IMG/VR virus record: IMGVR_UViG_3300034072_000758
Span: 310,001-374,000 of that record
Strand: one strand, 5' to 3'
Length of the DNA stretch: 64,000 bases
In this document: one piece after another, positions 1 to 64,000 of the stretch
How the letters are laid out: each line of letters starts with the position of its first letter
How positions within the stretch are numbered: position 1 is the first letter of the stretch
The notes under the pieces: model-generated
Seen by the model: the letters and a program-made list of their open reading frames with translations, nothing else
The model's database searches: none
Told to the model about the DNA's origin: nothing
Translations under genes and position numbers: made by a program

Positions 1-1201
1 CACGGCGATAGCGGTCAATTTCCGAAGGCTGACCGATGGCCTTTAAATAGTTGTCCGACAGCTTCACCGCGCTGCGGCCATTGACCGTCTTGAGTTTACA
101 AACGATACTCATGGCCTTCTTGCCAGCGGCACGGAAGTCGTTGGTGAAGTTGGTTCCCCAGCCGAAACCGAGGTTGACACGTTCCGCGAAATAGTCACGA
201 AGTTCAACCATATCCGTTCCGTTCAAAACGTAGGTGTCGTTGTTGTCCGAAACGTCCACGTCCAGCCCATCGGCGAAAATGACAGTCTTTTCCTGCGGAT
301 TGCGGTCATTTTCCAACCACCACTTAATTAATTCTTCGCCAGCCACATAGGCGTCCTTGGAGTCTGGACGAATTGATGGCCAATCCAGAAGATATTCTGG
401 CGCATCCTTGAGGAACTGGCTGGTTCCGTAAGTATCGGGAAGAATGGTACGGCGATCCGGGTACATTTCGCCCCAGAGTTCAGTAACCTTGTAAGGCGAA
501 TGTTTGAGGTCTTCGTCCGTTTCGGCTAATGCGGCTTGCGCCATCGGAAGCTCATGGGCGTTGGTGCCAACGGCTTTCAGGTTATATTTCATGGCAAAAT
601 AAACGTTCGATGTGCCGACGATGACGCCGTAATCCACCGCCATGCGGATCGCGCGGTCTTGCCAAGCGAACGAATGGCGGCGGCGGGTGCCCATATCAGC
701 AAAGACCACCTTGTTTTCTTGAAGGCGTTGAAGCTTCTGATGAAGAATGAACGCCGCGACTTCTTGATCATCATCTTCCTTCGATGGATCGGGATCGACC
801 GAGGCCATTTCATTGATGATAGCAAGAACGTAGATTTCCCAAAGGGTCGTCTGTTCGATAGGACCGGTGAACGTAATTTCGTACTGGCCTTCTTCGGTCT
901 TCGACGGGACAATGGCGAAGCTGACCTTATCAAAGTTGAAGGTCTTGAGCCATTTCAGAAAGTCCTTGTCGAAGTTGCCCTGCGAACCAATGTAGGCGAT
1001 TTCAGCCGGTGTGAACCGGAGATCGTAGAGTGAATTGATTTCGAGGCTCAAATGCTCTATATCGACCAGATCAGCCAGCTTGATTCCTTTGGAACGATTA
1101 GTAACCGCCCAAGTCGAAACCGTGCCACGAAGATGCTTCCAGTGATATTGGAGCATGGTGAACTTGTACAAATCATTGTCTGCGAGTGTCGTGATAATCA
1201 T
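1..1201 (-). CDS. pncB: Nicotinate phosphoribosyltransferase (PncB type), 3' end runs off the window; missing from the ORF track
   Basis: Manual translation from ATG 1201: MIITTLADNDLYKFTMLQ...TTLWEIYVLAIINE...FADMGTRRRHSFAWQ...GTSNVYFAMKYNLKAVGTNAHELPM...LPDTYGT...IRPDS...IFADGLD...FGWGTNFTND...SIVCK...AVKLSDN. These are NAPRTase motifs of the alphaproteobacterial type. Confidence 0.9.
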   Translation of the reverse strand, partial: MIITTLADNDLYKFTMLQYHWKHLRGTVSTWAVTNRSKGIKLADLVDIEHLSLEINSLYDLRFTPAEIAYIGSQGNFDKDFLKWLKTFNFDKVSFAIVPSKTEEGQYEITFTGPIEQTTLWEIYVLAIINEMASVDPDPSKEDDDQEVAAFILHQKLQRLQENKVVFADMGTRRRHSFAWQDRAIRMAVDYGVIVGTSNVYFAMKYNLKAVGTNAHELPMAQAALAETDEDLKHSPYKVTELWGEMYPDRRTILPDTYGTSQFLKDAPEYLLDWPSIRPDSKDAYVAGEELIKWWLENDRNPQEKTVIFADGLDVDVSDNNDTYVLNGTDMVELRDYFAERVNLGFGWGTNFTNDFRAAGKKAMSIVCKLKTVNGRSAVKLSDNYLKAIGQPSEIDRYRR

Positions 1202-1205
1202 GGCC

Positions 1206-2318
1206 TTAGTCCCTCGCCAGATGCTTGTTTTTTTGGATCATCAGATAATGATCCTCGAACATGATGCGGGGATCGACTTCATCCAGAGGAACCCACTTTG
1301 CTTTTTTGGCGTCGTCAGCCGCCTTGATTTTCGGGAGACCGAACGCCTTAATAAGACGCTTGTTGAACGAAGCGTTACTTTCGCCGCGTTCGGGCTTGGG
1401 AGCCGTAGGAACGAGGTGATAGATCGTCGCTTGTGTGATGGTGCGCAGACGGGTAGAGCGATAAGGATTGTCTTCCAGAGACACGCCCTTGATCGCGCCA
1501 CGAAGAACAGCGGTCGGCACGTCGATCTTGGTTTCTTCGATCAGTTCACGCATAGAACCGTCAATGAACGTTTCATTGCGGTTCAAGTGGCCACCCGGAA
1601 GCGCCCACAAATTTTTGCCGGGAAACGATTTACGTTGAACCAGAAGGATATGGCCGGACTGAATGACGATGTTATCCACAGTCACGAAGTTTGGCGGATA
1701 CGGAGACGAATCCCATTGTGCCAGATAGTTCTTCATGAACACGAACTCTTCGTGTTGTTCCTTGTACGCAGCCGTGGACAAAAAGTCCGCCATGTACTGC
1801 GCCGCGCCATCACCGATATGCTCCGCATCGATAAAGCCCGTTTCCAGATACTTGTCGCGCAAGGGCGTGGCGCTCAGACCAATGTTGTTGAGTGGAGAGG
1901 TCCAGCATTCCGCATTGATGCTTTCCCATTGCGGGAACAGTTTCAGATAGAAACTGGTATTGTCCTTCGAGTGGCCGATCAAGGTCACACGCTCGGCGCT
2001 GAACTGGCGATCATCGTCCAGTTTCAGATTGCGCACAGCGGCATTGACATTCTTAGTCCAGTCGGTAAGGGTCGGCTGATCTTCGATATATTCGATGGAT
2101 ACGCGCGGGTCTTCGAAATGAGCCAGCGACTTGCGGATCATCGCAGCGCGTTCATTTTCAAAGAATGGATTGTAGGAATTTCGTGAGCGGTTGGCCGATC
2201 CAACCAGAATGAGAACATGGCGAGCATGTTGAAGTGCTTTGCGCACTACCGACAAATGGCCTTTATGGAAAGGCTGGAACCTGCCGATGAACACGGCAAG
2301 ATCATAATCGTAGTTCAT
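1206..2318 (-). CDS. nadM: Bifunctional NMN/NaMN adenylyltransferase - ADP-ribose pyrophosphatase (NadM-Nudix)
   Basis: GRFQPFHKGH (HxGH), VGSAN, NPF, SATPLR; C-terminal Nudix box WALPGG...RELIEET; GGAGG SD before ATG 2318. Confidence 0.93.
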   Translation of the reverse strand: MNYDYDLAVFIGRFQPFHKGHLSVVRKALQHARHVLILVGSANRSRNSYNPFFENERAAMIRKSLAHFEDPRVSIEYIEDQPTLTDWTKNVNAAVRNLKLDDDRQFSAERVTLIGHSKDNTSFYLKLFPQWESINAECWTSPLNNIGLSATPLRDKYLETGFIDAEHIGDGAAQYMADFLSTAAYKEQHEEFVFMKNYLAQWDSSPYPPNFVTVDNIVIQSGHILLVQRKSFPGKNLWALPGGHLNRNETFIDGSMRELIEETKIDVPTAVLRGAIKGVSLEDNPYRSTRLRTITQATIYHLVPTAPKPERGESNASFNKRLIKAFGLPKIKAADDAKKAKWVPLDEVDPRIMFEDHYLMIQKNKHLARD

Positions 2319-2363
2319 ATTGACCTCCAATATGATATGTGAACTGCGGGTCTATCCCGAATC

Positions 2364-2394
2364 TATTTATATTAGGATCGACTTTACCTGTCAA
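2364..2394 (-). promoter_or_regulatory. Composite sigma70 (TTGACA-N17-TATAAA) and T4-type late (TATAAATA) promoter of nadM-pncB
   Basis: Minus strand TTGACA 2394-2389, 17 nt spacer, TATAAATA 2371-2364. Confidence 0.7.
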
Positions 2395-2402
2395 TTTTTA
2401 TT

Positions 2403-2594
2403 TTAGACAAAATCAATTTCTAATGCAGCTTTACGAAGATCGCCATAATGAAGCTGAGATTTTTGAAGAGTTACCGGATCACGGCAAATGCGTTTACCAA
2501 TATCCAGCCGATGAAGAGAGGCTGATACACCTAAGTCTTTTATGACTTTGTAGGTCGCGTAACCGTTGTTGACGACATCACCTTTAGCATACAT
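2403..2594 (-). CDS. Hypothetical protein
   Basis: ORF with GGAGAG SD. Confidence 0.6.
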   Translation of the reverse strand: MYAKGDVVNNGYATYKVIKDLGVSASLHRLDIGKRICRDPVTLQKSQLHYGDLRKAALEIDFV

Positions 2595-2678
2595 CGTAAT
2601 CTCTCCATTATTACTGAAAAAAATTAGGGATACGCTACTAGATTTACTTTCTACCCTATAGTGGTTAACGAAGGGTTA

Positions 2679-3065
2679 CTATAGACCGACTTTCTCAAAA
2701 AATTCATCGACCGTAAAGACATCCGGGGTCAAGAACCCATAATCATACTGATATATGTCCGAGATCGAAATTTTGTTGACGCCGATGGTCAGCTTTTCGG
2801 TCTTATTCAGATCGTCCATCTGTTCCATCAATGGTTTGATTTCAGCCTTATGATAATCGCGTTGTTTATCGGGGCGATTGATAGAGGCAAACACCTTAGC
2901 ACGATCATTTATCTGCGCTTGAAGTTCGGAGCGGCGATCATTCCAATAATGAAACGCTATTTCGAGATCGGCCAGAAATTGCGCCTTGTCGGCATACTCA
3001 ATCGGAAACACGTTAGTGTATCCAAAATCGTAGTCCGATTTGTGAACTCTCATGATAAGGCGCAT
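2679..3065 (-). CDS. Hypothetical protein
   Basis: ORF; start moved to ATG 3065 (GGAGA SD) to avoid overlapping tdk. Confidence 0.65.
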   Translation of the reverse strand: MRLIMRVHKSDYDFGYTNVFPIEYADKAQFLADLEIAFHYWNDRRSELQAQINDRAKVFASINRPDKQRDYHKAEIKPLMEQMDDLNKTEKLTIGVNKISISDIYQYDYGFLTPDVFTVDEFFEKVGL

Positions 3066-3120
3066 AAAAAATCTCCGTACATTTTCATATACGGAGACTA
3101 TAACATAGTATTGATAGTCG

Positions 3121-3666
3121 TCAAGCTGACCAGTGTTTATTACATCTGGGTTCGTAAATGTCAGAATGACCAAGCTCGATCTCTTTATCGTCCTTGTATT
3201 TCTTAAACGTTTTGTGCGCAGGTTGGCCGCATACTGAACAAATAGCTTTCAATTTTACGACTTCATCAGCCATTGCCATAAGTGTTGCCGTCAGTTCGAA
3301 GGCTTCACCCTTCCAATTAGCATCCAAACCCGTGACTACGACTTCTTTCCCGGCCTTTAGTAGACTCGCTATAAAGTCGATAACGCTGATTTCCATATTG
3401 GAGAAAAATTGAATTTCATCCAAACACACCATTTCCGCATCTGGAACTAGATTTTCCACTTCGGAGAATGATGAAATTGACATCGAGTCAACGGAAAGAC
3501 CATCGTGGCTTGTGATTTTTGACTCGGAGTAGCGATTGTCGAAGGCGGTCTTGAGGACCAAAACCGCTTTTGATTCGCCGTTTCTCGCCCATAAAATGCG
3601 CTTTAGAAGCTCGGTAGTCTTTCCGGCGAACATAGGGCCACAGATTACAGTGAGTTTTCCGTACAT
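3121..3666 (-). CDS. tdk: Thymidine kinase (type II)
   Basis: GPMFAGKTTELL P-loop, DEIQFF, GLD, CSVCG and YEPRC zinc motifs. Confidence 0.95.
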   Translation of the reverse strand: MYGKLTVICGPMFAGKTTELLKRILWARNGESKAVLVLKTAFDNRYSESKITSHDGLSVDSMSISSFSEVENLVPDAEMVCLDEIQFFSNMEISVIDFIASLLKAGKEVVVTGLDANWKGEAFELTATLMAMADEVVKLKAICSVCGQPAHKTFKKYKDDKEIELGHSDIYEPRCNKHWSA

Positions 3667-3669
3667 GAT

Positions 3670-4038
3670 TTACACCGCCGTATAAGTAACGATGGTATCT
3701 TCGGCCTTCGTTTCTACTTGCGGGTTCAATCTGTTCCATTCTTGGAGCGTTTCTTCAATCTGTGTGGCATACTTCTTGAAGTAATGTTCCAGAACATCGG
3801 TATCGGAATTGGTCGAGAAGCCATTCTTCACAATCTTCTTGTTCAAAAGATCAATGATAATGTTGCTATTAAGCAGTTGCTTGTCATTGATGCGATCAAC
3901 CACGACCGGATTTTCAAGAACTTCCCAATTCGTGTCTTGTTTCGACCAACCTTTAACCTCAGTTTTGGCACCACTGCGGGGTGTTTGGATTAGGGTGATT
4001 GTCAAAAATGGACGATTTCTAAGATAATTTTGCGACAT
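3670..4038 (-). CDS. Hypothetical protein
   Basis: ORF with AGGAG SD, adjacent to tdk. Confidence 0.7.
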   Translation of the reverse strand: MSQNYLRNRPFLTITLIQTPRSGAKTEVKGWSKQDTNWEVLENPVVVDRINDKQLLNSNIIIDLLNKKIVKNGFSTNSDTDVLEHYFKKYATQIEETLQEWNRLNPQVETKAEDTIVTYTAV

Positions 4039-4288
4039 AATGTGCTCCTATAGTTTATTAACTATAAAGTATTCTTTTCAAATATTCAATTTTATTTTAA
4101 ATAAACGCTTCATTCTAATTGTATGATTTGCTTACAATTTTTTTATGACATTTACTATTTTATAACCTGTCTTTCTTATCAAAATATGTTATGTTGTGTT
4201 CAAGGACAAACCGCCCCATGACATTGGTTATGTCTTTCGAACTCAACTCAACATCTTCGTCCACTATACCAGATTAAGGTTACTCCAA

Positions 4289-4900
4289 ATGAACCAGTCT
4301 CAAGCTCAGGCCCCCGCGTTCCACGAATCCGATTTGAAAAATATCTCGGATATGATTTCCTCCTTTGTGGGAAATAACAAAGTTGCTGTTTCGGAACTTC
4401 CGAATACACTTTCTCACATCATCAACACGTACAACAATATCCGGCTGACCGGCGTGTCGATCAATGAGGCCGACTCTGCGGTATCAGCAACAGCCGTCAC
4501 AGATGAACCCCGCACTCCGGTCGTTCCGGTCAATAAGTCGGTCAAACAAGACTACATCATCTGTCTGCTGGATGGCGGTCGCTTCAAGTCCCTCAAGAAG
4601 CACCTCAAGACCAAGTATAATCTGACACCCCAGCAATACCGTGAAATGTTCGGCCTCAAGGCAGACTATCCGATGGTCGCCCCCAGCTACTCATTGGCTC
4701 GTTCGGCACTGGCTAAGGCAAGCGGTCTGGGGCGCACCACACACGAACGTCTCGGCAAGAACAGTGGACGCAAGGTAGCGGCTTCTGCGACTACCAAGCG
4801 GACCACGAAGGCAGCTTCCCCGGTTCAAGCCAAGACTACCTCTGCTAAGACTACGGCCAAGGCCGCTCCTGCTACCAAGCGTGGCAAAAAGGCGGCTTAA
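4289..4900 (+). CDS. mucR: MucR/Ros family regulator with Lys/Ala/Thr-rich C-terminal tail
   Basis: SSFVGNNKV..ELP..I, PVVPVNKSV, ICLLDGGRFKSLKKHL...LTPQQYREMFGLKADYPMVAPSYS..RS.LAKASGLG. Confidence 0.92.
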   Translation: MNQSQAQAPAFHESDLKNISDMISSFVGNNKVAVSELPNTLSHIINTYNNIRLTGVSINEADSAVSATAVTDEPRTPVVPVNKSVKQDYIICLLDGGRFKSLKKHLKTKYNLTPQQYREMFGLKADYPMVAPSYSLARSALAKASGLGRTTHERLGKNSGRKVAASATTKRTTKAASPVQAKTTSAKTTAKAAPATKRGKKAA

Positions 4901-4910
4901 GTCTGTCATG

Positions 4911-4939
4911 AAAAGCGGGGTTAACTACCCCGCTTTTTT
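4911..4939 (+). terminator. Intrinsic terminator
   Basis: AAAAGCGGGG-TTAACTA-CCCCGCTTTTTT. Confidence 0.85.
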
Positions 4940-4975
4940 ATTGACTATTTCTATAGCTTGATCTATTTTCGTTGA

Positions 4976-5629
4976 ATGTATTCTATCAGAGTTCGCACAC
5001 GCAAGCACGAGGCATATTTTACCACGCGCTATGTGTACAAAAAAATCTGCGGTGTATACTACTCGTTTCGCTCAAAGCCAGTCTTTAATAAAACCAAGTT
5101 CGAGATCGTCCGGCTGGAAGAAGCCCAAGAGATCATGAACCGGTATTATACGATGAAGTATCTAAGCCCATATACGACCGGGCGTAGCTTCGATTTTAAA
5201 ACCCCCACGTTCGATACCATAATCGTCACTAATTTCGAACACCAATATCCTGATTTGGACATCTATTGCGGCGACAGAAAAATTCCATACGAACCACAAA
5301 TCGTTCTCAATTTGGTCCTTGAGCGATGGGTGGAAACAGCGATCACCTATGATGGTAACTTTATGCGGTTTCTGAAAGAGTGCGACATAAAACCAAACGA
5401 ACGGTTTTTATGTTTCTCGGTATCGCGTAAAGCTAAACAGTTCGTGGGTAAACCAAACACTTGGGTCACCCCTGCGACAGAAGATGAATTAGCTCTTATT
5501 CGATTGGTAGATCGAAAGCTGACCTTCTTGGATTTCAAGGAAATCATCACAGAAATGAAGCCGGTTCGGCGAGGCAAATACCGAACAGTCACCAAAAAGA
5601 TACTCGGAAATTATACCAAAACAATTTGA
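4976..5629 (+). CDS. Hypothetical protein
   Basis: 217 aa ORF downstream of a TTGACT box. Confidence 0.7.
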   Translation: MYSIRVRTRKHEAYFTTRYVYKKICGVYYSFRSKPVFNKTKFEIVRLEEAQEIMNRYYTMKYLSPYTTGRSFDFKTPTFDTIIVTNFEHQYPDLDIYCGDRKIPYEPQIVLNLVLERWVETAITYDGNFMRFLKECDIKPNERFLCFSVSRKAKQFVGKPNTWVTPATEDELALIRLVDRKLTFLDFKEIITEMKPVRRGKYRTVTKKILGNYTKTI

Positions 5630-5664
5630 TAAAACACCGAGTTTAATGCCGCCTAAATACATAC

Positions 5665-8367
5665 ATGGCGGAAATATCTGATCAACAATTAGGTGACTTA
5701 ATTACGGGCTTGAACAGGCACACGGGTGCTATGAACAAGCTTACGACAAAGCTTGGCAACACAGAGGTTGAGTTCAAGTCGAAGAGTTCTGCCCTTAAGC
5801 ATATTCAAAGAGACCTGAAAGACACTAGCGAGAAGCAAGTTTCTGCGACCCGCAAAATGTACAACAGCATGAAAGACGTAAACTTCGGTCTCGAAGGGCT
5901 GTCTTCTATGTTGGTTAAAGCCGGTGGCTTCGGCCTCGTCTTGGGTGAATTGGTCAATTGGGGTAAGGAAGCCACACAATCGTTCCGCGAGCTTTCCGAT
6001 GTAGGTATGAACTTCGGCGGAAGTATGGCGGTTATGCAAACCGCCGCTGCTTCGGCTGGTCTTCCTCTTCAACAATTCTCCAAGCATTTGGTAGAAAATA
6101 ATAAGGTCATTGGTCGCATTGGCGTAAAAGGCTTCTCCGACATTCAAAAGCAATTCCGTGGACTGGCTGAAAAGTCCGGTATGTACGGTATGTCTCTTGA
6201 CCAGTTGATTTCGTTCCAAGGGGATTATCTGGAAACGATGCGTCTGTCTGGCGGTTTGGAGCGCGTGAACGCTCAACGTCAGGCTCAAAATATCAATGAG
6301 TTTGCTGCTTCGGTTTCGGCTATGGCTGGGATCACAAACAAGTCTCGTAAAGAGATTATGGAAGCTACCAATGCCGCCCTGCGTGACAGCACCGTAAATG
6401 CCGCTATGCGCCTGAACGCGGCTAAGGGGATGGGCGAGTATAACACTGCCATTAGAAGCGCTGTGGCCGATCTGGCGGCTCAACAAGGTGTAGCTGGTCA
6501 ACTTCTCTCCAAAGGGTTGGCGGACACATTCAGCCATTTCGGTCAGGCTCAATTGACCGAGTATGGTAAGATGATGGTCAATGCGGGTGTTGGTCCCGGC
6601 GTCGAGATCATGAATGAGGCTGCGCGTCGTATTGAAGCTGGGGCGGATGCTCATGATGTGGCTATGGATGTCACCAATCAGTTGAAGGACTTGCTTGATA
6701 ATCCGGCCTATCTCCAATCTCTTCAATTACAAGCGGCTGCGGGTAATGATGCGGCCAAGCAAGTGCTCGCCATGTCTGAGCAAATGCAAAAGTACACGGC
6801 GGCGGATCGTGCCAAGCAATTGAAGGAAAAGAAGCAAGCCGACATCATGACCGGTTTCTTCACAGCCTTTGAGTCCATCAAGAACACCATTTTCGGATCA
6901 TTTATCGAAGGCGTCCTTGCGCCGTGGATCGACAACATGGGTAAGTTCGATTCAGCTAAATTTATCGAGAGCTTCCAAGAAATCGCGCCGATGGTTGGAA
7001 AATTCGGGAAAAGTATCGGCGAACTGATCAAGAGCTTTATCGGAACTCCGGGGAAACTCGAAGCAACCGTGAATGTGGTTCTTGGGGCAATCAATGGCAT
7101 CATGGTCATGGCCAAGGGAATTGGGGCCATTGCTGGTGGGTTTATTAATGCCATTTCAGCGGTGAATAATACGCTTACCGCGATCACAGGTGATAATGGT
7201 TTGGGAGCTATCTTGACGACCATTTCAACCTTTGCTGCGCTCTGGGGCGGTAAGAAGCTCATAGATATGGCCGTAAACGGCGTCCAGAAATTCTTCGGCT
7301 TCGAGAAAAAAGATGTCACTATTATGGGTGGCGAAATCACCATCAACGGCGCGGACATGGTTGGTGATGCTATGGACGAAATCACCGGGGGTAGACGTGG
7401 GCGCAGAGGCCGTGGTGGGCGACGTGGGCGAGGGTTGGCCAATAGAGCCAAGCGTTTGTTCAACATGGGTGGAGGTGGTGCTAAAGCCGCCGCTGCGGCT
7501 GGTAAAGTCGGACAAATCAGAGAACTACTGAAAAGCGCTCCACATTTGGCCAACGATCCACGTTTCGCCAAAATTGCTCAATCTGTTGGTATGGGAATAG
7601 ACGATCTCGCTCCGACCGCCGCTAAGGCAACCGGTTTGATAGGAAAAATCATGCCCGTAATCAACGATAGTGGTATTGCGAAGTCTCTTTCAAAAAAGCT
7701 TCCATTCATCGGTACGGCCATTTCTACAGCAATGGCCGCTGGTAGCGCTATGGACATCTATAACCAGATGAAGGCTGGAAAGATCAGCCCTGAGCAAGCT
7801 AAGAAAGGTCTCACGAAGCTTGGTGGTAGCGTAGCTGGTACGGCGGCGGGTACGGCTATCGGGGCAGCTATTGGAACACTCATCCCTATCCCGGTCGTTG
7901 GAACCCTCTTGGGAGGGGCCGTGGGTGGTTGGCTGGGCGGTATGGCCGGGGAGGCTATTGCTGGTAAGGGCTTCGACATTGCCTCAAAAATGAAGATGCC
8001 GGGTGTTGGCGCTATGCTGGGTATGGGCGCGGGCGCTATGATACCGGGTGGAATGGCTATTGGTGGTATGGTTGGTGCGAAGTTCGATAGTGACCGTGCT
8101 AAAAAGGCTGCTATGGGGACCGCTGGTGGTGTTGCTGCTGCGGGTGCTGCTGGGGCGGCGGCTTCAAAGTTGACAGAAACGAAAGTCACTGAACCAGTCA
8201 AGAAAGAAGCTGCGGCCCCTCTACAATCGGCTAATAATGGCGATCTACGAGCGTTGACAGATGAAATGCGTCGTGTTGGTGATTTGCTAGAACAACTTAT
8301 CAGAACCGAAGGTATTATTGGTCGAGAACAAATTCAGGAATTGAAAAAACTCCGTCCGGCGCAGTAA
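5665..8367 (+). CDS. Tape-measure-like virion protein
   Basis: 900 aa, helical Ala/Gly-rich, hydrophobic segments, RG-rich patch, glycine zipper; late promoter; directly upstream of portal. Confidence 0.6.
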   Translation: MAEISDQQLGDLITGLNRHTGAMNKLTTKLGNTEVEFKSKSSALKHIQRDLKDTSEKQVSATRKMYNSMKDVNFGLEGLSSMLVKAGGFGLVLGELVNWGKEATQSFRELSDVGMNFGGSMAVMQTAAASAGLPLQQFSKHLVENNKVIGRIGVKGFSDIQKQFRGLAEKSGMYGMSLDQLISFQGDYLETMRLSGGLERVNAQRQAQNINEFAASVSAMAGITNKSRKEIMEATNAALRDSTVNAAMRLNAAKGMGEYNTAIRSAVADLAAQQGVAGQLLSKGLADTFSHFGQAQLTEYGKMMVNAGVGPGVEIMNEAARRIEAGADAHDVAMDVTNQLKDLLDNPAYLQSLQLQAAAGNDAAKQVLAMSEQMQKYTAADRAKQLKEKKQADIMTGFFTAFESIKNTIFGSFIEGVLAPWIDNMGKFDSAKFIESFQEIAPMVGKFGKSIGELIKSFIGTPGKLEATVNVVLGAINGIMVMAKGIGAIAGGFINAISAVNNTLTAITGDNGLGAILTTISTFAALWGGKKLIDMAVNGVQKFFGFEKKDVTIMGGEITINGADMVGDAMDEITGGRRGRRGRGGRRGRGLANRAKRLFNMGGGGAKAAAAAGKVGQIRELLKSAPHLANDPRFAKIAQSVGMGIDDLAPTAAKATGLIGKIMPVINDSGIAKSLSKKLPFIGTAISTAMAAGSAMDIYNQMKAGKISPEQAKKGLTKLGGSVAGTAAGTAIGAAIGTLIPIPVVGTLLGGAVGGWLGGMAGEAIAGKGFDIASKMKMPGVGAMLGMGAGAMIPGGMAIGGMVGAKFDSDRAKKAAMGTAGGVAAAGAAGAAASKLTETKVTEPVKKEAAAPLQSANNGDLRALTDEMRRVGDLLEQLIRTEGIIGREQIQELKKLRPAQ

Positions 8368-8419
8368 AGCCCGCTTATAATGCTAAATATATAGCAAAAG
8401 CAGGGAATACATTACACAC

Positions 8420-10186
8420 ATGAGTTGGAAAAAATATTTCAAAACCACAAAACCTGTATACTCAAATGACTTCGATGCTTATAGTAGCGCGGGTGGTGTC
8501 TCTGTTGGCAAAAGAGATAGTCGCTTAAGTGAAGCTTATTCGGGGCACCCAAGCCGTATTCAAAGATACTATCAGTATTCGGATATGGACAAAGACTCGG
8601 ACATTTCGGCTATTCTGGACTTGATTGCGGATTTCTGTACACAATCTATCGATCAACATAACAACCCATTCCACATCAATTATATCGATGACGTGAATGA
8701 AACCGAAATGAAAATCCTCAACAATGCGATTAAGCGCTGGATCAACATGAACCAGTTCACGTCGAAACTTTGGTATATTTTCCGCCAAACACTTCTCAAT
8801 GGCGATCAGTTCTTCATTTCCGACAAGGAAACGGGCGAATGGATTTGGCTTGAGCATTACGCGGTTGAAATGGTGAAAATGGATGAAACCAAGAAGCCAC
8901 TCGAATATGTGTGTAAAGGTCTGGATATTAATCTAGCTGATAAGTATGCCATCGAAGCGTCCGGGGATAACAATTATCGGACAAAATATGGTATCCCGGT
9001 AAACAGCAATCGTCCGAATGAAAATTCTTATACTAGCTCAAGTTTCTCGCTGGCCGGTGATAATTTCGATCATAGAAACATCATTCGTAACACGACACAA
9101 AAATCCATCATCAATGCTGATGATATTGTTCACTTATCGCTATCTGTAGGGATGGATGTGAACTGGCCGTTCGGTAAGTCTATTCTCGATCCGATCTTCA
9201 AGACCTTCCGCCAAAAGCAATTGATGGAAGACTCCATCGTTTTGTATCGTATTCAGCGCGCGCCTGAGCGTCGTATCTTCTACATTGATACTGGTTCTAT
9301 GAACTTGGCTCAGGCCGAAGCTTATTTGGAAAAGGTCAAGGCTCAAATTCACCAAAGAAAAATTCCGTCCAAGAATAACCTTGGCCAATCAATGATCGAC
9401 GCAGTATATGATCCACTGTCAATCAACGACGATTATTTTTTCGCGCAAGGCCAAGAAGGTCGCGGCTCTAAGGTTGAGACCCTTCCGGGTGGTGACAATC
9501 TCGGTGAAATTGGCGACTTGTCCTATTTCGTAAAGAAGCTGGTTCGTGGTTTGTCGATCCCACCGGGATATATTTCATTCGGCGATGATTCTATTCAAAC
9601 CGTATTCAATGACGGTAAGGTAGGCACTGCGCTCATTCACGAATATCGTTTCAATAAGTTCTGTATGAGACTTCAAGCTCTCTTGGTCCCAGCTTTTGAT
9701 GCTGATTTCAAGAAATATTTAAAGAAGTCGGGCTTCAATATCGATGAAACGATATTCGAGCTTCAATTCCACCCACCACAAAACTTCACAGCGTACAAAG
9801 AACTCGATCTGGATTCGGCTCGTATCCAGAATTATTCGGCGGTCGCCGATAACAAGAAGATTTCGGAACGCTTTAAGCTCAAGAAATATCTGGGTTGGAC
9901 CGATGAAGAAATTCTTGAGAACGAAAAGATGTGGCGTGAGGAAAATCCAGAAGCCGTTAAGAATGCCATCGGAACAACCTCGGCGGAAACCGAAGATGAT
10001 ACCGGTCTGTCTTCTATCGGATCACGTGTTGACATGGGTGGTATGGACGATATGCCTGAACCAGAAGAAGACCTCGGTGACGAAGAAGATGTTGGCGGTG
10101 ACGATATAACATCGGACATTGGCGATATTCAAAATAGCTTAAATACAGGAGCGGGCGGTGGTGGAGCCGCGCCGACAGGTAATTAA
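8420..10186 (+). CDS. Portal vertex protein (T4 gp20-like)
   Basis: QLMEDSIVLYRIQRAPERRIFYIDTG, DDYFF, GRGSKVETLPGG. Confidence 0.95.
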   Translation: MSWKKYFKTTKPVYSNDFDAYSSAGGVSVGKRDSRLSEAYSGHPSRIQRYYQYSDMDKDSDISAILDLIADFCTQSIDQHNNPFHINYIDDVNETEMKILNNAIKRWINMNQFTSKLWYIFRQTLLNGDQFFISDKETGEWIWLEHYAVEMVKMDETKKPLEYVCKGLDINLADKYAIEASGDNNYRTKYGIPVNSNRPNENSYTSSSFSLAGDNFDHRNIIRNTTQKSIINADDIVHLSLSVGMDVNWPFGKSILDPIFKTFRQKQLMEDSIVLYRIQRAPERRIFYIDTGSMNLAQAEAYLEKVKAQIHQRKIPSKNNLGQSMIDAVYDPLSINDDYFFAQGQEGRGSKVETLPGGDNLGEIGDLSYFVKKLVRGLSIPPGYISFGDDSIQTVFNDGKVGTALIHEYRFNKFCMRLQALLVPAFDADFKKYLKKSGFNIDETIFELQFHPPQNFTAYKELDLDSARIQNYSAVADNKKISERFKLKKYLGWTDEEILENEKMWREENPEAVKNAIGTTSAETEDDTGLSSIGSRVDMGGMDDMPEPEEDLGDEEDVGGDDITSDIGDIQNSLNTGAGGGGAAPTGN

Positions 10187-10188
10187 TT

Positions 10189-10434
10189 ATGAAGCTTTTT
10201 GAATTTGAAAAAGAAGATTTGGAAACAGCTTATTACGATCCAGAGAATGACGAAATCAATAAGCGTCACTTCGATGACACACGCAAGCCTAAATTGACCC
10301 TGCGTGATTTGAATAAGCTGAAAAAACTAAAGGCCGTCAAGAAGTTCGAAGCTCTTAAGCGTCAGGACTTGATCTCTGCTATGTATGGAAGCGCTGGTGG
10401 AGGCGATGATGGCGGTGGTGGAGCACCGTTCTAA
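10189..10434 (+). CDS. Small portal-adjacent head protein
   Basis: ORF coupled to portal; MKLFE N-terminus; DTRKPKLTL. Confidence 0.7.
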   Translation: MKLFEFEKEDLETAYYDPENDEINKRHFDDTRKPKLTLRDLNKLKKLKAVKKFEALKRQDLISAMYGSAGGGDDGGGGAPF

Positions 10435-11759
10435 TGACAATTCTTAATGAAGCCGTAAGTTTTTACTCTTCGTTGAAGGGTTCATTAGCATATGCTAAAT
10501 CGGGGAACAACTATCCGGTTGTAATGATCGCACGAGACAACGCGAAGATTGAAGATTCTAGTGATTTGGTGTTGGTAAAAATCGGTCCTAAAAAACTGAA
10601 TAGTTTATATGATCAATTTAATAGAAAGCAATTAAGCTGGAACTCAACTGAACCGAACGTGTTTGCTGGTTGGGATAACGACCGTCTGACGGAATTTTAT
10701 AACAATTTTATTAGATTTGCTCGTTATCCAACTTATTTACATAACATGACAGACGTAAAAGAATATCTTGACACTATTTCAAAGTATTCAGATACTATCG
10801 GCGACGTGGCCGAAGTAATCAAATTCTCGTCTCCAAAAGAACTTGCGAAGTATTTGATCCTCAAGCAAAAGAATTTCGATCCATATCATATAAAATTGAT
10901 TACCGGAGTTAGCCTTGAGAACGAAGATGACACCGATCTGAATTTCGTTACGGTGGGAAATACCCAAATTGTATTCCCAGATAACATGCGTGGCAAGAAG
11001 CAGAAAGAAATCATCGATCTCGTAAATGCGACCGATAAAGTTTTCGCACTTCATGGTATGTCATATTTGACAAATATCAAGATGTTCGTAAAGCCTATTC
11101 AAGAAAAGTGGTCCGGGTTATATTATTTGGATTCCAAGATAATTGCCATCAATACTTCGGCCCGTGCTTCGAAATCAGCGCTACACACTATGGTCCATGA
11201 GATCGGACACAAGTATTATTATGAGTTCATGTCTATGGAAAAGAAACGTGAGGTAGTTTTCAAATACATGAGCTTAATTAAGAGTTACAAAAAACCAGAG
11301 CCGAAAGAAAAAGATCACAGTGCTCTTTATCAATCCATTTGGGATCAATTTTCGGTTGGCGATGAACTTACTTTTGTCGGGGTGGGGAGAACTGGTAATT
11401 TTAACCCGTATGAGATCATATCCATTACCACGAATGAAATGAAGTTCGCATCGAAGGAGAAATCACCAAGAGGTAAACCTTGGGTCACCGGTCATTTTGA
11501 ACTGAAAAACATGGTATGGGTTGCTAGAAATTATTTGCTGAATGGAAAACAAATAGAGTACGAAGCCCCAAAGGCAGATGATCGACCAAGAACCGATGAT
11601 GGATTTGGTTTGAGGTATATCAATGACGGTTGGTTTCCAACCGCGTATTCGGCGACTTCACCGGAAGAATGGTTTGCTGAATGCTGGGCCTTTTACCTTC
11701 TGGGGCAGATCGAGTTCGAACCGCTCAAAGAGTTTTTCGAGGGTATCATCAAACAATAA
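10434..11759 (+). CDS. Zincin-like metallopeptidase, probably head-associated
   Basis: HEIGH (HExxH) plus distal YSATSPEEWFAE motif. Confidence 0.7.
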   Translation: MTILNEAVSFYSSLKGSLAYAKSGNNYPVVMIARDNAKIEDSSDLVLVKIGPKKLNSLYDQFNRKQLSWNSTEPNVFAGWDNDRLTEFYNNFIRFARYPTYLHNMTDVKEYLDTISKYSDTIGDVAEVIKFSSPKELAKYLILKQKNFDPYHIKLITGVSLENEDDTDLNFVTVGNTQIVFPDNMRGKKQKEIIDLVNATDKVFALHGMSYLTNIKMFVKPIQEKWSGLYYLDSKIIAINTSARASKSALHTMVHEIGHKYYYEFMSMEKKREVVFKYMSLIKSYKKPEPKEKDHSALYQSIWDQFSVGDELTFVGVGRTGNFNPYEIISITTNEMKFASKEKSPRGKPWVTGHFELKNMVWVARNYLLNGKQIEYEAPKADDRPRTDDGFGLRYINDGWFPTAYSATSPEEWFAECWAFYLLGQIEFEPLKEFFEGIIKQ

Positions 11760-11793
11760 AAAAGACCGGTGCTTTCGCATCGGTCTTTTTTTA
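11758..11793. terminator. Bidirectional intrinsic terminator
   Basis: AAAAAAGACCGGTGC-TTTC-GCATCGGTCTTTTTT. Confidence 0.85.
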
Positions 11794-11794
11794 T

Positions 11795-12630
11795 GAAACC
11801 CTGAGACTAGAGGCTTCGTAACCGTCTTTCGCATGGATTATGATCCGCTTGCGGCGAACTTTCCCAGCTTATCCACGATACCCTTGCGGTATATCGTATC
11901 GGCTAATGTCGCAACTTATAGAGCGCTTGCTGCGGCGCTTACCCACGTGACTTACTCGGCACTTCCCAAATCGCCGAAACCCGCTAAGGTTCCATTTGGA
12001 CAGCATGACCCGTCCTACGACTCTTCCTTTACCAACACATCCGAGCTTTGCGGCCCATCAGTGACCCGATTCCTTGCGGTCAGGTGTTAGACATTTTGTA
12101 GTCACGCAGAGAGGTAGACTTTGCGTTTTTAATTCGAAGCAGGAATTGAACCTGCGACATATGGTATGGAAAACCATTGCTCTACCAAACTGAGCTATTC
12201 GCAACTTACGAAGACGTGCCACCTCTGTTGCTTCATGGCTTTCACCACAAAATACAACACGCCTAGTACCTTTCTCACCGCTAAGTGATACTCAATCTTG
12301 ATACAGGACCGAAACCCCACATCAATCCTAACCGCCCTTGGCCGCTAAACCTCGAACTAATTAGATACCCGTTAAATATCACGCGGGAATGGTTTGCGTG
12401 TTTGGCAGGGCTTGCGGACCCCTTTATGCTACTCCATGCTTTCACAGAGGAAGCAACACTACCACCTTTCGGTGACCAAACCCATTCATCGCGTTAGTTC
12501 CTATCGTTTGGCAATAGAAACGTCTCTCGACTATTTCGGGCTTGCTTGGTTATACTGTATTGCTACAGCGGGACTATGTAAGCTTCATCCCTTTCAGCTA
12601 GTTGCCTAGCTTTATCGTCCCAAGCGACAA
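11795..12630 (-). ncRNA. Large structured ncRNA of about 835 nt, probably GOLLD RNA
   Basis: No credible ORF; own TTGACT-N17-TATATT promoter (12664-12636) and terminator; many GCAA/GAAA/GAGA-capped hairpins on the minus strand; embedded tRNA-like domain. GOLLD assignment rests on size, architecture and recalled motifs, not a covariance-model search. Confidence 0.7.
12132..12204 (-). tRNA. tRNA-Gly(TCC)-like domain embedded in the large ncRNA, with degenerate acceptor stem
   Basis: D arm GCTC-AGTTTGGTA-GAGC, anticodon arm ATGGT-TTTCCAT-ACCAT, T arm GCAGG-TTCAATT-CCTGC; only 4 bp of acceptor stem, no CCA. Confidence 0.7.
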
Positions 12631-12872
12631 ATGTGAATATATATAAGTTGGATTCTGTAGTCAACATAAAAAGAATTATTTTTGAACTTTTTTTGAAGTT
12701 ATCCACAGGTTCTCAAATTCCACAGTATTGATGTATAAATCGCATTTTTACGGATTTTTATATAGTATTCGGTCATTTTTTCAGAAAAATAACAGTTTAA
12801 ATCATAAAAACCATTCTAAATGCTAAATAATATCGATACGCTTTACCCTAAATTATCAAAGGAGATTTTTTG

Positions 12873-13823
12873 ATGCGTTCGATTCTTGAAGAAGCTCTCG
12901 CAGCTATTATTGAAAACGACGACGAAAGAGCCGCGCAACTCTTGCACAAATTCATTGTTGCTCGCTCTCGTCAAATCCACGAGTCGTTTAGACAAGGCGA
13001 TGACTTCGCTTTGGAAGAAAACGACATGTCCGACGACATGTACTCGGAAATCGATCTGGCCAGCCTGTCGGAAGATGATGAAGACACACTAGATGGTGCT
13101 GCTGATGACGTAGCTGCTGATCTGGGTGGTGAAGAAGAAGTTGATGATGCCGATGATTTCGGTGGCGATGATGCTGCTGGTCTGGGTGGTGAAGAAGAAG
13201 TTGATGGCGATCTTGACGCCGATATGGATGCTGACACCGGAGAAACAACACTGGACGACATCGCTGATCGTCTGGACGCCATCGAAGACCGTGAAGACGA
13301 TCTTGATGCGCAGATCGCCAAGCTGATCGCTTCGCTGGATGACGGCGAGGAAGAAGCCGGTGAAGAAGAAGAAGTCGCCGACGACACCGAGTTCGATGCC
13401 GACGAAGCTGGTCTGGATGACGCTGGTGAAGAAGAAGATTCCTTGGAAATCAAGGACGATATGGCTGACGACGAAGAAATGAAAGAAAGCGTCTTGGACG
13501 AAGACTTTGATGACCTCGCCGAATCCATCGTTGACGAACTCAAGAAGGTAATGGTTGACAACACCGAAGGCCGCACAACAGACGGCAAGAAGGTAGCTGT
13601 AAACGTAAAATCGCCGGGTAAGGTTGGTTACGACTTGTCGAAGGGTCAAGCTAAGGCCGAAGGTACTGAGCAAGGTGGTAAGAAGACATCCACCAACACA
13701 AAGTCCACACTGCCTCAGAAGGACGTAAAGGCTCGTCAAGGTGGCGCACCTACAAAGGTTGACACCAAGAAGAAGACCGATTTCGCAAAAGAAAAGGCCC
13801 CAGAAGTCAAGAAGCAGAAGTAA
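12873..13823 (+). CDS. Highly acidic prohead core-like protein
   Basis: Asp/Glu-rich with basic tail, internal LGGEEEVD duplication, late promoter, directly upstream of the prohead protease. Confidence 0.65.
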   Translation: MRSILEEALAAIIENDDERAAQLLHKFIVARSRQIHESFRQGDDFALEENDMSDDMYSEIDLASLSEDDEDTLDGAADDVAADLGGEEEVDDADDFGGDDAAGLGGEEEVDGDLDADMDADTGETTLDDIADRLDAIEDREDDLDAQIAKLIASLDDGEEEAGEEEEVADDTEFDADEAGLDDAGEEEDSLEIKDDMADDEEMKESVLDEDFDDLAESIVDELKKVMVDNTEGRTTDGKKVAVNVKSPGKVGYDLSKGQAKAEGTEQGGKKTSTNTKSTLPQKDVKARQGGAPTKVDTKKKTDFAKEKAPEVKKQK

Positions 13824-13838
13824 TAGGAAAAACCAGTC

Positions 13839-14474
13839 ATGTCATTGTTGCTGAGAGAAAATCTTTCGTTCGATGACGCTAATATGCGTCTCGATTATCT
13901 CACCGAAGGTGAGGGCGAAAATGCTAAGAAGAAGCTTTACATGACTGGTACTTTCATTCAGGGCGGTGTCCGTAACCTGAATAGAAGAGTCTATCCAGTC
14001 AATGAAATCCGTAATGCTGTCCACAGCATCCAAGAATCCATCGACAAAGGCGATTCCATCCTTGGTGAACTTGATCACCCAGAAGAATTGACCGTAAACC
14101 TCGACCGAGTGACACACGTTATTCGTAAGATGTGGTTCGATGATAGTATTGGGTACGGAAAGCTTGAAATTCTGCCTACCCCTATGGGTAATATCGCTAA
14201 GACACTCTTGGACTCAGGCGTTAAGCTAGGAGTTTCCAGCCGTGGTTCGGGCAACGTCGATAGCAATGGTTATGTTTCAGATTTTGAAATCATCACAGTT
14301 GACATCGTAGCGAAACCATCGGCTCAAGGTGCTTATCCGAAAGCTATTTACGAAGCGCGAAATATGAAGCGTGGAGCGGTCATTGAAGATTTGGCAACCG
14401 CCGTTTCTCATGATCCAAAAGCGCAGAAGTATCTCACGGAAGAACTGAAAAAGTTCATTGAATCTTTGAAATAA
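13839..14474 (+). CDS. Prohead protease (T4 gp21-like)
   Basis: NLNRRVYP, LGELDHP, TPMGNI, GVSSRGSG, DIVAKPSA. Confidence 0.95.
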   Translation: MSLLLRENLSFDDANMRLDYLTEGEGENAKKKLYMTGTFIQGGVRNLNRRVYPVNEIRNAVHSIQESIDKGDSILGELDHPEELTVNLDRVTHVIRKMWFDDSIGYGKLEILPTPMGNIAKTLLDSGVKLGVSSRGSGNVDSNGYVSDFEIITVDIVAKPSAQGAYPKAIYEARNMKRGAVIEDLATAVSHDPKAQKYLTEELKKFIESLK

Positions 14475-14478
14475 GATT

Positions 14479-14504
14479 AGGCCCACTTCGGTGGGCCTTT
14501 TTTT
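14479..14504 (+). terminator. Intrinsic terminator
   Basis: AGGCCCAC-TTCG-GTGGGCCT-TTTTTT. Confidence 0.85.
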
Positions 14505-14892
14505 ATGCCAGTAGCAACAATCTGAAAAGGTATGCTTCTACTCGTTCTTCATCCCAAGTTTTACGCATGTTATCGGTTCGAATAAAAGCGAGATTGGCTA
14601 TATTATCTTCCCAATGTTTTCTACCAACAAACACTAAATCTACATGGAAGATTCTTTTAGCTACGAAAGATATTTTCGTTTCATCATACATCCCACGCAG
14701 TTCTATTGCGATCCGATTATCGTTAGCAACCAGCTTCTTTTTAACGGAATAATACGCATCAGATTTAGGTTTATTAGCCGGGTATATGAACCGGTCGGCC
14801 CTATACCCGGTAGTTTCTTCCGGCGTCAAAAGTACAGCGCGCTGATAAACCTTGAGCCAAATTTCCGGGTCTTCAAGAAGGCTACGAGTCAT
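14503..14892 (-). CDS. Hypothetical protein
   Basis: ORF in a coupled minus-strand trio. Confidence 0.6.
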   Translation of the reverse strand: MTRSLLEDPEIWLKVYQRAVLLTPEETTGYRADRFIYPANKPKSDAYYSVKKKLVANDNRIAIELRGMYDETKISFVAKRIFHVDLVFVGRKHWEDNIANLAFIRTDNMRKTWDEERVEAYLFRLLLLA

Positions 14893-15071
14893 TAATCAAG
14901 GTCCGGGGTTTTTGATCGGGTTAGCACAATATTTTCAATGGTTCCAGCTTTTTGCTGGCACTGTTTATATTTCACCGAGTTTAGGCGTTTGATCTTCCGC
15001 GCCATGTTATAAAAAAACACAGAGGGTATCAACATTAAAGCATATACGGCGAAGATCAGGGCTAGTTTCAT
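14892..15071 (-). CDS. Small membrane protein
   Basis: MKLALIFAVYALMLIPSVFF hydrophobic N-terminus; overlaps neighbouring stop/start codons. Confidence 0.5.
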   Translation of the reverse strand: MKLALIFAVYALMLIPSVFFYNMARKIKRLNSVKYKQCQQKAGTIENIVLTRSKTPDLD

Positions 15072-15373
15072 TTCAGCTTGATGGCGGTCGGCATCCAGCC
15101 ACCGGAGCACCCAACCCCTTTAAACTTTTGGCCACCCTTCGTGGCTGTCCAATCGAATACCGCCCGCGCACCTTTTTTATCCAGAGCACATTCGAATGGG
15201 TTTTGAATCCAAGGACGAGTGACTTGGATATTGACGAAGCCTTGTTTGACTAGCGCGTCCTTTACAAAACCACCGGACCAAGAATGAAAAGAGAACCAAC
15301 CAAAACCAAGCAGAGCGACGACTATCAGTACGACACCCACGACTAGCGCGAGGTTTTTAGTGAACGTTTTCAT
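15068..15373 (-). CDS. Membrane-anchored exported protein
   Basis: N-terminal TM helix and two Cys. Confidence 0.65.
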   Translation of the reverse strand: MKTFTKNLALVVGVVLIVVALLGFGWFSFHSWSGGFVKDALVKQGFVNIQVTRPWIQNPFECALDKKGARAVFDWTATKGGQKFKGVGCSGGWMPTAIKLK

Positions 15374-15439
15374 AAAAAATTTCCCCGAATATGAATGAAT
15401 TTAGCCAACACATATCACATAATTAGAATAAATACAAAT

Positions 15440-15805
15440 ATGATATACTCCGATTTTGCCAAAAAAATGAAGAAGCTTTTTGAGGAACATAGCGTCACCG
15501 AAGATTGGGGCAGCTTGTTTAAAAAAACATATACGGGCGACAAAACCCCGAATACAATTACTCCGAAGAAAGAAGATACTGGCGAAGAACAAGGACAAAT
15601 CTACGTCAAGTTTCAAGTAATGAGGCAACAAAATAAGATTAGAATTGTGTACCGTCATTACAGCGATCCGTCCAAATGGTCTGCTTACGGATATATAACT
15701 ATGAATAACCCGAATGAATACAAGAAGTATATCGGGTTATGGCAACAAGAACGTTTAAAGAAAAACGTTCGAGTATTGGGTGGAAAATGTGAATTTATAG
15801 ACTAA
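15440..15805 (+). CDS. Hypothetical late protein
   Basis: TAAATA-N5-ATG start; KKLFEE motif. Confidence 0.65.
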   Translation: MIYSDFAKKMKKLFEEHSVTEDWGSLFKKTYTGDKTPNTITPKKEDTGEEQGQIYVKFQVMRQQNKIRIVYRHYSDPSKWSAYGYITMNNPNEYKKYIGLWQQERLKKNVRVLGGKCEFID

Positions 15806-15963
15806 GGCGAGAGTAATTCTCGCCTTTTTTCTTACCTGAAATAAAACTTGAATAAAAAAGTTAAAAAAACACCATTAAATCGGGGTTTTTTGAATCAGCC
15901 CTATAAATATTATTGTTCAATATGATCATTGAATATTCAAAATCGACCAAGGAGAAAAATCCT

Positions 15964-17181
15964 ATGGATAAAGACATTTCTAAAATTCTTGAGCAAACTG
16001 GACTGCCAGATGAATTGGTTGTTCAGCTTCAAGAAGCATTCGAAGAGAAGGTTAAGAATGCGCGTTTAGAGATTGAAGATTCCGTTCGTGCCGATTTGTC
16101 TGAACAATATGAAAATGACAAGTCTCAACTCTTGGAAGCAATGGACAACATCATCACCGATGCGCTCAAAGTTTCCGAACAAGAAAAAGCCGAAGAAATC
16201 AACAAGCTGGCAGAAGCGAGAACAAAACTCGAAGCTGCTATCTCTGAAAGCAAAGCCGAATACCAGCGTAAACTAAAGGAAGGTCTTTCCAAAGCTGCCG
16301 AAGTAGTTGCTACTAAAGTAGATGCGGAAATCACTTCTCTGAAAGAAGCTAAGGCTTCGCTCAACGCCTCAAAGACTAAAATCTTGTCCGAGTCTAAAGC
16401 ACTCATGGAGCAAGAAAAATCGGATTTCAGTGGCAAGCTCGCGCAAATCGATGCGTTCGTTGTAGAGCAAGTTACTAGAGAATTGCGCGAGTTGCATGAA
16501 GACCATCAGGCTCTCATTCAAACACGTGCGAAGCTGATCCAAGAAAACGAAGAACGTTTCAAAGCCGCTCGTGCTGCTTTCATCAAAGAAGCTGCTGCCA
16601 AGGTTGATACAGTTATCACCGAAGGTTTGAAGTCGGAAATGAAGCAACTTCATGAGGAAGTAGAGAACTATCGTCAGAACTCGTTTGGGCGTAAGATTTT
16701 CGAGTCATTCGTGGCCGAATACATGTCCAGCTACTTTGCCGAAGGTTCCGAAACCAAGAAGCTTACCGCCATGCTGGAATCGGTTCAGGCAGAACTCGTT
16801 GCTACGAAGTCTCAACTGACCGAAGCCACAAACACTATCGAAGCCGCCAATCGCAAAGCGAAAATCGTTGAAGCAAAGTCGGTACGCGATAACACGCTGA
16901 ACAAGCTCCTGAATACTTTGTCGGGTTCTACCAAGAGCACAATGAAGGGTCTGCTGGAAACAGTAAAGACCGAAAAGCTTGAAGAAGCATTCCACAATTA
17001 CCTCCCTATTCTGACCGAAAGCAAGAAGACGGAAGTTAAAACCAAGCCAGCCACTTCAACAACTGTAACAGGTGACGGTCGTAGCAAGCTTACAGAGACC
17101 GCATCGAATGATGCTGTTGAAACCACAGAACAAAATTCTGAGATCGCCGAAATCGTAAAGCTGGCGGGAATCAGAAAATAA
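15964..17181 (+). CDS. Prohead scaffold protein (T4 gp22-like)
   Basis: Long coiled coil directly upstream of the capsid gene; FGRKIFESF; AAGGAG SD. Confidence 0.85.
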   Translation: MDKDISKILEQTGLPDELVVQLQEAFEEKVKNARLEIEDSVRADLSEQYENDKSQLLEAMDNIITDALKVSEQEKAEEINKLAEARTKLEAAISESKAEYQRKLKEGLSKAAEVVATKVDAEITSLKEAKASLNASKTKILSESKALMEQEKSDFSGKLAQIDAFVVEQVTRELRELHEDHQALIQTRAKLIQENEERFKAARAAFIKEAAAKVDTVITEGLKSEMKQLHEEVENYRQNSFGRKIFESFVAEYMSSYFAEGSETKKLTAMLESVQAELVATKSQLTEATNTIEAANRKAKIVEAKSVRDNTLNKLLNTLSGSTKSTMKGLLETVKTEKLEEAFHNYLPILTESKKTEVKTKPATSTTVTGDGRSKLTETASNDAVETTEQNSEIAEIVKLAGIRK

Positions 17182-17197
17182 TTTGGAGTCGTAAAAA

Positions 17198-18409
17198 ATG
17201 AACAAACTGTTTGAATCTCGTTGGAGCGCAACTAAAGCCGCTCTGTTGGAAGGTGAAGACCTTCGCCGCAACGCTGACGGTTCTAAGAACACAACAAAGC
17301 AACAAGTCTTGGAAACTGTTCTGGAAAACACACGTCAGCACATGAAAGTGATGGAATCTGCTACCGCTGGTGCTACTTCCGCTGCTAACATCGCTACCCT
17401 GAACAAGGTCATTCTGCCAGTTATCCGTCGCGTTATGCCGACCGTAATTGCGAATGAAATCATCGGCGTTCAGCCAATGGTTGCTCCGGTTGCTCAAATC
17501 CACACTCTGCGCGTTCGTTATGCTGAAACTGTTCCAGCATCGGGTGGCGTAACTGCTGGTGATGAAGCACTGTCGCCTTACAACATCGCTCGTTACTACT
17601 CTGGTAACGAAAACGTCGCTACTCCAAAGGGTGCTGATACAGCTACTCTCGAAGGTACAGGCGGACACAAGCTGTCGATCCAAGTCCTGCGTGAAACCGT
17701 TACGGCTAAGTCCCGTAAGCTGGGTGCTCGTTGGACCTTTGAAGCTGCTCAAGACGCAATGTCGCAGCAAGGTATCGACATCGAGGCTGAAATCATGGCC
17801 GCTCTGGCTCAAGAAATCACAGCCGAAATCGACCAAGAAATCCTGATGTCGCTCCGCGCTCTGCCGGGTGCTCCAACAGCGATCTTCGACCAAGCTGCTG
17901 TTTCGGGTACACCAAACTTCGTTGGTGACGTTCACGCCGCTCTGTCGATCTTGATCAACCGTCAAGCTAACCTGATCGCTTCCCGCACACGTCGCGGCGC
18001 TGGTAATTGGGTTGTTGTTTCGCCAACCGCTCTGACCATCCTGCAATCGGCTACAGCTTCGGCTTTCGCCCGCACCACAGAAGGTCAGTTCGAAGCTCCA
18101 ACAAACACCAAGTTCGTTGGTACGCTGAACAACTCGCTGCGCGTTTACGTTGACCAATACGCCCAAGATAACACACCAGTTCTGGTTGGTTACAAGGGTA
18201 ACGAAACAGACGCCGCCGCGTTCTACTGCCCTTATATCCCACTGACATCTTCGGGTGTTGTGATCGATCCAACAACCTTCGAACCAGCCGTTTCGTTCAT
18301 GACACGTTACGGTTATCTGGAACTCACCAACGTTGCTTCCTCGCTGGGTAACGCTGCTGACTACCTCGGTCTCGTAGGTATCAACACTGCCAACCTGACC
18401 TTCCTGTAA
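17198..18409 (+). CDS. Major capsid protein (T4 gp23-like)
   Basis: IRRVMP..IANEIIGVQPM, KSRKLGARWTFEAAQD, EITAEIDQEI, TRRGAGN, FYCPYIPL, FMTRYG. Confidence 0.97.
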   Translation: MNKLFESRWSATKAALLEGEDLRRNADGSKNTTKQQVLETVLENTRQHMKVMESATAGATSAANIATLNKVILPVIRRVMPTVIANEIIGVQPMVAPVAQIHTLRVRYAETVPASGGVTAGDEALSPYNIARYYSGNENVATPKGADTATLEGTGGHKLSIQVLRETVTAKSRKLGARWTFEAAQDAMSQQGIDIEAEIMAALAQEITAEIDQEILMSLRALPGAPTAIFDQAAVSGTPNFVGDVHAALSILINRQANLIASRTRRGAGNWVVVSPTALTILQSATASAFARTTEGQFEAPTNTKFVGTLNNSLRVYVDQYAQDNTPVLVGYKGNETDAAAFYCPYIPLTSSGVVIDPTTFEPAVSFMTRYGYLELTNVASSLGNAADYLGLVGINTANLTFL

Positions 18410-18427
18410 GCGTTAGGAAAGACTATC

Positions 18428-18459
18428 GAATAGGCGGCTTCGGTCGCCTATTCTTCTTT
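18428..18459 (+). terminator. Intrinsic terminator after the capsid gene
   Basis: GAATAGGCGGC-TTCG-GTCGCCTATTC-TTCTTTT. Confidence 0.85.
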
Positions 18460-18508
18460 TATATAGAATACCTTCTTCATATTATATTCTACCTCAAAGC
18501 CCGCTCAT

Positions 18509-19240
18509 TTAGCGGGCTTTTTTCTTTGTCTTTTGTGTAATGTGCGGGGGTGCTTCTAGCAAAATTTCTTTGGTCTGATAGAATTTCATTAAGTTTTCCA
18601 TCTTAACCCTGAAAGCGGTTCCTCGATCATGAATGCAACCCTTCGACATGCTGTATCCAATTCGGAAATCCACCCTAACAGTATTCAATATTTCTTCCCA
18701 GAATTGATCAACGTTGAAGTCTGTATATAGTGTAATTTTGGTAAAAATAAAATATTTCTTTCCATCTATTTTCTTTCGAATCGCCTCAATTACAACCAAA
18801 TTAGTGAGTTTGTTTATAAGTTTAATCGACAAATCTGAGTAATTCCATTCACCGAAAAACGTCTCTCCATCTTTCAAGATTAGTTTGCTATCTGTTTTGA
18901 TGAATGAAAACGGCAAATTCATAGAAGAATCTTTAAAGAACACTTTTCGATTTTTCTTGTCTTCGTAAGAAAAATTTTCATATATGTATCTAGTTGATCC
19001 CGGTGGTGTTGAAGTAAGACAAGTTATTAACGTCGAGAGACTAACTTTTACTTTAAGCTCATACCCTTTGAAATCGGCAAATTTATTATTGTTTTCGGGG
19101 ACACCAATCAAAGTTTCAAATGTGTGTCCAGCATCACCATCACAACCGTTTTCTTCTTTAGAAGCCGGAATTAATTTAAAATTCATGAGCATTTCATTTT
19201 GATGTATTGCTTCAAGAAGGTAGTTTTTATTACTGGACAT
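18509..19240 (-). CDS. MvaI/BcnI-family PD-(D/E)xK endonuclease
   Basis: GHTFETLIGVPENN..ADF.GYELK, LIT.LT..P, KL.NLV.IEA, HDRGTAFR; low GC. Confidence 0.8.
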   Translation of the reverse strand: MSSNKNYLLEAIHQNEMLMNFKLIPASKEENGCDGDAGHTFETLIGVPENNNKFADFKGYELKVKVSLSTLITCLTSTPPGSTRYIYENFSYEDKKNRKVFFKDSSMNLPFSFIKTDSKLILKDGETFFGEWNYSDLSIKLINKLTNLVVIEAIRKKIDGKKYFIFTKITLYTDFNVDQFWEEILNTVRVDFRIGYSMSKGCIHDRGTAFRVKMENLMKFYQTKEILLEAPPHITQKTKKKAR

Positions 19241-19361
19241 TATACGCTTTACTCCACTAAGCTCCCACCTTAGCAAAAAGTATTTGCGCATTACAATTTA
19301 AATCACAAAAAAGACCCGCCGATTACTCGACGGGTCCAGTTTGATACGCTTGTGAAGGAGA

Positions 19362-20435
19362 TTAGGCGTAAGTGATGATCACGTTAGCCGAACCTTGGGT
19401 AGCTGTTCCGGTAATGTATACGAAAACTTCTGTTTCCGTGTTAGCCGGGAACTGATAGATTGGTGTTGAAACAAAGGCATCTTCGGTTTGGAGATCGTTT
19501 TGATTAGAACCCATCAGACGGTCATTGTCACCAGCATCACCTACAGAGATTTCGAAATCCCCGTCGAATGCGTCTGTTACTTCAACCGACACCTCAACAA
19601 CACGAGCGCCGTTGCCAACTTTACCCAAAGAGATAGAGCCAGTATCGCTCGATGTGATAACCAGCTTGGTCGTCAGCGAGTCGCTTCTTGCCGAGTCTTG
19701 CGTAGAGGTTAGTGTCCAACCACCGTCTGTATAGATGTAGTTAGCCCATTCACCAGCACCAGCATCGGTAGTGATCGCGCTCGCGTCTTTAACGTGAACA
19801 GTGTCGCCTTCACCCGCATCTATAGCGTCACGAGCCGCAATATCAGCAACTACATAAGACTTAGTAGCTGTTGCACCTGTAGCACCAATATACTGATAAA
19901 TTTCAATATAGATACCGTGTGTCGAAACCGAAACTGTCCCCGTTCCAATAGTAGCGGTCTTTCCCGATGGGATGGTGTTGAAGAAGGTTACAACGCCAGC
20001 CATATAGTCAACATAGTATTCTTCGTTTGTTGTATCAGGGAAGATACGAACCGCTGGACCGCCATTAGGGTCGCCGATGTAAACCTTGGCCAGATAGCCC
20101 GAACCAAAAGTAGTTGGAATAAACTTACCTTGGTGTGTAGCTAAGTTTCCAAAGGTTGTTGTAGCGAACCATGTTTGGTTTGAAGGAGCCGTTGGGTCTT
20201 GAGTACAACGGATTCTGTTAGCTCCGGTATAGAGTTTCACCGTCGTTGTATCAGAAACCGGAGGGGTTGCTGAAACTGCCGAAGATTCCGCCCAAAAGCT
20301 GTCGGCGAGAACTGGCATAGCGGAAGCTACTGTTTCGTTCGAACCAGCCTTGTTGGCGGCGGAAGCAGTCTTGGATGTACCATAACCGATTTTCTTCCAA
20401 AGGAGGTCAAGTTTTTCTGCGTCTGAAATAGCCAT
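19362..20435 (-). CDS. Virion structural or fibre-associated protein
   Basis: N-terminal half paralogous to 58776..61598; C-terminal half paralogous to the C-terminus of 61614..63578. Confidence 0.75.
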   Translation of the reverse strand: MAISDAEKLDLLWKKIGYGTSKTASAANKAGSNETVASAMPVLADSFWAESSAVSATPPVSDTTTVKLYTGANRIRCTQDPTAPSNQTWFATTTFGNLATHQGKFIPTTFGSGYLAKVYIGDPNGGPAVRIFPDTTNEEYYVDYMAGVVTFFNTIPSGKTATIGTGTVSVSTHGIYIEIYQYIGATGATATKSYVVADIAARDAIDAGEGDTVHVKDASAITTDAGAGEWANYIYTDGGWTLTSTQDSARSDSLTTKLVITSSDTGSISLGKVGNGARVVEVSVEVTDAFDGDFEISVGDAGDNDRLMGSNQNDLQTEDAFVSTPIYQFPANTETEVFVYITGTATQGSANVIITYA

Positions 20436-20454
20436 TTTTTACTTTCTCCTTTCC

Positions 20455-22260
20455 TTAGTTTGTGAAGCTCAAAGCGGTGATTTGCTGACCAGCGGTAAGT
20501 CTGAAACGAACCAAGATCATGTTGCTTGTAGCGTTTGTGGATGACTGCGTACCGAAGGTAACTGTATAAGTTCCCGACGCGCCTGCCATGACCGTACCGG
20601 AAGCACAACCTGCGTTCGTGTCACCAGTTTCACCCGGAACACCAGCGCCATCGTAAGATTGGAAAGCATTCCACCAACCGCCAGCGGCGTTTGGTGAGAT
20701 TGTTCCGTTGTCGGAAACACCCGGAAGCTTAATCCAGCAACCGTTATACGAACCTGTTACGTTGATTTTGAACTGCGACAGAGCGGTTCTTGCGAAAGCA
20801 AATGTTACGTATTGAGCACCCGAACGACCAGTCGAATAGTTTGGACCGACTGGTAGATAACCAGTCGAATAGTTTGTTTGGTCATGCTTCAAGACACCGC
20901 CAACAACAGTAGCTTCATAAGTTGGAAGCGCTGCTGTGTTCGACCAAGCTGTATAAGCTGCGGACGGCGTGTCACCCGAACCTGTGTTGACGCGAATAGC
21001 GTTGTTCGAGTTAGGAGAAGAACCCAGACCGGTAACAGTTACCGACAGTTCATCAATACGCACACCAGCCGAACCAATCTTCACGAGAATGTTGTTGGAC
21101 GACAGATCGGTTGTTGTCGAAGAACCGTTTACGTTCTTAGCAACACCTTGGAGACGACCTACGTTGTGAACATTCGAACCGTCGATATTTACGTTTACTG
21201 CGGAAAATGCTGTGGCGGCGGTCGTGTTGGCAGCGAATGGTGTTGAAAGACCCAGACCAGAATAGGTCAGAGTGTCCGAAGAAATGATGGAGTTTGTACC
21301 CGAAATTACGAATGGATCAGACCCACCGTAATAGGTTTGGCCAGCCAAATTCGAGATAGAAGCGTTTGCGGTCAGAACCGAACCAGTTGTGTAGTGCGGG
21401 ATATTCGAGGAATACGCCAGAGTGGCCGACGACTGATTGACCGACGCCAATGTGATCGAAGGAACTGCTGTCAGTTGGTCTCTTACGAAATAAACTTCAC
21501 CGGTGTTACCAGCACCGGAGTGGGTGATCTGAAACTTGTTAACACCCAAAGAAGCCGCTGCGAGCGTAACTTGTGTGCTGATCGATTTCCAAAAACCCGG
21601 TGTTGATACAGGGAAATCGTTTTGGTTAGAGAGAACCAAACCAGAATAGTTGCCAGTATCACCCGAACCGGTCAGGGTCTTCGATCCCAACGAAGTGCCG
21701 TTCATCAACAGGGAGATTGTACCCGAAGACGCTGGACCCATATTGGCGAAAAGGTTAGACGATACACCCGACGCCGTAATACGAGTTACAGCCGACCCAG
21801 CCGTAATAGTAGAAGTACCCGAATTGTCAGCAACACCCGAAGCCAAGAACGGTGTGTTACCGGCGGTGTTTGTTACTGTCAGGGCGTTAGCGTTAGGGAA
21901 AGCTGGTGGCGCAGATGGTGCCAACAGACCCAAAATAGTATTAAGCTGATCAACAGCGTTAGAAAGAGAAGTGTTGCTTGTTAAAGGAACCGCGCCAGCG
22001 TAGGAACCGTCGCCCTTCGAAGCATCACCCATAAGAACGTCATATCCATCAGATACGGCGTTAGCCAGCGCGGCATTAAGCTGAGACAAGACAACAACGT
22101 CAGTATTCGCAACGGCGGGAGCCGCGCGGAAATTGACTAATGTTGACTCATCGGCGCTGCGGGCTTCGAGCGTAGTTGAGTTTGTTTTAAGGCGGGGACC
22201 AGCCTTACCAAACTGAACATTGGCTCCAATACCACTGAGTCCAAATTGTTTGCTTTCCAT
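20455..22260 (-). CDS. Virion structural or fibre protein (Ser/Thr/Gly-rich, beta-rich)
   Basis: Body paralogous to 56870..58765; N-terminus paralogous to the ORF at 63700; CTAAATA promoter upstream. Confidence 0.75.
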   Translation of the reverse strand: MESKQFGLSGIGANVQFGKAGPRLKTNSTTLEARSADESTLVNFRAAPAVANTDVVVLSQLNAALANAVSDGYDVLMGDASKGDGSYAGAVPLTSNTSLSNAVDQLNTILGLLAPSAPPAFPNANALTVTNTAGNTPFLASGVADNSGTSTITAGSAVTRITASGVSSNLFANMGPASSGTISLLMNGTSLGSKTLTGSGDTGNYSGLVLSNQNDFPVSTPGFWKSISTQVTLAAASLGVNKFQITHSGAGNTGEVYFVRDQLTAVPSITLASVNQSSATLAYSSNIPHYTTGSVLTANASISNLAGQTYYGGSDPFVISGTNSIISSDTLTYSGLGLSTPFAANTTAATAFSAVNVNIDGSNVHNVGRLQGVAKNVNGSSTTTDLSSNNILVKIGSAGVRIDELSVTVTGLGSSPNSNNAIRVNTGSGDTPSAAYTAWSNTAALPTYEATVVGGVLKHDQTNYSTGYLPVGPNYSTGRSGAQYVTFAFARTALSQFKINVTGSYNGCWIKLPGVSDNGTISPNAAGGWWNAFQSYDGAGVPGETGDTNAGCASGTVMAGASGTYTVTFGTQSSTNATSNMILVRFRLTAGQQITALSFTN

Positions 22261-22426
22261 CAATTTTCTCCTAAAAAGAATCGGGATGTTACCGATATGT
22301 ATTTAGTCGATGCCCTTGATAATTAAGGCCGTAGTTACTGTAAAAAATGATTTTGATCGGTTTTAACTTGACGAATATTTTTTATCCTATAGATTGACTA
22401 TGAATATTCAATTTGAGGTTTAGAAA

Positions 22427-22921
22427 ATGGTTGAAGAGGTTCGTAACGAATATGCGCCAGCGCAAAAAACTGTAGTTGAACGGGTGTTATTGGTTGGTCT
22501 AGGTATAGCTATTACACTGTTCTTCATGTGGGTGGTTTGGGTAGTCAACAGTATTCCGAACTCTAGTAATGTTCGCCTAGAATTATCGGAACTGCGCGAC
22601 TACGAAACCACGGGTGGTGAATTAGACGTGGCTGTTTCTAGCCTCAGTGATGCCTTTGTGGACAAACGATCTGAAAGTGACATCAATAAGGCTCGTATTA
22701 AAGCGGTTGTCGCTGTTGAGCGCCATCGGCTCGAAGCCAACGATGTCGTACCCATGATGACTTCCCAAGAGGCTTGGATATACGCAGCCACCCTCAGCCG
22801 CCTCGATCATCAGATAGAAACTGTGGACGATCTTCCATCTATGGTGAAAACAGCCAATACTCTGTTCGCTCTGGTGAAAGAACGCCAAGATAATTTAAAA
22901 AGGATCAGAAAAAAATATTAA
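22427..22921 (+). CDS. Single-pass membrane protein
   Basis: TM segment VLLVGLGIAITLFFMWVVWVV; TTGACG promoter. Confidence 0.7.
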   Translation: MVEEVRNEYAPAQKTVVERVLLVGLGIAITLFFMWVVWVVNSIPNSSNVRLELSELRDYETTGGELDVAVSSLSDAFVDKRSESDINKARIKAVVAVERHRLEANDVVPMMTSQEAWIYAATLSRLDHQIETVDDLPSMVKTANTLFALVKERQDNLKRIRKKY

Positions 22922-22962
22922 GCTATTGACATTGGGTATAGAGGTAGCTTATAAATACATCA

Positions 22963-23292
22963 TCACTGTTTGACGACTGTGTAATAGGCTTGGTAAGACG
23001 GGAGTTCGACTCTCCCCGCCTCCACCATTGAATACATTAGTTGCTAGGTAGCCCCTAGTACGGAATATAGGATTGATCATCCTTAGCAGGTTCGAATCCT
23101 GCCCGAATGTGTTCTATTATGGGGGCGTTTTGGTTTCGATTATCGGCTGACGGACAGGAATAGGTGACGGTAAGAAACGACCGACCAATCAGTTCAAATT
23201 CATACTTGCCAACGACAACGTTGACATGAAGGACATGGCGCTCGCCGCCTAATCCATTCGGGGCTTGAGAGAGCCTAGCAACAGAATCTCTC
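22963..23292 (+). ncRNA. ssrA: Circularly permuted two-piece tmRNA (alphaproteobacterial type), tag ANDNVDMKDMALAA
   Basis: Acceptor piece ends GACGGGAGTTCGACTCTCCCCGCCTCCACCA (23027); coding piece starts GGGGGCG (23121) with G3.U70; tag 23208-23252; GGGC..GAGAGA-GCCT-AGCAACAGAA-TCTCTC pseudoknot; TTGACA and TATAAATA promoter at 22926-22957. Confidence 0.93.
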
Positions 23293-23293
23293 G

Positions 23294-23399
23294 TTCTATC
23301 TACAGAGTCCGGCCCCACAAGGGAAAGGCGTACAGACGGTTATATTGTTAGATACAGAACTTCACTTCGGTGCCTTCTGTGTGGCCATGTAACCTAGAA
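23294..23399 (+). ncRNA. Candidate structured RNA co-transcribed after tmRNA
   Basis: Nested stems TTCTA/TAGAA, TACA/TGTA, GGCC/GGCC enclosing ACAGAA/TTCTGT with a C(UUCG)G loop; no ORF; lies upstream of the terminator. Confidence 0.45.
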
Positions 23400-23415
23400 A
23401 TCTGTTTGATCAATT

Positions 23416-23439
23416 AGGCTCGCTTCGGCGGGCCTTTTT
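23416..23439 (+). terminator. Intrinsic terminator
   Basis: AGGCTCGC-TTCG-GCGGGCCT-TTTT. Confidence 0.85.
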
Positions 23440-23506
23440 GCGTTTGACTTGACATTTGAGTATTTCGTGATACGATATACTTAGGTCAATATCGGAGGTA
23501 TAAAAT

Positions 23507-23773
23507 ATGATCAGCCAAGAAAGACAAAATTTCTTCAAAAGCCTCAAGATACATCAAATTCGCGGGAAAGGAACCATCGGTTTCGGTCAGGTGGTCAATC
23601 TGACTTCCAGCGACAACGACTATATCAAGTACCCTTGTAAGGGTGTTCTGGACATCATCGAACAAGGTATGGACCTCAGCATCATCGTTGCGGTCTTTCA
23701 CCAGATGAAAGACGATGGCTCGCTCGGCCCGCCGCAACGTGTCGGTAAAGTCAAGTTCAATAACGAGGTTTAG
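23507..23773 (+). CDS. Hypothetical protein
   Basis: GGAGGT SD; TTGACA promoter upstream. Confidence 0.7.
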   Translation: MISQERQNFFKSLKIHQIRGKGTIGFGQVVNLTSSDNDYIKYPCKGVLDIIEQGMDLSIIVAVFHQMKDDGSLGPPQRVGKVKFNNEV

Positions 23774-23775
23774 CT

Positions 23776-24000
23776 ATGTGTCAGACTCTCGTTCTCCCTC
23801 TCAAAGGAACTCCACGGTATCTCGGCTGTTCGGATGATGGTCGAACAGGCCGGTGGCAACTTCGTTGTCTGTCCTGCGGGAAGCACTACGAACCGATAAC
23901 CACTCTGTTCGCTACCCAGATCACGACGCATGATCAATGTGGAGCGCAGCACTTCGCCGATTATAACAAGGGAACTTACGAACTGTTCGAGTTCACCTAA
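23776..24000 (+). CDS. Small zinc-ribbon-like protein
   Basis: CLSCG...HDQCG; GAGG SD. Confidence 0.6.
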   Translation: MCQTLVLPLKGTPRYLGCSDDGRTGRWQLRCLSCGKHYEPITTLFATQITTHDQCGAQHFADYNKGTYELFEFT

Positions 24001-24037
24001 AAAGAAAGCCGCCTCGAAGGGCGGCTTTTTTATTTGA

Positions 24038-25105
24038 TCATGGTGTCCGGTCGTTGATGATCTCGTAGAACGGAGTGTCATCATCTGAAATAGGCGTGTT
24101 TCCGTCCTCGTCCGGCAAGTCCGACCCAAGCTTATCCAAGGTAGCTTGATAGCGTTCAACCGCCAATTCCTTCACGTCTCCGGTTGCTGCCGTCCTGATC
24201 GAGTACAAGCCATGACCCGTATTCATAAAGTTTAGCAAGGTAGCCGCGTCAGTGGTATCTTTTAATTCCGAAATCAACATATCGAAATTGGAAGCTTCAT
24301 TTTGGCCAGCAAGAGTTGCGATCATACCAGCAACATCTTTTATTTCTTCGTAAATTACAGTTTCCCAAATCGGATCACCGGGATAAATTTCTCCCGTTTG
24401 AATACGTTCCAATCTCTCGGTCATGACATCCACGACCGCATTAGTCAGCGTGAACGATCCAAAGAAATCATTATACCGAAATACAGCGTCCCCAGCCCAA
24501 GTTCTTCCTAGATCACTCGCCACATCTAACCAAGTATGATAAGCTTCTGCGTTTCTATAAAACATAGCATTGCTTTCGTTGTTAGCCATGTCAAAATGGA
24601 ACTCTTGATTAGTATCAACATTACCACTCGCATTACCTAATATAAGAGCAAGGTTACTGAGAGTTACGTTGGCAAAGCTCGCGTATATAGCATTAGCGGT
24701 CGTTACACTGTTATTTTTACAATACAATGTAACCCCAGCGAGGGGAATGAGACCATATTCAAAAGTATTTACAGTATTAGCATCGGTGATAGAAAAGGTA
24801 CGAGTATCGTCTACTTCCATATTAAACGTGGAAGTTACACTGCCGGACAAACCAATACCAATACTGAACACATGATTGGTGTTATTATAGTTAATACTAG
24901 GACCACCAATAGTAACGTTGGTTAAAGTTACATTACTGACAGCCACATTACTGTTAGTGTTGGCTATCTCGTTGACAACTGCTTGAATAGCCGCCACACC
25001 GGGGGCGACTGATGTTGGAGCAAATGCTCGACCGTCCCGAACGGCCACAAATGTCTTCGAAAGAGTTTCAACATCTGCTGGATTTTTAATAAATTTTTCA
25101 GTCAT
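24038..25105 (-). CDS. Hypothetical, probably virion or baseplate-associated protein
   Basis: 355 aa ORF translationally coupled (TAATG) to the PAAR-M15 gene. Confidence 0.65.
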   Translation of the reverse strand: MTEKFIKNPADVETLSKTFVAVRDGRAFAPTSVAPGVAAIQAVVNEIANTNSNVAVSNVTLTNVTIGGPSINYNNTNHVFSIGIGLSGSVTSTFNMEVDDTRTFSITDANTVNTFEYGLIPLAGVTLYCKNNSVTTANAIYASFANVTLSNLALILGNASGNVDTNQEFHFDMANNESNAMFYRNAEAYHTWLDVASDLGRTWAGDAVFRYNDFFGSFTLTNAVVDVMTERLERIQTGEIYPGDPIWETVIYEEIKDVAGMIATLAGQNEASNFDMLISELKDTTDAATLLNFMNTGHGLYSIRTAATGDVKELAVERYQATLDKLGSDLPDEDGNTPISDDDTPFYEIINDRTP

Positions 25106-25902
25106 TATCGCATCTTCTTCAATCCGGGTGGATATTTTGTTCCATAAGACGCTTGAAACGACTTATGGTAGGTGTTGACCTTCTTTCGATTACCTTTTCG
25201 GTTGAAGCTCAGATGGAACCAGCAATTTGGACGGTTATCACTATATTCCAAAATGAATTGGTCATAGTTCACGTTATCCCGAACCCATAAAGCTCGCGCC
25301 CAGATTTCATCTTGGGTGAGACCATCCCACTGGAAATCAGCCGCTTGACCGCGTTCGTGTTGACTCTTACCAGAACCGTGACGGAACCCGCTATTAACGT
25401 TTACTCGACCGTATTTTTCCAAAAGTTTTTCGGCGCAATTTACGGACAGCGCTCTCAAATTACATACCAGTTGGGGAACAGTAAAACCGGCCTGTTCCTT
25501 AAGCTGATAACCATTCATACGAACATTGGTCGTGAAATCTTTTAGCTTGAAATGCGGAGACAATTGAAGATTACCAGTCACTTCGCCAGTTAAACCATCA
25601 CAATCAACGCTAATTGGTGATGTGTTATTATTGTTACCGTTTTCACTGGCTAATACTCCATCGGCTGTTCCTTCTCGAATAGCCTTATCCAAGATAGCTT
25701 TGTCCTCCGGGGACATGCTGTCATAATCGATGTCATCATTATGGGTCTCAGAAGCTTCCTCAGCGGTATAAGCGAATATATTTCCCTTATACACATTCAC
25801 GTTGACTCCCCCACCACCCATGTCCGTAAACAGCGTGGCCGAACCCGTTATGATCTTCCCACCACTTTCGGTGAAGTTACCAACACGAGCGACTTTGAAC
25901 AT
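25105..25902 (-). CDS. PAAR-like N-terminus fused to a peptidase M15 (peptidoglycan hydrolase) domain
   Basis: VARVGN...GKIITGSATLF; LSPHFKL.DF, NSGFR, SQHERGQAAD, WFHLS. Confidence 0.75.
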   Translation of the reverse strand: MFKVARVGNFTESGGKIITGSATLFTDMGGGGVNVNVYKGNIFAYTAEEASETHNDDIDYDSMSPEDKAILDKAIREGTADGVLASENGNNNNTSPISVDCDGLTGEVTGNLQLSPHFKLKDFTTNVRMNGYQLKEQAGFTVPQLVCNLRALSVNCAEKLLEKYGRVNVNSGFRHGSGKSQHERGQAADFQWDGLTQDEIWARALWVRDNVNYDQFILEYSDNRPNCWFHLSFNRKGNRKKVNTYHKSFQASYGTKYPPGLKKMR

Positions 25903-26240
25903 TATACGATCAGACCTTTGTTAGGAATTTCAATTGGAGAGACCGCATTGCTATACGACTTCTTCAAATTGTCATTGACCTTGAGTGTTGGAAGAATGGT
26001 GATAGTCGAGAGGTTGAAGGAAAATTCCTCTGTATCGTGAATTACTGACAACGGGATGAACTGAATAGCCATACCGCCGCCCTTACCAGACGGGTCATTG
26101 ACCAGATGGACGATCAATGGGCGAGTAACCGTGAGTACAGTATCAGTTTGCGATCCAAACTTAGCAATAATGTCTGTACCGTCAACAAGTCTAAATAATA
26201 CGACATCAAATTCTTTTATTTTATTACTTGTGATAAGCAT
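25902..26240 (-). CDS. Small protein with probable Sm-like fold
   Basis: VVLFRLVDGTDIIAK....LTVTRPL pattern typical of T4-like phage Sm-like proteins. Confidence 0.5.
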   Translation of the reverse strand: MLITSNKIKEFDVVLFRLVDGTDIIAKFGSQTDTVLTVTRPLIVHLVNDPSGKGGGMAIQFIPLSVIHDTEEFSFNLSTITILPTLKVNDNLKKSYSNAVSPIEIPNKGLIV

Positions 26241-26351
26241 AAATATCTACTCCTACATAGAAAGTTAATAGTAGGTGTTAACCCCTGAAAAGTCAATTTT
26301 TTTGTGGTTTAAAATAAATAAAAGAAAGCATTTATCAGGAGATATACTTTC

Positions 26352-29237
26352 ATGGCGACATTAAGTTCACCGGGCGTTAGTGTAACGATTTCAGCCGATC
26401 CGATTACAAGTTCGGGTCAGGAAGGAACTGTACCACTGGTCATCTTAGCAACAGCTTCCAACAAGACGATCTCTGGCACGGTAGCCGCCTATACAGCCCC
26501 ATCAAAGGCTGGTGCGTTGTTCCTCGCCACGTCACAAAGAGAATTGATTCAAAATTTCGGCGTTCCAACATTTAAAGTTCTGAACGGCACTCCTGTTCAC
26601 GGTAGTGAATTGAACGAGTATGGCCTTCATACGGCTTACGAGTTCTTGGGCGTATCCAATAGATGCTATATCCTACGCGCTGACATCGATCTGGACCAAT
26701 TGGAACCATCGTCTTCTGAGCCTACTGGTGACCCAATCGTCGGTACATACTGGTTCGATACATCGGCCACGTCATTTGGTGTATTCCAATCGAACGGTGA
26801 TGCTCTCGCCGGGTCCGCTTGGAAAGTACAACCAGTAACCGTTCTGGACGAAAACAACACCGTTGACGTAAACGGCTCATTTGTTCCAGCCGCGAACTAT
26901 GGTGAAGATGGTGATTTCGCCATCGTGATCATCCAATCCGATAATCTGCTTTATGAAAAGATCGGCGGCACATGGTATCATGTTGGATCGGCTGATTGGA
27001 AGGGCGCTCGCCCTACAACCGTTGTTGGTAGCGCATCGCCAGCGAATTTGCTGACAACTGATACACTTGTAATCAATGGTTCGACTGTTGACTTCCTGAC
27101 ACTTGACTCGTCGTTCGACGGTACTTTGGCAAAGGTTGTTGCCGGTATTAACGCCGCTGCTATCGCCAACATCACCGCAACTATCTCCGGTGCTGGTGCT
27201 CTGGTTATCACAAACAGCACAGGCGGTGACATCACGCTGGCTAACGGTGACGGCACAGGCTTGGCTACTCTGGGTCTCACTGCTGGCACCGTAACCGGCG
27301 TTCAGTTCTCAATGACCAATAACGCTCAATACCCAACCACCACCACAGCCGGTTCGGTTTGGGTTAAGGGTTCGCCATCAAACAATGGTGCTAAGTGGAC
27401 GGTGAAGTATTACGCTTCCAGCACTGGTTGGACCGTTGTAAGCGCTCCATTCTACCCATTCAACTCTCTGCTGGCTGATGGTAGCCCATCGAAGGACTTG
27501 GCCGCTACAAACGCTCTACAGCCTGTTTCCGGCACTCTATATGTTGGTTATGACGCTGGTAACGGCACTCAGCAACTCCGCCGCTTCAATGGCTTCACAT
27601 GGGAAAACCTCACATATGAAGCTGGCTCGATTGCCCCAACAACCAACCCAGAAACCGGAACACTTTGGTACAATGCCGACTTCAAGGTTGACATCATGTA
27701 TGGAACGGGTTCGCAGTGGATTGGTTATCAGCGCAAATATCCGGCGACAAACCCGGAAGGCGTATTCCTGACAGCTACCCAACCAACACAACAGTCGGAT
27801 GGTACAGCACTGGTTGACTACGATCTGTGGATCGATACTTCCGATCTGGAAAACTATCCAAAGCTGTATCGTTATAACGAAACTTCGAGAAAGTGGACTT
27901 TGGTTGACAACACCGACAATAGCTCGCCATTCGGTATCGTATTCGCCGATGCTCGTGCCACATCAGGTGCGAACTATTCTGGTAACACTGGTTCGTATAA
28001 CTACAACTCGGTCGCAATTGCCGACCTGTTGAAGTCGAACTGCGTTGATCCAGACGCGCCAGACCCAAGAACCTACCCAGATGGCGTTCTGTTGTTCAAC
28101 ACACGTTTCTCTACATACAACGTGAAGCAATATCAGGACAACTACTTCGCAGATGGTGGTTACAACGATACTGACTATACAATGACAACCTACACTGTGG
28201 GTAACTCGCCAGCATTCTCGGCTCTGCCTACAGTAGCTCGTTGGGTTTCAACATCGGGTAATAAGACAAATGGCGCTCCTTACATGGGTCGCAAGGCTCA
28301 ACGCGCTATGATCGTTCGTGCCATGTCTGCTGCTGTTGCTGCCAATGACGACATCCGTTCGGAACTGGTTTATTACAATCTGATCGCCGCTCCGGGTTAC
28401 GCTGAACTGATCGATGAAATGGTCAACCTGAATACTGACCAAAAGGAAATCTCTTTCATCGTTGGTGATACTCCTGCGCGTCTCGACCCATCGGGAACAT
28501 CTATCAATAATTGGGCCGGTAACGCCAATAATGCCGCTTCGAACGGCGAAGATGGTCTGGTTTCCGCTTCCAGCTATGTTGGTATCTACTATCCTTGGGG
28601 TCTCTCAACCGATCTGTACGGCAACGAAGTCATGGTCCCACCATCGTCTATCGCTCTGAACGTTATCGCGTATAACGATCAGATCGCTTATCCTTGGTAT
28701 GCTCCTGCTGGTTCCCGTCGCGGACTCGTAAACAACGCTTCTTCGGTTGGTTACCTGAACGCAGAAGGCGAGTACACACCGGTTATCCTGAACCAAGGTC
28801 AAAGAGATACGCTGTATCTCAAGAACATCAACCCAATCGCTTATATTCCGGGTCGTGGTTTGACTGTATACGGTCAAAAGACACTGGATAACGCAACTGA
28901 GTTGAACCGAGTTAATACGGCTCGTCTGGCCAACTATGTAAAGTACAACCTCGACAAGCTCACAAAGTCCTTCCTGTTCGAGCAAAACGACGCTCAAACC
29001 CGCGCTTCTGCCGGTAATGCTGTCGCCAGCTTCCTGAACGGTCTGGTTGGTCTGCGTGGCCTCGAAGACTACGTAGTTGTCTGTGACGAAACAAACAACA
29101 CCTCGGAACGCCGTGACGCAAACGAACTGTGGATCGACGTAGCTATCAAGCCAATTGATGCTATCGAATTTATCTACATCCCGGTTCGAATTGTAAACGG
29201 AACAACAGACCTCACCACCAGCGTAACAGTTGGATAA
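26352..29237 (+). CDS. Contractile tail sheath protein (gp18-like) with large insertions
   Basis: LSSPGVSV, ELNEYGL, YPWYAPAG.RRG, INPI, YGQKT, RVN.ARL, LFEQND, VCDETNNT, KP..AIEFIYIP. Confidence 0.95.
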   Translation: MATLSSPGVSVTISADPITSSGQEGTVPLVILATASNKTISGTVAAYTAPSKAGALFLATSQRELIQNFGVPTFKVLNGTPVHGSELNEYGLHTAYEFLGVSNRCYILRADIDLDQLEPSSSEPTGDPIVGTYWFDTSATSFGVFQSNGDALAGSAWKVQPVTVLDENNTVDVNGSFVPAANYGEDGDFAIVIIQSDNLLYEKIGGTWYHVGSADWKGARPTTVVGSASPANLLTTDTLVINGSTVDFLTLDSSFDGTLAKVVAGINAAAIANITATISGAGALVITNSTGGDITLANGDGTGLATLGLTAGTVTGVQFSMTNNAQYPTTTTAGSVWVKGSPSNNGAKWTVKYYASSTGWTVVSAPFYPFNSLLADGSPSKDLAATNALQPVSGTLYVGYDAGNGTQQLRRFNGFTWENLTYEAGSIAPTTNPETGTLWYNADFKVDIMYGTGSQWIGYQRKYPATNPEGVFLTATQPTQQSDGTALVDYDLWIDTSDLENYPKLYRYNETSRKWTLVDNTDNSSPFGIVFADARATSGANYSGNTGSYNYNSVAIADLLKSNCVDPDAPDPRTYPDGVLLFNTRFSTYNVKQYQDNYFADGGYNDTDYTMTTYTVGNSPAFSALPTVARWVSTSGNKTNGAPYMGRKAQRAMIVRAMSAAVAANDDIRSELVYYNLIAAPGYAELIDEMVNLNTDQKEISFIVGDTPARLDPSGTSINNWAGNANNAASNGEDGLVSASSYVGIYYPWGLSTDLYGNEVMVPPSSIALNVIAYNDQIAYPWYAPAGSRRGLVNNASSVGYLNAEGEYTPVILNQGQRDTLYLKNINPIAYIPGRGLTVYGQKTLDNATELNRVNTARLANYVKYNLDKLTKSFLFEQNDAQTRASAGNAVASFLNGLVGLRGLEDYVVVCDETNNTSERRDANELWIDVAIKPIDAIEFIYIPVRIVNGTTDLTTSVTVG

Positions 29238-29242
29238 TAAAA

Positions 29243-29272
29243 GAAAAGGCGCTCTACGGAGCGCCTTTTTTC
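29243..29272 (+). terminator. Intrinsic terminator
   Basis: AAAAGGCGCTC-TACG-GAGCGCCTTTTTT. Confidence 0.85.
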
Positions 29273-29351
29273 TGTTCTTTTGATCCATAAAAACCGACTA
29301 TTTCGATATTGCCTAAATATTAATAAGAACTTTTTTTGAGGGTCTATCTAA

Positions 29352-29939
29352 ATGGTTTCCACTATTAATACCTTTGGTGTTCCACTCGGCGGCGGTGCTG
29401 GTCGTGGTGGTATCATCCAGCCAAAGACAAAACATAAATTCCGCGTCCGTGTTATCGGCTTCGGCCCACTGAACGGTGGTCTGGAATTGACACAACAAGT
29501 CATGAGCGTTGGTCGTCCACAAGTTGATTTCAACCCTGTTGAAGTTCATTCTTACAACTCAACTACTTATTATGCCGGTAAAGCTCAGTGGCAAACACTG
29601 GAACTGACTGTACGTGATGACATTACGAACTCGGTTTCGGCTCTTGTTGGTCACCAGCTTCAAAAGCAAATGAACTTCTTCCAGCAAACATCTGCTGCTG
29701 CTGGCTCGAACTACAAGTTCCAAATGTATATCGAGACACTGAATGGCGGTGATGATGCTGTTATCGAACAGTGGTACATTGAAGGATGCTTCTTGTCTGC
29801 CGTCAACTATGATCAGTTCAGTTATGACGCTGCTGATCCAGTAACGATCCAAATGACAATTCGTTTCGACAACGCCACACAGCAAGACAATCTGATGCCG
29901 GTCAATCCAGAACTCGGCGTAGGATCGATGATCGGGTAA
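29352..29939 (+). CDS. Tail tube protein (gp19-like)
   Basis: QPK.K.KFRV, YAGK..W, W.IEGCF, IRFDNA; follows the sheath gene. Confidence 0.9.
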   Translation: MVSTINTFGVPLGGGAGRGGIIQPKTKHKFRVRVIGFGPLNGGLELTQQVMSVGRPQVDFNPVEVHSYNSTTYYAGKAQWQTLELTVRDDITNSVSALVGHQLQKQMNFFQQTSAAAGSNYKFQMYIETLNGGDDAVIEQWYIEGCFLSAVNYDQFSYDAADPVTIQMTIRFDNATQQDNLMPVNPELGVGSMIG

Positions 29940-29948
29940 TAATACCTA

Positions 29949-31271
29949 ATGAGTGACGTTATTCGTTCACCAAGACAGGCTTCTACTATCTATGGGATGG
30001 ATGGAAACAACATCCCAAGAAAGAAAAGCCTGTTTTACGCTCGTTTCAGACGAACGGACAATGGACAGGCCACCGTGGGTGGTGGCTGGCAGGATAACTT
30101 TAGCTTCATTCTAAAATCTATTGATAGACCTTCTGAAAATCCAAAGATCGAAGAACTCAATCAGTACAACAAAAAGAGACAGATCATCACCGGTATCGAA
30201 TATGAGCCGATGAATATGGTTTTGTATGATGTTGTTGACAACATTGTTTTCAAGATGTGGGATGAATACTCTCGTTATTACTATGGTGATTACAACCAAC
30301 AAGACGAGAGACAATTTGATTACGACCAAACCCTCCCTGTTACTTATGATAACGGGGCGGGTTACGGTTATGTTCCTCGCAAGTTTAATTCTAGTGTTCC
30401 TATAAAGGATCAAACTGCGCTCGATTTGAACTCTCAAAATTTCTTCGACGCAATTGAAATATACCAAGTTTTTGGTGGATATTATACACAGTTCGATTTG
30501 ATAAATCCTAAGATCAAGACGTTCAACCCGGACGAACTTGACTATGAACAAACCACCATTTCCACAGTCAACATCACCGTAACTTACGAGGCTATTCTTC
30601 GTCAGAACAGCGGAAAACCTATGCTTATTTCCGAAAACGAATTTGTGTCTCAGGTTTTTAGAGATCAATTCAACGGGGATACGATTGAAACCGAAAGCTT
30701 GAGTAGACCTGATTTCTCGTCAGCCTTACAGACAACAGAGACTTGGGACAAGACTGGCGATTTCTACGCTGATGTGATCTCGCGGGCGATGTCTAACACC
30801 AGTGTGACGTTGAGTGGCATCCAGTCTAGTCCAGCCAAAATCAATTACGGCCAGTACGATTTTGGCTCGGCCTCTTCGACCACCAATCGTCAAAGCGACG
30901 GTACGTATCTCCTAAGCGGTAGTGAGACATTAAAAGCCGCATTGTCTGGCGGCGCTAAAACCATGAGTGATGCCCTAATTCAAACAGCCGGGGCCAAGAT
31001 TGGTGGAACGGCTAAGAACTCGGCTGGAACCAACTATCTCAAGAACACCATTGTCAGTGGTATGATTGGTGCCGGGGCATTGAACAAGGTCGATCCATTG
31101 ACGGGCGCTGTAGTGCGCCAGATCGCCCGTGGGGCCACACCGACGCAAGCGGTCGTGAATGGCGTCAAACAGACCTCTACAGGGCGCGCAGCCCTATCCC
31201 TACAGTCCAGCGTCTATGCGGTCATAAACGCCTCCAAGAACCTTCGTTCGCGCATTGGTAAGAAACTGTAA
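29949..31271 (+). CDS. Tube-fold baseplate or tube initiator protein (gp48/gp54-like)
   Basis: NQYNKKR.I.T.I.Y.P, NP.I..F..DELDY, V.YE. Confidence 0.65.
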   Translation: MSDVIRSPRQASTIYGMDGNNIPRKKSLFYARFRRTDNGQATVGGGWQDNFSFILKSIDRPSENPKIEELNQYNKKRQIITGIEYEPMNMVLYDVVDNIVFKMWDEYSRYYYGDYNQQDERQFDYDQTLPVTYDNGAGYGYVPRKFNSSVPIKDQTALDLNSQNFFDAIEIYQVFGGYYTQFDLINPKIKTFNPDELDYEQTTISTVNITVTYEAILRQNSGKPMLISENEFVSQVFRDQFNGDTIETESLSRPDFSSALQTTETWDKTGDFYADVISRAMSNTSVTLSGIQSSPAKINYGQYDFGSASSTTNRQSDGTYLLSGSETLKAALSGGAKTMSDALIQTAGAKIGGTAKNSAGTNYLKNTIVSGMIGAGALNKVDPLTGAVVRQIARGATPTQAVVNGVKQTSTGRAALSLQSSVYAVINASKNLRSRIGKKL

Positions 31272-31285
31272 GGAGTAATCATTCG

Positions 31286-31726
31286 ATGGCTCGAAATTAC
31301 AGACAGGGTGAATACGTCCTCAAGAATCCTGAGAAGTATGTAGGGAAGCTTCCCGTCATATATCGTAGCTCATGGGAGTTCGCTCTTATGCGCGTATTGG
31401 ATAATCACCCAGCCGTGACGCAATGGGCCAGTGAAAGCATTCAAATCCCATATAAAAATCCATTTACTAACAGATGGACCGTTTATATACCAGACTTCTT
31501 CATAGTATATGTTGATAAAAATGGCAAACATCACGCAGAACTGGTAGAAGTAAAGCCTGAGAAAGAAACCCCGGAATACGGGAAGCGAGTATCACAGAAG
31601 ACAAAAGCTATCCAACAACTCAATCTTGTTAAATGGACAGCGGCAAGAGTGTTCTGTTCCAAAAATGGTATACGCTTTAGAGTAGCAACAGAGAAAGATT
31701 TATTTGGAAGGACATCGAGAAAATGA
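31286..31726 (+). CDS. Head completion nuclease (T4 gp4-like, TnsA fold)
   Basis: NPEKY.G, YRSSWE, WASE, Y.PDF, EVKP. Confidence 0.9.
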   Translation: MARNYRQGEYVLKNPEKYVGKLPVIYRSSWEFALMRVLDNHPAVTQWASESIQIPYKNPFTNRWTVYIPDFFIVYVDKNGKHHAELVEVKPEKETPEYGKRVSQKTKAIQQLNLVKWTAARVFCSKNGIRFRVATEKDLFGRTSRK

Positions 31727-32232
31727 GTAAAAAGATCGAAGAACTTTTCGACTTACCAGACATCGACTCCATGAATGAAAATGAGGTCGAAGAGGATATG
31801 TCTATCGATATTCCGGCCACGAACTCGGCCCCGGCTATCATGGATGAAGTTTTGGTATTCCCAGACGATCACGCGGAAGCTATGGACAAGATTTATGAAG
31901 AGACGGTTCAACACGCGGCTGATCTCATGGATTTTGGCTATTCTGCCGAAGAACGCTCCAAGGCAACTATCTTTGAAAAAGCCAACATGCTTTACAATAC
32001 CGCCATCAGTGCGAAGAAAGCAAAACGCGATGCTCAACACAAGGAAATGGACCTTGAACTGAAAAGACGCCGATTGGTCCTTGACGAGAAGAAATTTGCT
32101 ATGCAAAGCATGGACGGCGAAGTCATCGAAACTAAAGTTAATAATGGCGTTGGTTTCTTCGACCGCAACGAAATCGTCAAACAAGCAATTCAAGATAGAA
32201 AGAGCGACCGTAATGACAACAACGACATCTAG
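31723..32232 (+). CDS. Putative terminase small subunit
   Basis: MSKKIEELFDLP start, helical core, C-terminal DRNE; located after gp4. Confidence 0.55.
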   Translation: MSKKIEELFDLPDIDSMNENEVEEDMSIDIPATNSAPAIMDEVLVFPDDHAEAMDKIYEETVQHAADLMDFGYSAEERSKATIFEKANMLYNTAISAKKAKRDAQHKEMDLELKRRRLVLDEKKFAMQSMDGEVIETKVNNGVGFFDRNEIVKQAIQDRKSDRNDNNDI

Positions 32233-32333
32233 CGAAGATTGCTTCTGTGAAAAATACGATAATGCTGAGGCAGAAATTGACGCAAAAGACGAAGGTTCGA
32301 CTTGCCCCAAATGCGCTATGGTCTTCGAAGATT

Positions 32334-32600
32334 TTATGAAGACGCTGAAAGAATCTTCCGATCCTCAGCAATAGCCCGAATAAACAACTCAGCGGGTTCA
32401 AGAGCCGCCCATGTCACGGCCTCATATAACCGATCTTCGGTCGAAACCATATATCCATTAGCCGAAATCATCAAATTGGCAATATAGCCTATTTTGAAAT
32501 GGCTATATTGATACTGAACATAAACCACCGATCCATCATCATTGTGGGCTTGATGGACGATGGCTTTATCTAATGTCATGAGCGGATCGACTGGATTCAT
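32334..32600 (-). CDS. Hypothetical protein
   Basis: AAGGAG SD. Confidence 0.6.
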   Translation of the reverse strand: MNPVDPLMTLDKAIVHQAHNDDGSVVYVQYQYSHFKIGYIANLMISANGYMVSTEDRLYEAVTWAALEPAELFIRAIAEDRKILSASS

Positions 32601-32672
32601 ATCTCCTTATAACACCGACTATTTTTCACGGCAACAGGATAAATATAAGAAACTCCCATTGAGGTTATTGAT

Positions 32673-33200
32673 ATGAATTTCAAAGATTATTATTTGAAGG
32701 CACAGAAAGTTCATAAGTTCCGTTTGAAGACTATTGTTTGCCTTGATGACGCCGCTATGGATAGCGTTGAGCGTATCTTGAGAAAATATAATCCGACATC
32801 CGTTTCTCGTCCAAAGAAAACCATCATGCAAAAGAACCCGCTCGACTTCATTGGTGTCGAGTATGCTGAGGTTTATATTGTAGATTTCGAAACCCACATG
32901 CCAGTATCTCCTTGGATGCTGCGTCGTGAATTGGAAGTGGGTCTCGGCGTACCTGAGAAATACATTGTCATTCGTTCGAAAGATGATCCATTGGAGGATG
33001 AAGCAACCAAGGCCGCTGGTGAAGAACCAGAAAAAGAAACCGATACGGATGTTCCATTGGCAGGTAATGATCGCGTCAATAAGCTGCTTCAATACGTCGA
33101 AGAACTTGAAAAGAAGCGCAAGGACGAAATTGCTGCTGAAACCAAAAAGAAAATCGATTTTTCTCTCCTGAATACATTGGATAAGAAGGAAACGAAATGA
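32673..33200 (+). CDS. Hypothetical late protein
   Basis: Late promoter, GAGG SD. Confidence 0.7.
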   Translation: MNFKDYYLKAQKVHKFRLKTIVCLDDAAMDSVERILRKYNPTSVSRPKKTIMQKNPLDFIGVEYAEVYIVDFETHMPVSPWMLRRELEVGLGVPEKYIVIRSKDDPLEDEATKAAGEEPEKETDTDVPLAGNDRVNKLLQYVEELEKKRKDEIAAETKKKIDFSLLNTLDKKETK

Positions 33201-33688
33201 TTAGGTTCGGTAATTTATTTGAAGACAAAAACATCGACAAGCTGCGTAAGTATTTGAATGATTCGGGTATATCAGATCGTGAAATATCCGGGGGCTTGGA
33301 CCTCAAGAAGATCGGTTACGCCAAGATCGCAGCGGCTATGGATGTCTCAGAAGAGGATGCTGAAAATCTTCTGGACGATCTGAGTGACTTCTTGAAAAAG
33401 AAAGCCAGCCTCGAAGAGTCGTATGCGGCGCTAGTTGAGAAGGATGATGATACAGAAGACGATGATGATGATGATTTCCATGCCGAAATTCACGCCAAAT
33501 ATAATACGTTCAATTTCCTCTGGATATACGACGATATGAACGGCTCTGGAACGGCGCGCTTCTCAGACAAGGGCGTAAAAGTCATGTCGATCCGTGATAG
33601 CGAAGGAAAGGTAATTCTCAAGTTCCCTTCTAAAGACTTCGTAGATTCAATCCAGCGTCAGGCCATAGACTTCATTCACGAGGCATAA
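33197..33688 (+). CDS. Hypothetical acidic late protein
   Basis: Coupled ORF, NLFE N-terminus. Confidence 0.7.
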   Translation: MIRFGNLFEDKNIDKLRKYLNDSGISDREISGGLDLKKIGYAKIAAAMDVSEEDAENLLDDLSDFLKKKASLEESYAALVEKDDDTEDDDDDDFHAEIHAKYNTFNFLWIYDDMNGSGTARFSDKGVKVMSIRDSEGKVILKFPSKDFVDSIQRQAIDFIHEA

Positions 33689-33690
33689 CG

Positions 33691-34173
33691 ATGAAGCTAC
33701 ACGATTTCTTTGAGGATGATAGCGCACATACCGCCGCTGCCGCTGAGACGGGCTTCTGGGGCCGTCAAGGCGCAGGGTGTATCGTGTTTGCTAAATCCAC
33801 GAAGAGGTTCCTGCTGGCTTACAGATCGGAATACGTGATGGAGGGGAATACTTGGGGCACTTGGGGCGGGGCTATCGACTCCAACGAAGACCCGCGTACA
33901 GCCGTTGTTCGTGAACTCAAAGAAGAAACCGAGTTTCATTCCCCAATATCAAAAATCATCCCTCTTTATATTTTCAAAAAGAGCGATTTCCAATATTTCA
34001 ATTTTGTCGTGATTATCGAAGACGAATACGAGCCAGACTTGAATTGGGAAAATTCGGGCTTCAAATGGTGTGCTTTGGGAGAGTTCCCATCACCATTACA
34101 CTTTGGTCTCCAATCCTTGTTGAAGGATGGAGCCAGCATGAGCACGTTAAAGAAGCTTTCAGACATCCAATAA
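33691..34173 (+). CDS. Nudix hydrolase
   Basis: WGGAIDSNEDPRTAVVRELKEET; P.PLHFG. Confidence 0.88.
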   Translation: MKLHDFFEDDSAHTAAAAETGFWGRQGAGCIVFAKSTKRFLLAYRSEYVMEGNTWGTWGGAIDSNEDPRTAVVRELKEETEFHSPISKIIPLYIFKKSDFQYFNFVVIIEDEYEPDLNWENSGFKWCALGEFPSPLHFGLQSLLKDGASMSTLKKLSDIQ

Positions 34174-34197
34174 TGGTTGTCTCAGCACAAACAACCG

Positions 34198-34368
34198 TTA
34201 TCGGTTGTCTAGGACATCTACTTCAACAACATAGTCTGGGAAGAGTTCTTCCGCAACTGCGCCGACCGCCGCTACTTGATCTGCCGGAATATTGATTTCT
34301 TCGTCGGAGCCTTCCTTGATCAGCTTGGACAGGATGATAGTGATTTCTTGTTGAATAACGCGAGCCAT
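34198..34368 (-). CDS. Small hypothetical protein (56 aa), not in the ORF track
   Basis: MARVIQQEITIILSKLIKEG...VVEVDVLDNR; GAGGA SD. Confidence 0.65.
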   Translation of the reverse strand: MARVIQQEITIILSKLIKEGSDEEINIPADQVAAVGAVAEELFPDYVVEVDVLDNR

Positions 34369-34419
34369 GATACTAATCCTCTTTTCCTAAAAATATCATG
34401 TTCGCAAGTCTAATTACAA

Positions 34420-34827
34420 TTATTTTCTATTAAGAATTGCTTTATTGTTTTCGCGGATCAGAGAATCGTGAGGACGTTCAATCGCATTCTTTTTGCGAGC
34501 AAATATTTTTCCACGTTCCTCCGACACTTTTTTGTACAAATTATCGCGGTACGCTCGCGCGGATTTTACCGCAGAGAATTTATACGGATTACAAAGAGCA
34601 AGCTTCACTTGATCTTCTTCATCCATTTTATAAAAATCAGACAAAAGTTGATCGTAATACGAAAGCGATGCAGCCGGTAATGTCAATGGAGACATCCAGC
34701 TTTTATTCGATGGTAGCTTCAACTCCACAAGTTGAGGCGGAATCCACACTATACCATCTGGATAAAAGCCCAAAAATTTCACAGACAGGTGAGACGTACT
34801 CTTAAGTTCAACAATGCGCCCGGTCAT
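34420..34827 (-). CDS. Hypothetical protein
   Basis: Coupled ORF. Confidence 0.6.
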   Translation of the reverse strand: MTGRIVELKSTSHLSVKFLGFYPDGIVWIPPQLVELKLPSNKSWMSPLTLPAASLSYYDQLLSDFYKMDEEDQVKLALCNPYKFSAVKSARAYRDNLYKKVSEERGKIFARKKNAIERPHDSLIRENNKAILNRK

Positions 34828-35201
34828 TGTGAATTATATTCTTTCGGGAATCGACCGCAGAGTATTGCCGCAACGAAATGATCAGCAACCTCTTGTTCAG
34901 TCACGTCACTATATACTTCAACACATGAGGTGGCGAGCAATTCCCCGGTATCATCGCGCGTATCTACGCAATAATCGTATGAAAAAATATCACCTATCAC
35001 GTTATGCTCAGGATCATAGTCCAAGATTGTGTAGGCTTGAGACGTATAATTGAAATCCTCATTGCGATTTTTCAACAGCAAGGGATCATGCTTATAGATG
35101 CGGAAATACAAATTCATATTCAAATGTGCGTATTCGTATACCGACTTACGAATGTTTTCCGGTAACTCAACACTTTGGAAGAATTTGATAATGATGTCCA
35201 T
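34824..35201 (-). CDS. Hypothetical protein
   Basis: Coupled ORF. Confidence 0.6.
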   Translation of the reverse strand: MDIIIKFFQSVELPENIRKSVYEYAHLNMNLYFRIYKHDPLLLKNRNEDFNYTSQAYTILDYDPEHNVIGDIFSYDYCVDTRDDTGELLATSCVEVYSDVTEQEVADHFVAAILCGRFPKEYNSQ

Positions 35202-35473
35202 CAGGAGATCGTAGAACGATTGTGAACGATGTAATTGTACACCGCCGTTGGCGTGATTGAAGGACCGCTCAGATAGTCAAGATCGTCTTCGGGGCCGGGT
35301 TCTTTGTAGTCGAACACATCGCTACACTTGTTGACGTTTGTTCGCTTACCGTTGGGAGACAGGATGCTCACCACGGTCTTCCCGACCTTCCAGAACCAAA
35401 TCTCGGAGCCGATCTGAATCTCGCGCTCACCCTTACCTTTGACGTGAGGCTTTTTGGGTTTCTTGCGTTCCAT
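35201..35473 (-). CDS. Hypothetical protein
   Basis: Coupled ORF. Confidence 0.65.
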   Translation of the reverse strand: MERKKPKKPHVKGKGEREIQIGSEIWFWKVGKTVVSILSPNGKRTNVNKCSDVFDYKEPGPEDDLDYLSGPSITPTAVYNYIVHNRSTIS

Positions 35474-35496
35474 GATCGTATCTTTCGGGGGAATTA

Positions 35497-35578
35497 AGTC
35501 TGGGGGACAAGTCTGACAGCTTTGTCATCATCCAATTGAAATTTTTAGAAGGAAGCGCACCAATGCGTCCCCCAGACT
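35497..35578 (-). ncRNA. Small structured RNA motif, copy 2 (3' of tRNA-Thr)
   Basis: 12-bp closing stem AGTCTGGGGGAC/GTCCCCCAGACT; core GCATT..GCTTCCTTCTAAAA...TGACA-AAGC-TGTCA-GA. Confidence 0.6.
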
Positions 35579-35579
35579 G

Positions 35580-35652
35580 TGCCGGTTGCAGGAATCGAAC
35601 CCGCGACATCTTGTTTACAAAACAAGTGCTCTACCAACTGAGCTAAACCGGC
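35580..35652 (-). tRNA. tRNA-Thr(TGT), no encoded CCA
   Basis: Full cloverleaf; anticodon arm CTTGT-TTTGTAA-ACAAG. Confidence 0.93.
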
Positions 35653-35661
35653 GTGTAAGTA

Positions 35662-35728
35662 GCAAACTAATCTAACAGCTTTATCATGCAAGGGTTGGTT
35701 TTAGAAGGAAGCACGTTAATGCGTTTGC
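35662..35728 (-). ncRNA. Small structured RNA motif, copy 1 (5' of tRNA-Thr)
   Basis: Closing stem GCAAAC/GTTTGC; same core, TGATA-AAGC-TGTTA; TAAATA at 35741-35736. Confidence 0.6.
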
Positions 35729-35796
35729 GTGATTATATTTATCAAAAAGAAAATGTAGCGTCAATTAAAATCGACTTTTATCCACATTTTCTTAGA

Positions 35797-36183
35797 TCAA
35801 CGGTAAACCAGTTCCTTTTGGTCACGTTCGAGGATGACCGTAGTACGACATGGCATACGCACACCGTCTTGATTTTCGTCGGTCAAAAGGAACATTCGGT
35901 GAAGTTTCACTCCGATACCAGCCATGTAGGTGGTGACCGATTCCAAATAAGAACCTTCGACCCCACCAAAAGTGATCTTATAGTCCCTGAGACGATCAAG
36001 ACCCTTGGGGAGAAAAACTTCGTGATTGAAAACCCCCAGATCATATCCGAGAACATGAAGGGCGAAATTCTTCTTGGTTTCCATTTCGGAAATCACAGCT
36101 TCAATCGCTTTGAGGTTCATGTCCTCAAAGTTTTCATGGCGACGTGATGTAGAAATGTCGATGGCGAGTAGATAATGCTTCAT
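35797..36183 (-). CDS. Small VWA-like protein
   Basis: LLAIDISTS (DxSxS) and FLLTD MIDAS-like motifs. Confidence 0.55.
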   Translation of the reverse strand: MKHYLLAIDISTSRRHENFEDMNLKAIEAVISEMETKKNFALHVLGYDLGVFNHEVFLPKGLDRLRDYKITFGGVEGSYLESVTTYMAGIGVKLHRMFLLTDENQDGVRMPCRTTVILERDQKELVYR

Positions 36184-36223
36184 TATATTGAAGGCCGTGG
36201 AAATTAATCCACGGCCATATCCC

Positions 36224-37387
36224 TTAGTTGAACTCGGTGGCGTTTTTACGCAGGATGTAGTCTGGGGAGACCCACTTCCCGATTTTCCGGCCACGCAGGA
36301 GCGACCGGCCTTCGGTCACCGTCTTGATAACGATGCCTTCCCGAACGTGGATGCCTGACAGCGTATCCTTGCCGTCGCGCACGGCTTCCAGTGCCGCCAG
36401 ATCGTATTGGCCACGATACAGGACCGGGGCGACCGGAATACCCAGCTTCGCCGCCAGAGCTTCGAAAACCTCATAAGATACGAACTCGTACCCGATTTGG
36501 ATGTCGAAGATGTAGAGCGTGGGCTTCTTGAAGCCGTAGGTCAGGTCTTGGATACCTTCGCCGAAGATTTCACCGAAGACACGCACCGGCTGACCGTACT
36601 CGTCCGAGATAGCCTTGATCAGTTCACCGAAGCCGTTTTCGACCAGCGGCTTGAGCATCCGAACATAGACGTTCTTGAGCGCGTTGGCTTCGTTATCCTT
36701 GAAGACCAGCCCTTGTGCCGCCATACCCTTCGAGCCGACATACAGATTGCCGTCGAAGAACAGTTCGTCGTTATTCAGGCCGGGGACATAACCGATCTGA
36801 ACGTGAGTACCGTGAAGCTTTTCAGTCGCCACGACTTCATCCGACGAATCGAAAGTATCCGGGTAATTCTGAACGCTTTCGAAATCGTACTTGTGGGTAT
36901 TGCCCGAAATATTACAAACATCGCCCGCAAAGTTCGTAGGGACGGGTGGTTCGTACTTGGTGATACCAAGGAACTCGGCCACGTTGTCGCCTTCCAGAAC
37001 GGTCAGAATATGTTCGCCGTTCGGGCTTTCGATCACGTCCGAAACTTCGCCGCATCCCATATCGTATTTCGAAATGGGATACAGGACGCCTTGCGAGAAG
37101 ATGCCACGCAGACGCTTGGCCTTGACACGATCACCCTTCTTACCGGCGAGGAAGCCGACATTCTTTTCATGGTCCCAGAAGTCCATGAAGCGCAGAACAT
37201 CTTCGGGAAGAACGGCGGCTTCGGGAATGTAGGCTACGAGATCGCCCGCCTGATAGCGGTGAGAGCCATCTTCCAGCTTACCAGAAATACACAGAAAGCC
37301 CTTGATTTGGATGATCGACAGACGATCCGCATCCGGGTGATGATCGACAGAGAGAATCTTGGTCACTTCGACCGCAAAACTTGACAT
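36224..37387 (-). CDS. RNA ligase (DRB0094/Rnl5 family) with N-terminal OB domain
   Basis: HPDADRL, RLRGIFSQG, motif I EKLHGT, FGEIFG.GIQ, FDI, motif IV EGIVIK, K.VS..Y. Confidence 0.9.
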   Translation of the reverse strand: MSSFAVEVTKILSVDHHPDADRLSIIQIKGFLCISGKLEDGSHRYQAGDLVAYIPEAAVLPEDVLRFMDFWDHEKNVGFLAGKKGDRVKAKRLRGIFSQGVLYPISKYDMGCGEVSDVIESPNGEHILTVLEGDNVAEFLGITKYEPPVPTNFAGDVCNISGNTHKYDFESVQNYPDTFDSSDEVVATEKLHGTHVQIGYVPGLNNDELFFDGNLYVGSKGMAAQGLVFKDNEANALKNVYVRMLKPLVENGFGELIKAISDEYGQPVRVFGEIFGEGIQDLTYGFKKPTLYIFDIQIGYEFVSYEVFEALAAKLGIPVAPVLYRGQYDLAALEAVRDGKDTLSGIHVREGIVIKTVTEGRSLLRGRKIGKWVSPDYILRKNATEFN

Positions 37388-37450
37388 ATTTTATATCCTT
37401 TCTCATTACGTATATTCTCTTATAGCATCAAACTAAGTATTGTCAACACA

Positions 37451-37732
37451 TCACTGCGTAATTTCGTATAACTTTAGTTGAACATTCTCCAACTCGGATT
37501 TAGAACAACCGAGGTTTTTACAGGCATGTTTTATACAAGATTCGGCGATTTCGTCCGCAGTCCGAATACGACCAAAATCTTTACGATAGGTCGAAATAGA
37601 TAATTCGGAACTATCTACGTACTTTCGTCCTTTATATTCACAAGTGAAGTGAAATTGCTTGGTCGAACTTTTGGGCGGAATCTTGGGTGCTGATTTTTCG
37701 CCCCTCACATATTTCATAAGCTGTTGTATCAT
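37451..37732 (-). CDS. Hypothetical protein
   Basis: ORF with AAGGTG SD. Confidence 0.55.
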   Translation of the reverse strand: MIQQLMKYVRGEKSAPKIPPKSSTKQFHFTCEYKGRKYVDSSELSISTYRKDFGRIRTADEIAESCIKHACKNLGCSKSELENVQLKLYEITQ

Positions 37733-37760
37733 TTTAAATCACCTTCTGTTCCTTTGATTA

Positions 37761-38147
37761 TTGCGGTGCAAAAGGTATTCCATCTGTGAAAAATATATGA
37801 TAGGAAATCGTATGCTCACCATAGTCAATGATATGAAAGATAACGAGGAAGTTGCCGGGGCATTGGACCGGATGTACGATACCATATGGAATAAGTATAC
37901 CGAAACTTCGTGCTCAAATCGATGTCATGCTAGATTATTAGTTCCTTACAGCTTAGGTGATTATTCTATAGTCTTTTACGGCCCCACGTCAGACATCGGT
38001 AAAATATTATGGAGAGATTTGGGAATTGAAGTCGTCATGACACAACCAAAACATTCGGTTTCGCACGTAATTTTAAGGACATATATGGAAAAAAGTAAAG
38101 AAGACTTGGAAGAGGATTTCATAGTATTTCTTTTGTCTTTAACGTAA
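37761..38147 (+). CDS. Hypothetical protein (start uncertain)
   Basis: ORF. Confidence 0.5.
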   Translation: MRCKRYSICEKYMIGNRMLTIVNDMKDNEEVAGALDRMYDTIWNKYTETSCSNRCHARLLVPYSLGDYSIVFYGPTSDIGKILWRDLGIEVVMTQPKHSVSHVILRTYMEKSKEDLEEDFIVFLLSLT

Positions 38148-38201
38148 CTTGACAAATATCAAACATATTATATGATGATCTTGAACTGAGGGAGACAAAA
38201 T

Positions 38202-38447
38202 ATGCGAATCACGATAAACAATATCAACAAAGCTCTTGCTGATGCTGGGATCAACGCCGAACTCATCAAGGGTAAGGGTTATTTCTATTTCTTCGGCGAT
38301 GATGTTGATACCTGTAACACCACCTCAGTCTACGTATATCGCCTGACTTCATTCACTATCGATCAGTGGGTCAGGGAAGCTACTAATCTGAAAGCCGAAC
38401 ACGAGCGTAGCCGTTCATTCTTACTGGATGATGCGGCGATACTGTAA
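38202..38447 (+). CDS. Hypothetical early protein
   Basis: TTGACA..TATGAT promoter, GGGAG SD. Confidence 0.7.
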   Translation: MRITINNINKALADAGINAELIKGKGYFYFFGDDVDTCNTTSVYVYRLTSFTIDQWVREATNLKAEHERSRSFLLDDAAIL

Positions 38448-38451
38448 AAGA

Positions 38452-38613
38452 TTAAGTCTGGATGCGCCACTTTCCATTCGGATCGCGGACCACTTTTCCT
38501 TTTCCACCGGCTTGCTCAAGCTCTTGAGATAACCGAACCAGTTCAGCATAGCCGCCTACTTTACGGGCGGCTGATGCGACAGCTTGCTGTTCCTGTTTGG
38601 TGGTGACGATCAT
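38452..38613 (-). CDS. Small hypothetical protein (53 aa), not in the ORF track
   Basis: MIVTTKQEQQAVASAARKVGGYAELVR...DPNGKWRIQT. Confidence 0.5.
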   Translation of the reverse strand: MIVTTKQEQQAVASAARKVGGYAELVRLSQELEQAGGKGKVVRDPNGKWRIQT

Positions 38614-38629
38614 CGGATTTCTTGGAAAT

Positions 38630-38703
38630 TGGAGCGGGTAGCGAGAATCGAACTCGCACGATCAGCATGGCAAGCTGACAGGCTACCACTACATCATACC
38701 CGC
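38630..38703 (-). tRNA. tRNA-Gly(GCC) with CCA
   Basis: GCGGGTA...TCAGC-TTGCCAT-GCTGA...TACCCGC-T-CCA. Confidence 0.93.
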
Positions 38704-38705
38704 GT

Positions 38706-38799
38706 AGCGGGGAATGCTTCTGTTGCCAAGTGCATCCCCAAAACTCCGGTTAGCGACAATTAAGCCGCCAGAGCCAAGACTACGTTATCGTTGTCAGTT
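38706..38799 (-). ncRNA. tmRNA-like fragment lacking the tRNA-like domain (tag frame DNDNVVLALAA* plus pseudoknot)
   Basis: Tag 38795-38760; GAGT..GGGGATGC-ACTT-GGCAACAGAA-GCATTCCC pseudoknot with the same architecture as in the main tmRNA; TAAATA at 38810-38805. Confidence 0.7.
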
Positions 38800-38842
38800 G
38801 ATTATATTTATCATAGACAAATATCAAACGCAACTAAAAAGT

Positions 38843-39214
38843 CTAATTTCTTTGACCACCATCAAGAATCAGATGAAAGAAAAAATCCTCCAACTCTTCT
38901 TCGGATTTCCAATTACGAATCTTATAACTAACGATGTCCCAATTATCCCAATCTTCGCTGGTTCGGTACAGCTTACCGTAACTTTGCCATTCTCCGCCCT
39001 TATGAGGCCCATAGGTGATGCTGATCACAAAGAACTCGTGGACAGTAAAAGTAAACCGGGTAAGACTGTGAATGTGCTCGTATATAGGTTTCTTGGAAGT
39101 CTTATGGTATCGGGCCATAATACGATATTCTTTATCGTCTACTGACAATAGATACCCATTTGGATACACATTCGTTTCCAATAGAATACCAGCAATGGCC
39201 TTGGTAATAATCAT
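38843..39214 (-). CDS. Hypothetical protein
   Basis: Coupled ORF. Confidence 0.6.
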   Translation of the reverse strand: MIITKAIAGILLETNVYPNGYLLSVDDKEYRIMARYHKTSKKPIYEHIHSLTRFTFTVHEFFVISITYGPHKGGEWQSYGKLYRTSEDWDNWDIVSYKIRNWKSEEELEDFFFHLILDGGQRN

Positions 39215-39633
39215 ACCAACATTCTAGCAGTAACTAGAAAATCGTCAAGACCTTCATAGCTCTTGGTAGTTGTGATCATACAAATTCTTCTAACGAGTTC
39301 ACGATGATCCGTAAGAATAATGTATAGGGCGTCTTTTCCGAGGTTCGCCCACTCCATGTGTAAATGGATTGAGAATTTGAATTTACCCGGAGAACTAATA
39401 TCCAATCGCCCGGTATATTTGTGATTATATGGTTTGATGTAATTCATCACCAAATCACCATTTGGCGTCTTTAAGACCCGGCGTCTGGAATCACGATCTC
39501 GAATTACATTACCGTATGGAGAGACGGGTAGTAAATCATTGTACAATTTGATCATGGCGCGGGCCAAATCAATATCACCGGGGTTCAACTCGAATAACTC
39601 ATCACCATCTTTATCCAGTTGATTGATACTCAT
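39211..39633 (-). CDS. Hypothetical protein
   Basis: GAGGGG SD right after tRNA-Ser. Confidence 0.6.
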   Translation of the reverse strand: MSINQLDKDGDELFELNPGDIDLARAMIKLYNDLLPVSPYGNVIRDRDSRRRVLKTPNGDLVMNYIKPYNHKYTGRLDISSPGKFKFSIHLHMEWANLGKDALYIILTDHRELVRRICMITTTKSYEGLDDFLVTARMLV

Positions 39634-39645
39634 AGTAAACCCCTC

Positions 39646-39735
39646 TGGCGGAAGCGGTGGGATTCGAACCCACGGAGGACTTTCACCCTCGCAGCTTTAG
39701 CAAAGCTGTGCTATCGACCACTCAGCCACGCTTCC
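39646..39735 (-). tRNA. tRNA-Ser(GCT) with CCA
   Basis: CAGCT-TTGCTAA-AGCTG, long variable arm, G73. Confidence 0.93.
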
Positions 39736-39737
39736 AT

Positions 39738-39926
39738 TTAAAAGTCGTTATTCAACGACTTCTGTTCTGTTGTCTCATACTTGTAGTTCTTTTTCAACCA
39801 GTCCCGACATATTTTCATATGCCAGTCCCGTTGATTATACGCCTTATCACTACTCAGTTCCACATAATCACTTGCGATATATTGGATAAGCTGTTCGGCA
39901 GTCAATTGATCTGTGTACTCACTCAT
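39738..39926 (-). CDS. Small hypothetical protein in the tRNA operon
   Basis: ORF between tRNAs. Confidence 0.55.
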   Translation of the reverse strand: MSEYTDQLTAEQLIQYIASDYVELSSDKAYNQRDWHMKICRDWLKKNYKYETTEQKSLNNDF

Positions 39927-39938
39927 GGACGTATCGTA

Positions 39939-40160
39939 TCATGTTAAGTCAGATTTTTCAATTTTTAATATAAGCAGTATTTTTTCATCATCGGTTAAGC
40001 TCTCAGCCATACTAATTTCCTCATATACTGCTGGACAACCGATACGAAGGGACGTTACTTCATCAAGCATAAGTTCGAACGTAAGTGTACCTCGCTCAAT
40101 TCCACTTACGTAGACTTGAATTAACATACACCAAGCTTTGAATATTTGCTCATTAGTCAT
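39939..40160 (-). CDS. Small hypothetical protein in the tRNA operon
   Basis: MTNEQIF...; ATG overlaps the CCA end of tRNA-Cys. Confidence 0.5.
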   Translation of the reverse strand: MTNEQIFKAWCMLIQVYVSGIERGTLTFELMLDEVTSLRIGCPAVYEEISMAESLTDDEKILLILKIEKSDLT

Positions 40161-40234
40161 GGAGTTCCCGATAGGATTCGAACCTACATAAGACGGGGTT
40201 GCAATCCGCCGCATAGCCTTTCTGCCACAGGAAC
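40160..40234 (-). tRNA. tRNA-Cys(GCA) with CCA
   Basis: GCGGA-TTGCAAC-CCCGT, U73. Confidence 0.9.
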
Positions 40235-40253
40235 ATAACCGGATTATACCGGG

Positions 40254-40342
40254 CGGACAATGGGGGATTCGAACCCCCGGAGGACATTACTGCCCTCACT
40301 CGCTTTCCAAGCGAGCGCGATAGACCGCTCTGCCAACTGTCC
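40254..40342 (-). tRNA. tRNA-Ser(GGA)
   Basis: CTCGC-TTGGAAA-GCGAG, long variable arm, G73 followed by CCC. Confidence 0.92.
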
Positions 40343-40600
40343 TTACTTTTGCCATATATGAGACTGTTCATCAACCTTTACCGGAAAGGTATGAACAGTC
40401 GTGCGAAAAAGAAAGTCCGATCCCATCTGACCAACAAGTCGATCAGTAAATGCTTCTGGGGTATAGTGATCGTTTACCCCAGCTAGGATCGCCGTCTTCA
40501 ATATGGCTTCGCATTCGTTGCTATCATCAAACTTATCCATATCGACAAACCATAAACGGCTATTCCGATCATTATAAGTTTCAACAACAGCATATATCAT
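40343..40600 (-). CDS. Hypothetical protein in the tRNA operon
   Basis: Coupled to the Nudix gene. Confidence 0.6.
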   Translation of the reverse strand: MIYAVVETYNDRNSRLWFVDMDKFDDSNECEAILKTAILAGVNDHYTPEAFTDRLVGQMGSDFLFRTTVHTFPVKVDEQSHIWQK

Positions 40601-41097
40601 TTTTGCCTTTCGAACCAGCTTTTAACCACATCGGTATGAGACCCGAAGCAAAGTTCTTCCGGTTCCAAAATGGCTCGGATTGCTGGCACTTCATTGGTTG
40701 GAACGAAGTCTTTCAAAACTTGTGCCATCGGAATAGGCGTCTTAGCTTCGCAAAAGGCCATCATATTACGACCGTTGTTGTATGAACTTATCAGACGAAC
40801 ATCAACCGGGTCAATAACCAGTCCAGTTTCTTCCACAAGCTCACGTACCGCAGCATGTTCGATAGAAGCGTCAGAAAGCTCTTGGAAGCCACCTACGAGC
40901 GCCCAGCCGTCCTTACAAGGTTGAATGCCTCGTTGGGCTACCAGAAGGCCCACAGAGCCTAATGGGAACGATACCGGTAAGAGAAGTACAGCAACCCCGA
41001 TTGGGTTGATGAATGTGATGTTGCCGCAGCTTGAACAAGCCTTGGGGTACTCAGTCGCGGTATGCTCGGTGCCGCAGAATTTACAGAACTTGTCCAT
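40597..41097 (-). CDS. Zinc-ribbon Nudix hydrolase
   Basis: FCKFCG..CSSCG..F.NP; WALVGGF...AAVRELVEETG. Confidence 0.88.
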   Translation of the reverse strand: MDKFCKFCGTEHTATEYPKACSSCGNITFINPIGVAVLLLPVSFPLGSVGLLVAQRGIQPCKDGWALVGGFQELSDASIEHAAVRELVEETGLVIDPVDVRLISSYNNGRNMMAFCEAKTPIPMAQVLKDFVPTNEVPAIRAILEPEELCFGSHTDVVKSWFERQK

Positions 41098-41122
41098 TTA
41101 TATCGCCAGAATTTTTACGGAG

Positions 41123-41207
41123 CGGAAGCGGTGGGATTCGAACCCACGGAACCTTACGGTTCGGAAGTTTTCAAGACTTCTGGGATAAACCTCTCCCCCA
41201 CGCTTCC
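41123..41207 (-). tRNA. tRNA-Ser(TGA), no CCA
   Basis: GAAGT-CTTGAAA-ACTTC, long variable arm, G73. Confidence 0.92.
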
Positions 41208-41214
41208 TTAAATA

Positions 41215-41421
41215 TTAGAAATGTCGTCTTCTGACTTTTCTTACTATAGAATCAACCGCTTTTTCCTCAGTCGGTTGGCCATTCACTATTATAACTACGG
41301 TGTCAGCCTGTCCACCTAAGTCAGTGACCGCCTCTTCCGCTTCGTATAATGCTTCTTTTGATGTTTCGGCGTTAATTTTAGATTTCGAACGAAAGACGTA
41401 TTCTACTTCAAATTCAGCCAT
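41215..41421 (-). CDS. Small hypothetical protein in the tRNA operon
   Basis: MAEFEVEYVF... after GAAGG. Confidence 0.55.
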   Translation of the reverse strand: MAEFEVEYVFRSKSKINAETSKEALYEAEEAVTDLGGQADTVVIIVNGQPTEEKAVDSIVRKVRRRHF

Positions 41422-41496
41422 AACACGTAGACCTTCAACACGATTATTACTCTTTTTACGTCTAACACGATGGTAAAGACTGGTCAATTTATTTTG

Positions 41497-41586
41497 TGGC
41501 GGATGGTGAGGGATTTGAACCCCCGGTTCCTTTCGGAACGCCAGTTTTCGAAACTGGTGCAATCAGCCGGACTCTGCCAACCATCC
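41497..41586 (-). tRNA. tRNA-Ser(CGA) with CCA
   Basis: CCAGT-TTCGAAA-ACTGG, long variable arm, G73. Confidence 0.93.
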
Positions 41587-41587
41587 G

Positions 41588-41662
41588 TGGACTATGATGG
41601 AATCGAACCATCGCTATCGTTGAGTTACAACGACGACCTATCCTTTACAGGTCTGATAGCCC
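41588..41662 (-). tRNA. Atypical tRNA-like RNA: Ala-type acceptor (G3.U70, A73) with nominal AAC anticodon
   Basis: GGGCTAT/ATAGTCC-A; 5-bp D stem GACCT/AGGTC; TCGTT-GTAACTC-AACGA; canonical T arm. Confidence 0.7.
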
Positions 41663-41673
41663 TTAATTTTAAT

Positions 41674-41762
41674 TGGGGGACGGGTGGGATTCGAACCCAC
41701 GGAACCTTCTACAAGACCCTCCCGCGTCAATCGGGACACCTTAAGCCACTCAGTCACCGTCC
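41674..41762 (-). tRNA. Atypical tRNA-Ser(TGA)-like gene (6-bp acceptor, C discriminator, CCA)
   Basis: GGACGG/CCGTCC-C-CCA; TCCCG-ATTGACG-CGGGA; long variable arm. Confidence 0.65.
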
Positions 41763-41767
41763 ATCAA

Positions 41768-41980
41768 TTAAACCGTCTGTTCTTCGATCAAAGACATATG
41801 CTTCCTGATCCAACGCATAAAGAACAATCCTTTATCCTTGGTCAAGAAGCGGGCAGTCCCGCAATCGGAGATCGGAACCGGAAACTCAAACCCATCTTCG
41901 CAGCGATAGATCAAGTTGCCGTCCTGATAGTGAACGAAGTTTACTTCGCCTTTTACTCTTGTTTTAATGTCAGCCATCAC
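41768..41980 (-). CDS. Small hypothetical protein in the tRNA operon
   Basis: ..GNLIYRCEDGFEFPVPISDCGTARFL..DK..FFMRWIRK; AAGGG SD. Confidence 0.7.
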   Translation of the reverse strand: MMADIKTRVKGEVNFVHYQDGNLIYRCEDGFEFPVPISDCGTARFLTKDKGLFFMRWIRKHMSLIEEQTV

Positions 41981-42000
41981 TTTACCCTTTCATTCAGTGA

Positions 42001-42084
42001 TGGTGTGTCGTGATGGATTCGAACCACCGTGCCTTTCGGATGGGGGTTACAACCCCACGCAATCAACCGCTCTGCCAACGACAC
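42001..42084 (-). tRNA. tRNA-Tyr(GTA), copy 2, with CCA
   Basis: TGGGG-TTGTAAC-CCCCA, long variable arm, A73. Confidence 0.9.
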
Positions 42085-42096
42085 ATAAAGGATTAA

Positions 42097-42220
42097 TCGA
42101 CCCCTCGCCTTCGGGCTTTTACCGCTGGTCATTAGGCTACCGGAGAGGAGTTTCCGTAGCCTCAGCTTACTATGTGCTCACCCCGTTTGGAGGCATACCC
42201 CTACTAGGTTAAAGTAAGCA
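42097..42220 (-). ncRNA. Candidate structured RNA between the two tRNA-Tyr genes
   Basis: Stems GCTTACT/AGTAAGC, AGGCTAC-GGA/TCC-GTAGCCT, GACC/GGTC; no ORF. Confidence 0.45.
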
Positions 42221-42227
42221 CTTCATT

Positions 42228-42312
42228 TGGTGTATGGTGCTGGATTCGAACCAGCGCGCCTTTCGGAACAGATTTACAGTCTGTCGGTATCGACCAACTC
42301 ACCCAACCATAC
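42228..42312 (-). tRNA. tRNA-Tyr(GTA), copy 1, with CCA
   Basis: ACAGA-CTGTAAA-TCTGT, long variable arm, A73. Confidence 0.92.
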
Positions 42313-42313
42313 G

Positions 42314-42385
42314 TACTCGGTAATGGAATCGAACCATTATCTTCGGAGCCACAATCCGACGCTCTTACCGTTGAGCTAACCAAGC
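42314..42385 (-). tRNA. tRNA-His(GTG), alphaproteobacterial type without G-1 (G1.U72, A73)
   Basis: U at -1; GCTTGGT/ACCGAGT-A; TCGGA-TTGTGGC-TCCGA. Confidence 0.9.
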
Positions 42386-42404
42386 ATAGTTATAAGATTC
42401 ACAA

Positions 42405-42416
42405 TGTAAAAGAACA
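42405..42416 (-). promoter_or_regulatory. boxA-like antitermination element
   Basis: TGTTCTTTTACA versus rrn boxA TGCTCTTTAACA, preceded by a hairpin (42415-42466). Confidence 0.5.
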
Positions 42417-42467
42417 TGTCTCATACACGATACAAGAAGAGGCTTCTTGCTTCATTAATGAGACATT

Positions 42468-42544
42468 TGGGGTGACCAACGGGATTCGAACCCGCGCTTG
42501 GAGATTCACAGTCTCTCGTGCTAACCGCTAACACTATGGCCACC
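42468..42544 (-). tRNA. tRNA-His(GTG), canonical G-1:C73 type with CCA
   Basis: G-GTGGCCA/TGGTCAC-C-CCA; anticodon loop CTGTGAA. Confidence 0.92.
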
Positions 42545-42554
42545 ATAAAGATCG

Positions 42555-43167
42555 CTACAGAGCTAACATCAGTCGATCAACTCCAATCGCCCAACCAATA
42601 CCTTCTGAGTATCGGCCACCACCGGCAATCTGTTTTTGTGCTCCAAGTTTGGAACACTCTGCTTCGAAACCTTCTTCAACATAATAGGTCAAACCGCGCT
42701 TAACCGAGTCCGTGAATGAGTATTCGACGCCAAGCTTGTCTAAACACAACTTCAAAAGCCTCTTGGCCTCTTCTGTCGAATTGTCAACTTCACCGAGGAT
42801 TTCCACACCAAATTGGGTGAACTCTCGATAACGACCAGCTTGAGGTCGTTCGTAGCGATAGCACCGGGAGACGTAGAAAATCCTCTTGGACTTACTTGTC
42901 TTTGACCAGTTATCCCGCCAAAGTTCTTGGACTAAGCCGGTGACTTCGGGGATCAAACATACCGGACGGTTTGCCTTATCCTCGAAAGCCCACATTTGAT
43001 TGATGATCTCAGACCCCGCCTTGTCGATGAACGTTTGTTGTTCCCACAAGGCTGGAAGAATCACTTCCTCAAATCCAGCTTCAATGAAGAGACCCCCTAA
43101 GAGCCTCGATTACACGGACGTAGGACTTAGCTTCGTCCCCTTCCAAAATTCTCGTACCTCGTAACAT
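42555..43167 (-). CDS. hisS: Minimal catalytic-domain-only histidyl-tRNA synthetase (about 203 aa); needs a +1 shift near 43093-43101
   Basis: MLRGTR..; GFEEVILP (motif 1), LIPEVT, YRYERPQAGRYREFTQFGVE (motif 2), RGLTYY, GGGRY, GWAIGVDRL (motif 3); no insertion or anticodon-binding domain; frame break at CTT AGG GGG T. Confidence 0.85.
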
Positions 43168-43183
43168 TCCATTCTCCAAAAAC

Positions 43184-43208
43184 AAAAAACCCGCCAAGAC
43201 TGGCGGGC
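43184..43208 (-). terminator. Attenuator terminator T2
   Basis: CCCGCCA-GTCT-TGGCGGG-TTTTTT. Confidence 0.85.
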
Positions 43209-43211
43209 ATT

Positions 43212-43239
43212 AAAAAACCCGCCTAATCGGAGCGGGTTT
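43212..43239 (-). terminator. Attenuator terminator T1
   Basis: AAACCCGCT-CCGATTA-GGCGGGTTT-TTT. Confidence 0.85.
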
Positions 43240-43277
43240 AGAAGCTTCTATGATTTTCAGTTAATCATATAGTCGCG

Positions 43278-43340
43278 TCAAAACCCACCCTTGCTAGAGT
43301 GCGAATAAGAGCAGCTATGTGAATACGACATGAAAGTCAT
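43278..43340 (-). CDS. Attenuator leader peptide MTFMSYSHSCSYSHSSKGGF
   Basis: AAAGGA SD; ATG ACT TTC ATG TCG TAT TCA CAT AGC TGC TCT TAT TCG CAC TCT AGC AAG GGT GGG TTT TGA; 3' end GGGTGGGTTT complementary to the T1 left arm. Confidence 0.85.
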   Translation of the reverse strand: MTFMSYSHSCSYSHSSKGGF

Positions 43341-43420
43341 TGTAGCAGTTCCTTTGTTACCAGCGGGGGTGTGATAGGGCGCACCCTATAACGACGACTT
43401 TTTCCCTCGCCATCTTTTTC

Positions 43421-43450
43421 TATTTAGCATCTTTCGCAAAAACGTGTCAA
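43421..43450 (-). promoter_or_regulatory. Promoter of the leader-hisS-tRNA operon
   Basis: TTGACA (43450-43445)-N18-TAAATA (43426-43421), also readable as TTGACA-N16-GCTAAATA. Confidence 0.7.
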
Positions 43451-43463
43451 TTTATTTTTTAAA

Positions 43464-43766
43464 TTAATTTTTGCGGGCGTTGTAGACGAATCTCCCAACC
43501 TCTTTATTATTATGAGAAGCGATAACAATGGTCGTCGCAAACGTGTCAATATCGGAGTTATCATCAACCGGTGGCTGAGACATTGTTAACTTATATCCAT
43601 ATTTTTTAGATAAATCGACAAACTCTTTCAATTGCTGACTAGAATTTCGTCCAGCAATACCACCAAAATCAAGACGCAGATAATTATTACTTGGGTTGAT
43701 GTCTTGAACCGAAGCCTCATTCAACACCATCTTGTTTTGAATTTCTCTATACCATTCGTTGTCCAT
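43464..43766 (-). CDS. Hypothetical late protein
   Basis: TAAATA-N5-ATG; VLNE motif. Confidence 0.65.
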   Translation of the reverse strand: MDNEWYREIQNKMVLNEASVQDINPSNNYLRLDFGGIAGRNSSQQLKEFVDLSKKYGYKLTMSQPPVDDNSDIDTFATTIVIASHNNKEVGRFVYNARKN

Positions 43767-43814
43767 GCTTGTATTTATTTGACTTTTAGTAAAGTTGTAT
43801 GTATAACAATATAC

Positions 43815-44570
43815 ATGAAAAGATTACTGATCCTCAGCCTTGTGCTGGCCTCCTTCTCTACACCTTCCTATGCGGCTCAAAAGAAGCCGTTGCCTAATGC
43901 TGTCTGTGCGCCACTAATCAAACATGTCAGCGTCATTCCGGGGCAAATGATTTGTCGTGCTGGGTACGTGGCGATCTATGACGCTCGCAACCGTATTCCA
44001 GAAATGGTGATATACAATAATGACCGAGCAAAGCTGTCAGCTTGTGGGAAACGTACTGATCGGTTCCAGCGAGACGAGAGTGTCAGTGATGGTGCTCTCC
44101 CAGCAGACTACACCGGGACAGGATATGATCGCGGTCACATGGCTCCGAACAATGACATGATTTACGATCCAGTCATTGAAGAAGAGAGCTTCATCATGAC
44201 CAACATTGTTCCCCAAAAGCCAACCCTCAATCGTGGCATCTGGAAGGAACTGGAAACTCATGCTCGTGAAAAATCATACGCGGTGGGTAATCTAACAATT
44301 ATCACCGGGGTCATCTATCGCCCGAATAATGCTCGCCTCAAGGGGCGGGTTCTGATCCCAGATGGCTTCTATAAAATATTGGTCGATCATAAAGCTAAGA
44401 CGACCGAGACATATATCATGTATCAGAACGACAAGACCGGGCCTATTTCATCCTATCTGAGCACTCGAAAAGAAGTCCAGCGCTTGACCGGCCATCGTTT
44501 TAACTTGGACGGTTATCAAGACGCCAAGTGGACAATCAGTTATCGAAACATCCACAAGGAGTGTAAATAA
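43815..44570 (+). CDS. Secreted DNA/RNA non-specific endonuclease (NucA/EndoG family)
   Basis: Signal peptide MKRLLILSLVLASFSTPSYA; DY...GYDRGHMAP, SF.MTNIVPQ...LNRGIWKELE, IPDGFYKI. Confidence 0.9.
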   Translation: MKRLLILSLVLASFSTPSYAAQKKPLPNAVCAPLIKHVSVIPGQMICRAGYVAIYDARNRIPEMVIYNNDRAKLSACGKRTDRFQRDESVSDGALPADYTGTGYDRGHMAPNNDMIYDPVIEEESFIMTNIVPQKPTLNRGIWKELETHAREKSYAVGNLTIITGVIYRPNNARLKGRVLIPDGFYKILVDHKAKTTETYIMYQNDKTGPISSYLSTRKEVQRLTGHRFNLDGYQDAKWTISYRNIHKECK

Positions 44571-44571
44571 A

Positions 44572-44599
44572 GAAAAACCCGCCAACTCGGCGGGTTTTT
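44572..44599. terminator. Bidirectional intrinsic terminator
   Basis: AAAAACCCGCC-AACTC-GGCGGGTTTTTT. Confidence 0.85.
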
Positions 44600-44601
44600 T
44601 A

Positions 44602-44739
44602 TTAGTCTTTCTTCACGAAAGGAGCCAAGAACGGAAACTTAGCCAAGAGCTTTGCGAGAAGGGCTTTAGCCCAAGCCGGTGTAGGCAAGAAGAACCAACC
44701 AAGAAACAGGCCAACGAGCAAGTACAGGATATTCATCAT
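44602..44739 (-). CDS. Small membrane peptide (45 aa), not in the ORF track
   Basis: MMNILYLLVGLFLGWFFLPTPAWAKALLAKLLAKFPFLAPFVKKD; GAGGTG SD; TAAATA upstream. Confidence 0.7.
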   Translation of the reverse strand: MMNILYLLVGLFLGWFFLPTPAWAKALLAKLLAKFPFLAPFVKKD

Positions 44740-44772
44740 AATTACCACCTCATAAACTGGTATAGATATTTA

Positions 44773-45006
44773 TCAGTGTGCGATGATTTCGTCTGTATTG
44801 AAAACCACGGGTAGGTCTTCAAATGTTTCGGGAAAATTGCTGGCGACCAGTGATTTATTAAAGATCACAATGGCTGGTGGATTGAACCACATAGTAACAC
44901 CTAATACTTTGTATTGTTCGACAAAACGATCCACGACCTCCCGAATTTCATCAGGAGATAGGTGTGGTGTTTCTACCGGGATCAGGTCTTCATATTGAGT
45001 ACGCAT
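44773..45006 (-). CDS. Hypothetical protein
   Basis: AAGGAG SD. Confidence 0.65.
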   Translation of the reverse strand: MRTQYEDLIPVETPHLSPDEIREVVDRFVEQYKVLGVTMWFNPPAIVIFNKSLVASNFPETFEDLPVVFNTDEIIAH

Positions 45007-45042
45007 AGTTTATTCTCCTTGGTCGTCTGTATAAATAAATGT

Positions 45043-45600
45043 ATGAAATGTTGCAACGAAAATCATCAGCACACTTTTAAGTGCCTGACCGAAGGGTATT
45101 TAGACGACGATAATACTCCTTACCGTCTGGATGAAATGTATTACAAAGATTTCATGAAGGAGATCAACCCAAACAATCTCCCTCACCGCGATTACGCACC
45201 TTTAATCAAGTATGTTCGATACGTTGCGACCAAAAAAGATACCATGAAATATTTTGTTCCGAACCATCTAAATGGCTGGAATACATTCATTCAATTCACA
45301 GAATGGGATGAACAAGTCAAGGACTTATCGATTACGCCACAAGAAGCCGCTCGTCTTCTATTATGGGGTGGTAACCTGAAACTTCACTGTCAATGTCCCG
45401 CCTACAAGTTTTGGGGATCGCAATACATCTTATCCCAGCTTGATTCGGCTATTGTACCGGAAGCTCGTTTCCCACACATGAGAAACCCCAATCTGAAAGG
45501 TGTGGTCTGTAAGCATCTGAACAGAACGCTTAAAGTTCTCCCATTCCATCTTGGGGATATGGCTACGCAAATCAAGAAACAGCGCCTTACTTTGAAATAA
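45043..45600 (+). CDS. SWIM-like zinc finger protein
   Basis: HCQCPAY...RNP...VCKHL (CxC...CxH); TAAATA-N5-ATG. Confidence 0.7.
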   Translation: MKCCNENHQHTFKCLTEGYLDDDNTPYRLDEMYYKDFMKEINPNNLPHRDYAPLIKYVRYVATKKDTMKYFVPNHLNGWNTFIQFTEWDEQVKDLSITPQEAARLLLWGGNLKLHCQCPAYKFWGSQYILSQLDSAIVPEARFPHMRNPNLKGVVCKHLNRTLKVLPFHLGDMATQIKKQRLTLK

Positions 45601-46207
45601 CCTCAAGGCACTCCGGTAACAGGTGGTAATATATGGGTTCATCACCCATGTAACCCAAATCTTTCGCTTTGATTTTGACAGTGACCGCGCCCCAAGGGGG
45701 AGTCATGACTTCGTGCGCGCGTCTGTGAGCCACCACGCATTTGATCCCAATCTCCGGGTAAGCGCTGGTGTGCCGGGGCCAGTTCGGGTGATCGCCGATG
45801 ATGCGGACCTTAGTACCATGAGGAAGTGGCTGAACGTAACCTTCCAGATGATCGCGGGGAATAATAAATTGCTCGAAATCGCGCTTGAACTGATCTTCTC
45901 TAAGTTCGCGCAAAATTTCATCCACTTCTTTGTTGGATGCGATTCTTTCGGCGAGGTCATCGGTAGATAAAGACGAATAATCGCGGCCAGCGCGGATTGA
46001 CATATAACGATGACCAAGCTCGTATTTCGACAATTTCACCACGAGAGTTTTTGTATCGCTCGCTTTTTGTCCTTGCTCGTTAGTGTAATGATAAAACCCG
46101 ATACGACCAATGAGGCCAGTCGGGTCTTCACATGTTTCATAAAACCAATTGGACGGTTTTTTGATGATCTTGACCGATTGATCCCAGACCAACTTAGATT
46201 TAGGCAT
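45587..46207 (-). CDS. Hypothetical protein with paralogous C-terminal domain
   Basis: C-terminus resembles that of 46545..47066. Confidence 0.65.
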   Translation of the reverse strand: MPKSKLVWDQSVKIIKKPSNWFYETCEDPTGLIGRIGFYHYTNEQGQKASDTKTLVVKLSKYELGHRYMSIRAGRDYSSLSTDDLAERIASNKEVDEILRELREDQFKRDFEQFIIPRDHLEGYVQPLPHGTKVRIIGDHPNWPRHTSAYPEIGIKCVVAHRRAHEVMTPPWGAVTVKIKAKDLGYMGDEPIYYHLLPECLEVISK

Positions 46208-46211
46208 CGAA

Positions 46212-46532
46212 CTACTCTTCACGAAACGCGGTTGGTAGACCGAACTTGGCCAGCGCGTCATCCAAAACAATTACCGCGTCGGATGCGCTGATGATTTTCC
46301 AAATAGCGCGGTTTGCGGGTAGCGTGATCTTGGACGCTGTATCGGGCAGAAGCTTTTCTGGATACCGAATACCATAGGAATCGATATTGTATTCGATCTG
46401 AACCTCGATGTTGGGCCAAGGATGACCGAAGGACGGTCCCTTATTGTCCCAAATCGCTGTCACGAACGACGATTCGTAAGTGTCCGCGATTTTCTTCATG
46501 TGATCGAAAAGGTCTTTGCCGGTCTTAGGCAT
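46212..46532 (-). CDS. Hypothetical protein
   Basis: AGGA SD. Confidence 0.6.
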   Translation of the reverse strand: MPKTGKDLFDHMKKIADTYESSFVTAIWDNKGPSFGHPWPNIEVQIEYNIDSYGIRYPEKLLPDTASKITLPANRAIWKIISASDAVIVLDDALAKFGLPTAFREE

Positions 46533-46544
46533 GGATTTATCCTG

Positions 46545-47066
46545 TTACGGGTTAATAACTTCCAGTTTATCTACATCGAGAAAATAGTAAAGTGGTGAAC
46601 CAGCACCATAACCCAGAACCTTGGGTCTAAATTTCACGACGACTTGTCCCCAAGCGGGGGCCATAGATGATGACCGGGCGACGATCATGCCCTCGATACC
46701 CACTTTAGGATAAGCGCACACATGCGTCGGCCAGCGTTCATGCTCACCAATTACACGAACCTTCGTGTTCGGCTTGATGGGGTATTCGTATGTTTCCAGA
46801 AGCTCGACCGGAACCACGATGTCCATGTCATCTTTATAACGACCGAGCGCTTCGTCTTTGAGGTAATATTCATCAAGACCACGATAATATTCTTGATCCG
46901 CCGCAGAAGTATACGGAACGTGGCGATTTACGTCATATTTCAGGACGGTAATCGTGGCCATCCCACCATTCACTTGTTTCACGATTCCGGTAGCCCCGGT
47001 CGGATCAGTGCTATATTCCCATTCGGGTGGCTGGGAGAGAATTTTTACAGCGTCTCCCTTAAGCAT
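46545..47066 (-). CDS. Hypothetical protein with paralogous C-terminal domain
   Basis: C-terminus resembles that of 45587..46207. Confidence 0.65.
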   Translation of the reverse strand: MLKGDAVKILSQPPEWEYSTDPTGATGIVKQVNGGMATITVLKYDVNRHVPYTSAADQEYYRGLDEYYLKDEALGRYKDDMDIVVPVELLETYEYPIKPNTKVRVIGEHERWPTHVCAYPKVGIEGMIVARSSSMAPAWGQVVVKFRPKVLGYGAGSPLYYFLDVDKLEVINP

Positions 47067-47325
47067 CGGTCGGCACTTTGCCGTTGATGATCGCTTCGAG
47101 ATCGCGGAATTGAACGTAGGTGATGTTGGGGTTCTGGATGACCGGCACGAATTTACCTTGGTCGGTGTTCCAGATTTCGGTCAGGATCGAATGCGTCCAC
47201 GTACCACCCAGCTTTTTCGTGCGCTTGATGAAAGCGCCGTTGGCGGAGACATTCACGCGGTAGATATAGTTGCCTTCGATGACTTTGTAGACAGTTTCGA
47301 TGGTGACGAGATCGCGCATTTTCAT
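47059..47325 (-). CDS. Hypothetical protein
   Basis: AGGAG SD. Confidence 0.65.
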   Translation of the reverse strand: MKMRDLVTIETVYKVIEGNYIYRVNVSANGAFIKRTKKLGGTWTHSILTEIWNTDQGKFVPVIQNPNITYVQFRDLEAIINGKVPTDA

Positions 47326-47429
47326 ATGATGTGTCTCCTGATATAATATGTCGATAGACTGACAATATCACAAATCGGTATTCTGTAAAGGCATAATCAC
47401 TAAATATTTTTCTCAGGAGAATATAAAAT

Positions 47430-48089
47430 ATGGCTACTTTTGAAGAAGTAAAAGAAAAAGCAATAGCAGGAAACGTCAAAGCACAGATCGCTTTGGGTGA
47501 ATATCACCTTAATAATGAGGAATATCATTTTGCTAAACACTGGTTTATCCAAGCATCCGAAAATGACGCACGTGGTCTTTTAGGGTTAGCGACGACTTAT
47601 GAAATGATGAAAGACCCGGCTGAGGCCGTGAAGGTATATCAACAGATGTATGAAAAATATCAGGATAAGAAAGCCCTCGATATGATCATCCTTCATGAAG
47701 AAACTGCCAAGCAATATCTAAATGCGTTAACATGGCTCATGAAGGGCGGTATTAAAGATTATTCCGATGAACACAAGGCCACTAAATTATCATTCATGTC
47801 TGTATGGGATTCTGGATCGTATAACGAACAAAAATTTGTATCCGTTCTGATCTTACTAGGTCTCACATCGATTATGGGGCTATTCGAGTTCAAGGAAATG
47901 GATGAACAGGAGTTCTATCAGTTGCTTGCTGATTTAATTGGAAATGTATACGGCATTAAGGACAAGAACAAAGCACCAGAATACATCAGTGATCATATAA
48001 TTAAGAATAACCATATGCCCGTGTATGGCTACTATCTTAAAGGAGAAATGGGTGACTATACTAGGATGATGATAAAATTGATCAATTAA
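47430..48089 (+). CDS. Sel1/TPR-like repeat protein
   Basis: AIAGNVKAQIALG..., A.HWF.QA, LGLA..YE......EAV..Y. Confidence 0.65.
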   Translation: MATFEEVKEKAIAGNVKAQIALGEYHLNNEEYHFAKHWFIQASENDARGLLGLATTYEMMKDPAEAVKVYQQMYEKYQDKKALDMIILHEETAKQYLNALTWLMKGGIKDYSDEHKATKLSFMSVWDSGSYNEQKFVSVLILLGLTSIMGLFEFKEMDEQEFYQLLADLIGNVYGIKDKNKAPEYISDHIIKNNHMPVYGYYLKGEMGDYTRMMIKLIN

Positions 48090-48099
48090 TGAATCATCT

Positions 48100-48733
48100 A
48101 ATTCAGTTACACCTATGTGGTCTTTATCCCCCTGTCCCTCAGAATAATATTTCGGAAGTCCGAAATCTCAGAATCAAAATAGATTCCGAGTCCCTTCTGA
48201 GGGACAGAGGATGGAAACACTATGGTCACACCACAGGGGTAACATTCGCGCGCTAATGGTGTTTGCCGCACCGCGACTCAGGAGGATGCCATTTCCCCAA
48301 GTCTTCACTACGCCCATCCCTTGACATTCTACTTGGTTTGTCCGAACTCGATGTTTCGGGCCATAAGGAACAATACAGTGAGTTTGAGAATCAGTGACTA
48401 TGTATCTATATTACTATATGGCTGGTCCCTTGTAGAAGCAGACATCGGTTAAAGATAAAAGGGTTTTTTCCTTTCATCTTAGCATACGCATACATGTGTT
48501 ACTCATGTCCTACGTATTGGCCAGAGGCGGAATAACTTCACCGCATAACCTCTTTTGGTTTTATCCGTTTTCATGAACCGAAGTTCAAAGGGTTAACCGG
48601 ATTATTAGTCCGATCTCCTTACGGCTGACCTTACCTCAAGCTTAGGGTCATTCGTCCCCTCTTGCGTTTTCGCCCGATGAAAGGCGAAGTAATCATCTGG
48701 TCATATATGGCCACGGAAGCAAAACTCCGTGTT
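48100..48733 (-). ncRNA. Unassigned highly structured non-coding region of about 630 nt (candidate large ncRNA)
   Basis: More than 10 hairpins; G.U pairs and a C(UUCG)G loop favour the minus strand; TTGACT-N18-TACCAT promoter at 48769-48740; no ORF. Confidence 0.55.
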
Positions 48734-48938
48734 AACGTCATGGTAAGTGATTCAAAAACAAAGAGTCAAATTATTTTTTATTTTACTCAGAGGAATCTTG
48801 GACCAGTATTTATAATTGCTAATACTATATTCGATCTTTACAATACTCATAAACGATACTTCGAGAAATCATGTAGAAAATTATTGATTTCTGTGCGAAA
48901 ATATACGAAAATGGTTGCGTCTATGACCAAGGTGGAAG

Positions 48939-49184
48939 ATGATTATCTACAGAGTGCTATGTAAGGAAGACCCTTCCAAGGTTGATCGATACATATATAG
49001 CAAGAAAGACGCATTCGATGCCGCTAAAAAAGCGGCAAAGATTTTCGGCTGCGCGGTCGAAGTCACGAGATATAGCGTTACCGAAACACTTACCCCCAAG
49101 CGTTTGAATATCTGCCTTCTAAATAGATTTGGCTGGTGGGATGGTGAGCCGGAAGTTGTTCTTCAAATCTCAGCCAAAAAATAA
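48939..49184 (+). CDS. Hypothetical protein
   Basis: AAGGTGG SD. Confidence 0.65.
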   Translation: MIIYRVLCKEDPSKVDRYIYSKKDAFDAAKKAAKIFGCAVEVTRYSVTETLTPKRLNICLLNRFGWWDGEPEVVLQISAKK

Positions 49185-49243
49185 TTTTTAAATTGCTTTC
49201 TCCGTATGGTTAATATAGCTTTTAATCAAATTTGGAGAGTAGC

Positions 49244-50170
49244 GTGTTTGATAACCAGTTGTGGGTTGAGAAGTATCGACCCAAGAGTTTCGATGAGTAT
49301 GTTTGGAGTGATCCAGCCCAGCGCCAAAAGGCCGAAGAATGGGTAAAGAAGGGTTATACTCCAAACTTGCTGCTGTGTGGTAAACCCGGCTGCGGCAAAA
49401 CATCGCTCGCTAAGATGCTCCTTGATCAACTGGACGTTCCAAGCGCCGACATCTTGTATATCAAGGCGTCGAATGAGCGCAGGATCGATGAACTCCAAGA
49501 TCGTATCAATCAATTCACTGAAACCTATGCGTTCTCCGAGACGGGCATCAAGTACGTCATTCTGGATGAAGCTGATAGTCTATCGCAACTTTCGCAAAAG
49601 TTTCTGCGTTCGGAAATGGAATTAGATTCAGTTCGCTTCATTCTCACATGTAACTATGAGAACAAGATTATTGAGCCGCTTCACTCTCGTCTTCAAACAG
49701 TTCGGTTTTCGTCTCTGAACAAAGATGATTTCATTGTTCGGTGCGGCGAAGTCCTCGCGCTCGAAAGTGTTGACTTCGAAATTGAGAACCTGATGAAGTA
49801 CGTGGATGCGTCCTATCCAGACCTTCGCAAATGTATCGGGACGCTGGAACAAGAGACATTGAATGGCTCTCTTAAGCCATATAGCGATCTGGCTTCCAAG
49901 GGAACCGCCCAAGACTATCTTCTGGAAGCCTTTGCTTTGTTCAAGACGGGTAATTATCGCGCGGGTCGTGAGATCGTGATCGCCAATGCTTCGTTGGAAG
50001 AATACGTCGATATTTTCCGATGGTTCTATTCGAACCTCGATTTGTGGGAAACCCCACAGGAACAGGATCAAGCCCTCCTGATTATTCGTAAGGCGTTGGT
50101 CTACCACTCAAGCGTTGCCGATCCAGAAATCAATCTGGCGGCAATGCTGGTGGAGTTGTCCGCGATTTAA
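49244..50170 (+). CDS. Clamp loader AAA+ subunit (T4 gp44/RFC-like)
   Basis: LWVEKYRP, GKPGCGKTS, ILDEAD, FILTCN, PLHSR, PDLRK. Confidence 0.93.
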   Translation: MFDNQLWVEKYRPKSFDEYVWSDPAQRQKAEEWVKKGYTPNLLLCGKPGCGKTSLAKMLLDQLDVPSADILYIKASNERRIDELQDRINQFTETYAFSETGIKYVILDEADSLSQLSQKFLRSEMELDSVRFILTCNYENKIIEPLHSRLQTVRFSSLNKDDFIVRCGEVLALESVDFEIENLMKYVDASYPDLRKCIGTLEQETLNGSLKPYSDLASKGTAQDYLLEAFALFKTGNYRAGREIVIANASLEEYVDIFRWFYSNLDLWETPQEQDQALLIIRKALVYHSSVADPEINLAAMLVELSAI

Positions 50171-50182
50171 GGAGGGACACAG

Positions 50183-50638
50183 ATGTTTGGACTATTAAGT
50201 GTTTTAGGTTTCGCCAAGGATGCGTGGGCCTACGTAACCCAACACTGGAAGATGCTTCTTCTGGTGGGCGGGTTAATTGCCGTTCTGGTTGGAGTGACGG
50301 TCGGAGCCTACAATCTAGCCAAGGCTATGAGTAAGCAACAAATCGAAGCTATCAAGGAAGTATCGGAGAAGGCCGGACGAACCGAAGCCAATCTGAACAC
50401 CATGAAGGAAGCTCAAGCTCGTATGGAACAACAGATGACGGAGATCAATCGTCGTCTGGACGAGACTAACCAGCGCTTCGATGAAGTGCGTGTTGAGAAC
50501 CAAAAGGCTCAAAAGACCATCAATTCTTATGACGCCAAAGGTGTTGCTAAGACGCAAGGCCCGAAGGTGGTAGAAGATTGGGCCAACAAGACCAATAACG
50601 ATTTGTTCAAGGACGTTCAGAAGGAAGCAAATCAATGA
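50183..50638 (+). CDS. Putative inner-membrane spanin (Rz-like)
   Basis: N-terminal TM helix plus periplasmic coiled coil; overlaps a lipoprotein gene. Confidence 0.7.
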   Translation: MFGLLSVLGFAKDAWAYVTQHWKMLLLVGGLIAVLVGVTVGAYNLAKAMSKQQIEAIKEVSEKAGRTEANLNTMKEAQARMEQQMTEINRRLDETNQRFDEVRVENQKAQKTINSYDAKGVAKTQGPKVVEDWANKTNNDLFKDVQKEANQ

Positions 50639-50985
50639 GACGAGTTCTTTTAGGATTGGCGGCTCTCACTCTGACCGCCTGTACATCGACTCCGCCAAAG
50701 GAAATCATCGTGGTCGATGATAAGCCCAAGGTAAAAGCACCATCACCTGATACGATTACCATGCGCGAAGTGACGTGGAAGGTTTATGATCGGGCGTCTC
50801 TGGAAGCATATCTAGCTGAGGCCAAGAAAGAAAACCGGGATGTCCTGATCTTCGTCCTCGAAGAAGATGGTTTCAAGGCTCTAAACTCCAATATTGCGGA
50901 TATATTGGCATATATGAAACAACGCAACGCCGGGGTGAAGTTCTACGAACAAACTTACGTCGAAGATAACACAACGAAGAAGTAA
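50635..50985 (+). CDS. Putative outer-membrane spanin lipoprotein (Rz1-like)
   Basis: Lipobox LTAC, Pro-rich linker. Confidence 0.75.
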   Translation: MRRVLLGLAALTLTACTSTPPKEIIVVDDKPKVKAPSPDTITMREVTWKVYDRASLEAYLAEAKKENRDVLIFVLEEDGFKALNSNIADILAYMKQRNAGVKFYEQTYVEDNTTKK

Positions 50986-50986
50986 A

Positions 50987-51229
50987 ATGACCGAAGAAGA
51001 AAATAAAATGCTGGCCAAATCAATAGGTCAGTTTAAGGAATTACTAGAAGCTGGGGTGGACAACGCGGAAATTGATAAAATAGCATCGATTCATCCTTTA
51101 TATGAAACAGCTTTGAATTTGGCTCGCGCTTCAAAATCTATTGAAGATGGAACAGCCATTTTGATTGATGCCGATGATTTTTTCAAAGAATTGGGTATCG
51201 ATCTGTCTGAGATAAAAGAAGAGGAATAA
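50987..51229 (+). CDS. Hypothetical acidic protein
   Basis: Coupled ORF followed by a terminator at 51229-51253. Confidence 0.6.
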   Translation: MTEEENKMLAKSIGQFKELLEAGVDNAEIDKIASIHPLYETALNLARASKSIEDGTAILIDADDFFKELGIDLSEIKEEE

Positions 51230-51255
51230 AAAAGCCGCGTAACGCGGCTTTTTCT

Positions 51256-51468
51256 TTATTTGATGCTGGTCCAGTTACACCATGCGTCATCATCGGACAA
51301 ATGATCGAAAGCCATAAGCTTATCTATATAGTTCTGAGCCTCGATATAGGTCTTGAACCGCATGATCTCATAATTACACATGATCATATCGGCCCAGAAG
51401 AACCAGAACATGTGTTGCTGAACGTAAAACATCGATTTACGACGCTTGATGCGATATTTGATTTCCAT
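51256..51468 (-). CDS. Hypothetical protein
   Basis: GAGGA SD. Confidence 0.6.
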   Translation of the reverse strand: MEIKYRIKRRKSMFYVQQHMFWFFWADMIMCNYEIMRFKTYIEAQNYIDKLMAFDHLSDDDAWCNWTSIK

Positions 51469-51607
51469 TGGGTTTCCTCTTTTTATATGTCGTTTATATG
51501 ACGCTACGCCGGTTCTGAGTATTCGTCAATATCTTTATTGACGCCTTGACAGATTAAGTATTCGTGGTATGTTAGAATATATTCTATATTAGACGGAGCT
51601 ATAAAAT

Positions 51608-52048
51608 ATGAAAAATCTGATCATCGCCGCCGCAATCATCATGGCTCCGCAAGCTTCATACGCGGCGGTTAGTAATCCTGTACTTACGACCGAAGATATT
51701 TCGTCTGCTGTTGACCAGCGTTGCCAGTCAGAACTTTGCGAACAGGTTGTTCGTGAGATCATGATGGGTAAGATGGGTCGCGCCGCTGCGGTTCGTGGTA
51801 ATGGAGTAGCTTCCTGTGTCAAAGCCAATTCGACGCTGGGTGGGCTTATTTCTCAAGCCTCTTTTAATGTACGCCAAGGGCGGTCGCATGAAGAGGGAAG
51901 CGACATCGCCAACCTGATCTATACCGATACATATTTCGTCCGTCTGACTTTGCGGGACATCATCGCTATCGGTGACGCGAAACAATGCGACAAACTCATG
52001 CGCGTCGGAAACTACATTATCGGCGAGATAACAAAAAAATATAATTAA
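51608..52048 (+). CDS. Secreted hypothetical protein
   Basis: Signal peptide ending ASYA, four Cys, TTGACA promoter. Confidence 0.7.
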   Translation: MKNLIIAAAIIMAPQASYAAVSNPVLTTEDISSAVDQRCQSELCEQVVREIMMGKMGRAAAVRGNGVASCVKANSTLGGLISQASFNVRQGRSHEEGSDIANLIYTDTYFVRLTLRDIIAIGDAKQCDKLMRVGNYIIGEITKKYN

Positions 52049-52112
52049 TAATTGCGTTAAGAAAACATAAACCCTAATATAGGTTCCAGTGATCTTTATC
52101 AAGGAACCATTT

Positions 52113-54362
52113 ATGTCCATTTCTATTTTTAATGACGCAAAATCCAAAGCAATCGAGTTCGGCCACGAGTATATCACGCCTGAGCATGTGTTCGCCGCGT
52201 TGTTGAACAAAGAAGAAATCCAAAAGATGATTTCTTCGTTTGATATAGAACCACAACAAATCCAAGATGAACTGGAAGAATACCTCAAAGAGGCTTCGGT
52301 CCAGAACATTATCCCGGCCCTTCAATCGGATGGCCACTTGAAAGTTACTCGCGCTGTTGATAGATTACAGCGATTCGAAATCCTCATTTCCACGATTACG
52401 AATGGACAGTTGGACGACAACTTCTATCTGTTTTCCGCGATGTTCACCGACAACGACAGTTTCGTTTATTACCTTCTCAGCAAGTTCGGCGTGGAGAAGG
52501 CTCAGGTCGAGACCTACGTGAAGCGCTATTATGCCGTGAAGTTCTTCGATCATGACGAAAAGACTGGCGCTCCCGCGACCAAGGGTAAGAAAGAAGATAC
52601 CCCAAGCGAACTGGAAAAGTATGCGGTCAACCTCAACGAAAAAGCCAAAGAACTCAAAATCGATCCTCTGATCGGTCGAGAAAGCGAAGTCTATTCCATC
52701 ACGCAAATCATGGCGCGTTATAAGAAGAATAACGCCATGCTGATCGGTGAAGCTGGCGTCGGTAAGACAGCTATCGTGGAAGGTCTGGCTCTGAATATCG
52801 TCAATGGCAACGTGCCAGAATCCCTTCGTGATGCCACGATCTATGCTTTGGATATTGCCTCTCTGTTGGCTGGTACTCGTTTCCGTGGTGAATTTGAAGA
52901 ACGTGTCAAGCTGGTTCTGGAAGAACTCAAGCTCGATCCGAATGCGATCCTCTTCATTGACGAAATTCACATGATCCTTAGCGCCGGGGCATCGGGCGAC
53001 AACAACGTCAACGCGGCTAACCTGTTGAAGCCCGCCCTTGCCCGTGGTGATTTGCGTTGTATCGGTTCTACGACATATGAGGAATATCGTAAGTTTGTGG
53101 AAAAGGACAAGGCACTCGCGCGCCGCTTCAAGAAGCTGGATGTCAACGAACCTACGGTCGAAGACGCTAAGGCGATTTTGAAAGGCTCCAAGAGCTATTA
53201 CGAGACCTTCCACGGTCTGTACTTCGATGACGAAGCTCTGGATGCCGCTGTGGACCTCTCACATCGTTATGTGAAGGGTTTCCTGCCCGACAAGGCATTC
53301 GATCTGATTGATGACGCTGCGGCTCATATTAAGCTCTCTGGTAACCTTCGTAATCTGAATGTCGATGACATCGAGGCCGAAGTTTCCAAGACAGCCCGTA
53401 TTCCCCCGGCGACGGTATCGGAATCGGAAAATCAAAAGCTCGAAAATCTTGAAGGTGATCTTTTGGGCGAAATTTTCGGCCAAGATGCTGCGATCACCGA
53501 ATTGACCGATTCTATCATCATTTCCAGATCGGGATTGCGTGAACCCAATAAACCCGCTGCTGCCTATCTGTTTGCTGGACCAACCGGTGTCGGTAAGACC
53601 GAAGTAGCAAAGCAACTGGCTCGAACCCTTGGTATCGAACTAGTGCGTATGGACATGTCGGAATATATGGAAAAGCACTCGGTCTCTAAGTTGATCGGTG
53701 CTGGCCCCGGTTATGTCGGGTATGGTGAAGGCGGGAATGGATCGGGTAAACTGATCAACGCCATCGACACCACGCCACATTGCGTCCTTTTGATTGATGA
53801 AATCGAAAAGGCTCATGCTGATGTACAGAACATTTTCCTTCAAGTCATGGACAACGCTTCGTTGGAATCGTCTTCCGGTAAGAAAGTTGATTTCCAAAAT
53901 GTCATTATCATTATGACGACAAATGCCGGATCGGCCATCAGTGAGAAAAGCTCAATCGGCTTCGGGAACAGCACCAATACGGATAACTCCGGGGAACAAG
54001 ATAAGGCCATCAAGGCTATGTTCTCTCCTGAGTTCCGTAATCGTCTGGATGCGATCATTCGGTTCTCCGCTTTGGATGAACGCAACATGGTCAGCATTGC
54101 TAACAAATTCGTTGGTGAAATGATCTCTCAAGCCAAGGTTTCAAAGGGTGTGACGATTACGGTTGCTGATGAAGTGGTATCGTTCTTGGCTGTCAAGGGT
54201 TACGACCGCGCATATGGTGCTCGTCCTATGAAGCGCGCGATCACCGATTACATCAAGAAGCCTCTGGCGCGTCTTTTGTTGAAGGCAAAGGCTGGGGATC
54301 ATCTTCGTATCGAATTAAACGAAGTACCGGTAGTCAAGATTATCGAACAAATTGAGGCATAA
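52113..54362 (+). CDS. clpA: ATP-dependent Clp protease ATPase subunit ClpA
   Basis: HEYITPEH; two AAA modules ([16 protein letters not shown]); [16 protein letters not shown]; IGF loop; no ClpB middle domain. Confidence 0.93.
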
Positions 54363-54390
54363 GAAAGGGGAGCATTGCTCCCCTTTTTTT
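54362..54390 (+). terminator. Intrinsic terminator
   Basis: AAGGGGAGC-ATT-GCTCCCCTT-TTTTT. Confidence 0.85.
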
Positions 54391-54392
54391 GT

Positions 54393-54851
54393 TTAACCTA
54401 CGCACCAACCAAGATTGCGACAAAAGGCGTATCGCGGAACAGCGCGCGTCATGGCCTCTTCGGCTTCCTTGATTGTATAGTAGGGGTCGGAGTAGTTGTC
54501 TGCAATTTCGCCGTCTACACTTTGAAGTTCGACAACGTGTGAGGCGCGTTTGATGGTGTTGATGCGGAACTCGAAGACCGTTTTGTCTTCGCGGGTCAGA
54601 AAGTAATGACCTTCACCGAATGGATAATTCTTATTGCGATCAACAACGTATTGACCAGCAGCGGTTGGGCGATAGGCGCGTGAGTTAGCCGGGGTCCACA
54701 CACCCTGAACGCGGACGATTTCTTCGACCAAACCCATTTCTACCAGCTTCTTACGAGAAGCAACTTTCCAGTTGTGGGGATAACCACCCGAAATGGCCGT
54801 TTGCTTGGCGATGTCCAATAGAGCGATGCGCAGGGTTTCGGTCATTTTCAT
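54393..54851 (-). CDS. Hypothetical protein
   Basis: AGGAG SD. Confidence 0.65.
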   Translation of the reverse strand: MKMTETLRIALLDIAKQTAISGGYPHNWKVASRKKLVEMGLVEEIVRVQGVWTPANSRAYRPTAAGQYVVDRNKNYPFGEGHYFLTREDKTVFEFRINTIKRASHVVELQSVDGEIADNYSDPYYTIKEAEEAMTRAVPRYAFCRNLGWCVG

Positions 54852-54896
54852 ATGAGTGGTCTCCTATATAATATGAAACCACTATAGCATATGTTG

Positions 54897-55154
54897 TTAG
54901 GATGTCAAGTTACGTAAGAAAGAAAATGCTTCTTCCTTGGTATTAAACCTACGATTTACTGGTGGATTGTAGAGAGATACGTGTATTAAATTGTCGGAAA
55001 ACAATCTAACCATACCTCTTCCGGGGAATCGACCATTGCCAGCTTGTCTATTGTTCCATCTGGTCTTGTATGGGTACGGAAACTTTCTATAGAAGGTTTC
55101 GGTTTGGAGTATTTGCGAGACGGTCTCGTAAAATTCTTTTTCATCTGTTTTCAT
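54897..55154 (-). CDS. Hypothetical protein
   Basis: ORF downstream of TTGACA. Confidence 0.6.
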   Translation of the reverse strand: MKTDEKEFYETVSQILQTETFYRKFPYPYKTRWNNRQAGNGRFPGRGMVRLFSDNLIHVSLYNPPVNRRFNTKEEAFSFLRNLTS

Positions 55155-55208
55155 ATTGTTATATATTGTCGCTTAGAAAAATCGTTTTGTCAACAGCTAA
55201 ATAATCAT

Positions 55209-56045
55209 ATGGCTATTGAAACGTATGGTTTTTCCAATGGGTCTTGGCGAAAGGCCAAGCAAATCTTTGTCAAATCCGGTGGTAATTGGGTTGACTGTAA
55301 GGAAGTGTGGACAAAATCTGGCGGTGTGTGGAGACAAGTCTTCAAGAAGAACTACCAGTTTATCTACAACATTGGGACTCAATATGATTTCAATTTGCGT
55401 AATGCTGCGCTGGCAAACGGTTGGGATGGTAATACCCCACTCGAAGCCATTCTGACAGTTACGGGAGTTCTGGGGGCGTCCTCTACATCATCTGTGGCAT
55501 TTAATACCGACAATATTCCTGCCGAATCAGTCATTTCTCTGACAATTAATTCCGGTTGCTATATTGTAGGCGCTGGTGGTAAAGGCTCAAGTGCCACACA
55601 AAGTGGTAATGCGCAGTCTGCTATTACTGCTACACCGGGCCAAAATGGCGGGCCAGCTATGCGTTTATCGTATCCAGTGTCGATCATTAATAATGGAACC
55701 ATCGGTGGCGGAGGCGGCGGTGGCGGAGGCTATAGAGAACTTTTTGGTAAAGCTTTTCAAAGGTACTATCCCGGAGGCGGAGGCGCAGGATCGGTCGGCG
55801 GCGCTGGCGGTACATATTCGGGTGGTGGCGGGTCTGCGACCGGCCAACAAGGGTCAACGACTTCGGGTGGTCAAGGCGGAACCATTGCTGGAACTGGTGG
55901 TCGCGGCGGCGATCTGGGCCAACAAGGGGCTATGCCAAGTGGCGCATCGGCGACATATTTCCCCGGCTCACCCGGCAATGCCATAGAAGGTGGTAGTTAT
56001 GCCAATTTCTTGGTATACGGAAGCGTGTTGGGCGCTATAGTTTAA
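55209..56045 (+). CDS. Glycine-rich receptor-binding adhesin (T-even gp38-like architecture)
   Basis: N-terminal K.GG.W repeats; I.GAGG.G, G.IGGGGGGG and GGGAG glycine-rich motifs; TAAATA-N5-ATG. Confidence 0.65.
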   Translation: MAIETYGFSNGSWRKAKQIFVKSGGNWVDCKEVWTKSGGVWRQVFKKNYQFIYNIGTQYDFNLRNAALANGWDGNTPLEAILTVTGVLGASSTSSVAFNTDNIPAESVISLTINSGCYIVGAGGKGSSATQSGNAQSAITATPGQNGGPAMRLSYPVSIINNGTIGGGGGGGGGYRELFGKAFQRYYPGGGGAGSVGGAGGTYSGGGGSATGQQGSTTSGGQGGTIAGTGGRGGDLGQQGAMPSGASATYFPGSPGNAIEGGSYANFLVYGSVLGAIV

Positions 56046-56871
56046 TAAACTCTTGTCCCAGAAACTCGTTTACCTCTACCTTGATGCGTTCTATTTGCTC
56101 GTCAGAAAAATTAATACCTTGTAGAATAGACTGGTTGTGTTGAGTAATAGTTTCGCCTCGATCTCCCGAATATCGGTCCTCTCGCTTCATATCTGAAATG
56201 AAATAAAGAAGTTCGGATAAGCTCATAGTTTTTCCATGAACGTGTGCCTGTAAATATCCTTCATCGCTTCGAGAATAATATACGCGCTTGTCATCCAACT
56301 TGGCCGTGATCATGATGTCATCGTGTGAGCCTAGTTGATTTAAAGTCGTAGGGACAAACCCATAACGTAAATATTTGGCAACACGAAACATTTGTGTCGG
56401 GCGGGTTGGCCGCAATACTTTGTTCCAGAGATCACTCAACGACTCAGGATCGATGTAATATATTCCATCGTTATCCATAGCAAATTGACACACTGATAAA
56501 TCGAAGTCTTGTAGCAGGGCTACGATAGATTCAAATTCTTTGTGAACAACATTTACCGGAATGTTTTGTCCGTCGATTTGAATTTTAAACATTGTGCCAT
56601 TTGAAGTCTTATAGTCGGCTTGCCCTTTATGGTCGTAAATATACTTCATGACAAAATCAAATGTCTCTTTGTTTCGACAAAATATATCTATGTCACCGTT
56701 AGTAAGCTCGACATATTCCTTTCCAATTAATTTTCGAACAAAGCCCCCGGCAACCCAAGGACCATGTTCTATACTTAAGAACGGGAAGTATTTGCTGATT
56801 TTTTTCAGCAACTCGAAGTTTAGGTCCAAAGACGAATATTTGTATAAATATGTATGATTTTGGAGGTTCAT
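56035..56871 (-). CDS. Nucleotidyltransferase resembling the CCA-adding enzyme/poly(A) polymerase head domain (start uncertain)
   Basis: WVAGGFVR, DIDIF, LQDFDLSVCQFA, R..KY..YGF. Confidence 0.7.
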   Translation of the reverse strand: MNLQNHTYLYKYSSLDLNFELLKKISKYFPFLSIEHGPWVAGGFVRKLIGKEYVELTNGDIDIFCRNKETFDFVMKYIYDHKGQADYKTSNGTMFKIQIDGQNIPVNVVHKEFESIVALLQDFDLSVCQFAMDNDGIYYIDPESLSDLWNKVLRPTRPTQMFRVAKYLRYGFVPTTLNQLGSHDDIMITAKLDDKRVYYSRSDEGYLQAHVHGKTMSLSELLYFISDMKREDRYSGDRGETITQHNQSILQGINFSDEQIERIKVEVNEFLGQEFIKL

Positions 56872-58765
56872 GATGCCGAGCGTAAATAAGAGTCGTGTGA
56901 AGACCACGGGGAAAGGTGAAATATACTATGCCGACGAAGATACACTGTCAACGTCGAATGTAGCAACCCCAACGGAAGAAGGGGACACACAAACGTATTT
57001 CCTGAGCGGGGATAACATCGGCTATGGTCATGGTATTTTTGCTGGCGTCAATGGCGATGAATCTAATACTATCATGGAGTTCAAGTCTCTCGTAGCAGGG
57101 ACCGGTATTTTCCTGACTTCGACCGATTCGGTTATTACGATCTCCACAACGTCAAATACGATTGGAAATGGATCATCTATCGCAAATGGTCTTATGCTTC
57201 CCCTCGGAAACACAAATTTTGCTGGCGGCGCGGTCAATCTTACCGAGAATATGGACACCACATCGGCCATAAACGATATTAATAAGCTTCTGGGTCTTCT
57301 TGTTCCACCAGCACCTACCGCATTCCCTAACGCCGCGCTGACTATTGCTAACCTGAACGGTAATCAACCTCTTTTGGCTGCTGCGGTTCCAAACAACACA
57401 GACTCCGGTGCTCCTGCTGCCGGTAACGCAGTCAACCGCGTGTCTGGTCTGGTTGTTAGTTCGAATAATTTCAACGACATTGGCCCGGTATCCAACGGTA
57501 CATTGAGCCTGATGTTGAACGATTCCCCGGCCTCGATCATTACTCTGGACGGCAACGCTCATTCGGTTACAGGTCTGGTCGTAAGTGATCTTAAGAATTT
57601 CCCAGCGAACGTGGCTGGTTTCTGGAAATCGATGGATGTTGCGGTAGTGAACCGTTCGGTATCTGCTGGTGTTAACAAAATGAAAATTGTTCACTCTGCT
57701 GCTGGTAACACCAATAACGTTTATTTCGTTACGGATACAATGACTTCTACTCCAAATCTGGTTTCGACCGGTTTGGCTCAAGCATCGGCTGGTACGTTTG
57801 CTTATTCTTCGGGTGTTCCACATTACGGAACTGGCGGGCAACTGATCGTTCAAGGTTCGATTACTAACCTTGCTGGTAATACTTACTATGGTGGCTCTGA
57901 TCCCCTGTCGGTTTCGGGTACAAATAGTATTATAAATGCTCAATCATTTACATATTCGAATTTAGGTATCAATACACCTATCGCAAAAGATACAACCGCC
58001 GCTACACCAATTACTTCGATTTTGGTGAACGTGGATGGTTCTGTCCATGATGTTGGTTTGGTCCAAGGCATCGTTAAAAATGTTAACGGTCAATCGAGTG
58101 CTACGAACTTAGCTAACACAAAGATTTTGGTTAAGCGTGGATCAGCTTCGTCAACTCGTATTGATGAAATGGCTGTGCCGGTTACAGGTCTCGGTAATAA
58201 TCCAAACGCCAATTCGGCGGTTCGTGTTTCGATCCTCAGCAACTCCGATACCCCAGCGGCCTCTCATGGTACATGGGCCTCGAACGCGACTCTGGTTAAT
58301 TACGAAGCTGCTGTTGTTGGTGGTATTCTGGCTCATGACCAAACCGATTATTCAGTTGGTTTCTTACCCGTTGGACCGAACTTGTCTTCGGGAAGAAACG
58401 GAACACAGTATGCCACATTTGCGTTCAACAGAGCCGTAGTATCGCAGTTCAAGATCAACGTAATTGGCACATATTCGGGATGCTGGGTGAAACTGCCGGG
58501 TGTTTCGGATAGTGGCTCTATTTCACCAAACTCCGCAAATGGTTGGTGGAATGCTTTCCTCCCATACAACGGTGCTGGTGTACCGGGCAACATTTCTGAC
58601 TCGTCGGCTGGTATCGCAGTCGGTTCAGTGATGAGCGGCGCGTCGGGTTCCTACAATGTGACCTTCGGCCCACAATCGTCAACAAATTCTATCGGTAATA
58701 TTATTCTGGTCCGTTTTAAACTGACAGCCGGTCAAAAAATAACAGCTTTGAGCTTCACAAACTAA
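56870..58765 (+). CDS. Virion structural or fibre protein
   Basis: Paralog of 20455..22260; TATAAATA upstream. Confidence 0.75.
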   Translation: MMPSVNKSRVKTTGKGEIYYADEDTLSTSNVATPTEEGDTQTYFLSGDNIGYGHGIFAGVNGDESNTIMEFKSLVAGTGIFLTSTDSVITISTTSNTIGNGSSIANGLMLPLGNTNFAGGAVNLTENMDTTSAINDINKLLGLLVPPAPTAFPNAALTIANLNGNQPLLAAAVPNNTDSGAPAAGNAVNRVSGLVVSSNNFNDIGPVSNGTLSLMLNDSPASIITLDGNAHSVTGLVVSDLKNFPANVAGFWKSMDVAVVNRSVSAGVNKMKIVHSAAGNTNNVYFVTDTMTSTPNLVSTGLAQASAGTFAYSSGVPHYGTGGQLIVQGSITNLAGNTYYGGSDPLSVSGTNSIINAQSFTYSNLGINTPIAKDTTAATPITSILVNVDGSVHDVGLVQGIVKNVNGQSSATNLANTKILVKRGSASSTRIDEMAVPVTGLGNNPNANSAVRVSILSNSDTPAASHGTWASNATLVNYEAAVVGGILAHDQTDYSVGFLPVGPNLSSGRNGTQYATFAFNRAVVSQFKINVIGTYSGCWVKLPGVSDSGSISPNSANGWWNAFLPYNGAGVPGNISDSSAGIAVGSVMSGASGSYNVTFGPQSSTNSIGNIILVRFKLTAGQKITALSFTN

Positions 58766-58775
58766 GGGAATATAA

Positions 58776-61598
58776 ATGCCAATAAACGATTCTGAAAAAT
58801 TAGACTATCTCTGGAAGAAGATTGGTTATGGAGCCGCGAAGACCGCTAACTCAGCATTGAAATATGCGACCAACGAACGTCTTTCTTCCCCATTGACCGT
58901 TTTCTCGAATAATATCTGGTCAGATGCGCAATCACTCCCAGAAGTTCCAAGCACATCGGAGACTGCTTATAGCAAGCCGTATATTGGCGCTAATCGCATC
59001 CGTATGTCCCCGGATACAACATCGCCTTCAAACCAAACATGGATTGCTGCCTCCACGTTCGGAAACATCGATACTCGTTTGACAGACTTCATCCCGCCAA
59101 CAGTATTTGGTGACGGTTATTTGGTTCAAGTCTACATAGGTGATCCTAATGTCGGTCCAGCGGCTCGTATCTTCCCAGATACTACAAATGAAGAATATTA
59201 CTTCGATTATGATGCTGGTGTATTAATTTTCTTAACTACTATTCCGGGTTCGAAGGCGGCGACTATTGGTTCCGGTAACGTATCCATTTCTACACACGGT
59301 ATCTATATCAATGCTCACCAATACATTGGTAACAAAGGCGTAGGTTCGGGCGGTGGCGGAAATTACGTATATCGTACTGGCGACACTATGAATGGTGCTC
59401 TGGCATTTGACGATTCTAGTTTCGATACTGTCAAGTTCCGCCAAGCCAATGTCGGAAATTATGAATTTGGTATGGGTCTGGAAAATGGCAATCTCGTCAT
59501 TTATGGTCCAAAGAACGTATCAAATGGTAAGGTTTCCATTGGTCACCGAGATCAAAACGATGTTCTCACCACTGATCTGAGTATTGACTCGAATGGTGTT
59601 GTTACTATCGGTGGTACAGATGACGCTTATGTTCTTACTCAACACGGCAAGAGACTTGTTCTCGGTCATGAGGACAATGGTGTTACTTATGAGCGCGTAA
59701 CCGTTGATGCTAATGGTGTTCTCTTTGTTGGAAGCAACATAGTATATCACACCGGCAACTTGAATATGAGCAACGGTGGTAGTAGCAATGGTGCGGGTAT
59801 TCAATCGGCTGTAGTCGATGGTAACGGCGACCTGATCATTACCCTGACCGATCTCACAACAATCAATGCGGGCCACGTAGTTGGTGCCAATGGTGCTCAA
59901 GGTCCACAGGGACCAATTGGTAACACCGGCCTCCAAGGACCAATCGGCAACACCGGTCTTCAAGGGCTTCCGGGTATCGCAGGTACGAATGGAACTTCGA
60001 TTAATAGCACTTTGGTCAACGGTAACGGTGACCTGATCATCACCTATTCTAATGGCGCTACAGCCAATGCCGGACATGTGGTAGGGGCTGCTGGTGCCAA
60101 CGGGGCTGCTGGTGTTAATGGCGCAAATGGTATCTCTATCGTGAATGCTACGCTGACATTGGGTAGCTTGTTCCTGACATATTCGAACGGACTCACATCA
60201 AATGTTGGTTATGTTCAAGGTCCAGCCGGGGCGAATGGTGCTACTGGCGCAAACGGATCGACTGGCGCAGCAGGAGCGAATGGTATCTCGGTGGTTTCTG
60301 CGAATATTTCATCGGGCTATCTGAATCTGACATATTCTAACGGCGTCATTTCAAACGTGGGGTATGTTGTTGGCCCACAAGGTCTTCAAGGTCCAGCCGG
60401 GGCGAATGGCGTTGCGGGTGCTAACGGGGTAGCTGGCGCTAATGGTGTAAACGGTACAGATGGTATCGACGGTATCTCTATCAGCAACGCAGTCGTTAAC
60501 GGCTCTGGCGATCTTATCATCACTTATTCGAATGGGACTACGGCCAATGCTGGACACGTAGTTGGTTCAGGCAGCGGTGGAAACGCGGTTTCGATTAGCA
60601 ACGCGGTTGTAAATGGCTCTGGTGACCTGATCATCACCTATTCCAACGGTGCTACCGCCAATGCTGGTCACGTAGTTGGTGCTGCTGGCGCTAATGGCGC
60701 GGCGGGTGCTAACGGCGTAAATGGCGCAAACGGAGTGAACGGAGCTAATGGTGTAGACGGAGTAGGTATTGTATCTGCGAATGTTCTATCTGGTTATCTG
60801 ACCTTTACTCTCTCAAACGGTGCTACCGCCAATGCTGGGTACGTCATGGGTGCCAACGGCGTGAACGGAGCTAATGGTGCCGCTGGGGCTAACGGTGTGG
60901 CAGGTGCTAATGGCGTTGCTGGGGCTAATGGTATATCTATCACTAATGCTGTTGTGAATGGCTCCGGTGACCTGATTATCACCTATTCTAATGGAACAAT
61001 TGCTAATGCTGGTCACGTAGTTGGTTCCGGGGGTGGCAACGGTGGTACAATTGCTACCAGCTATAACGGAAACACGGTCGTTGCTTCGACCACAACTATC
61101 AATTTGATCAGTGCTGGTATTCAAGGAGCCGCCGCATCGTTGACAGACGGTGGAAGCGGTATTGCGAACCTGAGTGTTCCTAACAGAACAGAATATGTTG
61201 TTCTCAAGTATTCTGGCGGTAACAGCGGCACATTGAATTTGGCCGATGCTGTTTATGCTAATACTTCTGGCGTAACTGCGATTATTGATGTTGGTAACTC
61301 TTCCTCGGTTGTCGGTTTTGTATTTGGTAGTCAGTATACACACCCTCCATCAAGCATCACGATCTACGGTCAATCGTCATTTGCCAATAACAATTGGGTA
61401 GTCAAGTCTCTGGCCACCGAAATTGCTACAAGGTCGTTTGCCAACGTTGCGGGTACAAGCACGGCTCCGCTGTTGTTTGGTGCTTTTGGTGGTGGAAACA
61501 CAACGCTCAGATTACAATTGTCGAAAACTGACACAGGAACGGACTCCGCGCCGGGTATCGGTAATCGTCCGTTCTGTGGAATTGTGTTCCGTTTCTAA
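58776..61598 (+). CDS. Collagen-like fibre protein
   Basis: Gly-X-Y runs (GAN/GVN/GPQ) alternating with repeated ISNAVVNGSGDLIITYSNG..ANAGHVVG modules. Confidence 0.85.
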   Translation: MPINDSEKLDYLWKKIGYGAAKTANSALKYATNERLSSPLTVFSNNIWSDAQSLPEVPSTSETAYSKPYIGANRIRMSPDTTSPSNQTWIAASTFGNIDTRLTDFIPPTVFGDGYLVQVYIGDPNVGPAARIFPDTTNEEYYFDYDAGVLIFLTTIPGSKAATIGSGNVSISTHGIYINAHQYIGNKGVGSGGGGNYVYRTGDTMNGALAFDDSSFDTVKFRQANVGNYEFGMGLENGNLVIYGPKNVSNGKVSIGHRDQNDVLTTDLSIDSNGVVTIGGTDDAYVLTQHGKRLVLGHEDNGVTYERVTVDANGVLFVGSNIVYHTGNLNMSNGGSSNGAGIQSAVVDGNGDLIITLTDLTTINAGHVVGANGAQGPQGPIGNTGLQGPIGNTGLQGLPGIAGTNGTSINSTLVNGNGDLIITYSNGATANAGHVVGAAGANGAAGVNGANGISIVNATLTLGSLFLTYSNGLTSNVGYVQGPAGANGATGANGSTGAAGANGISVVSANISSGYLNLTYSNGVISNVGYVVGPQGLQGPAGANGVAGANGVAGANGVNGTDGIDGISISNAVVNGSGDLIITYSNGTTANAGHVVGSGSGGNAVSISNAVVNGSGDLIITYSNGATANAGHVVGAAGANGAAGANGVNGANGVNGANGVDGVGIVSANVLSGYLTFTLSNGATANAGYVMGANGVNGANGAAGANGVAGANGVAGANGISITNAVVNGSGDLIITYSNGTIANAGHVVGSGGGNGGTIATSYNGNTVVASTTTINLISAGIQGAAASLTDGGSGIANLSVPNRTEYVVLKYSGGNSGTLNLADAVYANTSGVTAIIDVGNSSSVVGFVFGSQYTHPPSSITIYGQSSFANNNWVVKSLATEIATRSFANVAGTSTAPLLFGAFGGGNTTLRLQLSKTDTGTDSAPGIGNRPFCGIVFRF
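59790..61030 (+). repeat. Intragenic beta-module and collagen repeats (about 8 modules)
   Basis: Recurrent GGTGACCTGATCATCACCTATTCNAA..GCCAATGCNGGNCACGTAGTTGG. Confidence 0.85.
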
Positions 61599-61613
61599 GG
61601 CATAAATATACTA

Positions 61614-63578
61614 ATGAACAAGAACAAAGTAAACATTCCATCCAAAGTCCTTTCGGGGAAATTGCTTACTTCCGTTGGTAAAGACCTTTGGAATTTTAAT
61701 GACGGTGATGAGTATTGGAGCGGGGGTTCGCAACCTCGCTTCTATACGTGGAATGTTACTTTGTCGGTTTCTTCTCAGAGACATTCATCGTCTCAAACTC
61801 GCAAGCCATATTTTTATGATGGTTTGGATATAAACACAAATATGTGGATTGCTGAACAGTCAACCGGTATTGCGCTTAAAATAACCTCCATAACATCTAA
61901 GACTGAGACCACAATTGATTGTGTGGTAGAAGATTATCTGCGTTATAATACATTGCGATTCTCTGGCGGAACAGGAAATGGTATCTTCGGCGAAGATACT
62001 CCGATTGTTATATTTCAATTAAATGAAGATAATCTTCCTTTGATTGATCCGGTTCCTACTACTACTTCGAGTAGTTTCTATCCAAATTTGATGTCTCGTT
62101 TTTCGTTCACCGCGAAAAATTATTATTTTGAACTGTACAAAATCAATCATGATTTCAAAATTGGTGATCTTATTTCTGCTGATCCAGCCGGGTCGTCTTT
62201 TCAAAAAACCAGCCCCGATTATCCGCATATTATCGGAGAGGTGACTTACACCTCCAACGGATCGAGTGTTTTTTTGGTCGATCCGTTTCAACAGATCAAT
62301 GAAGATTTCGATTCGTTAATTGGTGATGTGGGCCAAGTCATTTATGCTAATGCTTCGGACGCTGGTGGAATGTCCCTTATGGGTAACCTTCCGGTCATGA
62401 TTAAGCTTAGAAATAACACTAATTCTTTCGTGATTGGAAGTGGTTCCTCAACTGATGCCGGTGGTATCGTTAAACTAAATGGTATTTCGACTTCGGTTGG
62501 TGATGGTTCGGCATCCGATTTTGTTTCGTATGTCAATGCTAATACGAATTTACATGGATGTGTGGCTTCTCTTCTCGCATCCCCTACAGTTATTTCCTCT
62601 GATCCTTCGCAGTTGGGATATGGTGAACCAGCTTTTTACATCACGGGTGGGAATTATCCGGTCGCATCTATCAATGGTGTAAATGTTACATTTACTACCA
62701 CAACTGTTGGCGAAGCGTCATACGGGGATACTTATGCGCTGGAAGAAGATTTGGCGACCGACATCAATGCCGCTAATATTCCGTTTATTGTGGCTTCCAC
62801 GGAAATGAATAAATTGAAAATCAGTAATACTGATGGTGGTCCAATTGATATTGTAAACATCACTCCCGATTCTAGTGGCTACCATTTTGCTGGTACAGCT
62901 TCGGCATCTGGTCTTCCGCTTTCTACCCCAGCGAATACAAGTAGCGGGATGATTCGCTTGGATGCGGTCGATGCTCGCGCTATCAACGTGTATGACGAAA
63001 TTGGTACAGCAGTAGATGATTTCGGATTGTATAGTTCTGAAAACGGTATCAAAGCTGCTGGTATTGTTATCGAGCAAGGTCTTCGCACTTCATCTAGCTA
63101 TGTTGTGACGAACATTCCGGCCCGCGATTCTTTGAATGCGGTTTTTGGTGACATATGTTTCGTAACAGATAAAGGTAACTCGGAGTGGGGCTACTATATC
63201 TATACTCTTGCGTCAGAGTGGGTGAAATTCGCAGATAAGGATTCCGCCGCAACAGATGCGCAATCTCTCGAAATCGAGATCGACGCTGAGAGTGATTTAG
63301 AGGGTCTGATCGCCGTGGTTTCAAACGGAAGCGGTATCAATATGGTCACGGTCAAAGTAATAGAAGCTTTTGACGCACCAGCAACCGTATCGGTAGGAGA
63401 CGACATAAACAACGTGAGATTAATGGATGTATCTCTCAATGATCTGACCGTTATTTCTGAATATTCATACACGCCATCATATCATTATACAACTGGTGGT
63501 GACACCAATATCAACTATTACTTGAACTTAAATGGTGCGACTACTGGTCGCGCAAAAATATCGATTTCTTACTCATAA
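61614..63578 (+). CDS. Virion structural protein
   Basis: C-terminal domain paralogous to 19362..20435; TAAATA-N5-ATG. Confidence 0.75.
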   Translation: MNKNKVNIPSKVLSGKLLTSVGKDLWNFNDGDEYWSGGSQPRFYTWNVTLSVSSQRHSSSQTRKPYFYDGLDINTNMWIAEQSTGIALKITSITSKTETTIDCVVEDYLRYNTLRFSGGTGNGIFGEDTPIVIFQLNEDNLPLIDPVPTTTSSSFYPNLMSRFSFTAKNYYFELYKINHDFKIGDLISADPAGSSFQKTSPDYPHIIGEVTYTSNGSSVFLVDPFQQINEDFDSLIGDVGQVIYANASDAGGMSLMGNLPVMIKLRNNTNSFVIGSGSSTDAGGIVKLNGISTSVGDGSASDFVSYVNANTNLHGCVASLLASPTVISSDPSQLGYGEPAFYITGGNYPVASINGVNVTFTTTTVGEASYGDTYALEEDLATDINAANIPFIVASTEMNKLKISNTDGGPIDIVNITPDSSGYHFAGTASASGLPLSTPANTSSGMIRLDAVDARAINVYDEIGTAVDDFGLYSSENGIKAAGIVIEQGLRTSSSYVVTNIPARDSLNAVFGDICFVTDKGNSEWGYYIYTLASEWVKFADKDSAATDAQSLEIEIDAESDLEGLIAVVSNGSGINMVTVKVIEAFDAPATVSVGDDINNVRLMDVSLNDLTVISEYSYTPSYHYTTGGDTNINYYLNLNGATTGRAKISISYS

Positions 63579-63699
63579 GAATACGATTTTTTCTAAGTCT
63601 GTAGTTAATAAAAACGACTTTCTCCATAAATACTGGTGCCTGAATTTTGGTTAATAGTTAACCAACACTTTAGTTTCAAACACCCTATAGGAGATACGT

Positions 63700-64000
63700 A
63701 TGTCTAATTTTAAAAATTTTGGACTTACAGGTGTCAGCAACGATGTTCAGTTTGGTAAAGGCGGCGCGCGCCTTACACAAATCAACGGGACATTTGCGGC
63801 AAAGAACGCTCAAGGTAACGCATTCGTAAGATTGCAAGTTGCCGAAGGTAATGCCGCTGAGGATGCTGTAACCGTAAGCCAACTGTCGAACGCAATTGCG
63901 AACGTCACAAGCCTCAATGATGGTCTTCAAGCCGAAATCGATGCTATTGAACTTGGCGCTGGTCTGAACACAGACGGCACATATTCGGCCCCGGTTTCGT
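63700..64000 (+). CDS. Virion structural protein, partial at the window end
   Basis: MSNFKNFGLTGVSNDVQFGKGGARL, similar to the N-terminus of 20455..22260; AGGAG SD. Confidence 0.75.
   Translation, partial: MSNFKNFGLTGVSNDVQFGKGGARLTQINGTFAAKNAQGNAFVRLQVAEGNAAEDAVTVSQLSNAIANVTSLNDGLQAEIDAIELGAGLNTDGTYSAPVS

What the first reader, a model, noticed from the sequence alone, without database searches (positions are those of the whole stretch)
41588..41662. tRNA-like RNA with alanine identity but an AAC-centred, non-canonical anticodon arm
Seen: acceptor GGGCUAU/AUAGUCC-A with G3.U70 and A73, an intact T arm, a 5-bp D stem, C at position 8, and the loop G-U-AAC-U-C, where G32-C38 can pair and position 37 is U. 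Established: G3.U70 is the major AlaRS identity element. Inference: it could insert Ala at Val codons, act as a non-decoding Ala carrier, or serve as a decoy for tRNA-targeting enzymes. No leader core codon matches it, which suggests it is not a replacement decoder.
Basis: partly seen in the sequence, partly recalled or inferred. Interest (0 to 1): 0.65.

Follow-up and report, generated by a model that had tools for sequence, protein, structure and literature searches.

The report
Phage tRNA: alanine end, valine anticodon
A huge phage carries a conserved tRNA gene whose amino-acid end looks exactly like an alanine tRNA but whose anticodon reads the valine codon GUU, so it is a candidate natural "mistranslating" tRNA in a virus and not a decaying pseudogene.

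Summary
Window 41588-41662 (- strand) is a 75-nt cloverleaf. It has G1-C72, G2-C71, G3.U70 and A73, a normal T arm, a 5-bp D stem, C8 and the loop G-U-AAC-U-C.

It is not a pseudogene. Two other huge-phage lineages carry homologues with the same 7-nt loop, G3.U70 and A73. In these, 13 of 22 stem pairs have changed on both sides. The gene diverges at the same rate as ordinary tRNAs.

Among 1280 distinct tRNAs from about 160 related phage loci, the full alanine acceptor signature occurs in 33 of 38 tRNA-Ala. Outside tRNA-Ala it occurs only in this family.

The loop oddities are not unique to it. G32 and U37-C38 each occur in otherwise ordinary tRNA-Val of related phages.

GUU is the commonest Val codon in all three phages. 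It still means Val, because GUU codons align with Val in homologues.

Best reading (about 0.4): host AlaRS charges it with alanine and it pairs weakly with GUU, making it a natural Val-to-Ala missense tRNA. Rivals are a non-decoding alanyl-tRNA-like RNA or decoy, an ordinary Val decoder, and a dead gene.

The family is rare, with three lineages and no member found in cellular genomes. It is a new variant of a known kind (hybrid-identity tRNAs) and I found no description of one in phages.

The parts
41588..41662 (-). Hybrid-identity tRNA gene (75 nt, positions 1-73 in tRNA numbering; no CCA encoded)
   Evidence: ARAGORN. Cloverleaf MFE, z = -5.0. Covariance models R1/R2 give 92-97 bits here and 87-103 bits in homologues, against 50 bits or less for any other tRNA.
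41656..41662 (-). Acceptor stem 5' strand GGGCUAU (G3 at 41660)
   Evidence: G1-C72, G2-C71 and G3.U70 are invariant in 5 of 5 homologues, while pairs 4-6 covary.
41588..41595 (-). Acceptor stem 3' strand AUAGUCC (U70 at 41591) plus discriminator A73 (41588)
   Evidence: The GGG..UCC-A signature is found only in tRNA-Ala and this family.
41635..41655 (-). C8-A9 and an atypical D arm (5-bp stem GACCU/AGGUC, loop GUAAAGGAU keeping G18G19)
   Evidence: Position 8 is C, U or G in the three lineages. Four of five D-stem pairs change on both sides.
41617..41634 (-). G26 and the anticodon arm (stem UCGUU/AACGA, loop GUAACUC at 41622-41628, anticodon AAC at 41624-41626)
   Evidence: The loop and the two closing U-A pairs are invariant in all lineages, while the outer stem pairs covary. 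RNAalifold closes G32-C38 and G26.U44 into a 7-bp helix with a 5-nt loop.
41596..41616 (-). 4-nt variable loop UAGC and canonical T arm (GAUGG-UUCGAUU-CCAUC)
41497..41587 (-). 1-nt spacer (C, 41587) and the next gene, tRNA-Ser(cga). This is the processing context: RNase P cleavage of the Ser tRNA would leave the 3' end as A73-C, to be completed by the CCA-adding enzyme (inferred).
   Evidence: No terminator-like site lies between the genes on the - strand.

Best explanation
It is a functional phage tRNA gene of hybrid identity. It belongs to a small conserved family found so far in three huge-phage lineages.

Proposed mechanism:
1. It is transcribed within the - strand tRNA array and cut out by the ordinary tRNA-processing enzymes.
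2. It is completed with CCA.
3. Because its acceptor end cannot be told apart from the phages' own tRNA-Ala (G1-C72, G2-C71, G3.U70, A73), the host alanyl-tRNA synthetase charges it with alanine. That enzyme ignores the anticodon.
4. Its anticodon loop is a valine-type loop (U33, A35, C36, with the G32 and U37-C38 variants seen in the clade's tRNA-Val). Its anticodon AAC is complementary to GUU.
5. The product, Ala-tRNA(AAC), therefore reads GUU and inserts Ala in place of Val. It probably does so inefficiently, because G32-C38 can close the loop and position 37 is U.

What is shown: the structure, the conservation, the covariation, the Ala-exclusive acceptor signature, the Val-type loop and the codon statistics.

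What is inferred: expression, processing, alanylation, delivery to the ribosome, and any benefit. One possible benefit is reading the phage's commonest Val codon independently of ValRS or tRNA-Val when these are disabled. Another is low-level proteome diversification.
For: 1. Real and selected.
- Three lineages: window; L066/L074/L086/L105; L088=L172.
- 98.2% of pair cells are standard pairs. 13 of 22 pairs changed on both sides. 0 of 500 shuffles reach this. RNAalifold finds the same cloverleaf.
- Identity between phages is 0.65-0.72, against 0.51-0.73 for ordinary tRNAs with the same anticodon.

2. Alanine end.
- G3.U70, G1-C72, G2-C71 and A73 are invariant while pairs 4-6 flip.
- This signature occurs in 33 of 38 tRNA-Ala and in none of the other roughly 1240 distinct tRNAs of the clade except this family.
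- An acceptor-pair likelihood puts it with tRNA-Ala.
- In L088 the 3' acceptor strand is identical to that of the phage's own tRNA-Ala(UGC).
- The next-best covariance-model hit is a tRNA-Ala.
- A G.U at 3:70 impairs E. coli ValRS (PMC9976931). G3:U70 suffices for AlaRS, and natural G3:U70 tRNAs with non-Ala anticodons are alanylated in E. coli (PMC5389517, PMC11415595).

3. Valine end.
- The loop GUAACUC is invariant.
- G32 occurs in 6 ordinary tRNA-Val and U37-C38 in 2 of them, all from related phages.
- GUU is the top Val codon in all three phages, at 39%, 48% and 32%.
- Two of the lineages also carry other A34 tRNAs: Thr-AGU, Asn-AUU and Arg-ACG.

4. Only a missense role needs both ends to be conserved.
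Against: - GUU is the phages' own commonest Val codon and still means Val. 18 GUU codons in ClpA and portal align to V 0.32 / A 0.16, like GUG. Efficient Val-to-Ala decoding would therefore damage phage proteins.
- G32-C38 together with U37 occurs only in this family. It is predicted to close the loop to 5 nt.
- Position 8 is not conserved and RF00005 scores only 17 bits, so the tRNA core is atypical.
- There are only three lineages, and two come from one sample.
- No expression, charging or proteomic data exist.
- No partner gene is conserved nearby.
Confidence: 0.4

Rival explanations
1. A non-decoding tRNA-like RNA. It is alanylated or merely bound by AlaRS and/or ValRS, and it works off the ribosome. 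It could be an alanine donor, a decoy or sponge for a host enzyme that recognises a Val-type anticodon loop (an anticodon nuclease, ValRS or a modification enzyme), or a regulator.
For: - RNAalifold and MFE folds close G32-C38 and G26.U44 into a 7-bp helix with a 5-nt loop UAACU in all lineages.
- U37 together with G32-C38 occurs only in this family among about 1270 loops.
- U8 is not conserved and the Rfam tRNA score is 17 bits.
- This reading avoids the cost of mistranslating the phage's commonest Val codon.
- Phage tRNAs are known to counter host tRNA nucleases (PMC10264068, PMC11464382, PMC11555353).
Against: - A pure Ala carrier needs no conserved Val-type loop, and a pure anticodon-loop decoy needs no conserved G3.U70. 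Neither alone explains both.
- No Fem-like or other aminoacyl-transferase and no conserved partner gene lies near any copy.
- The individual loop oddities occur in presumably working tRNA-Val of related phages.
Confidence: 0.3
2. An ordinary GUU decoder charged with valine. It would be one of the A34 tRNAs these phages carry for their U-ending codons. G3.U70 would be tolerated by the host ValRS, and any Ala mischarging would be removed by editing.
For: - A35, C36 and A73 are the main valine determinants (PMC9976931).
- GUU is the top Val codon.
- It co-occurs with Thr-AGU, Asn-AUU and Arg-ACG.
- Canonical tRNA-Val(AAC) exist in relatives L125 and L142.
- A bacterial A34 tRNA is known to read an NNU codon (PMC9262613).
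- Cross-editing of Ala-mischarged tRNA is known in vertebrates (PMC7337962).
Against: - None of about 60 ordinary tRNA-Val in the clade has G3.U70.
- A G.U at 3:70 impairs ValRS (PMC9976931).
- Under this reading nothing would keep G.U from drifting to G-C, yet it is invariant while 13 other pairs changed.
- The acceptor stem matches the phages' tRNA-Ala.
Confidence: 0.17
3. A non-functional relic or neutral passenger of tRNA-array shuffling, for example a chimera of tRNA-Ala and tRNA-Val genes.
For: - The family is very rare. It is found in 3 IMG/VR contigs and 2 JGI metagenome contigs, and in 0 of 185,579 species genomes.
- It scores below threshold on Rfam.
- The adjacent tRNA-Ser-like gene at 41675-41763 does look degenerate.
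Against: - Compensatory changes occur in 13 of 22 pairs with 98% pairing.
- The loop, G3.U70 and A73 are invariant.
- Divergence equals that of working tRNAs.
- The folds are stable in all copies.
Confidence: 0.07

Closest known systems
Natural alanine-identity tRNAs with non-alanine anticodons: allo-tRNAs with G3:U70 (Mukai et al. 2017, PMC5389517), tRNA-Ala(CAG) of Pachysolen-clade yeasts and human tRNA-Ala anticodon variants (review PMC11415595)
   Same: An acceptor stem carrying the AlaRS determinant G3.U70 sits on a body whose anticodon belongs to another amino acid. This is possible because AlaRS ignores the anticodon.
   Different: - This one is phage-encoded.
- It has a 7/5 class I body, not 8/4 or 9/3 with a long variable arm.
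- Its anticodon is AAC (Val).
- Its loop has G32-C38 and U37.
- No charging or decoding data exist.
- The review has no phage example.
Bacterial deliberate-mistranslation tRNAs (tRNAProX/ProA with ProRSx; PMC10404621) and nematode nev-tRNAs (PMC3333845)
   Same: A conserved, genome-encoded tRNA family whose charging identity and anticodon disagree.
   Different: - Those families use proline or leucine identity, and tRNAProX has a dedicated synthetase paralogue.
- No dedicated synthetase is seen near this one.
- The host AlaRS would suffice.
Phage tRNAs with altered anticodon loops proposed or shown to escape host anticodon nucleases (PMC10264068; T5 tRNA-Lys versus PARIS, PMC11464382; tRNA-Tyr versus retron effectors, PMC11555353)
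   Same: A phage tRNA array contains variants with non-host-like anticodon loops. Pyrimidine-37 variants are common in this clade.
   Different: Those tRNAs keep matching identity and anticodon. They replace a cleaved host tRNA rather than carrying another amino acid's acceptor stem.
tmRNA tRNA-like domain and plant-virus valylatable tRNA-like structures (TYMV)
   Same: - tmRNA: a G3.U70, AlaRS-charged, non-decoding tRNA mimic.
- TYMV TLS: a viral RNA with valine determinants A35, C36 and C38 (PMC9976931).
   Different: - The element has a complete cloverleaf with an anticodon arm and no mRNA-like domain.
- The phage's own permuted tmRNA is elsewhere, at 22922-23295.
- It is a free-standing gene, not a genomic 3' end.

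Membership tests
Canonical elongator tRNA (Rfam RF00005) | Score at or above the family gathering threshold (29 bits) | tested here: not met
   17.0 bits, as a local match to model positions 4-67. No hit at all in the wider scans.
Canonical elongator tRNA (Rfam RF00005) | Cloverleaf with 7-bp acceptor, 5-bp T stem, T loop UUCRANY and G18G19 | tested here: met
Canonical elongator tRNA (Rfam RF00005) | U8, purine 37, unpaired 32-38 | tested here: not met
   Position 8 is C, U or G in the three lineages. U37 is present. G32-C38 is Watson-Crick.
tRNA-Ala (AlaRS substrate) | G3.U70 in a regular acceptor helix with A73 and G2-C71 | tested here: met
   Invariant in 5 of 5 sequences. The signature is exclusive to tRNA-Ala plus this family in 1280 tRNAs.
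tRNA-Ala (AlaRS substrate) | Anticodon NGC | tested here: not met
   The anticodon is AAC.
tRNA-Ala (AlaRS substrate) | Actually charged with alanine | not testable with these tools
   Needs an aminoacylation assay.
tRNA-Val (ValRS substrate) | A35, C36 and A73 | tested here: met
   Identity set as given in PMC9976931.
tRNA-Val (ValRS substrate) | Regular acceptor helix without a G.U at 3:70 or 4:69 | tested here: not met
   G3.U70 is present. 0 of about 60 clade tRNA-Val have it.
allo-tRNA (8/4 or 9/3, Mukai 2017) | 12-bp acceptor branch split 8/4 or 9/3, with a long variable arm | tested here: not met
   The split is 7/5 and the variable loop is 4 nt.
tmRNA tRNA-like domain | No anticodon arm; linked mRNA-like domain with a tag reading frame | tested here: not met
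   A full anticodon arm is present. Rfam places the tmRNA at 22922-23295.
Hybrid-identity (mistranslating) tRNAs | Acceptor identity set of one amino acid with the anticodon of another, conserved across genomes | tested here: met
Hybrid-identity (mistranslating) tRNAs | Demonstrated misincorporation | not testable with these tools
   Needs a reporter or proteomics. Codon alignment only shows that GUU is not reassigned.
tRNA pseudogene | No conservation; broken pairs | tested here: not met
   98.2% of cells are paired, 13 pairs covary and the loop is invariant.

The most novel reading that the evidence does not exclude
A virus encodes a dedicated missense tRNA. The family is conserved in huge phages. 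Host AlaRS charges it and it reads GUU, the phages' commonest valine codon. This would either produce programmed low-level Val-to-Ala substitution during infection, or act as a synthetase-bypass that keeps ribosomes moving at GUU when host tRNA-Val or ValRS is disabled by a defence system.
Probability: 0.3. Interest if true: 0.8.

Novelty: new variant of a known kind. Interest (0 to 1): 0.6.

Why it matters
Phage tRNAs are currently explained by codon supply or by replacing host tRNAs cut by defence nucleases. In both cases the tRNA carries the amino acid its anticodon calls for. A conserved phage tRNA whose charging end and decoding end disagree would add a third category.

The question is directly testable with a 75-nt transcript, AlaRS and ValRS, and a GUU reporter.

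It also bears on how freely tRNA-Ala bodies can acquire new anticodons in nature.

The survey further shows that this huge-phage clade is rich in non-canonical tRNA bodies: pyrimidine-37 loops, odd D arms in tRNA-Ala, and long variable arms on Lys, Asn, Ile and Glu tRNAs. Standard tRNA models under-call these.

Tried and rejected
- Isotype by sequence profile. nhmmer profiles of each isotype with the loop removed gave only weak, inconsistent scores (Val, Leu or Ala on top for the three copies), so they were uninformative.
- Conserved partner gene. tblastn of all ORFs from window 30-52 kb against all loci found only the 70-aa protein shared with the other X loci.
- Own promoter or terminator. 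Consensus sites are at chance level.
- More family members:
  - Three exact-motif scans of IMG/VR found only the three known contigs. The other 7 pattern hits failed the covariance model.
  - Two scans of 185,579 species genomes gave 0 and then 18 motif hits, none of them a family member.
  - GenBank phages gave only T-arm matches.
  - The first 50 kb of Sinorhizobium phage Phosso has none.
- Codon reassignment GUU to Ala: rejected.
- GUU avoidance by the phage: rejected.
- Ideas considered from memory and dropped for lack of any test or support:
  - mimicry of 23S helix 69 (shared GUAACU)
  - a T-box specifier ligand (no T-box in the window; the host is probably alphaproteobacterial)
  - a second tmRNA acceptor piece
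- In-window AlaRS, ValRS, tRNA deaminase or Fem-type transferase: none among the ORFs scanned.

Full report
**Setting**

The window is part of a huge T4-like phage.
- It is 99-100% identical to IMG/VR contig IMGVR_UViG_3300034072_000758, which is 516,805 bp.
- It encodes a Gp23 capsid protein, Gp20 portal, prohead protease, tail sheath, ClpA-like ATPase, RNA ligase, three NUDIX proteins, a Ros/MucR regulator and a permuted (alpha-type) tmRNA.
- The host is probably alphaproteobacterial. ClpA is closest to alphaproteobacterial ClpA at about 49% identity. The Ros/MucR regulator and the tmRNA type point the same way. The only DNA match to a cultured phage is Sinorhizobium phage Phosso.
- ARAGORN finds 14 tRNA genes. 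Thirteen lie on the - strand between 35.5 and 42.5 kb, and one more is at 12130-12205.

**The observation**

- The 75-nt RNA read from 41662 down to 41588 has acceptor GGGCUAU/AUAGUCC with G3.U70, and discriminator A73.
- It has C8, a 5-bp D stem, a D loop that keeps GG, and G26.
- It has a 5-bp anticodon stem, the loop G-U-A-A-C-U-C, a 4-nt variable loop and a canonical T arm.
- ARAGORN calls it tRNA-Val(aac).
- It folds into the cloverleaf with z = -5.0.
- Rfam's tRNA model gives it only 17.0 bits (gathering score 29). Twelve of the other window tRNAs score 48-75, and the adjacent tRNA-Ser-like gene at 41675-41763 scores 28.7.
- A single C separates it from the next gene, tRNA-Ser(cga). No CCA is encoded.

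**It is conserved, so it is not a decaying pseudogene**

I used the 70-aa protein next to it (41768-41980, PHROG 20427) to fetch about 160 loci from related huge phages. I then searched them by blastn/nhmmer, by exact motifs and by two covariance models.

Homologues exist in two further lineages:
- L066:7502-7576, with the near-identical copies L074, L086 and L105
- L088:10247-10321, which is the same as L172

All are 75 nt. The models score them at 87-103 bits. The next best hit anywhere is an ordinary tRNA-Ala(CGC) at 50 bits.

Across the five distinct sequences:
- 98.2% of pair cells are standard pairs.
- 13 of 22 pairs have changed on both sides.
- No shuffle and no slid register comes close to this.

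RNAalifold recovers the cloverleaf independently.

Invariant features are G1-C72, G2-C71, G3.U70, A73, A9, the GG of the D loop, G26, the whole 7-nt loop GUAACUC and the two U-A pairs that close it.

Between phages the gene is 65-72% identical. Ordinary tRNAs with the same anticodon are 51-73% identical, so it evolves like a working tRNA.

The phages themselves are distant. Apart from the 70-aa protein (54-58% identity), no gene within about 10 kb of the window copy is shared with the other loci. The flanking tRNAs also differ (Ser/Ser, Ile/Glu, Lys/Asn).

**The acceptor end is an alanine end**

I parsed 1280 distinct ARAGORN tRNAs from these loci.
- A fully paired stem beginning GGG and ending UCC-A occurs in 33 of 38 tRNA-Ala. 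This is G1-C72, G2-C71, G3.U70 and A73.
- Outside tRNA-Ala it occurs only in this family, and in none of about 60 ordinary tRNA-Val.
- A simple likelihood on acceptor pairs ranks tRNA-Ala first for all three lineages.
- In L088 the 3' acceptor strand is identical to that of the phage's own tRNA-Ala(UGC) at L088:3214.
- Several tRNA-Ala of the clade also have a non-U8 and odd D arms, as this family does.

Established knowledge:
- G3:U70 is the major AlaRS determinant and AlaRS does not read the anticodon.
- Natural G3:U70 tRNAs with foreign anticodons are alanylated in E. coli (PMC5389517; PMC11415595).
- A G.U at the third acceptor pair impairs E. coli ValRS (PMC9976931).

That the host AlaRS charges this RNA is inferred from these rules. 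It is not shown.

**The anticodon end is a valine-type loop, and its oddities are clade habits**
- Pyrimidine-37 is recurrent in these phages. It occurs in about 20 tRNA-Asp with CUGUCUA or CUGUCCA, and in Ile, His and Glu tRNAs.
- Two otherwise ordinary tRNA-Val(GAC) have the loops AUGACUC and CUGACUC. They share U33, A35, C36, U37 and C38 with this family.
- G32 occurs in six ordinary tRNA-Val, with loops GUGACAU or GUUACAU.
- Only the combination G32 + C38 + U37 is unique to the family. Just 4 of about 1270 loops have G32 with C38, and 3 of those are this family. Folding predicts that it closes into a 7-bp helix with a 5-nt loop.
- A34 tRNAs with canonical loops also occur in the clade: Val-AAC, Thr-AGU, Leu-AAG and Asn-AUU. 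The two non-window lineages carry Thr-AGU, Asn-AUU and Arg-ACG beside the element.

**Codon tests**
- GUU is the most used valine codon in all three phages (39%, 48% and 32% of Val codons). It is not avoided relative to other U-ending codons.
- I aligned the window's ClpA and portal genes with about 119 homologues each. The 18 GUU codons sit over V 0.32, A 0.16 and I 0.14. GUG gives V 0.32 and A 0.17. Alanine codons sit over A 0.38-0.73.
- GUU therefore means valine in this phage. Any alanine inserted there would be mistranslation, not recoding.
- The L088 phage also has two tRNA-Ala(UGC), Val(UAC) and Val(GAC). The element is thus an extra species, not a replacement.

**Interpretation**

Two ends are conserved together: an alanine-exclusive acceptor and a valine-type anticodon loop.
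- A pure alanine carrier does not need the loop.
- A pure anticodon-loop decoy does not need G3.U70.
- An ordinary valine decoder should have lost the G.U, which would both hinder ValRS and invite AlaRS.

The reading that needs both ends is an alanine-charged tRNA that pairs with GUU, so I put it first at about 0.4. The closed loop, U37 and the cost to the phage's own GUU-rich genes argue that decoding, if it happens, is weak.

Rival readings:
- non-decoding role (alanyl-tRNA-like effector, ValRS or nuclease decoy): about 0.3
- ordinary Val decoder: about 0.17
- dead gene: about 0.07

The selective benefit is unknown. A synthetase-independent way to read GUU when tRNA-Val or ValRS is attacked, or low-level proteome diversification, are speculations.

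**Rarity and novelty**

The family was found in three IMG/VR contigs and two JGI metagenome contigs. It was not found in 185,579 species genomes or in GenBank phage records at the sensitivity available.

Hybrid-identity tRNAs are known in bacteria, yeasts, nematodes and humans (PMC5389517, PMC10404621, PMC3333845, PMC11415595). I found no phage example in the searched literature. I therefore rate it a new variant of a known kind.

**Limits**
- There are only three lineages, and two are from one sample.
- The tRNA census rests on ARAGORN calls and on my own parsing of the stems.
- The loci cover only 5-8 kb on each side of one marker gene.
- Nothing here shows expression, charging or decoding.

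Noticed in passing
window 41675-41763 (-): The tRNA-Ser(uga)-like gene 12 nt upstream of the element looks degenerate. RF00005 gives 28.7 bits, just under threshold. It has a U1.C72 mismatch, C73 in place of G73, and C at position 37. Its fold is no better than shuffles (z = +0.65). No homologue was found in the other loci. A normal tRNA-Ser(uga) lies at 41122-41207.
   Followed up: partly
window 42555-43064 (-), with tRNA-His at 42313-42385 and 42468-42543: A 169-aa ORF matches only the N-terminal part of the histidyl-tRNA synthetase class II core (Pfam profile positions 34-143 of 308). It sits directly beside two different tRNA-His genes. One has A73 and no encoded CCA. The other has C73 and an encoded CCA. 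Sinorhizobium phage Phosso has a similar short 'histidyl-tRNA synthetase' CDS (591 nt) next to its tRNA-His.
   Followed up: partly
window 41768-41980 (-); L002-L166: A 70-aa protein (PHROG 20427, motifs EDGFEFPVP and MRWIRKH) is found in hundreds of huge-phage contigs: at least 428 metagenome and 129 IMG/VR hits. It is usually embedded in tRNA gene arrays. A tRNA lies within 500 nt in 34 of 60 loci, and the median is 12 tRNAs per 16 kb. Its function is unknown.
   Followed up: partly
loci L002-L166 (e.g. L088:3436, L091:8348, L136:1680): Pyrimidine at tRNA position 37 is recurrent in this phage clade. It occurs in about 20 tRNA-Asp (loops CUGUCUA or CUGUCCA) and in Ile (CUGAUUA), Val(GAC), His and Glu. 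These may be anticodon-loop variants that escape host nucleases or modification.
   Followed up: partly
loci L014-L166 (e.g. L099:10844, L142:4072, L090:9004): About 70 distinct tRNAs of 83-96 nt have a long variable arm but carry Lys, Asn, Ile(UAU), Glu, Gln, Met, Cys, Gly or Thr anticodons. Several tRNA-Ile(UAU) share a CCAGAUUAG motif in the extra arm. The charging identity of these type-II-like tRNAs is unclear.
   Followed up: no
window 42001-42084 / 42228-42312, 42313-42385 / 42468-42543, 41122-41207 / 41675-41763: tRNA genes come in same-anticodon pairs with different bodies (Tyr x2, His x2, Ser-UGA x2). The window holds five tRNA-Ser genes in all. Related loci show the same pairing (Gln, Ile, Pro, Asp, Lys).
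   Followed up: no
window 22922-23295 (+): A permuted (two-piece, alphaproteobacterial-type) tmRNA gene is encoded by the phage (RF04321 97.5 bits, RF01849 72.3 bits).
   Followed up: no
window 36224-37387 (-), 40597-41097 (-), 43632-44570 (+), 18509-19291 (-): An RNA ligase (PF09414 plus the PHA02142 OB domain) and a NUDIX hydrolase lie inside the tRNA array. A secreted-type DNA/RNA non-specific endonuclease lies just beyond it. An MvaI/BcnI-family restriction endonuclease lies next to the capsid genes.
   Followed up: no
L088:14748-14818 and L105:2594-2664: A 71-nt tRNA-Asn(AUU)-like gene is 92% identical between two phages whose other tRNAs are mostly 59-73% identical. It is another A34 tRNA and seems unusually conserved.
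   Followed up: no

Follow-up and report, generated by a model that had tools for sequence, protein, structure and literature searches.

Organization of the leader region and the tRNA operon

The DNA analysed here, referred to as the window, is a 64,000-nt stretch comprising bases 310001-374000 of the 516,805-bp virus record IMGVR_UViG_3300034072_000758, which has direct terminal repeats and represents a distant relative of the 469-kb Sinorhizobium phage Phosso. On the minus strand of the window, gene P0002 ends at 43464 and is followed by a sigma70-like promoter sequence, with a -35 element, TTGACA, at 43450-43445 and, after a spacer of 15 nt, an extended -10 element, TGcTAAATA, at 43429-43421, which would place the transcription start at about 43414. 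Next are a GC hairpin, AUAGGGUGCGCCCUAU (43389-43374), and a C-rich segment, CCCCCGCUGG (43369-43360), which can pair with any of the three GCGGG-type segments. A Shine-Dalgarno sequence, AAGGA (43354-43350), lies 9 nt before the ATG of a 20-codon ORF (43340-43278, with the stop codon UGA at 43280-43278) encoding the peptide MTFMSYSHSCSYSHSSKGGF. Codons 5-16 of this leader, TCG, TAT, TCA, CAT, AGC, TGC, TCT, TAT, TCG, CAC, TCT and AGC, specify only Ser, Tyr, His and Cys (binomial p=3e-5). The last three codons, 18-20 (Gly-Gly-Phe), have the sequence GGGUGGGUUU (43290-43281).

Between the leader ORF and the first downstream gene there are three hairpins. An AU-rich hairpin of 7 bp, UAUGAUU (43269-43263) with AAUCAUA (43255-43249), is followed by two canonical intrinsic terminators that share a CCCGC/GCGGG core. 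T1 (43239-43212) consists of AAACCCGCU (43239-43231), a 7-nt loop and GGCGGGUUU (43223-43215), and is followed by UUUAAU. T2 (43208-43178) consists of GCCCGCCA (43208-43201), the loop GUCU and UGGCGGGU (43196-43189), followed by the U-tract UUUUUGUUUUU. Such stems are very common in phage terminators in general; for example, a loose tandem pattern hit at least 119 unrelated IMG/VR contigs. In this genome, however, only three same-strand pairs lie within 80 nt of each other among about 143 terminator-like sites (112 of them strong) in 517 kb, and the T1-T2 pair is the tightest. A bidirectional terminator 1.4 kb upstream (44572-44600) has the same CCCGCC/GGCGGG core as T2; only about five such cores with U-tracts exist in the genome, and three of them lie in this 1.4-kb stretch.

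The first gene behind T2 has a Shine-Dalgarno sequence, GGAG, at 43177-43174 and an ATG at 43167, and encodes a HisRS-like protein (Pfam tRNA-synt_His, 2.5e-14) whose reading frame is interrupted: a 28-aa part in frame 0 runs to 43081 and the body lies in the +1 frame, to 42555. It is followed by an array of twelve tRNA genes (42543-38630), in the order His, His, Tyr, Tyr, Ser(UGA), Val, Ser(CGA), Ser(UGA), Ser(GGA), Cys, Ser(GCU) and Gly, with small ORFs between them, as identified by ARAGORN and by Rfam tRNA hits. Sub-threshold matches to alpha-proteobacterial and permuted tmRNA models (39.3 bits against a cut-off of 50, and 23 against 47) lie next to tRNA-Gly, at 38709-38863. No strong minus-strand terminator lies between T2 and 29271. 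Each of the 12 codons in the regulatory run of the leader can be read by a tRNA encoded downstream, including all four Ser isoacceptor types.

Alternative helices and the predicted effect of ribosome position

The preliminary description had proposed that capture of the T1 left arm by the end of the leader ORF would free the T1 right arm to pair with the T2 left arm, so that a single ribosome stall would disable both terminators. All of the elements on which this proposal rests are present, and every structural claim holds. GGGUGGGUUU pairs over 10 bp (including 2 G.U) with AAACCCGCUC (43239-43230), forming an antiterminator of -12.0 kcal/mol. The T1 right arm, GGCGGGU (43223-43217), pairs over 7 bp with the T2 left arm, GCCCGCC (43208-43202), across the 8-nt loop UUUUUAAU; this helix, designated X, has an energy of -15.1 kcal/mol, against -12.7 for T1 (9 bp) and -15.2 for T2 (8 bp). 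The AU hairpin, which had been suggested as a possible pause site, has -3.7 kcal/mol alone and more clearly stabilizes the antiterminator, within whose loop it lies, by a further -6.2 kcal/mol, to -18.2. The OFF state (hairpin, T1 and T2; -31.6 kcal/mol) and the ON state (antiterminator, hairpin and X; -33.3) are near-isoenergetic alternatives; the combination of antiterminator, hairpin and T2 has -33.4 kcal/mol.

The pattern is more than chance. The complementarity between the antiterminator and T1 exceeds that of dinucleotide shuffles of the 101 nt upstream (p=0.008), and helix X lies in the top 1.4% of 12,426 pairings of other strong terminators of the same genome. The whole leader also folds better than shuffled sequences (z=-3.8), and its MFE structure already contains X, nested within a pairing of T1-left with T2-right.

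To ask whether ribosome position determines the fold, we masked 28 nt around the A-site and computed partition functions. With the RNA made up to the end of T1, a ribosome stalled at codons 5-14 gave a probability of 0.95-1.00 for the antiterminator and at most 0.04 for T1, while a ribosome at codon 16 through the stop codon gave a probability of 1.00 for T1. With the RNA extended to the end of T2 and the antiterminator in place, the probability of X was at least 0.99 and that of T2 at most 0.01. The window of effective stall codons coincides with the Ser/Tyr/His/Cys run. In the absence of any ribosome the equilibrium state was mixed (T1 0.67), and the co-transcriptional simulation described below gave read-through, so that there is no clear "superattenuation" safeguard. 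In MFE structures with a stalled ribosome, the C-rich segment at 43369-43360 was paired with T1-right and later with T2-right.

The direct-path refolding barrier from X to T2 is 8.6 kcal/mol, which is modest but of the same order as the barrier from the antiterminator to T1 (11.0 kcal/mol), on which any such attenuator depends. In a crude, Kinwalker-like co-transcriptional simulation, with 8 hidden nt and barrier thresholds of 6-12 kcal/mol, the stalled cases gave the antiterminator at the T1 decision point in 11 of 12 parameter sets and X without T2 in 9 of 12, with T2 formed instead of X in the other 3. With an unimpeded ribosome, T1 had formed by the T2 point in all 4 sets (already at the T1 point in 2 of 4) and T2 in 3 of 4. 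The domino arrangement is therefore thermodynamically sound and kinetically plausible, but sensitive to parameters.

Leaders matching the downstream tRNAs in this genome and in relatives

What the preliminary description did not note is that the genes behind the leader are tRNAs matching its codons, and this correspondence extends well beyond the one locus. ARAGORN finds 57 tRNAs in the genome, in four main clusters, and each cluster is preceded by the same kind of promoter, a short ORF and a hairpin or terminator. The three further leader units, outside the window at 408201 (-), 424095 (+) and 479598 (-) in genome coordinates (window coordinates plus 310000), lie in front of the Glu cluster, the cluster of Phe, Ile, Met, Gln, Asn, Pro, Asp, Thr, Val and Ala, and the Arg/Leu/Lys/Trp cluster, and are referred to as units B, C and D. 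Each has a single hairpin or terminator. In unit B, MFAIREEREER precedes three tRNA-Glu genes. In unit C, a 46-aa leader has its first 31 residues after the start Met all drawn from the amino acids of its cluster. In unit D, MFALRLKLLRKWLRRPKGGTV precedes Arg, Leu, Lys and Trp tRNAs, with codons that match the individual anticodons; unit D also has a hairpin analogous to the AU hairpin, in the same place. The four leader ORFs end in TGA or TAA. tRNAs with the anticodon CUA (amber-suppressor type, labelled "Pyl" by ARAGORN) are present in this phage (genome coordinates 117291-117364) and its relatives, for example at 7000 and 7081 (-) of L154, a sequence of the relative G001, and at 446731 of Phosso.

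A motif of the form TTGAC...TGnTA(A/G).. / TAAATAG precedes all four leader units of the genome and those of relatives. The same promoter type also precedes an ORF whose N-terminus looks like seryl-tRNA synthetase, and it lies directly before tRNA-Asn 440250 without any leader ORF (genome coordinates 468705 (-) and 440208 (+)).

Relatives were found through the HisRS-like protein, and their tRNA clusters were then located. None of the 25 HisRS-like homologues whose upstream regions were examined has the leader directly before that gene; the orthologous units sit at the head of the tRNA cluster instead. In four relatives the leaders again mirror their own tRNAs. For example, ..SSHSYCYSSSYHS.. 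precedes Ser, Cys, Tyr and His tRNAs, ..VTTTVVIITTV.. precedes Ile, Thr and Val, ..LLQQLQL.. precedes Gln and Leu, ..DEREED.. precedes Asp and Glu, and ..KLLRRRKWLRR.. precedes Arg, Trp, Leu and Lys. In the Ile/Thr/Val and Gln/Leu units of the relative G004 (L157 and L158), the leader ATG lies only about 6 nt after the -10 box (GATAAATAAAACC then ATG), and these leader mRNAs are probably leaderless. All 15 units are enriched for their own amino acids (binomial p from 3e-2 to 2e-7), and in each genome with three or more units the true assignment of leaders to clusters ranks first of all permutations (24, 6, 24 and 6).

In 9 of 11 units, a G-rich stretch of codons right after the regulatory run is complementary to the 5' arm of the terminator beyond shuffles, and it always lies 36-63 nt upstream of that arm. 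Two units in relatives, G001_RLKW and G004_DE, showed no antiterminator beyond shuffles. The equilibrium mask analysis was uninformative for the full terminator in units C and D, because a -22 kcal/mol terminator always wins, but masks applied to truncated transcripts gave the same logic as above. Unit B (408201-408127) does not fit the antiterminator model: it is minimal, with 11 codons, its hairpin has a poor U-tract, and its stop codon abuts the hairpin, so that a stalled ribosome would have to occlude the 5' arm directly.

The design seems to be confined to one subclade, comprising this genome, the relatives G001, G002, G004 and G005, and the contig of the orthologue L005. In Phosso and the Phosso-like genomes (G006-G009), tRNAs of mixed identity are interspersed with small ORFs, and no such leaders were found. 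Sorting of tRNAs by amino acid therefore goes together with the leaders.

Near-identical relatives were sought for covariation. Exact-pattern scans of IMG/VR for the leader end and for T2 found nothing, a gapped pattern in JGI metagenomes gave only two chance hits at the ends of ordinary genes, and searches with the two flanking proteins returned only the source record, an identical Logan contig and a 532-nt fragment that stops at the leader ATG. One informative natural variant was identified, in an unrelated public sequencing run labelled with an organism name rather than as a metagenome, indicating that relatives of this phage occur in several sample types. It covers 42924-43346 with 9 substitutions and a 3-nt insertion. 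Within 43239-43303, it changes two Ser codons synonymously, inserts one Tyr codon in frame, turns Lys17 into Met and alters only the outermost T1 pair, in a way that keeps pairing. T2 is untouched.

Units with two terminators

Five units have two terminators: the one described here, its orthologues in G001 (L154) and G005 (L167), and two non-orthologous units of G004, the Phe/Leu/Trp/Arg/Lys/Val unit and the Gln/Leu unit. In all five, each hairpin has its own U-tract and the T1 3' arm pairs strongly with the T2 5' arm (-13.4 to -18.4 kcal/mol, against -13.8 to -23.0 for T2). The four units tested against random terminator pairings lie in the top 1-4%. The three orthologues use the cores CCCGC, CCCGG and CCCCG, with the core identical in T1 and T2 within each genome, although the loops differ in length and sequence. 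RNAalifold on these three returned the fold that contains X, with 7 of 17 pairs compensatory. This is what selection for cross-pairing predicts, but T2 looks like a diverged copy of T1 in each genome, and duplication or gene conversion could also account for the shared cores. Two of the five orthologous Ser/Tyr/His/Cys units (L005 and L008) have a single terminator, as do units B, C and D. The second terminator is therefore dispensable, an optional elaboration.

Proposed mode of regulation

The best explanation for these features is a ribosome-mediated (leader-peptide) transcription attenuator in front of a phage tRNA operon, with two terminators wired in a chain. If the Ser, Tyr, His and Cys codons are read quickly, the ribosome reaches codon 16 or beyond and covers GGGUGGGUUU, so that T1 forms and, for polymerases that escape it, T2. 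If the ribosome stalls in the run because the matching charged tRNAs are scarce, GGGUGGGUUU is free to capture the T1 left arm, and the orphaned T1 right arm would pair with the T2 left arm as soon as it emerges, before the T2 right arm exists. Polymerase would then run into the HisRS-like gene and the tRNA genes, and the tRNAs made would relieve the stall, giving negative feedback. The operon is probably transcribed only when ribosomes run short of exactly those tRNAs. No RNA run clearly contains the locus, so that neither termination nor read-through is observed; these, the kinetic advantage of X over T2 and the sensing of tRNA supply are all inferred from sequence, modelled folding and comparison, and we hold the domino mechanism with moderate confidence.

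It remains possible, though less likely, that only T1 is regulated, and that T2 is an independent, constitutive back-up terminator that caps expression, with the complementarity between them a by-product of T2 being a copy of T1. The resemblance of the two stems in every genome, the formation of T2 despite the antiterminator in 3 of 12 stalled simulations, the fact that X is not more stable than T2, and the existence of single-terminator orthologues all speak for this view. However, at equilibrium T2 is almost absent when the T1 left arm is held, X can form about 12 nt of transcription earlier than T2, and cross-complementarity is kept in five units with different cores while the loops diverged. 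Moreover, a constitutive strong terminator 11 nt before the Shine-Dalgarno sequence of the only route into a 12-tRNA operon would make the sensor pointless.

Another potential reading, which we consider unlikely, is that T1 and T2 are the two halves of one long composite hairpin (T1-left with T2-right outside, X inside) or a recent neutral duplication, with no switch between them. The MFE of the whole leader and of the T1-T2 segment is indeed the nested fold (-31.6 against -26.8 kcal/mol for T1 plus T2), and the RNAalifold consensus is nested. But T1 is complete and followed by six U before any T2 sequence exists, so it must act first co-transcriptionally, and both hairpins carry U-tracts in all five units. 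The arrangement is shared by three orthologues with diverged loops and cores, so it is not recent. Least likely of all, the promoter, short ORF and double terminator could form a self-contained gene for a small RNA or a 20-aa peptide, with the tRNA operon expressed by other means. Attenuator-derived RNAs and leader peptides can act in trans in Sinorhizobium (PMC6614838, PMC7298713), and a strong double terminator would release a discrete RNA of about 205-235 nt. There is, however, no room for a promoter between T2 and the gene start, and the leader peptides are not conserved in sequence; only their composition tracks the downstream tRNAs across 15 units, which a trans-acting product would not explain. 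A trans role could exist in addition.

Comparison with known attenuators

The mechanism proposed here belongs to classical leader-peptide attenuation, and the suggestion in the preliminary description that the element is unlike classical attenuators is overstated. The his operon leader of Salmonella and E. coli (Rfam His_leader, RF00514) appears already to use a chain of alternative helices (A:B, C:D and E:F versus B:C and D:E), in which capture of one strand propagates down the leader and a single ribosome stall is the only input. In his, only the last hairpin appears to be a terminator, while here the middle hairpin, T1, is itself a full terminator with its own U-tract, and the target is tRNA genes rather than biosynthetic enzymes. 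There is no sequence or structure homology to his (no Rfam hit). A search of 38000-48000 with the Rfam covariance models (E up to 1) gave no match at the gathering score to His_leader, Trp_leader, Leu_leader, Thr_leader, Phe_leader or T-box. On the element itself there were only sub-threshold hits to the trpB motif (34.4 bits, cut-off 59) and anti-hemB (25.5, cut-off 49.5), both on the terminators, and the weak Phe_leader, Trp_leader and Leu_leader hits lie elsewhere, on the 44.5-kb bidirectional terminator.

Sampling of several amino acids by one leader is likely to have parallels in ilvGMEDA (Leu/Val/Ile) and thr (Thr/Ile), and the pheST attenuator would be a case of such control over an aminoacyl-tRNA synthetase. 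The present leader samples four amino acids and all four Ser codon families, and it precedes the tRNAs that read those very codons, in a virus where several such units with different specificities coexist in one genome. Two intrinsic terminators in series, with CCCG/CGGG-type stems and a potential antiterminator, have been reported for the rimP leader (PMC2965389). No leader peptide is described there, the two stems are inverse motifs rather than identical cores, and no single-input domino is proposed. The tandem attenuators of Salmonella mgtCBR (PMC3641672) and tandem riboswitches or T-boxes also place serial premature-termination checkpoints in one leader, but with one sensor (sORF or aptamer) per checkpoint, so that two inputs are integrated, whereas here one sensor is proposed to open both. 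T-box riboswitches likewise sense the tRNA charging state to control translation-apparatus genes by antitermination, but bind tRNA directly, without a ribosome. In full-text literature searches we found no description of leader-peptide attenuators on phage tRNA clusters, or of a chained double terminator with a single sensor.

Implications for phage tRNA supply

Why phages carry tRNA genes, and how they use them, is an open question, for which the current explanations are codon-usage compensation, replacement of degraded host tRNAs and escape from anticodon nucleases. The leaders described here imply that at least one phage clade does not express its tRNAs constitutively but measures, codon by codon, whether each tRNA group is needed. 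The two-terminator units would offer a natural design in which one input releases two serial terminators through strand exchange, giving low leak without a second sensor, which could be of use to synthetic biology.

More tentatively, a clade of giant phages might run a modular, self-sensing tRNA supply system, in which tRNA genes are sorted by amino acid into operons and each operon is switched on only when the matching charged tRNAs of the host fail. This could result from codon-usage mismatch, host shut-off or tRNA-cleaving defence nucleases, which would make the system an inducible counter-defence, with the domino double terminator as its tight-OFF version. In this possible scheme, the conserved frame break at a His codon in the co-transcribed HisRS-like gene would be a second, translational His-tRNA sensor.

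In that gene (43167-42555), the 28-aa frame-0 part ends in ..ALRGSLH and a stop codon, and the body follows in the +1 frame. The same break occurs in about 20 of 27 homologues (among L001 and L003-L022), always just after NUU-CAY (Leu/Val-His). The His codon is kept even where the +1-frame residue changes (Ile/Thr), and the frame-0 stop lies at varying distance, while more distant homologues are unbroken. This looks like a programmed +1 shift at a slowly read His codon (CUU slipping to UUC). An independent Logan assembly has the identical sequence.

Follow-up and report, generated by a model that had tools for sequence, protein, structure and literature searches.

What is encoded in a gap of more than 800 nucleotides that lacks any credible reading frame, beside the clamp loader gene of a very large phage? 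We analysed a window of 64,000 nucleotides, corresponding to bases 310001-374000 of a 516,805-bp IMG/VR virus record (hereafter G000). The record has a direct terminal repeat that is an exact 127-bp overlap (1-127 and 516679-516805), typical of a circular assembly rather than of true phage ends, which gives a circular map of 516,678 bp. It is a megaphage whose clamp loader is at best 45-47% identical to those of jumbo phages such as PA5oct and Atu_ph07, and the public protein collection holds relatives on contigs of 0.5-0.64 Mb. The genome has more than 40 tRNA genes. Of these, 14 are in the window, all on the minus strand (35579-42543 and 12130-12205) and including several Ser, Tyr, and His duplicates, and at least 28 more lie in the other gaps scanned (G000 about 423-425, 429-432, and 477-480 kb). 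A reading made from the sequence alone had proposed that the gap holds a new large non-coding RNA on the minus strand or, alternatively, a transcription-primed replication origin.

We first asked whether the gap is truly non-coding. Between the ORF at 47430-48089(+), which encodes a TPR-like protein, and the ORF at 48939-49184(+), there is no credible coding frame. Plus-strand frame 2 (48089-48960) has only 5 stops in 299 codons, against 18-22 in the other frames, but its translation looks unlike a protein and is not conserved, and we take the low count as a side effect of the composition of the antisense strand of the RNA. Small ORFs in the sense of the RNA are not conserved either: the 47-codon ORF starting at 48317 is cut to 17 codons in the ortholog described below, and one paralog (c221) has no AUG at the aligned position (alignments read by eye). 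Other genes encoded near the element include a ClpB-like double AAA+ ATPase (52089-54362, +), a non-specific DNA/RNA endonuclease (43632-44570, +), and an Rz-like spanin (50183-50638, +).

We then examined the structures listed by the sequence-only reading, and most of them hold. On the minus strand, the hairpins CACGGA/UCCGUG (48712-48731), UUCGCC/GGCGAA (48669-48688), GAAC-UUCG-GUUC, and AAGAUGAAAGG/CCUUUUAUCUU (48452-48480) are present and recur in the homologs with changed sequence but kept pairing. The fifth, UGACC/GGUCA, exists but competes with a better-supported helix that covaries (GGGG/CCCY) and is mismatched in two of five homologs, so it is probably not part of the native fold. The branched 3' domain is as had been described, with arms at 48129-48144 and 48195-48210 (16 nt, 94% complementary) carrying two daughter hairpins. 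The fold energy is lower than that of shuffled sequences on either strand (z-score about -3.7), and thus does not by itself reveal which strand is the sense one.

The element matches no described RNA family. A search with the Rfam 15 models at the gathering thresholds found only tRNAs and a tmRNA elsewhere in the window, and at E-values up to 10 the element gave only noise hits of 11-18 bits. The paralogs and the ortholog, searched in the same way, also gave only noise, mostly miRNA-precursor models matching long hairpins. There was thus no match to the models of group I (RF00028) or group II introns, RNase P RNA, GOLLD, ROOL, OLE, HEARO, raiA, 6S, or SRP RNA. ARAGORN and Rfam place the tmRNA of the phage, a two-piece (circularly permuted) one of the alphaproteobacterial type, at 22922-23295(+) (97.5 bits for tmRNA_permuted and 72.3 bits for alpha_tmRNA), and find none here. 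Other long gaps have no ORF in our crude gene call, and some of them follow sigma70-like promoters (window 11760-12869, 37388-38201, and 43065-43631; G000 265914-266439, 273171-274505, and 475848-476700). The three latter were scanned and show no Rfam match and no similarity to the element. One of the three window gaps is presumably the first large element mentioned by the sequence-only reading.

To know if the element is conserved, we searched for homologs near relatives of the clamp loader. The closest clamp loader relative (P0003, 63% amino acid identity) lies on a 3-kb contig of the Logan collection (hereafter L083) with a gap of 742 nt upstream of the gene. This gap is homologous to the element (70% identity over about 480 nt by blastn) and lies in the same position, between a TPR-like gene and the clamp loader gene. 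The TPR-like proteins are only 23% identical and the clamp loader genes are 62% identical at the nucleotide level, whereas the core of the RNA (domain I) is about 77% identical. The alignment shows invariant blocks, including one 22-mer, separated by hairpins whose stems differ but still pair. The 3' domain keeps its shape, a helix of 16-19 bp with two daughter hairpins, with unrelated sequence. Indels between the two elements are not multiples of three. The GGA motifs of the element are not conserved in L083 (alignment read by eye), which led us to discard a role as a sponge of the CsrA/RsmA type. Closer clamp loader relatives at 61% and 57% identity (L082 and L084) have no such gap upstream.

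Contigs from other metagenomes carry near relatives of the locus, and their natural variants reveal the sense strand. In one of these (X5), the changes 48155 G>A and 48160 C>T are compensatory. The stem substitutions found in X5 and in another run (X7), i.e., 48166, 48472, 48474, 48515, and 48669 (all T>C) and 48521 (C>T), keep pairing only as G.U or A-U on the minus strand, because on the plus strand they would create or start from C.A mismatches. The wobble pairs of the window itself point the same way, as the sequence-only reading had noted, and so does the orientation of the promoter. The sense strand is therefore the minus strand, opposite to both neighbouring genes. The element also seems to be under purifying selection, since in X7 the piece 48399-48703 is about 95% identical to ours, while the pieces of the clamp loader gene are 81-89% identical.

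We used the window element and L083 to build a covariance model of domain I and searched the non-coding gaps of the genome. This uncovered three more diverged copies with full-length matches to the model, at G000 about 221148-221367(-) (37.6 bits, E 2e-9), 511859-512065(+) (31 bits, E 1.7e-7), and 89668-89902(+) (17.9 bits, E 1e-3). An nhmmer profile finds exactly these four copies and no more. We name them after their positions in kb: c090, c221, c358 (the copy in the window), and c512. The paralogs are about 55-68% identical to each other in the core, less than the ortholog pair, and the duplications therefore predate the split of the two phages. Further searches were negative or gave only chance hits. 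We found no match to the element or to two paralogs among GenBank phages (blastn), nor in 80 IMG/VR loci of clamp loader relatives (blastn and nhmmer). Pattern scans gave nothing or one chance hit inside a coding region in IMG/VR (L109), one chance hit in a JGI metagenome scan (L086), and three chance 18-mer hits in 185,579 species genomes (L087-L089). The covariance model found nothing in the records of 20 IMG/VR relatives, but this negative result is weak because the same route missed the true paralogs in the phage's own genome. Protein searches with the flanking TPR-like gene and with a gene encoding 337 amino acids next to c512 returned only the query itself.

The five RNAs (four copies and L083) share the same order of motifs and helices over 590-710 nt, and we now describe them from 5' to 3' using the coordinates of c358. 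The predicted RNA gene spans 48070-48735(-), with a 5' end inferred at about 48733 and a 3' end, also inferred, between about 48070 and 48105. It starts with hairpin H1 (48712-48731), found at the same place in all five members with different stem sequences. A conserved block follows (AUGAYCAGAUG..., 48687-48703), in which UGAYCAGAUG is invariant in all five. Its GAUG can pair with CAUC in the loop of the next hairpin, giving a possible pseudoknot that remains an inference because the residues never vary. Hairpin H2 (48669-48688) has conserved loop residues ACAUC. Hairpin H3 (GGGG...CCCY, 48644-48660) has a conserved loop and 3' strand (AACAUGACCC in the paralogs), and its outer pairs covary among the copies. 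Domain I (48431-48653) is a junction of five hairpins that the model closes with a weakly supported long-range helix (48626-48636 with 48436-48447). It contains the invariant 22-mer ending in ...UAACCGAUGUCUGCUUC, and the junction ends in CUAACCGAUKUCUG. Domain II (48340-48430) has a conserved CACUG, a variable hairpin, and CUCACUG, followed by a variable arm. Domain III (48236-48323) has GGAUK, a covarying hairpin of 7-9 bp whose loop MAUCC can pair with GGAUK (a candidate pseudoknot), a second covarying hairpin, and UGUUAYNCC; the stem sequences differ completely among the five members while the pairing is kept. The 3' domain (48106-48235) has a long helix (48129-48146 with 48195-48213) with a CCCCC/GGGGG base and daughter hairpins at 48149-48166 and 48167-48190. 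The conserved 3' tail GGGGGAUAAAGAC... (48106-48128), which reads GAUAAAGAC...AUGGUAAUA in the comparison of the five RNAs, pairs back to the region after UGUUAYNCC and closes the domain. Finally, a small A/U-rich hairpin without a U tract (48090-48105) is a candidate 3' end or weak terminator. Each of the four genomic copies has a small hairpin right after the tail, whereas the stretch of L083 that we used ends before this point. We found no canonical terminator, but an A/T-rich palindrome (48065-48098) overlaps the stop codon of the TPR-like gene and the 3' end of the RNA and could be a bidirectional terminator without U tracts.

The pairing in domain I is supported by strong covariation. 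In the alignment of the five sequences, 94.6% of the cells form standard pairs, against 30-39% when the partners are slid, 22 of 44 pairs change on both sides, and none of 500 shuffles reaches the observed values. There are 21 G.U cells in the model-aligned helices. These counts rest on five sequences, and they lean toward the structure because the alignment was fitted to the model. However, the size of the margin and the independent folds of single sequences make the conclusion safe. The long-range closing helix is the weakest part, with 83.7% of the cells paired and no double changes. In domain III, where MAFFT alignments are out of register by one column between copies, we rely on the individual folds.

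Each of the five genes carries the same unusual sigma70-like promoter: AAATTGACT, exactly 18 nt containing a GANTC site, and then TAYNNT, with an A/T-rich stretch upstream. In c358, the -35 hexamer TTGACT (48764-48769) is identical in all four copies and in L083 and is unchanged in the variants of X7 and X8. The -10 hexamer is TACCAT (48740-48745), and the other members have TATACT, TACACT, TACACT, and TACTAT at the same spacing. The GANTC site (GAATC, 48749-48753) lies at about -21 to -15, and four of the five promoters have another GANTC 6-8 nt upstream of the -35 hexamer. The other promoters are at G000 89526, 221472, and 511747, and at about 1140-1168 of L083. Copy c512 has four GAATC within 60 nt upstream. 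This composite form occurs nowhere else in the genome. Only 2 of about 84 other intergenic sigma70-like candidates have a GANTC in the spacer, and the site is under-represented genome-wide, at 0.51 of expectation. GANTC is the site of the CcrM methyltransferase of Alphaproteobacteria, which suggests that expression is tied to host CcrM-type adenine methylation, even if this control is an inference. We found neither a CcrM-like methyltransferase nor a GcrA gene in the phage.

These results make us confident that the element belongs to a genuine, selected family of structured RNA genes that is new to Rfam and to the literature we could search. They bear out the first proposal of the sequence-only reading. 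Our best explanation, which we regard as more likely than not, is that the four paralogs encode large RNAs of 600-700 nt acting in trans during infection, as a stable scaffold, RNP component, or ribozyme. Under this explanation, the host sigma70 RNA polymerase transcribes each copy as a separate unit, starting about 7 nt after the -10 hexamer and ending after the conserved tail, and the RNA folds into a compact tertiary structure in which many invariant residues sit in junctions and loops. The four long-separated paralogs would provide either dosage or specialised variants. The function is argued by analogy only, since no partner protein, target, or catalytic motif was identified, and the family is known from one complete genome, one 3-kb contig, and short fragments. 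There is also no clean transcript evidence. The only RNA library with a match (X3) has a single contig of 185 nt (48574-48758), with none of the flanking 3 kb, and one piece out of 3.2 kb is not significant. This contig overruns the predicted start by about 25 nt and could be carried-over DNA or a read-through transcript. A bolder possibility, which we regard as tentative, is that the paralogs encode a new class of large catalytic or self-assembling RNA, comparable in rank to RNase P RNA or the GOLLD and ROOL cages. The phage would keep them as four specialised variants, possibly as subunits of one hetero-oligomeric assembly, with expression gated by the GANTC methylation state of the host.

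How does the element compare with known large RNAs? GOLLD (RF01998) and ROOL (RF03087) are large ornate RNAs of phages and prophages that form RNA-only multimeric cages (PMC12286853). The element resembles them in its size class (about 600-800 nt), in being a phage-encoded stand-alone gene in a genome rich in tRNA genes, in its many covarying helices with invariant residues in junctions, and in its unknown biochemical function. It differs in lacking any sequence or structure match to either model and in having four diverged paralogs per genome, each with a dedicated GANTC-bearing promoter. Like bacterial RNase P RNA, it has a long-range helix enclosing a multi-helix domain and many invariant unpaired residues, and a genome carrying dozens of tRNA genes would have use for such an RNA. 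Yet it is about 250 nt longer, is present in four copies, matches no RNase P model, and seems to lack the universal P4 sequences. OLE RNA is also ornate, about 600 nt long, and acts as an RNP scaffold, but it belongs to Gram-positive extremophiles and is co-transcribed with partner protein genes. Here, there is no model match, and no conserved neighbouring gene exists across the four copies.

The main rival explanation is that the four elements are RNA-primed replication origins, which we regard as doubtful but not excluded. Each promoter would drive a structured pre-primer RNA, as with ColE1 RNA II or the R-loop origins oriF and oriG of T4, and the 3' part of the RNA (a conserved G run, then AUAAAGAC) would form a persistent hybrid and prime DNA synthesis. 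The copies sit at 89.9, 221.2, 358.4, and 512.1 kb, i.e., at gaps of 0.25, 0.27, 0.30, and 0.18 of the circular map, and the chance of spacing this even under random placement is about 0.02. Copies c358 and c512 lie within about 2 kb of minus-to-plus turns of the cumulative GC skew, and all four are within about 10 kb of gene-strand switch zones, though this reading is generous for c358. The spacing and the nearness to these zones fit a DNA-level role better than a plain RNA gene does. A dedicated promoter with GANTC sites would suit replication-linked control, and the length may be similar to that of ColE1 RNA II. T4 also has several such loci per genome. On the other hand, the global minimum of the GC skew (255 kb) and one strand-switch minimum (156 kb) have no copy, c221 sits in uniformly negative skew, and skew in phages largely follows the direction of transcription and is thus not independent evidence. 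The sequence-only reading had invoked the nearby clamp loader gene, but this argument is weak: c358 and its ortholog sit next to that gene, whereas the other three copies are not near replication genes. No conserved antisense promoter like that of RNA I exists, since the only plus-strand promoter-like site inside the element (48384-48412) is not kept in L083. We identified no shared motif in the 200 nt downstream of each copy, and whether an A/T-rich unwinding element lies there is unclear: these stretches are 61-67.5% A+T, against 54.9% genome-wide, with richest 40-mers of 72.5-82.5%. Finally, about 14 invariant motifs, several candidate pseudoknots, and a 3' tail that pairs back into the fold make up more structure than any known primer RNA needs.

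It is unlikely that the element acts in cis, as a giant 5' leader or riboswitch-like regulator of the downstream gene or as an antisense regulator of the convergent TPR-like gene. In c221 and c512 the RNA points toward a gene on the same strand and ends 11-76 nt before it, but in c358 and c090 the next gene is convergent. The downstream genes are unrelated to each other (ART-PolyVal, an unknown protein of 337 amino acids, a TPR-like protein, and an unknown protein of 213 amino acids), and conservation stops at the tail and does not reach into the neighbouring genes. The gene downstream of c512 has its own promoter-like site (TTGACA, then a TATAAA-like -10, read by eye), so the RNA looks like a separate unit. 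Three of the seven ART-PolyVal (ADP-ribosyltransferase) genes of the genome lie within 2 kb of c221 and c090 (G000 219888-220826(-), 222225-222839(-), and 90981-91565(+)). The chance of this is roughly 0.02, which is suggestive only. An EcoRV-like restriction endonuclease homolog (221456-222181(-)) lies next to c221, and a Ros/MucR-family regulator (88531-88992(-)) lies near c090.

The dispersed copies of a large structured RNA without an ORF could also be relics or non-autonomous members of a mobile element, such as an ORF-less group I or II intron, an IS-associated guide RNA, or a retroelement RNA, but this is improbable. No intron, omega-RNA (HEARO), or other mobile-element model matches, no copy interrupts a gene on its own strand, and every copy keeps its own promoter. 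No reverse transcriptase, TnpB/IscB, or recombinase was found among the neighbouring genes that were scanned, several of which have no family match. The divergence of the copies, and the conservation of the position of c358 in a phage whose clamp loader is only 63% identical, indicate that the duplications are old and fixed. A decayed or recoded protein-coding gene, suggested only by the few stops in plus-strand frame 2, is very unlikely because these stops are of all three kinds, no protein family or homolog was found, the indels against L083 are not in threes, the substitutions are compensatory in stems, and the paralogs share RNA motifs rather than reading frames.

Large RNAs with this much conserved structure are few, and historically most have turned out to be ribozymes or the cores of molecular machines. 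This family has four ancient paralogs per genome, a private promoter type, and a roughly even spacing around a half-megabase phage chromosome, an arrangement for which we could find no precedent in Rfam or in the searched literature. The GANTC sites, the Ros/MucR gene, and the alpha-type tmRNA point to an alphaproteobacterial host. If the RNA acts in trans, it adds a new class to the short list that includes GOLLD, ROOL, and OLE, with a built-in set of natural variants that would help structure work. If it marks origins, it would be the first case of structured-RNA-primed multi-origin replication in a phage. Either way, it gives a concrete handle on how megaphages organise infection.
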